Below, piece after piece: positions 1 through 64,000 of a stretch of DNA of 64,000 nucleotides. Within the stretch, counting starts at the first letter, position 1. Each line of letters opens with the position of its first letter. The notes beneath the pieces were generated by a model. It did not search any database, was not told the origin of the DNA, and was given only the letters and a program-made list of their open reading frames with translations. The stretch comes from Podarcis filfolensis (Eukaryota), in NCBI GenBank assembly GCA_964270895.1, contig OZ185435.1. The stretch is one strand, 5' to 3'. Position numbers and translations under genes: made by a program.

Positions 1-39
1 GATTGCAAAAGATACAGAATATGGAAAGAATATGGAGTA

Positions 40-90
40 TACAGATAGGAACATAAGAAGAGCCCTGTTGAATCAGGCCAAATGCCTGTG
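40..90 (+). mobile_element. CR1-type 3'UTR stub
   Basis: ataggaacataagaagagccctgttgaatcaggccaaa; similar stub at about 27690-27790. Confidence 0.55.
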
Positions 91-330
91 AAAATCAATT
101 GTGCATTTTGAAAGCAGCACATAAGCTAGTTTATTTAATTATTCTCATCATGCAGGAACTATTAAAATATCTTACAGTTCTCCTGATGATTTCCTACTTA
201 GAAGCCTAAGCTAAGGACACATATTAACTAGGATACACATATTAACTGAAGGAAAACAAAAAAATGGCCATACCATAGACAGATTTATGGGGTAGTTTTC
301 TACCTAAAGCTTGACATCCCCTGTGGTGCA

Positions 331-626
331 GTTTGTCTGTCATACTAAGCCAAACCATGACTAAGCATGAACAAGCAAGTATGCAGTACGTGGAATAAAA
401 ATCACAACCACTTGGCTTCTCCTCAGTCCTGCTTCTATGCTCTTTGGAGCTAAGACATGGTTTGGCTACCTGGGCTTATGCTTACACACACCCACACCCC
501 GAACCAAATAAACCCAGACGTTAGCCGAGCACAAACCCTGGCTACATCTTGTGGCTTGTGTGGAGCAGATATATTTTTTTCAGATAACCCACCATGTTAG
601 ACTTAGTGTTGTGTCTGAACCAGACC
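331..626. mobile_element. Old MITE (Harbinger-like termini)
   Basis: agccaaaccatg / catggtttggct inverted arms; end ttagtgttgtgtctgaaccagacc. Confidence 0.4.
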
Positions 627-1955
627 TATAGAACTTCTGTCACAAGCCGTGTGTGTTGTGTCAGGAGAATATCACTTTAATCTGCTTCCCTGGAGCAGTT
701 TTTGCTTGAAAAACCACGTGGGACATGTTAGCTAACACATTAATTTTTAAACAGAAACTAAGAATCTAACAGACAAGTTTTTGGGGGGTTGTTGTTTTAC
801 CCCATGTTGAATTTGCGTGTCCTAGGGTGGTGAAATGTTACAAAAATTCAGGTCTGCTTCTCTGGGTCAATCTTTGCTGTGAAATACCATTGGGGACAAT
901 TCCCCCTCCCAGTACATTAACATTGGTTGAGGGTGGGGCAGTGCCCCATTGGTGGGATTTTTTTTGCCTCCAGCACTTTTTCCTAATGGAATGAATACTG
1001 TAAATGATAAGGGACTGAAATTTAGGGACGCTGCATACTACTGTGCAACTGACAAACCAGCACTGTGTTGTAGGTCTATTTCTGTATGAATTCTGCAATG
1101 AAAAGTGCACCCAGGGTAAATGTCAACCCTGTTTTTCATAACTAACTGACAACTTGGCTATGGGAATCATGTATTTGACTCAGAAACCACATCTTCAGAA
1201 TCTTCTAGTTGGAGCTTGTTCTTTTTATAGGGGACTTGGAACTGACAACTTGTAAAGGATAACGGGTTTGTTCCATTTTGCAGGCACAGAAAAGCACTCT
1301 GTATTTAATAGACACTAAGCATTCCCTGTCCTGCTTGAGAACTTATTGTAATACAGAGACCACTTTATCTGTTCAAGGACAATAATTTATTTGTACATAG
1401 CAGTGAGAGTCTTCAGCCACACAGTACAACTGCATAATTTCATACGTTGTGTTTAATTCTGTTATTTCACCATGACTATATTTGTCTTGCTGGTTTTTGT
1501 TCACAGTTAGGAAGTCAACCTGATAAGCATCAGAAACTCATGACCAGCTGTGTTATGCCTTTGTCTTTTTATCGTGCTCTGAAATTTTATGCACAGTCAA
1601 TGCAGTTGAGGGGAAAAACACTGTTTTCCTTGCTGGCTGGCTGTCCTACACAAACACATGCAGATATTCCTCCTGGCTGATACTGGGCCTTGGGGAGGTC
1701 TTTAAATTTAAGTGCCTTCTGGACACTTAACTGTGTTGGAGATCTCTGCAGAAACAATTAAGTGGAGAAAATAACTTCTGTAAGGCCAGACCGCTTGAGA
1801 TATGATTATTGGCAAAGTGTGTTTCCTTTGGGGTTGATAGTTTTCAGAATCAATTTGATTCCCAAGTCCTTACCAATTTGTTTTGTTGCAGTTCTGTATG
1901 AGAAGCAAGGAATGAATTAATTACATTTTTAAAAAGTTACCCATTGCCTATACTA

Positions 1956-2088
1956 AGGGCTTTTTTCAGCCAGAACTCGCTGGAACTCAGTTCCGGCACC
2001 TCTTGGGTGGGCGCCATTGCCATTATAAGAGAACCAGGGAGGTGTTCATGGTGAGTTCCGGCACCTCTTTTTCTGGAAAAATATTCTG
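1956..2088. mobile_element. hAT-type MITE
   Basis: agggcttttttcagccagaac...agttccggcacctct repeated twice...ttctggaaaaatattctg. Confidence 0.6.
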
Positions 2089-2929
2089 ATAATTGGCAGT
2101 GAATTTAAAATGATAACAAGACAATGTGTTCTCTGCGTACATCCTTGTGTTTTGAGTTCTGTAGTTTGGATTTGGCTGCTTGCATTATATGGCACCAGTA
2201 GCCATTGTTTCTAAAGGGCTAGAATAGGAATAGCTTTTTCTACAGTGTATTTATTATCAGGAAACAGTAAACTGTTTTGAGGTTTTTTGTTTTTGTTTTT
2301 GTAGTCAAGCAGTATATACATTATATTTAATAAAAAGCAAATAAATAAGATAAAATAGGGCCAGACCCATTGCCTCTCCTGCTTTTTAGGTACACTACCA
2401 TTACGTGTTTACTGTCTAAAGAACAAGAAAGGCAAGTCTGATCAACCTTTTTGGCCATGTTTTCCTGCCTATGCTGTATCCTCCGTAAGGAAGCTCACCA
2501 GTGACTCCAAAATTGCTGTCTATAATTAGGTGCATGGCAAACCTGCCTGTGAAGGTGACCTCCCTAGAAGATTTTAAAGCCCAGCCAGGCTCCTACTGGG
2601 TGATATGGCCATATACGGCTTTATAGTTCATAACTAGCACTTTGAATTGTGACCAAAAATGAACCAGTAGCCAGTGCAGCTGTTGTCACAATGAGCTTCT
2701 CTTCTCCTTGTAACTGGCTTGGGTCAGCTATTTGGACGCAGCATCTTGGATCCACTGAAGTTTCCAAACACTTTTCAAAAGCACATTGCATTAATCTAAA
2801 CAGCATGTAACTAAGGATGAATGAATGAATGTAACTAAGGTGTGCATCATTGTAGCCAGATTGGACGGCTCCAGGAATAGGTGCAGCTGGCACACTAGTT
2901 TTAAATGTGCATGGATGATGTGTGTATAG

Positions 2930-3062
2930 TAGGCCTCCCCAGTCTAATGCCCTGTAGATGTTTGGGGCACACGCCCCATCTTTCCTGATTTTCAGCCATG
3001 CTGCCTGGGGCTGATGACAGTTGGCGTCAGAAACATCTGGAGGGCTCCAGGTTGGACAGCTG
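2930..3062. mobile_element. Palindromic hAT-type MITE
   Basis: ccctgtagatgttt...aaacatctggagggc...ggttgg inverted arms; same family as 10785-10923. Confidence 0.65.
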
Positions 3063-3327
3063 TGGTGATTTAGTGAATCTATGTGTATACGGTATCACTC
3101 TCTGGGATCAGTCTGGGCTGAAACAGCCCACTGTCAGGAGAAACTTCTGTATAACATGGTGGAGTCATTGAGAACCAGATCTGCTTTAGTCTTCAAAACC
3201 CCATCCTAGATTCAGTTTCTTAGTGACAGTTGCATGTGACCCATATATGTTTCAACCATGTACAGATGTTTGATATTTCTGTCTGACATAAATATGTTGT
3301 GAAAATACTATTCATTATTCTTTGCAG

Positions 3328-3459
3328 GCAAGATGGTTCTGGGAAGCTTACTTTCAATCAATGAAAGCTATTGCTTTGGCAACCCTCAAGATTATCAATG
3401 ACAGGATCTACCCATATGCTGCCACATCATATGAAGAATGGAATGATCCCCCAGCAATT
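3328..3459 (+). CDS. EXT2: Exostosin-2 internal coding exon (human exon 8 equivalent, 132 bp, phase 0/0)
   Basis: tttgcag|GCA...ATT|gtaagt; translates [44 protein letters not shown], recognisable EXT2 sequence. Confidence 0.97.
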
Positions 3460-4547
3460 GTAAGTAGAGCTATATTTCTATTAAATTTAATATGCTGGGC
3501 CTCTTCAAAAACAGACTCCCATTGTGATCTGCTGATATTTTATATTTTGCTGGTAAACACAAATTTCACTTAACTTTTTCCAAAACATAGCCTAAAGGGA
3601 AATATTTGTGTATTAGCTTGCTACACTATTTCTCTTTTTCTCTTAAAATGGGAGTCTTAAGCTATTGTCGTATGTTAGAAGTCTAGTTTTGACCATTGCA
3701 AACAGTTCTTAAAATAAGTGCACTGCATTTCTGCTTTAAGAAATTTGAACTACTTGTTAGCAGAGGCACTTCCAAGAAAGTGGCTGGGAAAGCTTTTTGA
3801 CTGAGAATAGTAAATGTTGGACTCAGGATGGCAAATGAGTGATTGCTGTTTGTTCAGTAGGCATGCTCTGTCTGACAATAGAAACTGATTATTATTGCTG
3901 AATTTTGGTGATTGTACTGCTATTCCATGATTACATTGCAAAAGGTAGGACATCTTACAAGCTTCTACTCCAGAGGGACTCTCCAGAGTAGATTTTGGGG
4001 GTGCTGCAGCAGGGAGGAAATGAAAGCAGAAGTCTTGTTGTGCAAGTTGAAGTCCTCTTTCACTCCATTGGATACAACCCAGTGTGCAGCAAAACAATAC
4101 CTGTGACTCCCCTCATCCTTTTAACTGAGAATTTTAATTTATTGGTTTACTACCCCTATGACACTTGCAGAGTCAAGGGAGTGTTCATATTTGTCAGTTT
4201 ATTGCATATTTAGGGAGTTGAGCACCATTGTACAAAATGTATGGCTCTGTTTTGTCATTGCTGTTCCAGTGTTCTCAAAAGGGGTGTCATAAATTGTAGT
4301 TTAACCACCACTATTTTAATAATTGCCAGGAGACCTGCTGTATGCAGAGCAATAAATGTACTTTCTCAGCAGACCTCCATTTTCTCTGTGACTGACTGCT
4401 AGAGAGCAACTTGGCTGTGAGACAGGAAAAGAGATGCCCTACTAAATGAAATAACAGATAAATAGTTCAAAGAATGGCTCATGTGTAAGTTAGAGTGAGA
4501 GAGCAGCTAGTGCAGAGAATGGTATGAAGGTTCTACTGCTGAAACTA

Positions 4548-4791
4548 GTTACAGATAGGTAGCCGTGTTGGTCTGCCATAGTCAAAACAAAAAAAAATTG
4601 TTTCTTTCCAGTAGCACCTTAAAGACCAACTAAGTTAGTTCTTGGTATGAGCTTTCGTGTGCATGCACGAAGAAGTGCATGTATCTGAAGAAGTGCATGT
4701 ATCTGAAGAAGTGTGCATGCACACGAAAGCTCATACCAAGAACTAACTTAGTTGGTCTTTAAGGTGCTACTCGAAAGAAAGAATTTTTTTT
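4548..4791. mobile_element. Penelope-like (PLE) non-autonomous palindromic insertion with 11-bp target-site duplication
   Basis: TSD tgctgaaacta at 4537-4547 and 4792-4802; perfect 59-bp inverted repeat 4610-4668 / 4713-4771; termini resemble reptile PLE pseudo-LTR ends (gttacagataggtagccgtg..., ...gaaagctcatacc...ggtgctact). Confidence 0.8.
4699..4736 (+). ncRNA. Minimal type I (dimer-type) hammerhead ribozyme motif of PLE origin
   Basis: GTAT (helix I) - CTGAAGA core - extra A - GTGTG CATG CACAC (helix II) - GAA - AGCT (palindromic helix III) - C (predicted cleavage after 4732) - ATAC (pairs GTAT). Activity untested. Confidence 0.7.
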
Positions 4792-7529
4792 TGCTGAAAC
4801 TAAGCAGCTCTTCTACTATAAGCCATCTTGGGGAAAGATTGCTTGGGACCAATATGTCAGTTGCTCTGAGCAACTCAGGGAGAGCCGATTACACAAAGAT
4901 ACTGCTATCTAAATGCTTGTTATAAAAAAATTCACTTATCCAAACACAAGGAATTAGTACCGAAACCATGCTATACACGCTACAGATTCAGATACCCGAA
5001 CAGCTGAACCTGTCATATATTCTCCTACCTCATGTCAAATGTAGCGTCCCTAATATGTTGTCTGTTCTAGTCTAAGCAGTTTGCCTTAGTCGTGTAAAGT
5101 TAAGTTATAGAAGGTTTTGAAAAACTCTCCTGCTTTTCTCAAAGGACTGATCTTGAGAGGGTTTTAAAAAACAAAACAAAACACCCATGAGTTTTATTAG
5201 TGTCCAGTGGGTTTAGATGTCATGATGATGGATATCAATACTGTATTATTATATCGAGCCATCGTGTTAGCAGTGGTCTGAGAAAAGCATTTTATATAAA
5301 AACTAAAGCTATGCCTGTTGCCATGAGTACTTTAACTTACCAAACATACTGTTTGGAAAAGATTTTACAGTGCATCAGCTGAATATCTTTCAGAAATGTT
5401 TCCAGGTGAAATTTTATGGCATCTATCCTACAAAATGTAGGACAAGGTAACGACAAAGGCCTCTTAAGACCATACACTTTATAGCTATATGCAGCTTGAT
5501 TGAAGGTTTTGGCACAGAGGTAGCCCAAAAATGTTCACTTAAAGAAAACTGTATAGAACCATTTTAGTTTCAGATCACTTGACACTTCAACATATCAGTT
5601 AAAATATTGGAAATGTTCAAGTGTTTCTGTAGCTGGACACTTACCTGCTTATTTGAGGAGAATATATTTCCTTTCACATGAGTAACTTGTCAGACCTGAG
5701 AGACACCTCAATGAACAGCTATTAAAATAGCACAGGGTTTTTCTTTTGGACTGGCCAACAGATCTTTGTAGATCCTAGTCTGTTTGGACTAAGTAACAGG
5801 CGTAGTCGTTGTGTGAATGATGACTTACCTTTGGAGAAACTTGCCCCTAAAATTAATGGAGTAAATACAGAAACTGTTAAAAATGCACAGACACCATGGT
5901 GCTTAGATGTCAAGGCCATGCCAACATTTAGGTAGAAGCTAATTTTGTCGTTGCTAACAGCTGCTAAGTTTCTGTTAGTGGTAAATGAAAAAATGTAGAT
6001 TTGCTACCTATTACAGGTTGGTTTAACAAAACATGGAAACTCTCAGTCATGAAGAGATCTCAAACCAAATTAAAGGGGCATGAAATCCATACTCTACGGG
6101 TGACTTCTTTTTTAAGGCTCCCATTTCTTGTATGCGTAGACTCAGCAATAGCAATGCACAAAATACCATTGCACCTTAGTTCAATTTTTATTTTGTCATG
6201 GATAAGGATAGTAGAAAACTTGTTTTGTTTTTGTTTTTTACTGAACTTGGTCTTTCTGACCATTTATAGCCTGAAATGTAAATAAACTATAGTTTTTGCT
6301 TGGTTTATACACCTACTGCTGCCTCCACCCAAACTTCCACTGATCAGGTGTTGACAGGGAAGAGGAGTGGAGTGGAGGAGGATGCGACTGAACCCACCCC
6401 CCTTTCGCCTTTTAAACTAGCTGATCATCAGGATTTTCGTTTTAAAGAGAAGTTGCAAGTGCCTGCTTGGCTGCTGGGTTATTACAAAATGCTGGCTGAA
6501 AAGGGGGAAACAAATAAGCAATTGCTTGGCAAGTTTGAGTGCTAGTTTTAACCTAGGTAAACTAGAGTGCTTTGCTTATTGAAGAAGTGACTGATGATAT
6601 TCATTATGAAACTCAAATTCTGCATTAAGAGAAATTATGTTCAAGACATATTATGCAAATCAACACAGCATTAAGGGTTGGATCAAGACTTCCCCAGAAC
6701 AGAACTTTGCTAACTAGACACAACCTCAGGTTGAATAAAGGAGGCATTTTTCATTGGTTCTTCTTGCACCTCACTATGTCCCCTCAAAATCTGCTCTGGA
6801 AGGTTTGAGGACCCTACAGAATCATGTAAGAGGTTGGAGAGGTTGCAAAGGGAAGGAGAAATAGGTGTCAGGTTTTGCCACTCTCCTTTCCTCCAGTGGG
6901 AGCTGCCTCCTGGATTTACAGAAATTCTTTCTGTAAATAGAAGGAGCTCTTCAGGGAGAGCCGATTACACAAGTTGTGGATGGGAAGCATGGGGGGAAAT
7001 GTTGTCTCTATGCATTCAGTGGAAGTACATCCTGCTTACAGAACAAAATAAAATAAAGGTATTCCTTGTCAGGTAATTCAAAATAGAAACTGCATTGAGG
7101 TTACAATAGATTCTTAAAACACAGCCCCCCCCCAAACCACCACCCCCAAACCACCCTTCCTTGGAAAAATGATATAAGTATAATTTTAGTATTTAAAAAG
7201 TGTTGGAAAGAACATTTTAATCAATGTATCATTAAATCCTCCTTACTTCTTTCATAATAGTATTCTATTATGGTTCAAACAGAATATGATTTCACAAAGT
7301 AATAAAATATGGCTGCTGAGAAGAAAATTGTGGGAGGGAAGGAAAATAGCACTGCTTTTGTTCATGAGAACAGTAAAAAACTTTTATTATCACCATGTTG
7401 GCGATCTAGCAACGGGGGAGTAATATTCACCCTCATAGTGTGCACACCAGCATGTGGGCGAGACTGAAGGAGTGAGTAACCAGGAACAGGATCTTCAAAT
7501 TGTGTTGGCTAGCTCAACAAAAATGTCCT

Positions 7530-8010
7530 ATCACCTCAAAAAGGATCCAGAAAAAGTTCAGAAAAGTGGCAACCAAAATGATCAAGGGGTTAGGGCAAGG
7601 CACTATGAGGAAATACTACAACACTTGGGACTTTTTTAGTTTAGAGGAAAAGGCAACTAAGTGTGGACATGATCAAGGTGTATAAAATTGTGCATTGCAT
7701 GAAGAAAATGAGTGCTAGAACTCAAGGGCATTCAGTGAAGTTGGTCATCAGAAGATTCAGGAGAGACAAAAGAAGGTTCTTCTTCACACAGGTAAACTAT
7801 GGAATTTGCTCCCACAAGAGGCGATGATGGTCGCCAACCTGAACAGCTTTAAAAGAGGATCGGACAAATTCATGGAGGATCAGGCTATCAATAATGGCTG
7901 TTAGCTGTGTTGGAAGCAGCACACCCCTGAATACCAGTTCCAGGGAATCACATGTGGGGAATCACAGTTGTTGTGCTCAGATCCTGCTTGCAGGTTGCGC
8001 AGGCTGAGTA
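7530..8010 (+). mobile_element. CR1 LINE 3' fragment (degenerate RT C-terminus and 3'UTR)
   Basis: gaaaaagttcagaaaagtggcaaccaaaatgatcaagggg (LEKVQxRATKMIKG-like), ggacaaattcatggaggat. Confidence 0.85.
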
Positions 8011-9865
8011 GGCAGGTGGTCTTCATCTTCCTTCTGCACTCCAGTCTGTGCCAGCAAAGTGGCTCAGGAGCATTATTCTATCTTCTCTTTCTGTCTTGGG
8101 GATTTATTCCACTTGATTATTTATGCAACATATTTATATGTTGCCTTTGAAAATAAATTTAACATTACAATAGTGTTCTTTGACTTGGGTATTGTATTGT
8201 TGGCACATAACTTCTGTTGTATTTTTAATTGTTGTAATTGTGTTGGAGATAGAGTACAGATGTTTTCAGAAACAAACACTATAAATGATTGTACACTAAT
8301 CATTGGGAAATCAGTCATTCATAAGATTAGCCCCCCCCCCCCGCCTTATGAAGTTTTTCTCTTTCCATGTGGGGTGAGGTTCAGAGTCCTTCATATCTCA
8401 GGAGACGTGAATTCCATCATAATCTTTTTTGTGGGGCGGATAACTTTCTTCATTCTTTATTGAGTCTTAAAATAGTTTTAATACTGCATGCAGTTGAAGA
8501 AGAAGAAAGTTCACTTAGCCAAAGCAAAGGAAATAAATTCTCCAGTAGCAAATGGAAACTTTAAAATGTTTTTTTTTCTTCTTCTTCTAAATGGCAGTCT
8601 GACACAAATGAGTCGCTTCTTGTGGAGATGTTCCTTAAAAAAAAAATTCACCAAAAGTTAGGCCAGTTTCCCAGCCTCCCACTCAGGTTCTGGATCCCAG
8701 TGCTTTGGCTTCTTTTGCTGTCTGCGGAAAGGAGACCGCTGTCAAACAGCCAGGAATGCCAGACCGAGCAATGTGAGAGCCCTGTTGCATTGCAGAGTTG
8801 ACACTTGCAACTGGATATGGCTTGTACATAAAACTGATTCACGATAAATACCCTATCAGTCTTGGGTTAATTACTGTGGCTCCTGTAATGAATATTAGCT
8901 GGTTGAGCGTTGGGAAGGCTGGCGGCTGGGGGTGGGGAGTGAGTTAGAATTGTCTGAGCCATGGCTAAGTGTCAGCACTTTGTCAAAGAAAGTGATGGAT
9001 GATTACACCATCAGTACCAGTTGTGGGGAGTGTGTGAGAGAGAGTGAGAGAGATCAGTTGGTGATCTCCAATACAAGGCCTGGATGCACCTGAAACGAAT
9101 GTTGACTGATGCGTTTTCTATTGTTGGGAAGAACCATCCTTATGTCACCATCAATTTCATGCCCTGCTTCCATAATAGGGATTTAATTAGGCTTCTGTTG
9201 AGTTAATTACCTGCATTGTTTGCCTTTCTCCAACAGAAGTTTGTAAGACTCAAGTAAATCATGGAGGTTTGAATTTGCCCAATTTCCTGCCGAAAGTGAG
9301 GTCAAGAGGTCCCAGACTGTAGACACACTTTTCAGGCAGGCAGCAGGGGGTTGGCTCTTAATGGTGCTTCAGCAATGCCTAAATGCCCTTTTGAAATGTT
9401 ACTCTCAACTAAGGAAACTTGATTATTTTTGAGGTGGGGGCGTTCACTGTTGGATGTCAGAGTAGCAGAACATATTCTAGCTCAGCCATTCTTTACCAGT
9501 GTCTCAATTACACAGTGGGCTCCTTTCAACAAAGTGGCACAGCTGCCTAGATGCTACATTTCTTTATCTAGACTTAGAAATGTGTTGGATGTTAAATGTA
9601 CTATAAGAATTTCCATCATAGTACTAGTATCAAAAAGTAAAAAGTTGCTTTTTTGATATTGTTCATTTTGAAGGCAAACCTACTGGGATGAGTAGTAACT
9701 GGGGTCAGGCAATTTGCCTCATTTGCCATAGCCATGAATCAAAGCTGTAGTGCTGGAGCTCCAGCTATTGATTAGAGATTACTTAAAGGAAGCTTTTGAT
9801 TGCTTTGTTTCATTTGTCATTTGTCCGCCCTGCCCATCATTAGTTTCTGTGCTGCATTTGTAGTA

Positions 9866-10105
9866 CAGTGGTACCTCGGTTTAAGAACAGCCCTGTTTAT
9901 GAATGATTCAGTTTACGAACTCCGCACAACCAGAAGTAGTGTCCTGGTTTGCAAACTTTACCTCGGTCCAAGAACGGAATCCGAACGGTGGAAGGGCACC
10001 AGCGGCGGGGGCCTCATTAGGGAAAGTGTGCTTCGGTTTAAGAACGGTTTCGGTTTAAGAACGGACTTCCGGAACGGATTAAGTTCGTAAACCATAGTAC
10101 CACTG
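9866..10105. mobile_element. 240-bp Tc1/mariner(pogo)-type MITE
   Basis: TA|CAGTGGTACCTCGG...CCATAGTACCACTG|TA terminal inverted repeats with TA target duplication; no ORF. Confidence 0.9.
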
Positions 10106-10784
10106 TATATACATGTAATGATTAGCAGATGAACGGTAAAAGACAAGAGCCAAAGAACAACTTACATATGAGTAGGCATCCCGTCTTGTTTTAAGTGGTA
10201 AATAAGCTCCCCAACTTGCCATTGCAGGCACAAAGCTTGAAAGAATGCCACTTTTAATGTTTTGTCCAGACATTGTAAAAAATATTGTAGGAAACACCAT
10301 ACCTTTCCAGAGACAGAGGGAAAGAGAGAGACTAGTTTTTCCCAAAAAATGTGTATTTTTCTAATCATTTCTTCCTGGTATACGACTGCACCATTTTATA
10401 CCCATTGTCATTCACACACCAGTAATCTCCTGACTGAACTACTCTAACATGCTGTACCCAGAGCTGTCCATTGACCTTGCTATGCCATTAAATGATTCAA
10501 AATTGTGCTGTATGACAGTTTTCTGAGACGGCACTTATTACTCTGGTTTTATTTAATCTACAGTGACTCCCTAGTCATGCTGCTGGTTACTACTATTTAA
10601 AAGTCCTAAATGCAGTGGAGGACGCTGTGATTGCTCCACATTTAAAAAACTATATAAAAAAACTTGGTGCCCAGGTAAAATTAGTGTATGGGAGGATCTA
10701 GCAAAACTCTATGGCAGACAAGATCTAAATCACTTTCCTATGAACATTAGTAGATGACTGCATCACAGTAAGCCTTCCGCTCCA

Positions 10785-10923
10785 GCACTGTTCAAACTAT
10801 TGCCGTGTTCTGTAGTGTTTTGTACTACAGCTCCCATCATCTCCCATCATGGGCCATGCTTACTGGGGCTGAAGGGAGTTGAAATCCAAAACTTCTGGAG
10901 GGCCAGTAGGTTGGGCAAGGATG
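10785..10923. mobile_element. Palindromic hAT-type MITE
   Basis: gtactacagctcccatc...gggagttgaaatccaaaacttctggaggg...ggttgggcaagg. Confidence 0.6.
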
Positions 10924-11910
10924 GTCTCTTCAGGACACACACCCCTTCCAGCTGCCCCTGATGGTTGGGAGATTCCCTAGAGCACTATTCAACAAAGTGT
11001 GAGTGGTTCTTGTTGGAAGTGAAAATTGAGAATATCCGTATGTGCAACAAAATTATTTAGCTGCATATCAGACTCTGTTGATCCTAGCCAATTTGTTACA
11101 ATGTCCTATGCAAGGGTGAAGTTAATGCCCTAGTTTTTCATAGGCCTAGATTTTTTAAAAACATTCTGCTTTCCCCCTATCTATATTCTTTAATGTTAGT
11201 CTTTGATTGTGTCACTGGGAAAAGAAATGTATACTACAAAATGCATTCTGTTGGGACTCTACATTTTGGCTCTACTGTGCCTTATCTGCATCTCTGCCAG
11301 CTAAATTGGCTTCCTTATGATGGTAAAATAAGTCTTTTAAAAGTATTTAGGGAACATTAGGTGGAGTAAATAACTAAAGTTGATCTTTGTCTCTTTTCTT
11401 GTTTTTTAAAATGCTTGAAAGGTAGACTGTTTAAAACCATAGAACAAGCCTATTTTTGTTGAAGGTTGCTTTTTTATCCTTCTGTATTGAACCAAGAGTA
11501 TGTTTTCCTTTTTATTTGTGCCCATTTTATGTCAGGTTTATTAATTTGCCTCTTTTTACTTCATTTCCCCCCAGAAACTGTGGCACTAGGCTGGTTTTCT
11601 GTTTGTTGGCCTAGTCTGAATTCATATAAAGATTAAGCTTCCTTTTGGGAAGAGAGGTGTGGGGAAGAAGCAAGCCAGGGTAGCCGAATCTTTCTGGTTT
11701 TCCAGTAATCTGTCTTTTATTCTCCGGTATACCTGAACGTACTTGATAGTTTTTATTATGACTTGAACAAATGCATAGAACATATTTATATTTAACAGAG
11801 ATTGGTGTTCTATCACAAAAAGAGTCTTTCAAAGACCAGTTTTCCCTCTAAAATGCTTACTTTGTTGGTGTGCTGATCTGGACCTAATGATGGAAATTGC
11901 ATTCAGTTGA

Positions 11911-12225
<315 letters not shown>

Positions 12226-13772
12226 TGAAGTCGGGTCTTGCTGAAAACAGAAGAGCTTCCTTCATAAGCATGGGGGTGATCTAAGCCATGCCTGTGAAGG
12301 AACTCACTGGGGCTTGAAGTCACCTCTCAAACACTGATTGGCAGTGACTTAAAACCTCTCTTCCAACAGGGATCAGTTGTTCTCCAGAGTTCCTGAGTGT
12401 TGCTGATTCTGGCAGGGCTTGCATCTGGCCTCTAAATTAATTGCATCTGGATGCAAGCTCTGCTAATCATTGAACAATCAGGAGCACCACTTTTAAGGTT
12501 CCTGATTGTTCCTTAAGAGCCACAGCTTTACCTGCACCACAGCTGATGTGCATACAACGTTGGCTTGGAGGAAATTGCCTCATGAGCCAAATTAGGACCA
12601 CTGCTGTGCCTAACTAGGTCTGTAGTACCAAGGTTTCACATACCTGCCATAACAGCTTAAGCACAATATTCTTTGGAGCTTACTTTTGACCGTACTATTG
12701 AGGAAAGAGAAGTATTTTTTGTGATTGTCCATCAGTTGTGGAACTCTGTTAAGAACGCTGTGAAAGTTGAAGCCTTTGAAAAACGTTGTGGATACTGTAC
12801 TTCACTGTTTAATGGCTTTTAGTGCCCAGATTTTAAGTAGATGCACAGTACTGTGAATTCCTAAATGTAATTTAATTTCAGTATAACCATCTTGAGAAAA
12901 AGCAGAATAGAAATTAAAATACAGTGGTTCAAGGCACAAGTATACTTGATTCTATAACTCCAATTTCTCTTCCCTTGTCTCCTTTTAAGCAAGTTATGCA
13001 ACTTCCATGTTCAGATTTTCAAAATCACAAAGTAGATCACTTACTTGGCAAGTCGTGAAATATTACTATAAAAGGAAAATATGCACTTAAAATAAAATAT
13101 TGGGTGCTGCTCTGTTCAGCTATTAAGTCAAAAGCAACCACAGACTGTTTGCCAATGGAAGTTTTCCTTCCCTGCCAGACCATACTCATGAAAATACTGA
13201 CCAATTGTTTAAAAGCTAGGCTTCATCTCATGAATGACTCTGGTGTGCCAGTGCTTATTGCTTTTCCAAGCCCTATTTGTTACCTTCAGTTCTCACTTCA
13301 TTGTACTCTTGTTCTTCTAAATAGAGCAAATCCTACCAAAATTTAACAGTGAACCTTTTCATGAACTTTAATATCAGTATATTTCAAATGTCCCATGAAA
13401 TTACTGCTTAGACCCTAGAATGTTGTATGCCATCTCAACCAAACTGCATGTTCACCTACCAGTGATGAGTAAATGTTAATTGACGGTTAGTGAATTTCAC
13501 TTTCTTGCCTTGAGGTAATAGAATTATCAAGTGTATAACTGAACATTGCATTTCTGCATGGAGCCTGATTTTGCTGAATTTCCCATTGCTTGAAATTCTC
13601 TAGAATCTAAGAACGCATTCTCAAAGTCAGAATGTTTAACCCAGGGATGCAGGCCTCCAGGACACTGTCAGGCCATGCCTCCTCCCCAGCACTCTCTTTG
13701 AGTGCTTTTGCCCGGCTGAATGTGTCCTTGAACTCTGTTAATGCCTCTTGCTTGCCTGGATGGAAGGAAGTG

Positions 13773-13774
<2 letters not shown>

Positions 13775-13818
<44 letters not shown>
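13775..13818. repeat. (GT)22 microsatellite
   Basis: Direct read. Confidence 0.98.
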
Positions 13819-13823
<5 letters not shown>

Positions 13824-14039
13824 CCTCTGGCTTTTGCATGGCTGAAATTTAGTCTACTGTTTAAAGGTAAGAGTTTCATCTGTTATTCTTCTCCCATATG
13901 CTTCTGGGCCTGATCACTTTTATCTCTGGCCACACATGCCGCTGGCATGTGGCCCCTGGAAGGTCACCCATGAGGAACTGTGGCCCTCATGTTGCAAGGT
14001 TCCCACAGCTAATTTAACCCGTGGTCCTTCCTCAGTATA

Positions 14040-14274
14040 CATTAAATTGTGAGAAGTGGGGTTACAGGGAACCAGGCAGAGGGCCTTCTTGGTAGCCGTG
14101 CCCGCCCTTTGGAATGCCTTCTCATCAGAAATGAATAAACAGCCATCTGTCTTTTAGAAGACATCTGAAGGCAGCCCTGTATAGGGAAGTTTTAAATGTT
14201 TGATGTCTTACTGATGTTTTAATTTGTTGGGAGCTGCCCAGAGTGGTTGGGGCAACCCAATCAGATGGGTGGCA

Positions 14275-14305
<31 letters not shown>
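14040..14305 (+). mobile_element. L2 LINE 3' end with (ATT)n tail
   Basis: Colinear with the reverse complement of 34900-35160, including an exact 30-nt block (14151-14180 vs 35020-35049). Confidence 0.88.
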
Positions 14306-14307
<2 letters not shown>

Positions 14308-17300
14308 AAAATAGAAATGTGTGTTTCTTTCTTAAGGTCTGTTTTGAACATATATTTCCATTCCAATAAACTAAACAATAAAACATACATGGAACAATAT
14401 ATATTCCAACGCTTCTTGACATATTGCCCTTTGGCATAATATGCGTGTGCCGCATAACTTTGTCTGTGTGCAGAAAATGGAGGGTGCAGTTTAAGAGGTT
14501 GAGAGAGGGTGGGTATTGACCTCTAGTAGTAGTAGATGCCACCAAGCAGTGAAGTGATGAATTACTGGAGTTGTCCCAGCTACCTTTAGAATGGGCAGTT
14601 ACAAGGTCACGTCTAAAGAGAGCCTCCCTGAATTCTAAGTATTGCAACAAGTACTGACTGGCTGTGAAAAAGCCCCTCTTCAGTAAAGTGCACAAGTGGC
14701 TGCTTGTCACCTCCAAGCCCTTTTGGAAGATTATTTAAATCCATTTTCACCTGAATCCCTGATTGTAAACTGCTTTTACAGCACTTGAGTGCTGAGAGTA
14801 CAGGTTATAATGGCCTACAACGAATAAACCCTGTGGCCTGTTGTGCTTGCTTATGGATCTCTAGTCAAAGACAGTCAAAGCTAACGTGATCGCACCAGCC
14901 ATAAATTGCTGAGTAACCATGGATTGGATATGCTGCCAAGCTAGGAGGAAAATGGAGTAACTTGCTGCCCACTCTTCCCTTGAGCATATGCCTTGAACCT
15001 GCTACACTCCAGTTTTCTTGGGGCAGGCAGCAGTGGTATCAACAAGGCGAAGAAGTCACTGACTGCCCACTACTGTTCACCAGAACTTCTCAGAATTGTT
15101 GGTCAGCTTGGGATAAAGAAAAGGACATGGCATGTTGCATCCTTCTCCACAGCCCAGACCAAGCTCCAACAATTGCCTTAGGAGTGGAGATTTATTTAGG
15201 GGACCATGATCCTCCAGTGCTCTCTCCTTTTTGTTTGTTTCTTTCTAGCAACTGGACAAAAGAATAGTGAAGGAGTATGGGATCCGGATCCCTCCCTTTG
15301 TGTTTCTTGAGGAAGAGAAGTTGTGTGAGGGAAGTTAGAAGTAGGTGGTGGTTCATGTCTTCATACATACACAAAGGTGTATGTATATATACCAGAATTG
15401 TGTGTGTTGCCCTGTCCAAGTTCACACACTGATTTCTGGGTGTGTGTTTCCACTTTCTTTTTATATAAATAAAAACATGCACTTTCTTTCTAGTACTTTG
15501 AGCTGTTGTGCTTTTAGTGTGTCAAAGAGATAGAATACTAGAAATGATTTGGGGTAGAAGGGGGTTGATTATGTGAACACTGATTGGTCAGTTGATTACT
15601 GGTCAGCTTTATCTGATGCATGTAGTTCATAGATACTGAAATATTTTGCATTTGGGTGAAATATTTTTGTTCCTTTGAATAAAAGAAGCCTATCTGAAGC
15701 TTTGTTATAAAATGTATGTGTCCTGCCTCTTGAGAGCAGAACAATCATTGGGTTTCTTAAGCTCACATGGCTTCTTACCATCTCTCCCCTGTGTGTGTGC
15801 ATGTTCGTTTATTTAATCCTGAGATTTGGATGAAGCCAAATTATTTGATAGCAAAATTGTCATGGCCAAGTAGTATTTCACTATTTTTAAGCTTAAAACT
15901 CTGTTCATTGTAGCAGATCATTATATAACCCTTTTTCATTGATATACTGTTGAAAATATATTAAGTTGTTGACATGAAAAATAATTGGCCCTGAAGGTCA
16001 TAGGTTTGTTTCCTTACTGAGACTTAGTTATTTAGCTTTACTTTCTAATAGGTATGTATTTTAATAACTTTCTTATGTGACCGCCAGCTACCCCCTTCAT
16101 CTATGTATTTTTAACACTTGGATAGGTTGTGGAATGTCCTGGTCTGCTGTCGAGGGGTTTAATTTAATTTGTTTTAATTCAAATGCATACAGTTCGTTCC
16201 ACCTAGCTCTTTGGTTGGATAGCAGAACTTGGTTTCACTAAGTCTTTCATTCAGTCTGTCTATTACGGCTCCTAATCCTTGGACTTCAAAGCTTCTGCCA
16301 TTTATAGCCTATTAAAGCCAGGAAGTTTCTGATGGATTAGGACAAGGAATGAGTTTGAAGTTAGTAATGCACACCGCTGTCAACGATAAGGTCTAGTTTA
16401 TTACCCTACGGTAGTATCTGCACATTTATGGCTATTCTCTTTTAATTGGTTATAGTAAAGCTGGGACCATTAACCTGGTTGAGTATCAAATGCAGGATAT
16501 CCTGGCCAGTGCTGTATAGGGAACACATTTCTGGCTTTGAGCAAAGTCAGGTACGTTTTCTGTTATTTGAACCAGTTGTATTTTTGATATACATTAATGG
16601 GAACTAGAAAGAGAACATCAAAGGTAATTTTTGCTCATGATGGCCCTACAGTAAATTCAGATTTGAAATTGGCTCTTAATATTGGCTACTGCATCGGTGG
16701 ATATAAAACCAGTTAGCTTATCCACCTCTCCCCACAATTCCCCATTGATGGCCCCATAGTAACTGTATAAATTCATCTCTCTTATGTATTACCAATTTTC
16801 AATTTGTAACTTGGTTGTATAATAAAAAAATATTGTAAGCCTTTGCTACAGGAAAAGCAAAAATTAAAGGGAAAGAAAATGAACTCATGCCAGTGTTCAC
16901 TGTAAGAGTGTAAAGCTACAGGCAAGTTTGAAGCCCCCACCCTAGTATCTTATTGACTACCTGACATTTCTGGTGTGCTTCTTCTGTTTTATTTTAAAAT
17001 GAAACAATACTAACAAACATGTTACAAGATTGTAAGTCGTGTAAATTGAAGTCAGGCATAATGTTGTGTGACATAGCTTGAAACTATTAATTGCACAAAA
17101 TTCTAGAGCTTGTGCTCTGCCACCTTGGTCCTTAGAAGCCCAGGGAACTATAATTGTAGTAAAATCCAGAAATTAACAAACACAGGTTGTTTCCATTAAC
17201 AAAGGTAGCAACACTAGACTCCCCAGCTCAAGAATTGGTTTCTGAATAAAGAATCAGCAGGACCTTTTTGAGCTGTATTGTGTGCAGCTGCAACCTAAGG

Positions 17301-17334
17301 TCTACTGCATTCTTACAATTGAAAGAGATCTTTC

Positions 17335-18600
17335 CAATCTGGGTTCAGGCCTGGCTAAGGAACTGAGTCAGCCTTGGTCGCCCTGATGAATGACCTTTGC
17401 AGAGTGCAGGGCAGGGGGAGTGTGACACTGCACCTGCTTCTTGATCTCTTCTTGGCATTTGATCCTTTCAACCATGGTTTCGTCTTTGACCGGCTCTAGG
17501 GAATGGGAATTGGGGGCCCTGTATTACAGTGGCTCCAATCCCTACCTTCAGGACCGAGTCCAGAGCGTAGCATTGGGAGAGTGCCTTTCTGGCCCCTGGC
17601 AGCTACATTCTGGGGTATCGCAGGGGACTATCTTATCTCTGATGCTATTTAATATCTACATGAAGCCGTTGGGAAGTGGTCATTGGGAGATTCAGGGCAA
17701 GGTGCTATCAGTATGCTGATGATACTCAGCTCTGTTTCTCCATAACATCTGAATCATCCATGGTGAAATGGATGAGGATTAGAAAAGCTGAGCTTGAATC
17801 ATGGCAAGACAGAGGCACTGTGGATGAGTAGCTCCATTGTCTGAGAAACTGTTCAGTTGCCTGCCCTGGATAGGGTTGCACTCCCCTCTGAAGGAGCAGG
17901 TTCACAGTCTGGGTTGCTTCTGGATCTATCCGCCACTGGATGCTCAGGTAGCCTCAGTAGCTATAAGTGCCTTTTACTAACTCTGGGTGGTTCCACAGCT
18001 ACAGGCACTCCTCAACCAGGAAAGCCTCGCTACCATAGTTCATGCACTAGTTACTTCAAGAATAGATTATTGCAATGCACTCTTATGTGGAACTTCCTTC
18101 ACAATTAATCTGGAAGCTGCAGTTAGTGCAGAATGCCGCAGCACAATTGCTGACAGGAGTGAGGCCTTGTCAGCATATACACTTGTGCTCAGAGATCTGC
18201 ACTGGTTGCCAATTTGCTACTGGGCCAAGTTCAAGGTGTTAACATTAGCATATAAAGCCCATAACAAGTTGGGACCAGTTTACCTATGAGGTCGCCTTGT
18301 GCCACACCTGCCCACTCGACCACTTCGATCAGCAGAATTGGCACTACTACAGGTGCCCCGTAACACCTGTTCTACATTTAAAAGAACTTGATCATTTAGT
18401 GTGGCAGTGTCCACACTTTGCAACAATTTTAATCTGTTTTAGTATTTTAACTTTTGTATGTTTTAAAGTAGGGTTGTACATTTTTCTTGATTTTACTGTT
18501 TTATCTTTCGAGGGGTGTTTTGTTTTTGTTTTGTTTGTTTTTAAAAACCCAGTCAAGTGTTGTATCAATTTTATGAAATAAATAAATAAAATAATAAATG
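17335..18600 (+). mobile_element. Degenerate L2 LINE (RT fragment, frameshifted) with A-rich tail
   Basis: ORF pieces SGVSQGTILSLMLFNIYMKPL and HALVTSRIDYCNALL...LHWLPI; boundaries approximate. Confidence 0.88.
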
Positions 18601-20709
18601 AATCCAGAAGGGTCAGCTTACAAGTATCAAATCTTTCAGAAAACCATAAATGCTCTCTCATTGGAGTATTAAAGAGCCTTTGAGGGCTATTGGCTGCATG
18701 TATGTAAATAGATAGTTAGACATCATTAGCAGAGTGTTCAGTGTGTAAGGAGGATTGTCGGCTCAGCCAGAGTGCCAACAAATGCATATGACTTGCACAT
18801 AGGATATTAATTTTAAAAAAGAGACTGCTTGGAAGCTTTGCAGTGTTATAGGAGAAACTGATGTTTTTCACTTAGTCTGCATTTGCTAAAATAAATATTG
18901 TGGTCTAAATGTCTGCTGCTAGAAATATTTGTGTAGGCAGAAACATTATTATAATTCTCCCTTCTTATCCAATAACTTTTCATTAACATTTAACTCTAAA
19001 CTGATGGTTTTTAAGCTCAAGAAAATTATGCAGAGTGGGTAAAAGTTACAATGTTAAGAGTTGATCTCGTTTCCACTGCTATTGCCACACCATATTCTAC
19101 AACTTGAAATTGCTGTCACCTCCGTAGCATCCTCACTTCACTATTGGTAGTTATACCTATATGACGTTTAGATAACACACGGATCTCTAACACAGTTTAT
19201 TCCTGCTCCTTAGCAATGCTGACAGTAGAAGGCTAATAATTTAGTGAACTTACCTCTATTTAGATGCAGTGCAAAAAATAAAAAATAAAAACGTTTCCTG
19301 TTTCAAGCTGAAATGATGCACAACCTGCTAAAGATGGATATCTGTCTGTCTGTCCCAACCATCCCTTAAAGAACATGTGGGGTGACACATCTGGCCTTAG
19401 CCTGTTTCTTCTCACTATGACCTTTTGAGGTAAAACTAAACTAAGATAGTGCCTTAGGTCACCCGGTTCAGTAAACAGGGTCTGTTAATTTCTTGCAATT
19501 GTTTGGAGTTAAGGAAATATACAAAAACATACAAAAATTAAATTGTCTACTACTGAGAGCGACTAGAATTTTTGTTTAGGTAAGGAACTTATATTTAGGT
19601 CATCACAGTGTCACAGAACATAGCTCTAGAAAGCCACCATTTCCTCCTCTCATCTTCTCTTGTGTCTCACTAGATACTCACATGGCTCCGTTCCTCTTCC
19701 ATCTCATCTGATTCATACCCAGCCTTTTCTGGAGTGTATACCTTATTGCCCCTCTCTGTAGCTTCTGTGTATTTGTGTACACACAAAGTGTGTGTTCTGC
19801 CACTGAACCAAGGCCTCACTAAGAGTGCTAGTAAGAATTAATTATATAAAACATTTTTTTAGTTTTAACAAGGGCCACCTTGGAGTAGGAAACTGAAATG
19901 ATTATATTTCCAAAACCTCTCACTCTGTATTTCTTGTTTCTTTTGCTCATCTGGGCCAATTCCGCCTTTCTTAAAACCCCTCCAAGGTAAACTTTCTTTT
20001 CATAGTTGTTTAGTGTGGTTTGGAAAGGGGTACAGTTTTCCTAAGGAAGCTGTCTCAGGTATTATGTTTGGATGCCAGCATCTGAAGTGTGCAGAACTTT
20101 ATACGTTCTTTTGGAGTACTCTGTAAACTATGAAATCAGACTCTCCTAGCAGTGAAAATGGACATCTGACCATAATCTCCATCAACTGTGTTTTCAGGAA
20201 ACAGAGATGTTTTCATGTACATCTCTTTTATGTGTACCTACTAATACCATATGATGTCAGTCACAGAGCAGTGAAAGGGATCTCTTAGGCCTGATATCAG
20301 TGCCACAGTACTAAGATCAGAGAGAACGTCTCCTTGTGAGTAAAAGGCAGGAGAGGGATCTCTTGTCTGGTCTTAGTGCTAAGCACCACAGTGCCATGAT
20401 TGGCAATGAGCCCTCTGCCTGCCTTTTCTGTAAAGTGAAGGCAGAGGGTTCTTTCCAGTTACCCCCTTCTCCCAGATCTGGAGTAGAGAGGGCTGGGAGT
20501 GCTGAGTGAGTTACTGACCTGCTTGCCTGATGTGTTGGAGTGCATGTATGAGTGTTAGAAAGTGCTGAGTGCTTGGTGTCTGGTGCATGTGTATTTGTAA
20601 CAAAGGGAAGATAGAGGTACATACTTTTTTTCCTTTTTTGGGGGGGGGGGGTTGTCCCATCTGCTTTTGCCCCATCAGTCGTTGGAATGTGTGCATGCAA
20701 AAACAAACA

Positions 20710-20714
20710 AACAC

Positions 20715-20745
<31 letters not shown>
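20710..20745. repeat. Interrupted (CA)n microsatellite
   Basis: Direct read. Confidence 0.95.
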
Positions 20746-21230
20746 GAAGTATGGGTTCCCCACCCCTGTATTAAATAATGATGTATGTTCTTACTGCTAG
20801 TAGTATTCAAAGTTGTACCTGTATCTCAAGGTTATTTGAATTAATTGGAGTGTTGGAATACATTGGATGAAGTTCAGTGTTGTGCAGTTATAAATGTTGT
20901 ATCAGTACAAGCATATCAGCTTTCCAGACAAAATTATTCCCTCTCCCCTCTCACCGCATGCTGTTCTGGGGTTCTCCCACAGCCATTTGTGAGAGGAGGA
21001 GAGGGGAAAACAGTCCCATTGTGCAAGCAGACACCGATGCGTAGGGCTTCCACTGACAGGGTTTGTCAAGTCAATCCCTCCCATAGTTTAATTGTCCTGC
21101 TGTACTCATGGCCTAGTACATGCATAGAGCACAAGGACTTGATTGGGGGTGTGTGTGAAGGTGTAATAAAACTGCAGATGAGATACAGCAAAAACACAAA
21201 TAAAATCTTAGATTTTGTTCTTCTTCACAG

Positions 21231-21397
21231 AAACTGTTTGGCCGAAAGTTCGAGTGCCACTAAAGGTTGTACGGACCACAGAAAACAAGTTGAGTAACCG
21301 TTTCTTCCCCTATAATGAGATTGAAACGGAAGCAGTGTTGGCCATTGATGATGACATAATCATGTTGACATCAGATGAGCTGCAGTTTGGTTATGAG
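21231..21397 (+). CDS. EXT2: Exostosin-2 coding exon (exon 10 equivalent, 167 bp) with the GT64 DDD motif
   Basis: ttcacag|AA ACT...GAG|gtaaga; (E)[55 protein letters not shown]. Confidence 0.97.
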
Positions 21398-21899
21398 GTA
21401 AGACGGCTTCTGCTTTTTGCATGACTTGAGTTGATTGAGTTAAATGCTTCTGGGGACAAATCCTCAGCTAAAATGTTCTTAACCTTCAAGTAGTGCCATG
21501 ATGCATAATCAGCATAAAGTTCTTGCAGCTATCCAGGAAATGTTGTTAATCTTCAGAAAATATTATCTTTGCATTTTGCTGCCCTTGCTCCCCCAGCATG
21601 GAGGGAGGATTAGTTATAGTTCTTTTCCAACTCATATGCAAGGTTAGCACATAAAGATGTGTGCCAGAGAGCCTGAAAGATGAAACTCTTGGACAGAAGC
21701 AGAGAGGAAACTATATTTGTATTTCTCTCATGACGCTTTTTGGGGATTTCCAAAACCTGTCTTTCTGTGTTGCCCGTTTAGTCTTCTACTATAAGCAAAA
21801 GTTTGTCTATAGCACATTGGATGATTATTATGGCATAGGCCTCCCCAAAATTCTCTCAGGACAGCTTAACATAAAATAGAAACAAATTAAATATACAAT

Positions 21900-22680
21900 A
21901 ACCATAGGAATGATACCATAAAATATGAAGCAGCATAAAAGTAAGTCAAGAGCAGAAAATAAAACAGCACATTCCACAACCAGGATGCTACCACTGAAAA
22001 GGCCCTATAACCACCTGCCACACCCTACCTGGCAGGAGTCCCTGGAAAAGGGATTCGAAGATCCTGGAGTGACTGCTACAGCTATTACAAGCCCCCATCC
22101 AACCCACCACTATGTCTAGATACTGGTTTTGGGCTTGCATGGCCACACAACAAATTTCCTAAAGATCATCCCCAACAGCTTCATATTGGGGGGGGGGTGA
22201 GTGTGCCCAGCAATACTTCACAACGCAGCTGCCTTTGGCAATCACCCAGTACCATTCTCTGAAACAAACCCCATAGATAGGAGCCACACCACAGAGTCTG
22301 TCCAGGCTGATGCCGTCAAAAGGGACTAAGAGATAAACCAGAAGCACAGGGTCGCACTCCCCTTATTCTTATCTCAATAAAGGTCATCAATCAAGGTGAC
22401 CAAGAGCAGTGCAGTCCTGTCACCAGGCCTGAACACAAACTGATAAAAGGTATAGAAAATCTGTATAACTTACAACCCTATTGAGACTCTTCTCCCCAAA
22501 AAAGAACATTAGCATCCAGGTGGTAGCCAGGATGAGCAAAGATCGAGAGAGTACGTGCTGATTGCATTGTTGCCAGTACCTGTTGGCACTGCTGTTGGCA
22601 GTGTCATCAGACCACATTAATTTTGTGGTGCCCTCCAAGGGTGTGAGGTTCACCACTCCTGGGGTTCAGCATTGTGGAAG
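21900..22680 (-). mobile_element. Old, highly diverged LINE (probably L2) remnant
   Basis: Weak resemblance to L2 3' region by eye only; no intact ORF. Confidence 0.35.
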
Positions 22681-23708
22681 CTATAGAAATCAAAGAAGTT
22701 GACAGTGCTGAACATTACAGAATAATTTAGGAAAAGTCATTGGGTTTGGCTGGAAGTTGAAGGTGTGAGAGGAGAAGATGAAGTCATGTCAGAAAGCTTG
22801 TTTTCCCTTTAAGTGTGCAGGGTTGTTTTTTTAATAAGAGGGGGATATTATTTTAAGTGGCAGAGAGGGGAATGATATGGTCTGGATTCTCAAATAAGGA
22901 ACTAAGAAAGAATTAGAAAGGAGTGGGTGAACTAACAGTAGCTTAGTACAAAAGTACTCTTTAGATTTTTCTCCATAATCATGAAGAATAAACTTAAGAC
23001 AGTTGACATTATATGAAGTTGGTTTGACAACTGACATACTGACTTAAACAATAATAAAATATATGTGGAAAAAAGAGATTTAAGTATGCCATATGTGTCT
23101 CCAGACAGGGAGGTTCTCCCATGGGGATTAGCAGTTATATGAGCAGCCAAGCTTATATTTTCTTCTTTTGGGGAAACATGGAGGATGGAAGGTTACACTC
23201 AAACAGGAGTGTGGACAAGTACAGAACAGCTGTGTATTCACAATGGAAGGCTAGACAAATGAACATGTAGCCTGCTCTGGTTCAGAACACACCAGGAAGG
23301 ACAGAGGATAAGTTTTCCTTTGACACATAAGCTTTCAGAAAGAAGAGAGATCTTGACATGGGACTGCTTTCAAATAAGCAGTTTCCTTGGGCAAGTCTCC
23401 GAGAGGACTGTGGCATGTTGGTTTGAATAGACTTGGCTAAATAATCTCATGTGTCTGGACTGCTGGCAAAGGGCATGGTCAGCTGTAATCTGGGGAATTG
23501 GCTGGAGTACCTGTATATGCGTTGTTTTTGTGTACTTGAAGAATTTGCATTCTAAGTGTGGCTTAGATTCGATAAATCAAAACTTACAACAAATTATAAT
23601 ATAGAGAGGAGGATATAAAGGTAAAATTTGTTAAGAAAAATCTGGGAGAATGCAAGAACCATCAGTGACTTGACAGGCCAAATGCCTATTATTGAAATAG
23701 AAAGGTCT

Positions 23709-23722
23709 CCACAAGGTGGCAA
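23709..23722 (+). promoter_or_regulatory. CTCF-like motif CCACAAGGTGGCAA
   Basis: 12/14 match to consensus CCASYAGRKGGCRS by eye. Confidence 0.35.
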
Positions 23723-26700
23723 AAAGCCATAAAGAAGGGCGCAAAATAATCCCCCTAAGGAAGCCCACTATGAACGTGCTCTGATGTGTCCCAGCCAGCC
23801 ATATCTCTGATGTTGGGGCTTGGAGGACCTTGGACATGGGCAGGAGGAAGCTGCAGCTCGTATTTCACTTTAAACGTAAGAACATCAGAAATTATACCAA
23901 ACACACACTGACCACTCTTTCCATATATAGATCACTTCACAGTGGCTCATGTTAAAGAGGCTAAGTTAGTTTCTCAAGGCAATATAGTGATTCAGTGACT
24001 GGGATTCAGTGAACTGGGGATCTGTAACTCCCAGTCCCACATTTGAACTTCAGGGTCCATTTTACCTAGTTTGCCTGACTTATGTTGGCCAGATGCTTGG
24101 ATTGTGGAACTGCCTGAATAACAGCCTGGATAGTCTTTGTGTGAATTTGCTGCCATTTGGACAGAGCTTCCTCTGATTTGGCAGACACATCTGAGTCTTG
24201 CAAAAGCTGTTTTTCTCTTAGTGTGTTTAAAATAGTAATAATCATAACAGCCACCAATTTATAGAATAATTCTAGAATCCAGGGCAATGCCATACATGTG
24301 GGATAGAAAAGAGCCCTAAAACATATCTGTTTTAGCACAACCATGCTAATTTTTAATATTAACCGGGGGGTGGGAACTGAATCATACGTCCAGAGTGTGG
24401 CAGTTCCTTTTTTATGCTGTTTCCTCTATAAGAGCATGAGGGGAAGTGTGTATAAATGCAGTTCCTACCTTCAACCCGCAAATCAGTGACTGCAGATCAA
24501 TCTTCCCTGGGCCAGAGTGTCTTTGACTTGCTTGACAGGCCTGAGCTGGCTACCAGATGTTTAACTTGTCCTCGGCCTGTGGTAATTTATTTATCTGTTT
24601 ATGTATTTCACCAAGAAAGTATCTGTTGCATTTCTGAGCAGTTTGCAAGGGAATTCTGAGGGAACAGTAGCAACATATAATGTTACCAGGAGGGTTTCTT
24701 TTTTAAGTGTCTTGCTTCAGTCAGGAGAAACATTTGGAAACGTGATGTTGGTAACGTTCTTCCTCTGCTTATTCTCCAGACCTTGTTTAAACATGTGGCT
24801 GAACTTTCTAGCAGCACAGACTTGTCTGGCTGTATCGATTAGGCTCTTTTTATAAAAAGAAGAAGAGAAGGGGGGTTACTTTGATCTCTGTACACTTTCA
24901 GCCATAAAAATTAAAGTAACACTCAAAAGTGTCAGACATTTTTTTTACTTGTTAAAAGTGAACTATTAGGGTCCCTAATGATTTATTGCATGGTGCAAAA
25001 CTACTGAAGCAAGAGCAATATAGCCCCTATGTGCTGTTTAATTTAAGGAGGCATGCGAATATCTACGGCTCTGTGACTTGAAATGGAAGCTTTGTGAGAA
25101 GTAAGAGGACAGCTTTTCAGCATTGTGTTGACAGAAGTACTGACAGATAGTGTTCTGTGCTCTTAAACAGTTAGGACTATACAACATTTCTACCCATTCA
25201 TCAGCTGTTTCTGTTCCCCTTACAAGAAAGATAAAAGCAAAAGAGCAAAGAAATGTAACATGGATTCAGCTGAACATAATTTTTGAAAATGAAGGCGAAG
25301 CAGACCAGTCTTGCTCTAAACCACATTTTTCATTTTCAACCTTCATGCAGCTGGAAGCTACCTTTCTTTAACCATGACGTGGTTGTGTTTAAAATTTGTT
25401 TCTTTGTGTCCCAAAATATACATTTAATAACAGTTGTAGTGCTTATGAATCTCTCTGTTTATCTCTCTGCGTTGGGAATTGCCGGTCTTGTGTTCCGTGT
25501 GAGAAGCCAGTGGTTTCAGCTCTGCCTGCTTCTGTCCACTGCTGAAAAAGAGGGATAACTCTTGCTTGTTCTTGTAGCCCAGCTTGCTTGTAAAACCAAC
25601 ACACAGGGGGCGACAGGCATGCTAAGCTCCACCCCCATCACTGTGACCATATTCCTTGTCCAAGACTTGGAAGGCAAGGAGATCCTCATGCGCTCATGGC
25701 ATCTCCCCACAGAGTTTAGAACCCTGAAAGAGCCATGGTGGTGATAAGGGGGAACTTACTGTGCTCATCCCTGCTTCCTTATGTGAATAGAATGCCTGAG
25801 GCAGGCTTATGTTTCACATTGATGATAAATGCTAAGTGCCTGTTGAGGCTGAGCAAAGATTTCTGCTCTTCTTGCTGTTTAAGGTTTAACTTGGCACACT
25901 TCCTGTATATTCATAGAAAAACAAGTCAGGCGTGGGGCAAAGCCAAAGTGTGTCAGCTAGGTATGGAAAAATGTTTGGCTGCTGCTGTTGTCGTTTTTAC
26001 CTAGTTCTAATGCTCTTCGACATGTAGTTGCTGGACTTACACTTTGCCATTCTTCTGCTACGGTAATAAAGCGAGCACTATGTCCTATATGAGCAACAGC
26101 TGTTTTCCCTATTAATCTAAAGTTTAGACTCAAAACTTTCCTATGAGTATATTTTCTTAACTGTTCATAGAAGAATGTATGCTGTCTTCAACATATGAGC
26201 ATGTGATTACCTTTATATGTGGTCACCAGTTAGCAATAAAACAGAGACTAAGACTGCCTTTATCACCCATTCTAGCTCAATCTTTGTGCATTTCTGGTCA
26301 TGAAACTGTGGTTTGGAGGCAAGGAATGTGATGTCTGAATGGAACCTGGGTTTTGCCTCTGTTCCTAACTTAGAAGTAGTAAATAGCCCATCCTTTCGGG
26401 AGCCTCTCATTTCTTCTCCATCATTGTATTATACATAAGTATGTTTTGGGTGCTTCAGAGCAGAAGAAAGGTGGAACAACTCCAGCATCTCAGGGTACTT
26501 TTAAGATAATTTATGAATAAGTCAGTTTATAAGATATACTACAGGCCTCCTTATATTTCAAAGCTAAATTAGACTAGCTTTATCATACTTATACAAGCAA
26601 CTGGTATAATTTTTCTGAAATAATATAATTTAGCATGATAAGCCTTAAAATGTTTTTATTTCAATTTCACTGCCTGGTTCCTTCCTCTGCTTCCATTTAA

Positions 26701-27807
26701 TAGACATACTTCAGTTTACATCAGAGTGTTGTGATGTTCTTAGTCTATAATACATGCACTATGCTAGTCAGCTGAAACTGTCTTCACAGCTGAGCCTGCC
26801 TATTTTCAGCTTTCTTCCCCAGTCTCTCTTTAACCATTATCTCTTCTCTTCCCCTACAGCTGTCCTTTTCAACCCTCCCCCACCCCCAAGTTTTCCCCTT
26901 AAGTTTCCTGTCTGGCCTCTCATGATCTGATCTGCCTTTATGGCACAACACTTCTGCACTGGTAGGTGCAAAGAGTCGCAAACTCAGTGACTCTGTAGCA
27001 ACACTTCTGCAGGGCAAAGAAAAGGATGGGACACCATAGAGACTGCAAGGAGAGCTGCTCCCCATTTTGCATTATAGGTCTGTCCATAGGGTCAGAAATA
27101 AGGGACTGATGCTAGATCCTTGGACAAGGCCAACAAAATAAAAAATAAGGGTAGAGAAGAAGGGAAAGCCACCAAAATAATGTTTGAAAAATGTTTGGGA
27201 AATGAAACCAGGCCAGGTTTGAGCTGTGAAACCCCAGATTCTGTGGCACTAATGCATGACTGACAGCGTTAAAAGCAGGGAGAAAGAAGGAACTGAAGAG
27301 CAGAAAGACAGGGTGTGAATCTTTGGGTTTGGCAAGTAAGATTCTTGTGTAAGATTCTTGTGCATTTTCATCAGAACTGTCTTGGTTGAATTATTGGGAT
27401 GTAAACCATATGAAATAAGTCAAGAAGCATTTATTAGAGTGAAAATGGAGACACCAAATGTAGACTGACCACATGAGAAGTTAGCTAGCTCTTCCATTGT
27501 TTCTTATGTTTTGACTGTGATCTGTCAAAACCAATCCACACATTATGTGGCAGTCATGTTTAATGTGAATACACTGGTGATCACAATGTTTAATGTGGTG
27601 AGCACTCAGAAGCGTCAAGGCGGAGATGCACATCTCCTGTCACTTGCGGGTAATAGTGGAGATGAATTGCCATTGGTACATATATAACAAGTAAGAAGAT
27701 CTCTGCTGGATCAGACCAAAAGCTTCATCAAGTCCAGCATTCGGCAGTGGCCAGGCAGATGTTTCTAGGAAACTTACAAGCAGGGCATGCCAGAAACATC
27801 CCTCTCT

Positions 27808-28001
27808 TGCTATTATACCAGATCAGACTATTTGCCCAGCATTGCCTAGTCTGACTTGTTTGACTTCCAGTGGTCCTTCCTGGCCTCTAGATGAGGTCTT
27901 TGCCATCACCTGCTACCTGACACCCTTGAATGGAGATGCTAGGGCTTGAACCTGGGACTTGCCTGATGCTGAACATGTGCTCTTCCACTGAGTATGCTCC
28001 C
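27808..28001 (-). mobile_element. tRNA-derived SINE (Squam3-like)
   Basis: Minus strand gggagcatactcagtggaagagcac...ggttcaagccctagcatctcca followed by the SINE body. Confidence 0.7.
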
Positions 28002-29372
28002 TCTGCAGAAACTGCTATTCACTGGCGTACTGCCTCTCAGTATTTACTTACAGGCATACACAACTTCTTCCGTGCTTTACAGTGCTCACTGTAGTGAACA
28101 GTGGTACATGGGTGAAGCACACCTGTCACATTATCCCTAAAATGTCTGATTAGTGCCAGTAGCATTGCTTGTGCCAAGCAAGGGAAGCACCCATGCTGTT
28201 TTTAAATATTCACACATACACATATGTTTTGTGTGTGTGTAAATTATAACCTCAGATAACTAAACAATGCACTTCACAGATAGAACTTCCTCTCTCTTTA
28301 AATGGCCTACCTTCAATTTGTACCACCGTATTATTGGGCACGTGCATCTTTCCTTTCCTGCTCACTCCGGGAAATGTGTCTTTGAGTAATGTAGCCAGCA
28401 CTGTATAGAAGCTGAGGGGTGTATTAATGATGACTTGTCCCTATTCTTGTCAGCTTGTGTTTTGATCTGGTAGTCGCTAGCAGAGTAATGAAGTGATAGG
28501 AATAAGCATCCTGATTGTATCCAGGTGCCAGGAACAAGGCAAGTGGAAAGAAACTGTAGCAGTACTGCTACCAAAGCACCTAGAAAGTTGTTGAAAAACA
28601 TAAAAAAGTTCTCATGTATGTCCAAAAGTGACTTGAGGCACACTAGGAAATGATTCATACAAAACTACTAGATTTTACTACATTAGTCTATATAAAAACT
28701 GTTCACCTCATGATCAAAGCATTTGTCTTAACCCGCCTGTCCAAAGTCTAAACATGAAAGCTGAAATTGTTTTCTGTTTATTTTTGTAATAATAAGCCAT
28801 ATTTGCACAAACATTTTTTTTTTCATTTTTGAAAGTGCATATTGTGTGAAGTACTCTTTGTGAAGATTTATTGTTTCAGATTACTGTGTCACTAGGATAT
28901 TTTTTTTTACTCGCTCCAAATGCAGTATCACAAACTGTCACTGTGGTCACTGACTGAAATGAAAAACAGTCACATCTGAAGCTGTTTGGGGGAGCATATG
29001 GTAGGTGAAAGGAATTGAAGAAAGTGAAATAGGCTGTCAGGAAAGACTGTTGTATGAAGCAACCATTTAATCTCGAATAATCCCTTTGCAAGGGAAATGA
29101 AAGCAGATGACTGCTTAACACAGCTCAAGAAAACAACTTAAATGTTTCGAAGACACTTGGTTATAACATCTCATAAGGATGACAGACTGCCTGAAGAGTC
29201 TTGATCCCTGTACTATATTGATGCGCAGTAGAGTGATATTTAGCAACCACTGCCAAGTTGACAGAGGGACAACTGAAAGTTGGCTGTAGACCAGAATTGG
29301 GCAAGGAGCAGCAGCAGTCCTGATGCCACAGTAGGGGGTTGGGGCACACCCACCATTCCCACAAGAACAGAT

Positions 29373-29379
29373 ATAATAA

Positions 29380-29414
<35 letters not shown>
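29373..29414. repeat. (TAA)/(TAG)n microsatellite
   Basis: Direct read. Confidence 0.95.
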
Positions 29415-29652
29415 ACAACTGCTTTCAGAAAGGCCCAAGGAGAGAGCAGCTGCTGAAGCAAACATCACAAAATGGGGAGGGGAAGGTTGGTCAGGGGAGT
29501 TCTGATTTACACCATTGTAACCTGTGGCAGACATTCTGTATTTATCTATAACTGTTATTTTCTGGGGACGGGGGGGGGGGGACAATATTAAGCCAAATTG
29601 TCCATCTTTTTGGCGAATACCATTAGCATAACACCTCAGTTATACTCTGCAG

Positions 29653-29796
29653 GTATGGAGAGAGTTCCCTGACCGGCTTGTCGGATATCCTGGTCGCCTA
29701 CATTTGTGGGACCATGAAACAAGCAAGTGGAAATATGAGTCGGAGTGGACCAATGAAGTTTCAATGGTGCTCACAGGAGCAGCGTTTTACCACAAG
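29653..29796 (+). CDS. EXT2: Exostosin-2 coding exon (exon 11 equivalent, 144 bp)
   Basis: ctctgcag|GTA...AAG|gtaaga; [48 protein letters not shown] (not in the ORF track, read manually). Confidence 0.97.
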
Positions 29797-30329
29797 GTAA
29801 GAAGTGACATAATTCTGAAGTGGTGGGTTTGCATGTGGCATAGGGACAGAGCCTTGTATGTCAGTAGTGGATGGTAGACACGTTATAGCATAATGCAGGC
29901 GTCGGTGATCTTCCTTTAATGTGCTGGTAAAGGCAGATATGAAGGAGAAAGAAGCCACATTCTGTTGGTGGATCCCTTTGAATAAAATGTCTATCTGTTT
30001 GGAATATTTGGATACAGACTCAGAGGTATAATGTTACGGGTTTTTCAGCAGAGGGGAAGGGCTAATATGTTTGCATACAAGTGGCTATTTTTATTCATCT
30101 CTTTGCCCTTGAATGGCACATTCCATATTTTAAAAATGTTTTTGAAAGATTCATTGATTTGAAAGAAGTTCACCGTGTGACATTAGGAAGGCTGTGTTTG
30201 TGTAGCTCAAGCCCAGACATTACATGGCCATGTGGTACTGGTTCTTTGGATCTAGGCTACTGGCACAATTAAGATTATCAGGAAAGGTTTTGAGCAACAT
30301 TTAGAGTGGAATGATGAGGTAATGATTGT

Positions 30330-30419
30330 GTTTCCGGAAGCCGCATCTTGGTTTCTGAATGTTTCGGAAGTCGAACGGACTTCCGGAACGCATTCTGTTT
30401 AAAAACCAAGGCGTGACTG
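30330..30419. mobile_element. Degraded right end of a related mariner-type MITE (boundaries approximate)
   Basis: gaacggacttccggaacg...aaaccaaggcgtgactg|TA resembles the right end of the 9866 element. Confidence 0.6.
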
Positions 30420-30639
30420 TAGTTGGTCCAGCAAGTTCAAATTGCGGCTTGCCATGTTGGATCAAGTATCTAAGCTACTGAAGAGATTAGGGAATAGAAC
30501 AGTGGGGTGGGAATACATGTTGGGCATGATACACCTCTAGTGGATTTGTATCTTCGGGGCTGCCTGCTCCCATGTACCTGCTTGTGTACTGCACTAATCC
30601 TCACAAGTCTTCTCCAGTTGCCCCCATAGTGGTGACCAA

Positions 30640-30890
30640 TGACAACCTTTCCAGTAGTGGCATGCCCACCTTTGGAATACATTCCTTTAGCGCCCATTCT
30701 CTCTGTGGCGCCAGGCAAGGATCTTTTACATTTTTAAAATAAAAGGTATTTTAAAATGCCACCTGTGTTTTGGAGTGCACACACTCCTCCAATTTTGTTT
30801 TTCTGCTGTTTTATATTTATTATGCATTTGTTTATTTTTAATTCTAATTTTGATTCTAATTTTATTATTAATTCCATTGTGTTTGTACTC
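30640..30890 (+). mobile_element. Diverged L2 3' end fragment
   Basis: ttccagtagtggcatgcccacctttggaata...ggcgccaggcaagg followed by a T-rich tract. Confidence 0.45.
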
Positions 30891-31081
30891 AGAGCATGTA
30901 TAAAATAAAAGTAATCATAAAATACAGTTGGTTCCATCCACTGGTGCAAAGGCCAACCTGAAAGGGACTGCTGCAAGGATGTGGCATAATTTTTTTGTGC
31001 AAACCTCTGTTAATTCCCAGTGGAACCTGCTTACTTAACTCCCATTCCAGTTCAAACCTGTCTTGGTTTTTTATGGTTTAG

Positions 31082-31345
<264 letters not shown>

Positions 31346-31384
31346 TAAATCCCACCCTTCCTCCAAGGAACTCGATGTACATGC

Positions 31385-31495
31385 TATCCCTCACAACAAC
31401 CCTGTATAGTAGATTACGTTTATGCTGAGAGACAGAGTGACTGGCTCAGGGTTATCCAGTGATCTTCATAATAAAGATTTGAATCTAGATCTCCC
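31385..31495 (-). mobile_element. MIR/Squam-like SINE fragment
   Basis: cctcacaacaaccctgt...gtgactggctcagggttatccag...tttgaatctagatctccc. Confidence 0.6.
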
Positions 31496-32480
31496 ATATG
31501 TTCCCAGCTATTACTTTTGGGCAAATGTCATATGGATTTGAGGAGTTTGAGCCATTTTGGTTGCGTAAGGAGGTGTTGATCCCATTAGCTGTGATCATTC
31601 TGACCAGACAAATGTTGTGTTGGGTGGTGGGGGTGGGATGGAGGGGAGAGCAAGTTAAACATTTTTTGTTCAAATCACTGAGCAAAATTAAAAGGGGAAA
31701 ACATATCCAACCCGATCCATCCCTGTCTATCTTAACTGGCAACAGCTGATTTATAGGAATGCTAATTGCAGGAATGTTAATTGCAAGATCAGTTTTTAAA
31801 TGAACTTTTATCCCTGAATTAATTTCCTGACATGTTTCAACACATTTCCTTGGCCTGGATGTTCACTTTGTCTGCTCATTTCAAAGTGTGTCAACTCGGA
31901 ATGAGATTTAGAGGCCTCCAGGCATTACTTCAATTAGCAAGGTCTGCTTTCCTGCCTGTCCATCATCATTTATCCAGGCTGTGTTTCCTAGAAAAGCCTT
32001 AGAAGATAAAGTGTGTGTGTGTTTGCTGTGAGAGTTTCTGAACTGTGCAAGGGCACTGCAGAGTCATTTGGCACCTCAGTGCAGTTGGGAGAGCCTCGCA
32101 GAGTTTGCCAGTCAGCTATTAAGTGAGCAAAGTGTGTCTGTTGGATTAAGGTTACGGTGAAGTATGGGAAGCTATATTTCATCGCTCTTATGGCTGCAAG
32201 AACAAATGGTGTTTATACAGGGACCTTGGCAGTGAGAAAACAGTCATTAAACAGGAATTAAGGAGCTTGTCATCGCCACTACTTTCCACTTACAGAAGGC
32301 AAAACCCCTCCAAGCATTTTTTATCGGGTCACTGTGAGTTTTGCAGTCAGCTGGGCCAGGTGGAACTAAGTGGCATAGGTTCTCTCCCCCCCCCCCTTCG
32401 AGGGTTTGACTTACAGTACAGATATGTTCAAAGGCACTCTGCTGCATTTCTGAATGCGGGGATTAATGTTTGTGCTGTGA

Positions 32481-32588
<108 letters not shown>

Positions 32589-33489
32589 TGAGTGTCGCAT
32601 CTTGTTCCCTTTGCCATTCCCAGTGCTTAATCCATAAGAGTATTTGAAGTTAGGACCAAATCATTCACTGCTTTTTATTTACAAAAACATGGTTACACAA
32701 ATCTAATTTGCAAAGGCAGTTTTAGCATGAGACAACTTGCCCGTTACTTATGCTGAGACGCTATCTGATTGCATCCCGAGCCCAGCAGGTCTATTGGGTT
32801 TGAATATGTACTATACACACATATGAGCACAGACATCCTTGTGCTTAATAAGAAGGCATGTCAAGCAATAATAGAATTGTTTCAAGTAAATTAAAACGAT
32901 GAACTTGTTAGAATGATAGAAAACCAGAAATAAAATGGGTATAGGAGAGAGAGAATGATCTGAGCTCAAGGCTTTGGAGGTGCAGCCTGCATTGATATTT
33001 TAGCATGAAAGCAGATAGAAGTAAAACACGGTCCCCTTTTGCATATCTCCTTTCATACTTCCTTGATGACTCCATTAAAAAGCATATTTTGCTACCTTTT
33101 GAAATAGGGTTTAGTGGTATTGAACTGATTTCAACAGGCCTTTAACTGTCAAGTCTACGTTGCCATGAGAGAGGGAAAGTATGGCATATGAAGAATAATC
33201 TGAAATGCATACCTCTAAATGAGAGTAGCTGGGAGAAACAGTATTATAGTACAAACAAATTGCCTATTGTGTTATATTTCAGAATCTTGAGCTCTGTAAT
33301 TCTGGATAGAAGGGCACCCAGTCAGAAGAGAAGTAGCTATTTGAAGCACACTTACCAGACATCTACACACTCCTTCCTTTAGAATGCATTGCAACTATAA
33401 CAATAGGGATATTTTGTATTCACTTTGTGCTCTTTCCATCGCCATGTTTTACTGAGAAGTTAAGAGATCACTGGTGAAATGGACACTGT

Positions 33490-33775
33490 CACAGGCTATA
33501 TGAAGGACTGATTTATGAGAAGAGATTAAGGCAAATATATATATAGCCTCCATAAGAAATTACTAAATAGGTATAAGTCTTCAGGTATTTAAGAATGTAA
33601 ACACCAAGCATGGTGATAAGTTATTTTGGGTGGCACAAGGATATATAATATGAAAAAAGGGGATTAAATTCAGGAAAAGCCATCAGGAAGTACTACTTAA
33701 TCATGACATCTTATGCTATAGATTAGAATAGTTTCCAATTGGAGGGGGTGGATTCCTTAGGAACTTAAAATGTGA
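33490..33775 (+). mobile_element. Old CR1 fragment
   Basis: gaaggactgatttatgagaagagattaagg...gtcttcaggtatttaag; boundaries approximate. Confidence 0.5.
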
Positions 33776-34862
33776 AATGAACCTTATCCTTTTCCTCCTG
33801 TGTGGGCCCTCTGACACTCTCATCATGAGTCTTGTCAATGAACAAACTAGGCTGTCACCTATGTAGCACTATGTTCCACATTTTAACCAGGCCCTAACCT
33901 GTGTTAATTTTGAGAGGAACCTTTCCTTCCAAGCTGTCTTAAGACAGGACTGCACTAACTTTAGAGGGTTGAGAGGCAAGATCTAGTTGCACAGTATTCT
34001 TCATTTTCAATTTAATATCATAGCTGTGAATCCTCTTCTCCGTGGCTTAGATCTTATTTTGTGTTCTACCTCCCATGTTGGAGGCCATATTGCCTCTACA
34101 TACCAGTTGCTGAGAATCGCAGGTTGGTTGGTTGGGTGAGTGCTGTTGTGCTCAGCTTCTGCACACAGGCTTCCCATGGGCATCTGCTTTTCTACTGTGA
34201 GAACAGAGTGCTGGATTGGGTAGGTTTGGCCTGATATTATCATATCTGGCTTCTCAGATTTTCAGGCTTAGGTATGGTTCTACTGCTGTAGACTTAAATT
34301 CCTCATCCGCACCACTTCCACAGCATATCTGGATGAGATAATAGTTATGAGAATCATCCAATGTGGGCATTGGGTGCATGAACGGGCCTGTTCTGGCTTC
34401 AGTGGTACTAGTCATGTTTCTCCCATCATTTTGGGCTGATGCATCATATTTGATCCAGATGTGTCATTCACATCAAAGGAGCACAGGGTGGTGCACTTCA
34501 TACATATTTGTGTGTTCATTTTGCAGGTATCGAACTGAATATACTGCACACAAAATTAGTATCCTAGCACCTATGTTTTTGTCTGTTTTGGAAATCCAAG
34601 TTTCCAGTCCTAATGCTTACTGAGAAAAACTTTCAGACTTATAGGCATTGTTGACTTCAAGCTAGTGAAAAGTTTTAAAAGTTTCTAGTGGCCTTATGGA
34701 AGGGACACCAATACCCCACAGTGAACATCATCCTCCATGGCAATTTTTTCTTGCTTCGCTCAGCTTACTGACCACTTAATCATAATTGCCATGCCCTTAC
34801 TTCCCTTGTTACTTTCACCACCCTATTCCTTACTTAAGACTTTCCCCATCATAAAACTGTTA

Positions 34863-34864
<2 letters not shown>

Positions 34865-34911
<47 letters not shown>

Positions 34912-35785
34912 TTATTATTTATACCCTGCCCATCTGGCTGGGCTTCCCCAGCCACTCTGGGCGGCTTCCAAAAAAATATTAAAATACTGTAATACATCAA
35001 ACATTAAAAGCTTCCCTAAACAGGGCTGCCTTCAGATGTCTTCTAAAAGTCTGGTAGTTGTTGTTCTCTTTGACCTCTGGTGGGAGGGCATTCCACAGGG
35101 AGGGCGCCACTATCAAGAAGGACCTCTGCCTGGTTCCCTGTAACTTGGCATCTCGCAGTGAGGGAACCGCCAGAAGGCCCTCGGTGCTGGACCTCAGTGT
35201 CCGGGTAGAACGATGGGGGTGGAGACGCTCCTTCAGGTATACTGGGCCGAGGCCGTTTAGGGCTTTAAAGGTCAGCACCAACACTTTGAATTGTGCTCGG
35301 AAACGTACTGGGAGCCAATGTAGGTCTTTCAAGACCGGTGTTATATGGTCTCGGCGGCTGCTCCCAGTCACCAGTCTGGCTGCCGCATTCTGGATTAGTT
35401 GTAGTTTCCGGGTCACCTTCAAAGGTAGCCCCACGTAGAGCGCATTGCAGTAGTCCAAGCGGGAGATAACCAGAGCATGCACCACTCTGGCGAGACAGTC
35501 CGCAGGCAGATAGGGTCTCAGCCTGCGTAGCAGATGGAGCTGGTAAACAGCTGCCCTGGACACAAATTTGACCTGTGCCTCCATGGACAGAATGACTCCC
35601 AGGCTGCGCACCTGGTCCTTCAGGGGCACAGTTACCCCATTCAGGACCAGGGAATCCTCCACACCTGCCCGCCTCCTGTCCCCCCAAAACAGTACTTTTG
35701 TCTTGTCAGGATTCAATCTCAATCTGTTAGCCGCCATCCATCCTCCAACCGCCTCCAGACACTCACAGAGGCATTGAATGAGTTT
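34865..35785 (-). mobile_element. Young 5'-truncated L2 LINE: RT C-terminal region, 3'UTR and (AAT)n tail
   Basis: ORF 34997-35827 with RLNPDKTK, HALVISRLDYCNALY, LQLIQNAAARL, LHWLPV; CpGs retained; the few N-terminal codons are flanking DNA. Confidence 0.92.
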
Positions 35786-37654
35786 TTGCACCCTTTGTAT
35801 TAGCATGCTCACTGGAACATCCAGCACAGTTTACCAGGGTACCTTGTAGCCATCAGAGTTCTAACAGTTATATTCTTTCAGATAAATTTGTTCTGTTACT
35901 TACTGCTAACACCATGGGGAGGTGGGGTAAAATCCAATATTATTAAATATGGATACTTTATTTCACTCAGTTGGACAATGAAAATAAACCAGTCAGTTTC
36001 AGGTTTGGGTTTTAAAGTAATGTTGTATTTCAAGCTCTCAAGTACAATCAGTGCTGTAGAGACCCTAAAGAGAATGCTTGTTTGTTTTTAGGGGAAACCC
36101 TGTTTCCAGGGAATTTTTAAAATAAAATAAAAAATCCAAGAACTATTTCAGAATGCCTTTTGGTTTCTTAACTGCTTATTTTTGCAAGGCCTGTTCTGAG
36201 CCAAATTCAACCTGACAGTGGCTCTTTAAGAGCTATGTTGGCAGCTAATCCACCCTAGTTTACAACATGTACATTGCTTTAAGAATGCATGGAATTCTAG
36301 TGGGGAGGGAATAGGGAATCTTTGACCTCTGTGGAAATGTGCAGCTGACAGCATCTCCTTTCTCTTCGCTATGATTAAATGCTTCAGTCAAAGAGCTTCA
36401 CATCTTTGCCAAATCCTATATTGTATGAGGCTCCGCCTCCTGTTTCGTGCATCTGACCAAGTAGGAAAATGCATGCAATAGTTTGCTAGGTTTAAGGTGC
36501 CAATGGCCGCTTTACTGTACTTCTTGTCAGGAGCTCGTCCTACACTCAAGTAGGACCCTAGCAGAGACACATGCCCCACTGGCATGTTCTCTCCCTCCTG
36601 GTTGATTGTTCGGGAGCTTCAAAAGCTTTTTTCAGCCTGAACATCACAGCGACCAATGTCAATAGACATTGGCACACTTAGGGATCCACAGAGTGTTCGC
36701 AGTTTGCGTAACAGACCTCAGCAACTCAGCATTTTGGCTAATCTACTTTATTTACATATAAACACACATGGAGCACTGCAACATGGCTCCCTCTCTCTCT
36801 AGCATCAGACAGCAAAGAGAAAAAGGACAAAGGACAATAGTCCCACTTCACGGAACACAGTAACACAAACATCCTGTCTCCGTCACTTCCCACTCTGTGG
36901 ACATACACCGCCATGTGATAGGCAAAAATCCCATGACTGCAATCATGGAGCAGGAATTCTAACACTTCCTACAACTTACACAGTGACTCCTCCGAACCCA
37001 CTTGTGTGCTCACCACCCCACATGTATTTGATGTACAGCTCTGGGAAGACTAGGATCTTCAGACAGCAAGATTACAGATGCACACCTTAATTATGAGAGT
37101 AAAGGAGAGTCCCTAACTCCCCAAGCCAGAAGACTGAGTGTGATAATTTGCTACAGGAGAAAAAAGAAGGGAGGGAGTATACCTGATCTAGGAGAAAGTG
37201 GCATGCAAAGTCAGGGATAGCAGGCTGTGTCTTCTGTGTGATAGTTAAGCTCTCTCCTTAGAATCCTGTGCCAGCAAAGTTACAGTATTCCTTTCCTATT
37301 CTTTGGTCTGTGGTCTAGGGAAGCAGAAAGCTTTATCCATAAGACCGCAGAGGAAATAGGGGGTTCTGTTGGAGGTGTGAGCTACCAAAGCATTTAAAAT
37401 CTGAGGTGTAAATACAGTTTTGGGCTAATGCACCTCAGTGGATAGGAGAGGGGGCTTTCTGGATGAGGGAATACTATAAGACCTGTATTCTTTGAATCAT
37501 TGGAGGGTTGGGTTTTTTTTTGCAAATTCCCGTACTTTAAAAGCATCCTACCTACTTCTAAAAGGCTAAATATAGTTAAAGGGCAAAGGCCAAGTTATAG
37601 AGGAAAGTTTTTGCCTGGTGCCTAAAGATAATACAATGATGGTGCTAGGTGATG

Positions 37655-38150
37655 CTCCTTGTGGAGAGCATTCCACAAATGAGGAGCCACCACAGAAAAG
37701 GCCTGTTCTCGTGTTGCTACTTTCCTGACCTAAGATGATGAGCTCGGGGTTCAGGCTGGTTCGAATGAGGAGAGGCGGTCTGCAAGATATGGCTGTCCTG
37801 GATTGTTTAGGGCTTTATTGCTCACAAGCAGCATTTTGAAATGGACCTAGATTGGCAGCCAGTCCTGTCGGGGCCTGGATTGGTTTTCTATGCTTAAACT
37901 GTCTTGCCGAAATTCTGCACTAACTGAAGTTTCCCAATCGTCTTCAGAGGCAGCTCCACATATAACGCTTTGCAGTAATCCAACCTAGAGGCTACTAGAG
38001 CATCAGCAACAGTGGTTAGGCTATCCCTGCCCAGATAGAGGCACAGCTGAGCCTCCAGATGAAACTGATGGAAGGCACTCTGTGCCACCAAGGCCATCTG
38101 AGTCTCAATCAACAGCAAAGGATGCAGAAGTACCCCCAAGCTACGTACCC
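37655..38150 (-). mobile_element. Older L2 LINE fragment
   Basis: ORF 37894-38139 DALVASRLDYCKALYVELPLKTIGKLQLVQN; boundaries approximate. Confidence 0.8.
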
Positions 38151-38316
38151 GCTCTATAGAATAAAAAGCAAATGATGTAAGAAGTCCACATTGGCATCCA
38201 GTGTTACGGTAGTGTTTTGAGAGAAGATTAAGCTAGATAGTAAGTGCATAGCTAAACTTAGCATATTGTAGTGAAACAGATCTGTTGCTAAGCAATGCAA
38301 TTGTTTCTTTCCGTAG

Positions 38317-38455
38317 GTCTGAATGCATTAACAAGTTTGCCTCCGTCTTTGGGACCATGCCTCTGAAAGTGGTGGAACACCGGGCGGATCCCGTCTTGTA
38401 CAAAGATGACTTCCCTGAAAAACTGAAAAGTTTTCCTAACATTGGAAGCTTGTAA
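38317..38455 (+). CDS. EXT2: Exostosin-2 terminal coding exon (exon 14 equivalent, 139 bp to TAA)
   Basis: ccgtag|G TCT...TTG TAA; (R)[45 protein letters not shown]; the seven exons total 984 nt, in frame. Confidence 0.97.
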
Positions 38456-38742
38456 AGAATAGACGCAAGGCCAACTGGATATTGGGATCCAATACACAAA
38501 CAGTGACTGGTGCCGAGCATCAGGCCTTGGAGAAGAGTTCCTGGGCGTATTACAAAGAGGATGCAGAGGTGCCTCACTCCTGGTGTAATTCAAGCTTTTT
38601 CCATGGACAACACAGGGCAAAGAATCAAACCACATGCTGCTGCCGCCTTGCTACGTGGGTCTACTGAAATCCCATACAAATATTTATTTGTTCTACAGAC
38701 CTTACATTCTGACAAAGAGTTAAGCACAAACAATACAGAATC

Positions 38743-38744
<2 letters not shown>

Positions 38745-38778
<34 letters not shown>
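38745..38778. repeat. (AC)n microsatellite in the EXT2 3'UTR
   Basis: Direct read. Confidence 0.95.
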
Positions 38779-38788
<10 letters not shown>

Positions 38789-39692
38789 CCTCTAAGGGTC
38801 ATTGGTTGTCACCTAAATCTATTGTGGAATCTATTGTGGAAAACACTGCTATCTCTCCTAAGAGCTGCTTTCTGCTTTTGCTTCATAGACCCCACATTTC
38901 TCTTCTATGCAAGCCTGGTTTACATGCAGCCTTTGAGATTTGTGATTAGGATTAACTCTTGTGCAGATATGCTAGGGTTTTTTTTGCTGAGTAAGATTAG
39001 AAAAGAAGATTGGCATGACACTCTTATACAGACTTATACAGGGGGCAGGGAGATAGCAATTGGAGTAGAATAAATCATTTCCTTTACTCAAATTACTTCT
39101 TCACGAATGTGAATACATTTCATGTTTATTTTCACAGAAGAGAAGACTGCATGCTTGACCAGCCTCAGTCCCCTTTTCTTACTATGCTGAAACATTTTTT
39201 TCAGTTCAGATGCACGTGGTCAAGTCCTATGCAGCATCTAAACAAAGTTGATACTTTGAAACAACATGCCATGTTCTGATTCTTAAACGTGTTTCTGGAG
39301 AGAAATGCACTTTTTCTATTGGTTTGTGCAGGTATATTCACAGCTAATAAAAAGCAAACTTTTCTGACCAGCCACTATCTCAAAGCTACACACAAAGTGT
39401 TGGTACGTAGAATTCACTGCCCACAAGATAATTAAAATCCATTCACTGCCCCATAAAGGACCACAGTTCAGTAGAATGTGCTTCCCCTTGAAAGCAGTCA
39501 GCCATCAACCATCTGTACTTGTTGTACACGAAAACCTCGTTTATTTCTGTAGGCCTTCCCAGAAGAGGGACAAACCAATTCACAGATAGGAATTTGTTGG
39601 CACTTTTTAATGAAAACACATTGTATGTTTTACTGTATTTTGTTTTTGTTTTTTTTATACAGTGCAGGGTTAGCACTTCTGTAACAATTTCT

Positions 39693-39698
39693 AATAAA
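39693..39698 (+). terminator. EXT2: Probable distal EXT2 polyadenylation signal (AATAAA); alternatives at 39069-39074 and 39346-39351
   Basis: AATAAA after a U-rich, TGTA-containing 3'UTR-like tract; a SINE starts just downstream. Usage is inferred. Confidence 0.55.
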
Positions 39699-39709
39699 CA
39701 AATAATACA

Positions 39710-39810
39710 ACACATGCTTTACATGCAAACGGGTTCAGTCCCTGACATCTCAACATAGAACAGGGAAAGACTCCTATCTGAAATCCTGGGGACCCGATGT
39801 CAGTCAGTGG
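39710..39810 (+). mobile_element. Squam3-like SINE fragment directly after the candidate EXT2 poly(A) signal
   Basis: ttacatgca...ggttcagtccctgacatctc...gggaaagactcctatctgaaatcctgg...gtcagtcagtg. Confidence 0.65.
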
Positions 39811-39898
39811 AGGAAATGATGAGAATGCACATACAAAATAGTTAAAGTGGTACATCAGAATTAGCTGGACTGAGGAATGAACAGACATGCTTTTGAAT

Positions 39899-40239
39899 TG
39901 CACAGACCTCTTGCGCCTAGGACTTGCCGATCGCATGGTCGGCGGTTCGAATCCCTGCGGCGGGGTGCGCTCCCGTCGTTCGGTCCCAGCGCCTGCCACC
40001 CTAGCAGTTCGAAAGCACCCCCGGGTGCAAGTAGATAAATAGGGACCGCTTACCAGCGGGAAGGTAAACGGCGTTCCGTGTGCTGCGCTGGCTTGCCAGA
40101 TGCAGCTTGTCACGCTGGCCACGTGACCCGGAAGTGTCTGCGGACAGCGCTGTCTCCCAGCCTATAGAGTGAGATGAGCGCACAACCCTAGAGTCTGTCA
40201 AGACTGGCCCGTACGGGCAGGGGTACCTTTACCTTTACC
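39899..40239 (+). mobile_element. Sauria SINE, young CpG-rich copy with slightly truncated 5' end
   Basis: B-box ggttcgaatcc, diagnostic ctagcagttcgaaagcac...gcaagtagataaataggga and (ACCTTT)n tail. Confidence 0.9.
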
Positions 40240-43200
40240 AGAAGTTAATTGGAATAACATGTATAGATTGATTTATGTTGAGTTTTTTTCTTGAGCCAGC
40301 ACAGCAGCAGCTACTACCCAAACTAAAGATAATAGGCTTACGTTTATGTTCATCTAGGTGAGGAAAGACTTTTCCTCTTCGCACCAACAGTATGGCGTTC
40401 CAGTTTGATGCATTATGGAAGATTAGCACATCTCTCTGAAGCCCACTCCACTGTTGTTTTCAGAGGTTACTCTTATCTACGGTGTCTGCTCATGCGATTT
40501 ACCTAACTGCAAGCTGCATGACAAGTGCTAGGAACCTTTTTCATCCTTCTCACGTGAGTCTGAATGAAAGAAATTGAGAATTGCATAGATTCTCCCCCAC
40601 CCCCAGTATCCTGGTGAAAAACGGGCTTGCTCCTTGGCAGGGTGATACTGATAGAACACTGGCTGGAAGGGGGTGTTTCAACTTCAAACTCTCAGGGAGT
40701 TATAAAGTAGACTATTCCGTTCATTAGGGAAGACGGGTTTTTCCTACATAGTTTTTTCTAAAGTTTTCCAGATTACATCCTGTGCTATATCTTTGACTAG
40801 AAAATAATGATAGATGATGGAGGATTCGCTGATTTCAAAACACCAGGAGCTTTATTTTGAGCCACAAAGAAGTCTTCAGTAGAATCTGATTTGCAAAAGG
40901 CTTATCACTGTAACTAATTTTGCATCTGTTCTGAGTGAGATAGTGGGCAAAGGACTCTCCTTCCTTCTGGTTTAAGAGTGCTTCATCTAAGCTGGTTCTC
41001 TTTTCCTTGGTGCAAGGCAAGTGAGAGTGGGCCATTCTCTTTTTTTACCAGTGAGAACTTAAGCTCAACAATCTAACTACTTTTTATGTATGTTTCATTA
41101 TAAACTATCATCCCTGCCCCTAAGCTCATTTTAGGAATATAGTGTGCAAGTTCTTTAAAAAGTTATCCTACATCTATTGGTGTTCCGCAATTTGATTTTC
41201 TTTATCTGGGATAAGCTCTACTTTTAAGCTGAACTGCTGCAGAATCTATGCCCATCTTTGCAGTGTTTCATGTCCTTTTAATTCTTGCCCCCATTCACAA
41301 GGCCTTAGTTTGTCTATAGCAGTTAGTTGCTCCTAATTGTAAAAATTATTTCACAATACTTCTGCCATTAGAAGGTATTTGTGTCCACCAGTGTGAACTA
41401 GGTGTAAAGTTAGGGTAAACGATTACCCTGACTTCCTTTCCATTTTTTGCAAAATTGCAAATAAGACCAGATACATATTTTTAAAATAAGGAAGAATATT
41501 TGTTCCCTAAGTGCCAGAGATTTTAAGACACCTAACAATTCATAAACCTTTGTTTCATTATAGGGCTCATTTCATAACCAATCCATTTATCTGTTTCATC
41601 AGTTAAGCACCAGCTATCTTTGACAGCTTCTGCTTCTTTATCTCACCTCTTCCACAATCCACATTTCCTAAGCTATGATAAGGATGTGGATATCTCAAAC
41701 ATGGTTTACTAGTTACCTTCTCAGGTGTTACTAGATCAGTATATTCTTTAGGTGTTTCTGATACACTACCAGTATCTCCAACCTGAAACATCATCCTGTT
41801 CCAACTGTATGGAATCAGGGTTTTTTCTGGAAAATGTGACGTTTCAATGTTACCTTTCAAGATGTCACCCTTGGTGATTCCTCTTAGTGTCACTGATAGT
41901 TCTTGACTTCCAGTCTTAGGGTTCATCCACACTTTCATTTGACCCATGTTTTTTGTTATATTACATATTGATCTCTCATCCTGGGTCCAAGAGCTGCTCT
42001 TTTTCCTCCACTGCTTGCTCCAATTAGAACCCGATGCTAACTGCTGAATCAGGTTTTACGAGATCCAGAGTTACTGTGTTGTCATGTTATCACCCTAAAT
42101 GTGTGTATCTCGGCTGTAGTATGTTAATGCATATTTTCATAAAGGCAAATCATACATAACTGGGAGGGCAATTGTACCCACTGCCACAGGTTTATCAACT
42201 GGAAGATAAACTAAGTGGAATTCTGATTGGCAAATGGAATCTCATTTCACACATGGCATTTTTAAAGGTGTACACTAAATGTTAACTGCACATCTGAAAG
42301 TGAAAATGTGAATGCAGTAAATGGGTTTGTACTTTTGTCAGGGAGCTATGATAAGCTGCAGCTCCTTGTTGAGTGTACACTCAGTAGCAAAATGAGTGTA
42401 CACTCACATTTGCTGCTGCCTAATGTGAAAACATTCAGAAGCAGGCTGAAATATCCCTTTCTTACCCACCTAGATTTCAGAAGCATTAAGTGAACAAACT
42501 CTTTGAAGGAGTTCCAGTGAAGGTTGCTTTTTAAAATAAAAGTCTTCAACCAGTAAAATGTGTCACAGGTATGGTCCTAAAACATTTCACAGCTGCATTT
42601 ATATTGGAAACCATTTTTTCTTCTACTGTCTGTTTGCATTCTTTAATGACATTGTCCAGGGACCACTTTTCCCCTGTGTGTGTGTAAATGCGTTTTCTTT
42701 TTAAAAATTAAAACATTTGTAAATACAATGTGCCTGAGTCAATATATTCTCTTGATTGTACAACCTGAGGGGATAGTAATCTTAACAATGTATCAAAGAT
42801 GACTTGTGATTTGGGGGTGGGGGATATTTTAAAAGAAAATATGCCAGAGTGTGTATGTTCTGTTTTACTCATGGAAAATTTTACTGTGGGTACTAGCAGC
42901 TCTACTCTGATTCTTAAAACAAAAAACAACACATAAGCAAACACAAAATCTACACCGAATCTTCTAAAAATAACTCTTCAAGCATCTGGTGGGTTTCAGC
43001 AAATAATTTTAATATATATAGATGCTGCATCTTTTTTTTTTTTAGAAGCAGATATTTTTATTCTACAGGTGAGAAAATGGAGGGTCTTGAACATGGTGTA
43101 CCATATAAAGCTCAGGTAGCAGCTCATCTGGCATTATATCCCAGGGTTGGAGGTTAGAAATTATCATCATCATTTATTTTCTAATCAACTTTTAAACAAC

Positions 43201-43344
43201 TGTCTCAATGTGATGTGCACTGCAGGTAATATTAAACAGTTAAACACAAAAACAGCAAATACATTTACAAAACCATACAAAGTAGATACAAGGTAGATTG
43301 ACCTTTCTTTCTGCTAGCTGATGTTTGGTATAGCAAGGTACTGC

Positions 43345-43578
43345 TGTAATCCTTTCACAAACCCTGTAAAATAGGCCAGTATCCCATTACAGCAGGGGTG
43401 GTGACCCTGTGGCCTTAGCCATGGGATATGATGGGAATTGGTGGCGAACATTAAATGGAGAGCCATCAGTTCACCGTTCCTACATTACAGGTATGGAGCT
43501 GTGGTTTGAGAGGCAGTAGCTTGTCAAAGGGCCACCTCATCAGGCTACAGGCTAAACTTTGAACCTGGGATTTAGGAC
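43345..43578 (-). mobile_element. MIR-like SINE interrupted by a nested MITE
   Basis: cctttcacaaaccctgtaaaatagg...ttgaacctgggattt. Confidence 0.6.
43393..43482. mobile_element. 90-bp hAT-type MITE with 8-bp TSD
   Basis: TSD cattacag at 43385-43392 and 43483-43490; begins CAGGGGTGG. Confidence 0.75.
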
Positions 43579-46500
43579 ACATACCTCATTTTTTTAACCA
43601 GTGTACAATATTCACAGTCCCTGCAGCTTTGCACTTCCAAACATAGGTGTGTAATCTATAGTGTTAATGTGATTCTAACTTCCCTTCCCCACCCATTCAC
43701 AATCAACACTAGAAATGAATTAACCTCAAAAGGAAGTGCATGAATTAAAGCCCATTTAGTTTATTTTAAAATCAACATTCCCTGATACTTAACAGCTATT
43801 GAAGTTGGTGGGACATAATTTAAATCCAAGGGTTGGTTGGGGTTTTTTTTTGCTTGCCTGTACTTTGCTCAAGGATAGAAGTTGATCAGAGGATGAGAAA
43901 AGCAAGGCCAATTGAGGAAACAGAAATATAGAGGGGGGTATATGTGATTTGTGTATTTTTCAAAGCCTGCACGGTCTTGGACATAGCAATCATCCCTTTT
44001 CAAACAATAGTTTCTGTGTTCCTTTAGACTCATTTCATTAAAAGAAAACGTAACCTAGTGCCACAGACATGTATGATATTTAGTTTAGTTAAACTGCAGA
44101 AGTCTCGTTTTCTAAGGAGCTGAGAAAAATAAGAAAATACAAATAATTGCTAGAACTCAACTTGAGCAAGCAGGGGCAGAGATGGTTTTCCTTCACCTTT
44201 TTCTTGGGACTGCAAACTATACTGACATTCCCTCAGCACTCTGAATCTCCTCGCCACAGCATGTTAAGCTGAGCTATATACATTTGAGGGAGGTAGGATT
44301 CTGTTTTCCCAAAAGCTATACACACATTTGGAGCATTCATTGCTGTAGTTTTTAAGCATGCTTGAAATCTGAAGTAGTCCAGTTATGTTCTCCATGAGAG
44401 TAGATCAGAAGCTACAATAGACTGAATCCTACTCAATGCCACAGGAAACATGAACCAAGATGGCTGCCCTTTATGGCAAGGCAGGCTGGCCCAAAGCACT
44501 AGCTAGCCCAGCACCACGCCATCAGCCCACCAGTATTTATGATTGGTGTGTTGCTCTCAGCCTACCTCAAGTCTGAAGCTATTTGAAATCTCTTGCCTTT
44601 TCTGTGTAATTTCAGTTCTGAACTCACCACTGTTTTACAGTCCTACATCTGCTGAGCTTCAGGATTCCACCGCCTGCCAGGTTCTTGTGGCGGTGGCTGT
44701 GAAGGAAAAGTTGTGTTTCTCATTAAGGGGATAACAAATGGCAACATCTGAGACAATTAGTTGAAATGGAGCAGTGATGGTGGTGGCTGAGGCGTAATCC
44801 ACTGGAGGAAATGCAGCACAGCCCTGATAGGTATTCCCAGCAGAAATTCCAGCAGGCTTTCTGAGAAGGGATTCTGAATGGAGAGAGGCCCCCTATTTGC
44901 CAGCTTCGTTTTCCGGAGTTGGTTCCAATAATTCCTCTCCGAATGTCCTTGACTTTATCCTCGTTCGCCTTGATTGTCAGTTTACTTGAAGAAAGAAGGA
45001 GTTAAGAAACACTTAACTCATTCACCACCTAACTTCTGTGAGACTTAAGAAATGCAGAATCTCAGTTTCTGGTTGCCCTTTGTATCAATTTAAATAATAT
45101 AGCACCTTGATTCCTTGCTTGGAGCAGTGGCACCGCCACACTACATGCACAATGGATATGGCAGTTTAAGAGCCCGAAATATTAACATTTGAACATCCTG
45201 TTGGGGATCATTAAGATCTCAAAAGTACGGCTCCTTGTTTAGAGCTACATCTGAAGTTGGATCTTCCAGTGCAAATGCTCAGACTGGCAAATAAAGTGAA
45301 AATTCTGTGAGCAATGTGGGAGATGAGATTATAATGGCTTTTATGTGGGTCTGCAGAAAACAGGAGTCTGAGCTGCAAATATCTGTGGTTTCTAGAAGTT
45401 TAAAGTCAAATGTGCTTCCCATCATTTATACAGAATTCTGAATTACTTTAATTACCTATATATAAAATAACTAGAACTTATAGTTACTACATTCTGTACT
45501 TGTATGTAGGTAATACATCAACGTTCATAGAACCCTCCTTTAGTTATCTGCACTCACGCTGACTTTTTAATGCTATGGTTTTTTACTTTGATATAGTGCC
45601 TCTGTTGTGAAAAGTGCAGGTGTTTGAAAAACTGACACCTTTCCTTTTAAGATGCACACGCACTGGAGCTAAATATAATCCTAAGAGATGTAAAGCCTAG
45701 AAGGGCACAAAGAGGCTAATGGCCTGAGCCTGTCTGCCTCATCAGTAACTTTCAATCTAAAGATAAATAGCTGGCAATAGATGGAAGAGGAAGGATACAA
45801 CCAACAAATTCTTATTTGTCTTGGATTAAAAGTAACACCTTGACACCTGGTTTCCATATGGCCATAAAGAGATGCCTTTGCCACTTTCTCATAAGCAGCA
45901 ATGATTGTTCTGCATTATTAAAAGATTAGACCACTCATCTTTGAAAGGAAAATGTAAAGAAGAAAAAGCTGAACTAGTAGCTTATTAAACATTACTTTTC
46001 CATGATGAAATTTCACACCTAAATGGGTTTAGCCTATTAAACAGCTCTCAAATCTTCTAGCCATAAAATTCAACAGCTGTGAGGACTCTTTGTATTCTGC
46101 AGTCAGTGTCCTGACCTGGCCAGCTCCTTCCCTGTATGTAATGAGAAAATAACCCAGAAGCCTTTAGGGTTTCTCTTTTTTATATACATCCTGATCCATT
46201 TCCCCTTGCCACCTCTCCCTCCTGCTCTCCAATTATAGGAGGATTCAGATGACCTGCCTGTCCCTGCAGTATTATTTTTTGTATGAAGAAACATAAATTG
46301 AGCAGGATACATTTCACACCCCTTCACTATGCTCACCCAATAAATTTGAAGACGTTGTTCAAAGCAAGTCTATGGAATAAAGTACAGTATAACTGCTTTG
46401 AGTTACTATGCTGTTTAAACACATAACTATGTAAAAAGAACCCAAGAATGCTCTATCCTTTACAGGGTTTTGCAGGAATGGGAGAAACAGAAAGACCATC

Positions 46501-46699
46501 AAGCAATGGAATGTGGAGCTGGTTCCTCCACAAGTGGCTGCCCTAGATTGGGCAGTACAGTGGCCTATTCTAAGAATGGCACAGTTCAGCGAACTGTAAG
46601 TCAGCTACCATGTGAGGGGCAAGGGTGTGAAGGAAAGCATGTTACACAATCTTGTGTAAGTTCAGGAACTACCTGGTCCCATTGCCAGATATTTGCTTC

Positions 46700-46805
46700 C
46701 TTTGTGTTTTTAGATTTTGCTGGAAGCCACCCAGAGTGGTTGAGGCAACCCAGTCAGATGGGCGACATTTTACTATTATTATTAGTAGTAGTAGTAGTAG
46801 TAGTA
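46700..46805 (+). mobile_element. L2 3'-terminal fragment with (ATT)/(AGT)n tail
   Basis: gccacccagagtggttgaggcaacccagtcagatgggc... same terminus as the 14040 and 34865 copies. Confidence 0.75.
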
Positions 46806-47062
46806 AGCCAAGCTTGAACACATCCTCCATTGTGATCTCCAAGCTGCACCAAGCTTACTCTCAGTACCACCATCTATTTGCCATATCCCTACTGTGTAGA
46901 GAAGCATTCCTGCTGGCTGTCCTGTAACTTGTGGGAGAGGGGTTATTGGTTTGTTTGATTATGTGTGTTCTCATTGGGTATGTTTATGTTTTGGCCACCA
47001 TGTGATCTTCAGGTGAAGGGCAGTATCCAAACTGAACAACAACAACCACAACAACAGAAAAT

Positions 47063-47132
47063 GGGTGTAGCTCAATGGTAAAGCATTTGCTTGCATTCAG
47101 ATGGTCCAAGGTTCAATCCTAAGCATCTCCAG
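47063..47132 (+). mobile_element. tRNA-Ala-like SINE head or tRNA pseudogene
   Basis: A-box tagctcaatgg, anticodon loop cttgcat, B-box ggttcaatcc, ends catctcca; stems mismatched. Confidence 0.7.
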
Positions 47133-47134
47133 AA

Positions 47135-47345
47135 CTTCCATGTCACTAAACAATATGGCTCCTCCCATAACTATTTTCTATAAATGGCCTTGAAGGTTGG
47201 AGTGGAACCACTGGGTTACAGTACCCCCAATCCTCACCTCTCAGAGCCTTCCCAGAAGGATACAGGTCAACTATATCAAAAGCCACTGAGAGATCGAGAA
47301 TGAGCAGGTTGGCATTCTCTTTTGCCCAACAAATGACATCAACCA
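47135..47345 (-). mobile_element. L2 RT fragment
   Basis: ORF 47146-47370 contains LLILDLSVAFDIVD (RT LDLSAAFD-like motif). Confidence 0.65.
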
Positions 47346-47719
47346 GCATGAGCGCACAGTGGAAACCCAAAGGAAAACAAATGTCAGAATTGGTAATTTG
47401 TGGCGCTTCTCAAGTGAGCATCTGTTGAACAGAAACCTAGATCACTTTTGGGTTCTGATCACAGACTGATCCCTTAATAAGTTATATGGAGAACCACTCC
47501 CGACTTAATTTCCCATGTGCACATGCACTTCAAAATGCAAACCTATGAGCACCAATGCTGCATCAAAATCATCCTCTACTTTTCTCCTTCTTCTTTCAGG
47601 TCTTTGGTCCATCTACCAGCAGCCTCTCAACTCACTGGATGTCTCATGTTTTGCCTGCAGGATGTTCCCGTCACTGCCTCTTGGCTGCCAAGAATCTCTA
47701 GAGGCAGGGAGGCTGCGCG

Positions 47720-47733
47720 CTGCCACCTGTTGT
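47720..47733 (-). promoter_or_regulatory. CTCF-like motif ACAACAGGTGGCAG(CGC)
   Basis: 12/14 match by eye, in a small CpG-bearing intergenic patch. Confidence 0.35.
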
Positions 47734-48265
47734 TAATCTAGCCTTGTTTAATCCATTCTGCTCTGTGTCAGCAGTTCAAAAGGGCACTGTTAGTATTTTT
47801 TGCCAACTTCAATTAACGTGAGATTTTGGAGGCCCCCCTCCGATCGCATTTCATCTGCCATGAGTCAGGCACAAAATAGACAGATTTCAGTTAGAAGCAG
47901 AGAAGAGATGGTTATGGCAACAAAGAAGAAGAAAAATAATACTTATTTGGATCTCTTCTGCCTGTTCTCTGGGTGTTTGTCTGTCTTTTCCCAGCAACTT
48001 TCTTTCTGTTTGAATATTGTTTGTAGCTCTAAGGGATTTTGTTTCTCTCCCACCCTCTACTCTATGGAAAGAAAAGTCTTAAGTGCAATACCTTACAGCA
48101 GCAGCAGCAGCAGAAGCAACAGAAAAACAAGATTCAAAGTAGTTTGTTCTTTTTTTAATATTACAATGTAATGAATTTGCAGTACATATCTGTATAGGCA
48201 GTAAAATTGTATGGCACAACCTCACACTGCAATTTTTGTGGGCATTTTTTTTTCCATTCCATTAT

Positions 48266-48271
48266 TTTATT
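48266..48271 (-). terminator. ALX4: Candidate distal ALX4 polyadenylation signal (AATAAA on - strand)
   Basis: Minus strand reads ...ttgtaagatattgtaaccttgtataaatgc...ttcaagAATAAAataatgg... with upstream TGTA motifs and a GT-containing tract downstream; implies a 3'UTR of about 5.7 kb. Other TTTATT hits exist nearer the stop. Confidence 0.45.
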
Positions 48272-50193
48272 CTTGAACATTTTTGAATGTATATTTTCAT
48301 ATATTCTGCCCCAGGCCATAAAGCTAAAGGGAAAAAAAGTTGCATTTATACAAGGTTACAATATCTTACAACAATAATATTGACTGAGGTTTGTTTTCTT
48401 GCGATCTTTCTCCCATTCTCGCTTTCAAACACTGCACACCCAAAAAAATCTGATATATTATTATACATTGAAAACTGTCCTTCAACATCAGTAGTATAAA
48501 AGTCCTAGCGCTATCTATGTTCATGGAAGGAGTACTGGTTTGGGTAATACATTACCCGGATTTGTGGTAAAGGGTCACAACTGGTGTGTGGGGAGGGGGG
48601 GAAAGTCACACTTTGGTTTCCCTGCACTACCATCCATGAAGTTGAAAGCAATCAAAAGCTTTCATCTGTTCAGCCTAACTCTGCCCCAGTTCCCATTTGG
48701 GCTTTTTTTTTTTTTTTTAATTCCAAGTGTTTGCTTTTTTGCTATGTCAGTCAAAGCAGCAAAATAAACATGGAGTTCTCAGCGGCTGTGTCTGCCTGAT
48801 CATTTTTCAACCATTTCCAGGAAGCTACCTTTTTCACTGTTGTTTGTTTTCAGAGTGTTTTACAACGTACTGTGAAAACTTAGCATACACTAAGACAAGG
48901 AATAACCATCCAAAAGAAGAAGAAAGACATAGGGATACCCTGCCCCCCTCGCGCCAAATGCTCATATAGCTTACATTCTGTTGCTCTGGCCAGCAGATAA
49001 TGTTACCATGGGAAGGAGAGCAAGCCAATGCTCCATCAAAACAGCCCTCTTGACCATGGTAGTATTCAGGGTACTGGATTTGTCCCTAGAACATCTAATT
49101 GCTGACCCCAGAAAGCCTCCTGAGTTCATTTATGTCCAACACAGAGTAAAACCAGGCAGAGAACTCTTGTGGAGGGCAGGCATTAATGGAATTCTCTTGC
49201 TTGGGATACATTTTTTGTTAGAACTACAAGCTATGTTAGACTCTGGGCTGCCGCTAAAATGGCAGCCCTGTGTTGGCTTTTCCTGCGATGTTTAGCCATG
49301 CTTGCCCATGTCATTTCCATGCCTACATCCCAGTCTCAGCCAATGAGGCGGAGCAGGGGCAAAGACGTGTCTCAACATAAGTGGCAGGAGGGCTTGGCAG
49401 AGGGCTGCTGGTTTTGGCAGCAGCTCCATTTCAGAGCACAATGTTTTATTTTGTCCTTGGGGGTGAGTTTACTTAGTCAACAAATGTGTACATGTTGCAT
49501 TGAACAGTTCAGTGCATAGTCCACAGCACCCCTCCAATTATCCTGAAATGTCTTCTGAAGGATCTGCTGAGGTACAGTCTAGATATAAACTGAACCGTTC
49601 ATACACAAAGCCACGTTGGAGTTGACATCAGCATGTGACCAGCAGACTTCAAGCAAACCTAGTCTTAGGCAAAGTACACTTGAAATACATTTCTTGTGCA
49701 CACAGACTTCACACACCACACTCTTGTACACTACTGCATGCATGTATGGTCTGCAGTGCGCAGCTAGAGTTGGCCACCTCGCTGTTCTAAAGCAACAAAA
49801 TAATGGCACGTTGCTCACCACATTGACTTTGGGGTGGAGCCCAAACTTTTAGCCCCACCCTGGCATTGTGTCTTTTCCCTGAAGTACCTGCACATTGTGC
49901 ACCGTTTCTTGTAGAGAAACCCCAACATGTGAACTTGGCTTGGTTGAGCAAGTGCCTCTACATGTGAACAGGAGTTTGGATGTTTGGGTTTCGCCACAGG
50001 CAGCCATATGCATGATGTCAGGGCTAAAAAGCCTGGCTCTGCTACGAAGCACATTTGGTAACGTGCTGCACATGAATAACTTGTGAATAGGACTTATACA
50101 TACAGCAATGTACCCCTCAAAGTTAGCGTCCAGCAAGATGACCATTTTTGGAGCTGCAGATTTCATGCTGAAAGCTAAGGCAGCAGCAAAAGA

Positions 50194-50265
50194 GAAGAAG
50201 AAGAAGAAGAAGAAGAAGAAGAAGAAGAAGAAGAAGAAGAAGAAGAAGAAGAAGAAGAAGAAGAA
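50194..50265. repeat. (GAA)24 pure microsatellite
   Basis: Direct read, 72 bp. Confidence 0.98.
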
Positions 50266-50641
50266 TTAAGAGTTCTCCCCCACCCTAGCTTCCCAACTAA
50301 AAACTGAAATCACATTGGGCAAAATGCTAGTCATGAGAGATCCTATCCTCTACCCAAGAGATGGCAAACTTAGCTGTTTATACAATAAACATACTTGCAC
50401 AGGCAGCACACACACTCACAATATATTCTCCTAGGTATGCACACTTAGGAACACAAAAACATGGTTAAGCATGGATAATATTACTTATGCATTCACACAC
50501 ACATTAAGTGATAGTCAGCATTCGTCATCATCAGAATGGCTCCATTGATTTCAGTGGATATATTCTGGACATGACCAATGTTGGATGTTGCCCATTATTT
50601 CTTGCATGAGAGTTCCAGGTACAACTCTCAAAGGTACCCTT

Positions 50642-50734
50642 CTGAAGAAGTATGCATGCACACGAAAGCTCATACCAATAACAAACTTAGTTGGTCTCTA
50701 AGGTGCTACTGGAAGGAATTTTTTATTTTGTTTC
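50642..50734 (+). mobile_element. Short Penelope-like fragment (same family as 4548-4791) with 10-bp TSD
   Basis: ctgaagaagtatgcatgcacacgaaagctcatacc...ggtgctactggaagg...; TSD aggtaccctt at 50632-50641 and 50735-50744. Confidence 0.8.
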
Positions 50735-52789
50735 AGGTACCCTTTCAGGTAGACTGACCACAGGCGGGCCAACGCCATTCAGAGGAGTGAACACTATCAA
50801 TGCCAGAAAAGTGTCTGTGGGACCTTGATTTCATAGCTTTAAAAGGTGGCGAGGGGCAAATGAGAGCACTTATCCCTGATAAGTTGTTTGTGCCACAACA
50901 AATACAACATTGTTATGTATTTGTTGTTGGGGGAACACAGGTGTCATTTCTGAAAGTTGTACTTTTACTGATGGGTGTTGTGTTTTCCGAGCCCTTGACA
51001 CACAAGGCATGATCCAAACACAGCGGAAACACTTTGTATGTCCTAGTGATGTCCTTAGCATTTTCACTAAAATCAACATGAAAACCCATTTTTTTTATCT
51101 CTGCAGGTAGAGTATCAATCCTTGTAAGGCTTATTGTAAAATATGGGTCTGGAATTATCACAGGCATGTATTGGATAGTGCACATGCCATCATCACTATA
51201 GACAAATAAGAGAAGTTACATACATACACCTGAAAAAAGAAAGTGGGGGGGGGGTGTTATTGGATCTTTTTAGTCTGTGCCACTGGCACATTTATTTCTC
51301 CAACAGTTAAATGTGTAGAACTAGTAAAATGGCTAGAGGGATAGATGATCATGTGGAATGATCACATGGTGGTGAGGGAACATATGGCTTCCCCATCTCT
51401 AAATGGAGGCCCTGCTTCATTTACCTCTGCTCCACAAATAGGATAGTTCCAATTTTTCCCCCATTCAGATTTTCCAGCAACTTTTCCTCCTGAGAACCCA
51501 TGTGCACTGAAGACCAAGAAGCCTTGTTGTCGATGACCTGACTTTTTGTAAGAATTCCTGCCGGCATCCTTCCCATTCCAGGCCAGAGTGTGTGCAAATG
51601 CTTATGATTCCACAGCCACATGTGAGCCAGAAGGCAGGTGTGCGCTTGTGTCCCAGGCATCACCGAGGGGGGTCTTGCTTTTGTGACAAGGCCCAAATGA
51701 AATCTCTGTGCCTGTATAGCAGCTGCTCACTGGCAGAAGGGAGACCAGTAGCTACCAGACCCAGTAAACACCCTCTTAAAAACCAGACAGGTGGTTTAAA
51801 CCTCCTTCTTTCTTTCTCTTCTCTGATGCATATGTAGCTCTGTGCTTAAGAAACCACAAAACCTAAACACTGTTTAAAAATCAGCTTATTCATAGCTGAG
51901 TTGGGTGGAATCTCAGCTGACTCGATCCAAATCTTCTTTGATCAATCTATAAGGAAAGCAACCACAGGGGAACTGGGAAGTTGCCACCATCCTGATGAAT
52001 GGGAGTGACAAGAGGTGGGTCCATGTCTGCTAAAAGTTTTGAGCTGAAAGCAAGAGCATTTCCAACCAAAGAAACAAGCTCTAGCTTTATTCCTCCAGCA
52101 CATGGCTAGGGCAATCTTCATGTGGTGGTTTAAGTCAGCACAAATGGAAGGGGACAGCAGGAAGACTGTTTTTTGAGCTAGGCTGCGGATTGCGGAATTG
52201 TGAATACTGTTTAAAGAAGGCACTTGTTCTGGTTATCATGGAGATCTATCTTCTCTTATTGGTCAGAAGCCTGTGACCGTAATAATATAGGAAGGGAAAA
52301 CCATGTTCTTTGGCCTTCTGTAGAACTAGCCATGTCACCTGGGCAGGAAGACAGGAGAAGGATTTTCTCTTTCTTGTAGACCACACTCTTGTCGCACTCT
52401 TGCTCTTTATTCAGAACCTTGTTTTGGACTGCATTTATTGATGGTAGCAGCTCCCACAGCTTAATTTCATTCCTCAGCACTAAAGCAGGGCAAAAGATGG
52501 AAGAGGGTGGGCTACTTTATGTTGATTTTCTTCCTTTATTTTCCTACATTTCTATGCTGCCCATGCAACAAAGTTCTCTGGATGGCACACAAACAGTCAC
52601 TTATTTGAAGGACTGTCAGGACGTGGTCCTATCTCTGGTCCAAGGCTGTTTTAGAGACCAGGAGTCCTAAGGAGAGAGTGAGCAGGGGCATCCAAGTTGC
52701 CCATCCGCAGGCAGCACCTGGGTGGCAGACCCAGCAGACACGCCGGCCACTTGGTCAGTCTTCCCCACTATGGTTAGATGCACTGCATT

Positions 52790-52860
52790 TCTATGGGGAA
52801 ACCCAGCCAGATGGGCAGGGTATAAATAATAAAATTATTGTTAAAATTATTATTATTTCA
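52790..52860 (+). mobile_element. L2 3'-terminal stub inside the putative ALX4 3'UTR
   Basis: ggggaaacccagccagatgggcagggtataaataat... Confidence 0.7.
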
Positions 52861-53935
52861 ATTATAGTTTCTAAGTTGCATTATAAATTAGCGCATGCAA
52901 ATGTTACGCAAATCCGTGCCCATTTTTGTCCTCTGTTTTGGTGATAGATTTTTATCTTACTTGGCAATAGGTACACAGTCCCCCTACAAGGATACAGGCC
53001 CCACTACTACAGGAGATGGCACAAATATTGTTGCTTTGAGTTGTGCCAATCTCATAGCCCTTGGTTTGCTGCTTGGATCAACCCAGATTCCTGTGTGGTA
53101 GGGTTGCCAGAGCACAACACGGAGATTGCCTGGGACCTTTATTATCCTTGCCAAATCGAGAGGTGCCTTGGCTTCTCTTATTCCTTTCACGCTATGCTCC
53201 ACCCCTGGCTGCTGTGTGGCAGTCCTGTTCAGTACATACAGCAGATGTCAGGGAAATGGGAGACAAGACAGCGGCTGCTTTTTTTTTACCCAGTGCAGTT
53301 GCCAAGGCAACCTCTGGGTTGCAGCCTGGCATCTACAGGTATTCTGTGAGTTGAATCAGCATACCCTACACTCAGCACACACATGCACGCACACACAAAC
53401 ACCAGTCTGGCACTCGGCAACTAAAGCAACCACATTATTGGGGCATTATAGGTATCATAGAACTGCCCATAGCATGAGAATAAATGGTACTGGAAATGTG
53501 CAGAGCAATCAACTGGGAAGTGTGGCTTGAAGCTTTGGTGTTTTAAAGAGAAAGACAAATCCGGAGTCAGAGAAAACAGAGGAGACAAAGTGTCCTTTTT
53601 CATTGGCAAGTCAGGACAATGACAGCATTCGGAAAACATGCCATGTGAACACACACACACACACACAAAACTCAACTTTGTCTGGTGCAGTAAACACACC
53701 CATTACTTCCTTCCACACACCTGTTTGTTGGGGACAACAACAACAAAATCCCCTGCATGTTTAAAACACTCCAAATATGGCAACGCACGTAATGCTATTA
53801 TACCTAGGATAGCTAAAAGTGCTGCAATCAGATCTCTGAGTAGGGCACTGGCTGCCTCGGGTCCAAGAGTGGATGGATTGGTTCGATCGTCCCTGTTTGC
53901 TCGGTCAGTGTCTGGAGGGCAGCGACTGCACCTTG

Positions 53936-54259
53936 TCATGTCGCCCACGATATGGCAGCGCTGTGCTCCTTGGCTTTCATCCGCAGGGCCGCGATGCTGG
54001 AGGACTTGCGGTCGGGCTCGCCGTTCAGCTCGTAGCCGTTGATGCTGGGGCTGATGGCTGCGCCGCCGAAGAGGCTCCCCATGTGAGTCTGTCCCACGTG
54101 GCTGCCGGGACCAGAGACGCTCAGGAATTCGGAGACCCCTCCGGTTGTGTGGGGATGGGTGTGGGGAGACATGCAGGAAGGCACTGAGTCACAAGGCACG
54201 ACGCAGGCAGGGACGGGGGAGGCAGCACCGTTGTTGCCAATCCAGGATGGATTCTGGAT
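53936..54259 (-). CDS. ALX4: ALX homeobox 4 terminal coding exon with OAR (aristaless) domain, 324 bp including TGA
   Basis: catctcag|ATC CAG AAT...ACA TGA; [107 protein letters not shown]; CpG-rich; tail-to-tail with EXT2 as in other vertebrates. Confidence 0.97.
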
Positions 54260-55987
54260 CTGAGATGGTGGAGAAGGAAGGAAAAGATCAATTAAGGAGC
54301 ACTGGCTTATCCCTTGGTTCTCAAAGTGGAAATGATGTGTGGACAGGGATTGGTTTTCCGAGTATTAAGGTGTTCTGTATTGAATCAAGCCAATTCCTTC
54401 TCAAAGTAGTGTAGGCATCTGGGAAGAGCACATGTCTCTCATTACATTGATTGATGTTGCTGGTGGCCATTGGTGCTCTTGTTTTCTTCTTCTTGAGGTT
54501 TTCACATCCTTGAGATTATTTATTATTATTATTTTCAGATCATAAATTGGCCACCTCGTGCCAATTTTCACATGTCATATGCTCTATCCACTGTGCTATT
54601 CTGCTTTTGGAAAAAGCCAAGGGATAGAAAACCCTGTGCTTGAAGGCACTCTTGATTAGTTCATACTGAAATTCTGTCATTCAGTCATGAAAGGCACAGA
54701 GCCTTGATAAAAAAAGAGGGGTGGGAACCCTTAGAAAACTCAGCCTTCTGATGAATTGTCTGTCTAGCCCAGGACTTACCTGTCCTCACCGACAGCAGCT
54801 CTGCCAGTTTGGGCAGGTGATCCTGGGCTAGGCAGACAGTTGGCCAGTTCTTAAAGCGAGGCATTTCTGGGAATTGTTTCCGGGGCATTCTGCAATTAAA
54901 TATACTCTGTCTCTGAGCTCCCCCCTTTTGCTTAGTGTGAGAGAGAAAAATTGCAATCACAACAACAAGCACATTATCTAGGATTATCTAGGATGCTGAA
55001 ACCAAAAACGATCCTACCAAAGCAGAGAGCGAAGAATGACTTTTACCAGCAGGAGGCCCCTGGGAGGTGGGGAGGGGAGGTGTGTTGGGGGGAGAATGTG
55101 AGATGAAAGAATGCAACAGGAGAGGATCCAGATGGAAAGTAGGAAAATGCCTGTCTCTGAAAGGCCTGCATTCCACAGCCTTCCAGCGCCATTCAGCTCT
55201 GGCTCCAAGCCTGACCTTTTACCTCTGGCAGACTACATCTCTGTGGCAGGTATAGCGGGGGAGACGAGGCCGTAACGTTCGGAGGTGATGAAAGCAGGGG
55301 ACGCAAGATAGCCAGAGTAAAAATGCTATCGTTTAAATTTATGGTTCTGCCACATTTTGAATATCATGAATATCATGTCTGGTTGACCCCCATCTTGAAG
55401 AAGGAGCATCATGGAGTTGGGGAAAGTACAGAACGGGGCAACTGAAAGCCTGGAGACCCTTCCCCACCAGGAACGGCTGAAGAGCTAAGGCATCTTTCAT
55501 GGTGAGCAAGGGCAAGATGAGCAACCTTGTCTGTGTTTCCAACACATGGGAGGGGGGGAGAATTTCCCTTGGACCCCAGGATGTAAAGCGGAAAAGTTTA
55601 ACTCGTTCTTCTTCTGCCACTTTCCTTCCTGGGCATATGCCTGTTTAGTTTGCTCTGAAGGAACTCAATGGGGCTTACTCCCCCAAAAATGTGCACAGGA
55701 TTACAGATGGATGGCAGATTTTACAAGCCACTTCCAAATTTCTCCAGGTTATACAGGCAACAAAGTACATGCTACGCATTTATTTCCTATCTTTGAAATG
55801 TGAGGCTAAGTTTCACAACTGTTACAGAGGCAAAGGTTTTTAACACCGTATCAGTTCCTTGAACCTTGAATCACTTGTCTCATCCTACCATATCCCAACT
55901 GACTGAAGGCAAGGCCTTAGGGTGGCATTCAACACTGACTCTGGGCAAACCTGATGAAATTAATGGACCTGACTGAGTCATGTTCAT

Positions 55988-55998
55988 TAATTTCATTA
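55988..55998. promoter_or_regulatory. P3 palindrome TAAT-TTC-ATTA (paired-class homeodomain dimer site) next to an AP-1 site (TGAGTCA, 55974-55980)
   Basis: Motifs read directly, in ALX4 intron 3; function inferred. Confidence 0.35.
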
Positions 55999-56035
55999 AT
56001 GAGTAAAGCTTAGTTGAATGCCACCCTTAATGTTA

Positions 56036-56347
<312 letters not shown>

Positions 56348-56611
56348 TCATTGTATACCCATCCCATATTTTAGACCTTCCTAAAATGGCAACACTGATA
56401 TCAGTGCTGTTACCTTCTGTGTAGTAGCTGAAAGTTGCTGGCCAAAGAAGCAGGCTGAGAGTCTTTTAATATGGAACCTAAATCCCACATTTGGGTGCTT
56501 ATGTCAGCAGAATCACACATATGTGCTTTCATTTGAGCTATATTTGTATTGTACGTTGCTCACAAATAACTGCTCATGCACCTTTGGTTAATTTGAACAC
56601 CAACATAATTA

Positions 56612-56852
56612 CAGTGGTACCTTGGTTTATGAACTTAATCTGTTCTGGAAGTCCGTTCTTAAACCAAAACTGTTCTTAAACCGAGGTGCACTTTCCCTAA
56701 TGAGGCCTCCCACCGCCAGTGTCCTTCCACTGTTCAGATTCCGCTCGTCTTCTGGAGCAAAGTTCGCTAACCGGAACACCTACTTCCGGTTTTGCGGAGT
56801 TTGTTCACCGAATAGTTTGTTAACAGGCTGTTCGTAGACCGAGGTACCACTG
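56612..56852. mobile_element. 241-bp Tc1/mariner-type MITE, same family, opposite orientation to 9866-10105
   Basis: TA|CAGTGGTACCTTGG...CCGAGGTACCACTG|TA; colinear with the reverse complement of the 9866 copy. Confidence 0.9.
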
Positions 56853-57034
56853 TATATTGAACAAAACTAGCTGTTCCTCTCTCTTCTGGTCCATTTTTCT
56901 GGTATGAGAGCTTCATTGTCTTAAAGCGACAGGTAATCATCCTACATTGTATCTCTATATCAGGACACAGTAACATTTGAGTTGTCAGAGAGGTTCCTTA
57001 CCATATCCTTCCTATTTATTCTGAACATTTCTAA

Positions 57035-57148
57035 GAGCAGGTGTAGCAGAATGCTGAGCTACAAACTGGGAACGACCCCGGTTCAAATCTGATCTCTGTC
57101 ACCAATTCACTAAAGGCAAGCCATGTTCTCTCAGCCTCAGTCTGCCCA
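57035..57148 (+). mobile_element. tRNA-derived SINE fragment (MIR/Squam-like)
   Basis: ggtgtagcag...ccggttcaaatct...ggcaagccatgttctctcagcctcag. Confidence 0.55.
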
Positions 57149-57770
57149 TAGGCTTGGACCATGCAAGGCCCAAACAAACCTGGCCAGTGTCACTTGCAAG
57201 GCTGACCCAAAGCATTGTGCTGCCTTAGATGGATTCCGAGTCCCTCTAACTTTTCTGACCGTACAAACAGAAGATGCTGTGCTATCTGTTTGTTTCTCCA
57301 TCAGTTTTTTCACCTGCTTTCTTAATCTGCCTACTGTGAGGAAAAACAGCTCTGAACATCCACCAACACATACCCTTTTGGGCCCCACTGATATGAGAGC
57401 TCCAAAGTCTGCCAGGTCAGGTTGTTGGAGGTTTCCATTATGGCAGGGAGGGGGGAGTCCAGTACAGAATATCTTTATCCAGTGCAGGAGCTCCATCACT
57501 GACATGGGAAAGGAAGAACCAATATATCCCAATGTGCCTGGGACACTCTTCCAGAACTATAGGGTTATTCACTTAATCACTTACCTAGAAGCAAGTCCCA
57601 TTGAACTCATGCCTAAGCCTGACTTCCAAATACACATCTATAGGATTGTCCTTTTAAGCTCTTTATTCTTATATCACAAACAGAGGGACATATATTAAAT
57701 GTGCAATGATTTGGTGAAAGGCATGATTATAAATTTAATGACGATGACGACAACAACAACAACAACAACA

Positions 57771-58011
57771 CAGTGGTACCTTGGTTTACGAACTTAATCT
57801 GTTCTGGAAGTCCGTTCTTAAACCAAAACTGTTCTTAAACTGAGGCGCGCTTTCCCTAATGAGGCCTCCTGCCACCGGTGCCCTTCCACCATTCGGATTC
57901 TGTTCTTAGACCAAGGTAAAGTTCTCAAACCAAGAGACTATTTCCAGTTTTGCGAAGTTTGTAAACCAAATCGTTCTTAAACCGGACTGTTCTTAAACCG
58001 AGGTACCACTG
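57771..58011. mobile_element. 241-bp Tc1/mariner-type MITE, third full copy; left TA replaced by CA at the end of a (CAA)n run
   Basis: CAGTGGTACCTTGG...CCGAGGTACCACTG|TA; same orientation as the 56612 copy. Confidence 0.9.
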
Positions 58012-58619
58012 TACTCTAAAAATATTTAGCCCATAGCAGCTGTAACCTGGCACTGATACAGTCTAGAAAAGGCCTGCTATTAACACAACATGTAACTTGG
58101 TTGCTTGTGGAGGTGCCAAACAAGGCTAATTTATTTAAAATTATTGAATTTTATATTTGCAGTGAGATGCATGGCTAACACAAGGAAATGCATAGATTAA
58201 TCTGATTCACTATGGGTCCAATGCTTCACTGTCTTCTTCTTTCCTCCAATGGGAGTTTTGAAGCTTTGTTCATACTTTTGAAGCTCAAACAAAATCTTAA
58301 TATTAATCTTGTAATACAGCACCAAACAGCAGGGTTCTACAACATATGCAAGACAAAATGAAAACAACTAGAATTGAGGAGAGGTGGGGGGAAGGGAGAG
58401 AGATGGGAACTGTTTTACAAGGTAAAGTTTAAAAAAAGATGTACCCAAAGTATAAATGGTGCGTTTAACTAAGCAAGATTTGGTCACAACTCACAGCGGA
58501 ACAACTATGAGTCCAGGGATATCAAAGTGATATGGGCATGATGTGAGACAAGCAACTAAGGCTGTGTAAACCTTCCTGTTGACTCAGCATCCTGTGTGCT
58601 CCCATTGCTGGTTTGGGCA

Positions 58620-58760
58620 GAGGCAGTTTTAGGGTAGTACAACTAGCGCCACAACAAAGTTGCAGAATGGAGAGCGAGAGGTGAGAAGGCACCAAATTTT
58701 AGCATCGCACAGGGCACCACTGAAATTTGAGAGCCCAAAGGCCACCACTGGTTTGAGAAG
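58620..58760. mobile_element. Probable hAT-type MITE
   Basis: aggcagttttagggtag...ggcaccaaatt...cgcacagggcacc; recognised by eye only. Confidence 0.35.
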
Positions 58761-61700
58761 CAGTGCACATATGATATTGGCCATAATCCGGATATATTCC
58801 GTATCTATCCTGTCATTCCTTAGGAAACACTGCATTTTGATGTGCTTTCTGCTCAAACCAGTTTCAATCCAAATTGAGAAAAACAGTGACCTATCTGCAT
58901 TTTAAGTCAGTAATATTCACATAATCCCAGTCACTAAAAAGTGAGTAAAAGGTATCTGATCTGTGGATGAACTCCAGAAACCTAGTTATCTATTCAGTCC
59001 TCAATTATTATTTTTTCTTGGAAGATCCTAAAGTTCAATATTCTATTCTAAGAAGACAGTGATGCTGCCATAATAGTAAATCAGCAGTACACTGTCACAA
59101 AAAAGACAAAACTACCAATAATTAAAGCAGAATCACAATCAGTTGCCATCGTTTTTGCCTGTTTATGCAAACTGACTATGCCACGTGGTAAATTTTTAAA
59201 CTTTGCTATGTTTTTAATGGCTCATGTATCCACCATGTAATATGCAGTTCTGCTCTTTTGCAAGGGATGATGCAGTTATTAACCAAATCTTTAAAATAAA
59301 TTTCTTCCTTTCTTAAAATACAATAATCAGGAACTAGAATATTGTGCTTTCCAAAGGAACATTTCTACAAACTGGTTTACATTAACTGTATTTGGCTGAC
59401 CTGTGTCCCTCATCTATTCCCTTCCATAAAACTGCAAGGAGGATTGAACAGCATAGCAAAGAGGTAAAATTATCTAAAGGGGACTCACAACTGAATTGAC
59501 TGCACCTACAGCTGCTTGCTGGGGTGTCATCTGCTTGCATTTATACAAATGCATTCATGTTTTGCACAGGTTAAATGTGTTTAATTGAATTTTTATTGTC
59601 ATTTTGTGTGTATGTGTAGTCACCCACTAAGCCTCTCAAGAAGGAGGAGAGCAAAAGTGGATGGCAATATTCTTCCCTCTCTGTCTACGTCTCTTCTGTT
59701 CTCACCCCTCTCCTTAAAGTCTGACTTCCCTTGTAAACTGCAGGAGTCAGTCTTGCCAGCATCTCACTTTGATCTCCAATAGGAGATTTCTCTCTGTCTG
59801 CTTAGGCCTGGCAAGGAGATTCTCAGTGACCTGGAGGTTTCCTCCCCATGTGGCTCCAGGATGGTTTGTATCTCATCCAAGCAGCAGCAGCAGCAGAAGC
59901 AAAGCAATCACTCATTTATGTGAAATGACTGAAACCGTGTCTGCATGGGCGTCTGCCAGCTGCAGCCTTTGGAGTTATTTTTGCTGACCTGCAATCTGCA
60001 AAAAAAAAAAAAAAATGACAATCCCCAGCGGTGCAGTTAGGTAATTTTAGACTCTGGCCTTAACGGTCTTACAGGGTGAACCCTTTTTTAGATGGTTATG
60101 TGTATTGCTTCGCTGACTTCAAGATGTAGGAAGGCAGCCCTGTTGCTTTTGAGGGGGCTTGCAGCACATTCCCTGGGGTTCTGACCCAAAGTCCTGATTA
60201 CTGGTACCACTGAGGCAATCCCTACAGGGAACCGCAGAGAGGCTGCAGAACCATAGTGTGTGCATGTTAGGAGAGGGGACTAGAGACAGACAGGGCGACA
60301 TCATTGTTGACATACCACTTGCACTCAGGTAGTGAGAATACAGCATTGCAACCGGGTATATTCATCACCCTCACAGTCTTGTTTTGCCTTCCCCACATGC
60401 TGATATGACCCCTCCCATAAGCAGCCCAGCTGGCAGCCAGTCACAGGCTTGGTCAGCCGACGTATCTTTGATCTGCAGATGCCGAGTCCACAGGGTGACC
60501 CTGCTGTGCGAAGAGGAGTGGGTAGCAGGTAGAGAGGGTGCCATAAGCTGCTAGCAGAACATATGTTCTGCACATGTGTCCATCCCCAGACACGGCAAAC
60601 ACATTTCTTTCTGTCATGGTGAAGCATTTGCTATGCTGCTTGTGAATATGGATGATGTGCACCGGGCAACTGTTCTAGAACGTCTAGGAGTGCCCCGGGG
60701 CAAGGAGAAACCTTGACAGATGATTTCTAAGGGGAGGGTTGTGCTGGCAATGTGTGTCGGAGCCCAGAAATCAAAGCCGTTTTCATACGGGCAGGTTAAA
60801 GCCTTCAGAGGAATGAAGCTGACCCTATGCTGTTGAATTAGTTGAGTTGAGAGGGAACCAAGATACTGTTTTACATTTCTGAAGGGGCAGGCATTTCAGG
60901 AGCCGGCATTTTGACTAACAAACTCCTGAGAAAGTAGAAGAGGGGTGCATTCAGGGCCCTGCTCAGCAAAATGAACAGGAGGGACCCTAAGCGGGGCTGT
61001 GGGCTCAACGCATTTTTAAGTCGGTGAATTGTGGCACTTCAAGAGGGCTCCCCTTGAAAGACCAGAGTCTCAAATACCTGAGCCATCCAATTCTGCCTCC
61101 CTGCCAGGAACAACCTCCCTCCAGCTTGTTGCTACTGCTGGGACCAGCTGATCTTCAAGGATTTGAAAGTATATGCCCCACACTTGTCTTAAAGTGTGCA
61201 AATACTTTTATGTAAAATGGCTGTGTCTGCAGGGAGGAGGAGAAGCAGCCAGCACATTAGGGCCAAATTATTCAGGTTTATGAACTACAGTAGAATTTGA
61301 TAATTTGTTTGTTTTTTGCTGCAATTTGGAAATAGGGGCTTGTTTGTTTGTAACTTGGTTTTTGTTTCTTTTAAGTCTACACATCTCAGAAAATGTGCAA
61401 TAAAGGAACCCAGTCTTCCCAGTAGCCTCTAACTCCTTGGTCTGGTGAATCCAGTATGCCCCTTTGTGGCAGGGGCTGTGCTATGTCAAGTGGAAGCAAA
61501 CTGGGTGTGATCCTCAGAGGACTCAAGGTCGTGACATGTGGCCGATGGCATCATTAAGCGTTTGCCAAGGCCCTGAGGCCATCAGATTAGAGGCCTGACC
61601 TATGATTAAATTTATTTTAGCCGGTCACTTACAGATCAGACTGGGTAGAGCGCACCCATCCTTTGTGCTAAAGTCAGCAAAGGCTGGTTTATGGTGGCAA

Positions 61701-62119
61701 ATGGAGTGCTGCTCTACCAGCCTCAATCTGCCCTCAGTCAACCCCAAGCTGCCTGCCTTCTTAAAGACAACCCATCAGGGGTTGACCCAGCCTGTCAACT
61801 GGCCCCATCTACCGGTTGGTCTCCCTGCCATCCACCCTTCCAGCCACAATGGCCACCAGCCACCATTAACAATGGCAGCTGGCTTGCCACCAGTGGGACT
61901 AGGGGTGAATTTCAGGACCAGCAGAAGAGCATCACTTGTGACCTTTTGGTCTTCGACCTGTACATTGGTTTCCTGATGCTCCAAGAATGAAACTCTATGC
62001 TCCTCATCCTCAAATCCCTTCTCATCCTTTATTGCTTCATCCTTTATTGCTAGGGCATGCCATTTTATCATGCACCAAACTGGGTTATTGTTAAATAGCA
62101 GGGGATAAAAGAACAAGAA

Positions 62120-62121
<2 letters not shown>

Positions 62122-62171
<50 letters not shown>
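62122..62171. repeat. (TAA)n microsatellite
   Basis: Direct read. Confidence 0.97.
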
Positions 62172-62719
62172 GATTTCTGCTTCTAAAGGTTTTAAAAACT
62201 AAGCAGTAGCTGATATGCAGATATGAACTCATTAAAATTGTCCACAGTTGAGCAATTGTACCAAACTAAAAACGCCCACAACATCTGGGTGGATTTTTTT
62301 TTAAAAAAAACCCTAACTGGAACCATTTGAGACGAGTGTGGTGGGATCCCTACTACCTCTTGGCTCCAGAAAAAGGTTTAAAACATGATATAATGAAATG
62401 CAAATGTTCGCAAATTGTGTACAAATGCTCAGATTAAAAGATTACAACACTTACTACTGAGAGAGATATCCTAATCACTATGATTTCTAGGGTGATATTT
62501 TTAGACAACCTAAGCTATTCCTCTCTTCTGTTACAATCCTTAAAAAACCCAAAAACACCAGTCTTCAGTTCTTTATTTTCCAGAATACATGAGACTGACT
62601 ACTGTGTGGTTGAGAGATGGAGTGCAAAAAGACCCCTGAAGGATTCTAACGCAAAAGGCTGAAAGTTGTGTTGCCTCTGGAATCATTTTGATAACCAAAA
62701 TGTTTGATGTCTTAGTATG

Positions 62720-62792
62720 TTTCGATATATGCTGTGAGCCACCCAGAGTGGCTCGGGAAACCCAGCCAGATGGGCAGGGTATAAATATTATT
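62720..62792 (+). mobile_element. L2 3'-terminal stub
   Basis: gagccacccagagtggctcgggaaacccagccagatgggcagggtataaatattatt. Confidence 0.75.
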
Positions 62793-63110
62793 TTGGTGTT
62801 GGTGTTTAATACAAATATATGAAGTCCAATTTCTTCCACCAGAAAGCAATGGATCTTCAACATGCAGTGTTGGTAGCACTCACTTCTATACCTAAAGGCC
62901 CTTTCAGTTTACACCTCTTCTATCTGGAAACAGACTGGAAAGCTCTGGGCTGTTGTATCACATATGCTCAGTCAGTCATGATGTTTATCCTCTGCTGCAC
63001 TCAAGGGTCAGTGTTTGCCACACCTGCATACCATCCAACGCTTTGAAGCCAAAATCTGGGAAGCCATCTTCTTGGATGCCATCTCTCCATTTTTAATCGT
63101 GAGAGCATGG

Positions 63111-63312
63111 TGGCCATTTTGGTTGTCATGATCTCACGTGATTTTGTGCTGCAGACCGCCCATCCCACCCCACCCGGCAAAAAGTGCTTTTGGGGGCACA
63201 GTGCCCAAAAATATGTGTTTTGAGGCACAGCACAAGATCACGCCCCCCGTGCTTTTTTCTGAGGGAAATCGCACTGCAAAATCGTGTGAGATCACAGCAA
63301 CCAAAATGGCCA
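63111..63312. repeat. 36-bp imperfect inverted repeat (31/36) with a nested inner palindrome; probable old MITE
   Basis: tggccattttggttg...gattttg (63111-63146) versus caaaatc...caaccaaaatggcca (63277-63312); inner ttttgggggcacagtgcccaaaa. Confidence 0.75.
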
Positions 63313-63842
63313 ACGTTCTTTTGCCAGGTATGCACCTGGTGGTTGTTTGGGATGGACCTTTTGTGCTGAATCCTGAATCGCCTTCTCCTCCTCTCATTTT
63401 CAAAACATTCTTAAATTGTTATTTTTCTTACAGGCATATTACTGGGCATATTACAACTCCCCTCAGACTTAACCAGCACAGCCAACGATCAGGGAGTGAT
63501 AGCAAGTTCTGGAGGGCCACAGGCTACCCTTCCATGCTGTGGACACAGATCTGCAAATGCTAAAGAAATTCAAATTCTGCATCAAGAAACTATGGCCAGA
63601 ATTCTGTGCACCTTCTGCACCAGTGTGGCGTAGACACAGCTTTGCCCACCAAGAATTGGTAATATTTGACCAATAAACAAACCTATGCAACAGTAGTACA
63701 AGCTACTGGGTATATACTGATCTGTTCTGTACTAGAAAAAATAGTTTTGTCAATATGATGACAACGAAATGAAACGAATGTACATATCATCTCCTAGTAT
63801 TCCTTACTAGTCAGCTAGTCATATACTTAAATAAAAGGTTGC

Positions 63843-64000
63843 AGTGTTTGGGACTTTTAAGCTTAGAGAAAAGGCAGATAATAGGTGACAGAATTGAAGG
63901 TTTATAAAGTTATAAACTTTTTCAAAATACTAGAACTCATGGACATCCAATGTAGCTGAATTTTGGAAGGGTCAGGACAGATAAAGGAAAGTACTTATTC
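63843..64000 (+). mobile_element. CR1 LINE fragment running off the window end
   Basis: gtttgggacttttaagcttagagaaaaggcaga...tactagaactcatggacatccaatg. Confidence 0.75.

Follow-up and report, generated by a model that had tools for sequence, protein, structure and literature searches.

A hammerhead motif in an EXT2 intron

A complete hammerhead core on the sense strand of a gene's intron raises the question of whether it is a ribozyme that acts on the host pre-mRNA or a module that a retroelement carried there. We asked this of a motif in an EXT2 intron of P. filfolensis, which an earlier note had interpreted as a potentially live self-cleaving RNA able to affect EXT2 processing. The catalytic core, the architecture known from Penelope-like elements (PLEs) and the need for a second molecule were all borne out by our analysis, while the live ribozyme with an effect on EXT2 processing was not. 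We consider it very probable that the motif represents the ribozyme module carried by a PLE-type retroelement family that is very abundant in the lizard lineage, that it is not a feature of the host gene, and that it is masked in the EXT2 pre-mRNA.

The motif occupies positions 4699-4736 on the + strand of the window, by which we mean the whole 64-kb stretch of DNA that was analyzed, and it reads GTAT-CTGAAGA-A-GTGTG(CATG)CACAC-GAA-AGCT-C-ATAC. Sequence reading and a descriptor search agree on a minimal type-I hammerhead with all core nucleotides, as it had originally been written down. The two catalytic boxes, CUGANGA (here CTGAAGA, 4703-4709) and GAA (4725-4727), follow each other in type-I order, and the H at position 17 is C4732, which places the predicted cut between 4732 and 4733. 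Helix I is formed by GTAT (4699-4702) and ATAC (4733-4736). An extra A at 4710 is left unpaired between positions 9 and 10.1, and G4711 pairs with C4724 as the G10.1-C11.1 pair that opens helix II (GTGTG-CATG-CACAC, 4711-4724). Helix II consists of 5 bp and a 4-nt loop, and as a whole it is a perfect 14-nt palindrome. The helix III segment, AGCU at 4728-4731, is likewise its own reverse complement (AGCT in the DNA) and has no loop, so that this helix is possible only between two copies.

We searched both strands of the window with a descriptor made up of a 4-bp helix I, CUGANGA, zero or one extra base, a helix II of 4 to 7 bp closed by G10.1-C11.1, GAA, a 2- to 6-nt palindrome of the form A...U, and H17. 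The only match was 4699-4736, and the same descriptor had no match in any of 300 dinucleotide-preserving shuffles. Thus, the motif is real and not a chance match. The earlier note had looked to an Infernal-type hammerhead model as a check, and here the outcome differed from that of our own descriptor: Rfam at its gathering threshold reported no hammerhead in the whole window, and at E<=10 none of the models RF00163, RF00008, RF02275, RF02276, and RF02277 matched the 801 nt or the 66 nt around the motif. This silence is expected, since the models expect a helix III hairpin, and membership in the minimal hammerhead ribozyme (min-HHR) class is therefore based on the published descriptor instead of a curated model.

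The marks published for PLE min-HHRs comprise, besides the catalytic boxes, a base inserted between 9 and 10.1, pairing of G10.1 with C11.1, a palindrome at 15.2-16.2, and helices of unequal length, I being short and II long (PMC4209133). Every one of these sequence marks of the metazoan PLE ribozymes is found at 4699-4736, including the palindrome that makes a partner necessary for helix III. The assignment to PLEs rests on this architecture and on the literature.

The strand and the intronic position are given by flanking ORFs that match human exostosin-2. ORF 3292-3570 matches positions 346-392 of PDB 7sch_B (E 7e-24) and ORF 11911-12225 matches positions 392-459 of the same chain (E 1.5e-35); the two exons were searched separately by reference, and their bounds were read from splice signals. 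The coding exon 5' of the motif-bearing intron lies at 3328-3459 (+), between AG 3326-3327 and GT 3460-3461, and the following one, in which the GT64 domain starts (Pfam PF09258), lies at 11974-12163 (+). Between them is an 8.5-kb intron, 3460-11973, with the hammerhead 1,240 nt into it on the EXT2 sense strand, in agreement with the gene and strand originally given. A further EXT2 exon belonging to the GT64 domain was seen at 21212-21421 (+; Pfam E 8.7e-16), so the window covers at least three consecutive EXT2 coding exons, all on the + strand. The next EXT2 intron holds overlapping ORF fragments at 17246-18286 (+) with a 'YADDTQL'-like motif, which by eye resemble a decayed LINE reverse transcriptase; Pfam returned nothing for these fragments at E<=0.01.

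Architecture, age, and abundance of the 244-bp insertion

The hammerhead is part of a 244-bp insertion, 4548-4791, that begins 1,088 nt from the donor site of the EXT2 intron and consists of two inverted, 5'-truncated copies of a PLE-type repeat. It is flanked by an 11-bp target-site duplication, TGCTGAAACTA, whose left copy (4537-4547) and right copy (4792-4802) are evident both as a direct repeat and from the empty-site joint in two related species. The left arm, 4548-4668 (-), is a reverse-oriented copy recognized from the inverted repeat and the arm alignment; it breaks off within helix II and lacks the CUGANGA box; the minus strand is therefore without a hammerhead, and the sole intact motif is on the + strand. 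The right arm, 4699-4791 (+), is a sense copy that runs from hammerhead helix I to a T-run, and it was delimited by the sequence, the repeats, the arm alignment, and the consensus of RNA reads upstream of 4698. The two arms meet at a central junction, 4669-4704 (+), made of two exact 18-nt tandem units, GAAGAAGTGCATGTATCT (4669-4686 and 4687-4704, 100% identity), which copy the first ~20 nt of the element with a 2-nt loss and adjoin the 14-nt palindrome of helix II. As an inverted repeat, the arms pair over 90 nt (4579-4668 with 4713-4802, 93% complementary), and from 4713 on the hammerhead motif is itself part of one arm. When aligned from helix II to the T-run, the reverse complement of the left arm differs from the right arm at 2 sites only.

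The alignments also place the 3' ends of the copies at two discrete positions ~40 nt apart. The right arm ends at the T-run and the second copy in the window, described below, at or near it; the left arm extends 41 nt further, and this 'tail' (4548-4588, -) is confined to the left arm. In many reads and contigs of other copies, likeness to the window ends at 4545-4548, which is the long-form 3' end of the element. At the other end, most family RNA reads continue upstream of 4698 with a common sequence ending ...CTTCTGTTTCAG, which is absent from the right-arm copy; the right arm is therefore 5'-truncated exactly at helix I. Downstream of the hammerhead there are stops in all three frames within about 50 nt.

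Two side observations concern the edges of the element. The family sequence that ends just upstream of helix I resembles a 3' splice site, and 4698/4699 is the exact point at which many contigs of the related species cease to resemble the window. In Penelope of Drosophila virilis, the 5' end of helix I is where the intron stops (PMC4209133), and by analogy the lizard family may share this layout of intron and helix I. In addition, the right copy of the target-site duplication (4792-4802) is equal at 7 of 11 positions to the element sequence just past the T-run (4578-4588), which may reflect microhomology at one of the priming sites or may be due to chance.

A window search and alignment identified one other copy of the family, at 50642-50734 (+), 46 kb from the motif and flanked by a 10-bp duplication of its own, AGGTACCCTT (50632-50641 and 50735-50744). 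This copy is 5'-truncated at core C3, with the 5' strand of helix I missing, carries a G>A change that produces an A.C mismatch in helix II, and has its 3' end a few bases beyond the T-run. The window thus holds no intact partner copy for the hammerhead, and a query of the window with the upstream consensus from the RNA reads found no longer copy.

We compared positions 4100-5299 with DNA contigs of two related lizards, species E and B, and with two bulk RNA runs of species E; reads were compared with intron sequence only, and the conserved exon was left out. In both species the contigs contain the empty site at single-copy depth (13.2 in E and 10.9 in B), with a joint from 4536 to 4792 that skips 255 nt and in which 11 letters fit both sides, equivalent to one copy of the 11-bp duplication. 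Of the 31-mers sampled, a fraction of about one half to 0.6 is shared between the window and the related species, which corresponds to roughly 2% divergence. Since the site is empty in E and B, the insertion postdates the split of P. filfolensis from both relatives, and since it is missing in two related species, the site has no conserved function. Thus, the insertion is young and not conserved. Elsewhere in the same intron, 17 extra letters at 4217 in both related species mark a small indel relative to P. filfolensis.

The repeat itself is abundant in the same contigs. Summed contig word depth over the repeat was 3e5 to 9e5 in species E and B compared to 10 to 13 in the flanks; these sums are not copy numbers as such, and they indicate a family of ~10^4-10^5 copy-equivalents in the related genomes. 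Thousands of contigs from these genomes carry the sequence of the motif. When family patterns were searched for in two scans of metagenome data and one of viral data, no copies were found. Another interspersed repeat lies nearby, at 4900-4979, where contig word depth in the two related species was 490 to 890 compared to 10 to 13 in the flanks.

RNA of the family is present in species E. Of the 12.6 to 12.8 million records read per RNA run, about 1,000 match the repeat, with both orientations represented, and 98% of them run into unlike sequence, which shows that they stem from other family copies. The unique intron flanks drew 0 reads in these runs from a species without the insertion, and the data concern the family and not the EXT2 locus. 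No site at which many molecules begin or end was flagged, including 4732/4733, where the cut-site bin held ~440 to 510 reads combined. Because an end was flagged only at a fifth of local depth, the missing pile-up counts against efficient cleavage only. The earlier note had expected cleavage to leave RNA ends at 4732/4733; with several hundred family reads per run in species E, none had accumulated there.

Folding of the locus and alternative readings

All energies in this section are nearest-neighbor estimates without Mg2+ or tertiary contacts. Calculated in this way, the RNA of 4540-4820 forms one long hairpin with an MFE of -157.8 kcal/mol (z -19.6 compared to shuffles). In a 361-nt context, each nucleotide of 4713-4736 pairs with the left arm at a probability of at least 0.997, and this segment covers most of helix II, the GAA box, helix III, C17, and the 3' strand of helix I. 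Enforcing helices I and II changed the energy from -184.8 to -150.1 kcal/mol, a cost of 34.7 kcal/mol. In the isolated 38-mer, the hammerhead-like fold was estimated at -6.0 kcal/mol, compared to an MFE of -6.8, with pair probabilities of 0.64 to 0.73 in helix I. We also calculated that a double-hammerhead dimer, held together by intermolecular AGCU/AGCU pairing and helix I, reaches -11.1 kcal/mol, compared to -13.6 for two free monomers. The perfect 14-nt palindrome of helix II also allows a rival dimer; pairing through this palindrome was estimated at -30.6 kcal/mol, and helix III is excluded from it. Based on these models, the hammerhead at the EXT2 locus is predicted to be inert, being masked by the hairpin and having no competent partner nearby, although co-transcriptional folding could allow helix II to form briefly. 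The computed energies agree with the low in vitro activity published for metazoan PLE hammerheads.

Since the hairpin is so stable, it could be asked whether the ~90-bp inverted repeat acts as double-stranded RNA that is edited by ADAR or diced into small RNAs, with some influence on EXT2 or on how the repeat family is silenced. Besides the folding energy and its z score, this reading draws on sub-threshold matches of 4579-4802 to miRNA-precursor models in Rfam; however, the best of these reaches 48.9 bits, where the gathering score is 100, and the families are from plants, which is a generic hairpin effect and no evidence of a miRNA. The insertion is also young and not conserved, and PLE insertion commonly yields such palindromes as a by-product (PMC8557442). 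We therefore regard a role as double-stranded RNA as improbable.

Still less probable, in our view, is that a live self-cleaving RNA on the sense strand cuts the EXT2 pre-mRNA after 4732 in trans and affects its processing, as the earlier note had suggested. The core is complete and lies on the sense strand, family RNAs in cells of a related species are in principle possible partners, and cleavage as dimers in vitro is reported for PLE minimal hammerheads (PMC4209133; Lunse et al. 2017, as cited in PMC6765202). However, 4713-4736 is locked in the hairpin, from which hammerhead formation costs about 35 kcal/mol, and the contacts that a dimer offers, a 4-bp helix III and a 4-bp helix I, bring no net computed stability. 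Within the window, the one further copy is defective and lies at a distance of 46 kb, and an insertion that is absent in two related species leaves no host function that has been retained. The activity of metazoan PLE hammerheads in vitro is low, even as dimers (PMC4209133; reviewed in PMC6765202), and read ends at the cut site are missing both from Anolis RNA-seq (PMC11167929) and at the family level in species E.

The two remaining readings can be dismissed briefly. That the locus is a conserved host hammerhead of the amniote HH9 (RF02275) or HH10 (RF02277) kind has a negligible probability, for although those ribozymes are also intronic and on the sense strand, they have been conserved between species, possess loop-loop contacts as well as a stable helix III, and are recognized by Rfam, whereas the EXT2 motif is species-specific with an empty site in the relatives, is without a stable helix III, and gave no RF02275 or RF02277 match at E<=10. 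A chance match to a short, degenerate motif, which the length of 4699-4736 and the lack of a report from any Rfam hammerhead model could be taken to favor, is just as remote in view of the 0 of 300 shuffles, the near-identical second copy in the window, and the thousands of related-genome contigs with the sequence.

This leaves the ribozyme module of a PLE-type family as the reading we favor, and with it the consequence for EXT2 would be small, as the insertion is recent, lies deep in an 8.5-kb intron, and contains a ribozyme that is structurally masked.

Insertion pathway and comparison with known elements

We propose that the PLE-type insertion arose in one retrotransposition event, which would have placed 244 bp into the EXT2 intron and duplicated 11 bp of the target. 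The two strands would have been nicked 11 bp apart, and each nick would have primed its own cDNA on element RNA, one from the distal start site, giving the left arm with its 41-nt tail, and the other from the T-run, or proximal, site. The arms lie head to head, and the 3' end of each, where reverse transcription starts, points outward. The two short cDNAs would then have been joined near the helix II palindrome, and slippage at this step would have left the 18-nt repeats. In the source element, the hammerhead presumably serves to process the element RNA once the palindromic helix III has brought two copies together; in the EXT2 pre-mRNA, the ~90-bp hairpin of both arms would bury it from the 3' half of helix II through the cut site.

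With considerable confidence, we judge a single event of this kind, with two nicks, two start sites, and cDNAs joined near the helix II palindrome, to be the most likely pathway. We put forward much more tentatively, as a possibility that we rather doubt, that the insertion is the trace left in vivo by a PLE enzyme carrying out target-primed reverse transcription on both strands, with the cDNAs joined at or next to that palindrome. The part of a PLE enzyme and the pair of nicks are what we infer; the boundaries of the insertion and its empty site are read directly from the DNA. If this held across the many 'Penelope palindromes' of the genome, the helix II palindrome would also be a joining hinge at the DNA level, apart from RNA cleavage. 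The locus is of use as a clean, dated PLE-type palindromic insertion that illustrates how the family inserts, with exact boundaries, an empty site in two sister species, a tail at one end, and inverted arms.

Such hammerheads and palindromic PLE insertions are an already known kind of feature. PLE min-HHRs occur in thousands per genome, mostly as solitary motifs within truncated copies, with some opposite-strand pairs 100 to 700 bp apart, and similar motifs are found in turtles and snakes (PMC4209133); non-bird reptiles are rich in Penelope elements (PMC4350176). The helix II of Schistosoma min-HHRs has 7 to 8 bp, compared to the 5 bp and 4-nt loop at 4711-4724. A tRNA-derived SINE head was also considered for this locus and rejected, as ARAGORN reported none in 4400-4900 and Rfam reported no tRNA.

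The closest comparison in a lizard is Poseidon_Ac (PAc) of Anolis carolinensis, whose ribozyme has a like architecture, with CUGAGGA, an extra U, a long helix II, GAA, a palindromic ACGU, and C (PMC11167929). PAc insertions have two adjacent reverse-transcription start sites that result in an optional tail of 30 to 40 bp, the tail being the stretch between the two sites, and the EXT2 insertion is alike in this; the PAc enzyme nicks and extends both DNA strands in vitro (PMC11167929). In the EXT2-intron element, the 3' end follows the cut site after about 60 or 100 nt, compared to about 85 to 92 nt plus the tail in PAc. However, the PAc ribozyme and its flanks are unrelated in sequence to the EXT2-intron element, which rules out identity with Poseidon_Ac despite the equal architecture. 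The PAc ORF starts in helix II, whereas the EXT2-intron element has a stop in each of the three frames within about 50 nt. The unrelated sequence and the frame stops make this a family distinct from Poseidon_Ac, which, judging from its sequence, may be a non-autonomous derivative instead of a truncated autonomous PLE.

Animal non-LTR retrozymes (PMC7229834; Li et al. 2026 preprint) are likewise non-coding, with a type-I hammerhead, a weak helix III, and kinship to the pLTRs of PLEs. Retrozymes, however, are arranged in head-to-tail tandem arrays from which circular RNAs arise. The EXT2 locus is solitary: it contains only the inverted pair and the 18-nt internal duplication, with a single intact motif, and a non-LTR retrozyme was therefore ruled out.

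The form of the insertion has its counterpart in complex PLE insertions, which show strong 5' truncation and often a second, likewise 5'-truncated copy in opposite orientation directly against the 5' end, which creates inverted repeats (Craig et al. 2021, PMC8557442), and in which a 30- to 40-bp tail is present at one end only (PMC8557442, PMC11167929). The EXT2 insertion has all three of these properties, the 5' truncation, the inverted abutting copy, and the tail at one end, and it differs in that its arms are very short (93 and 121 nt), with no ORF-bearing body between them. The locus also counsels caution with complete hammerhead cores in reptile introns, which are usually retroelement cargo.
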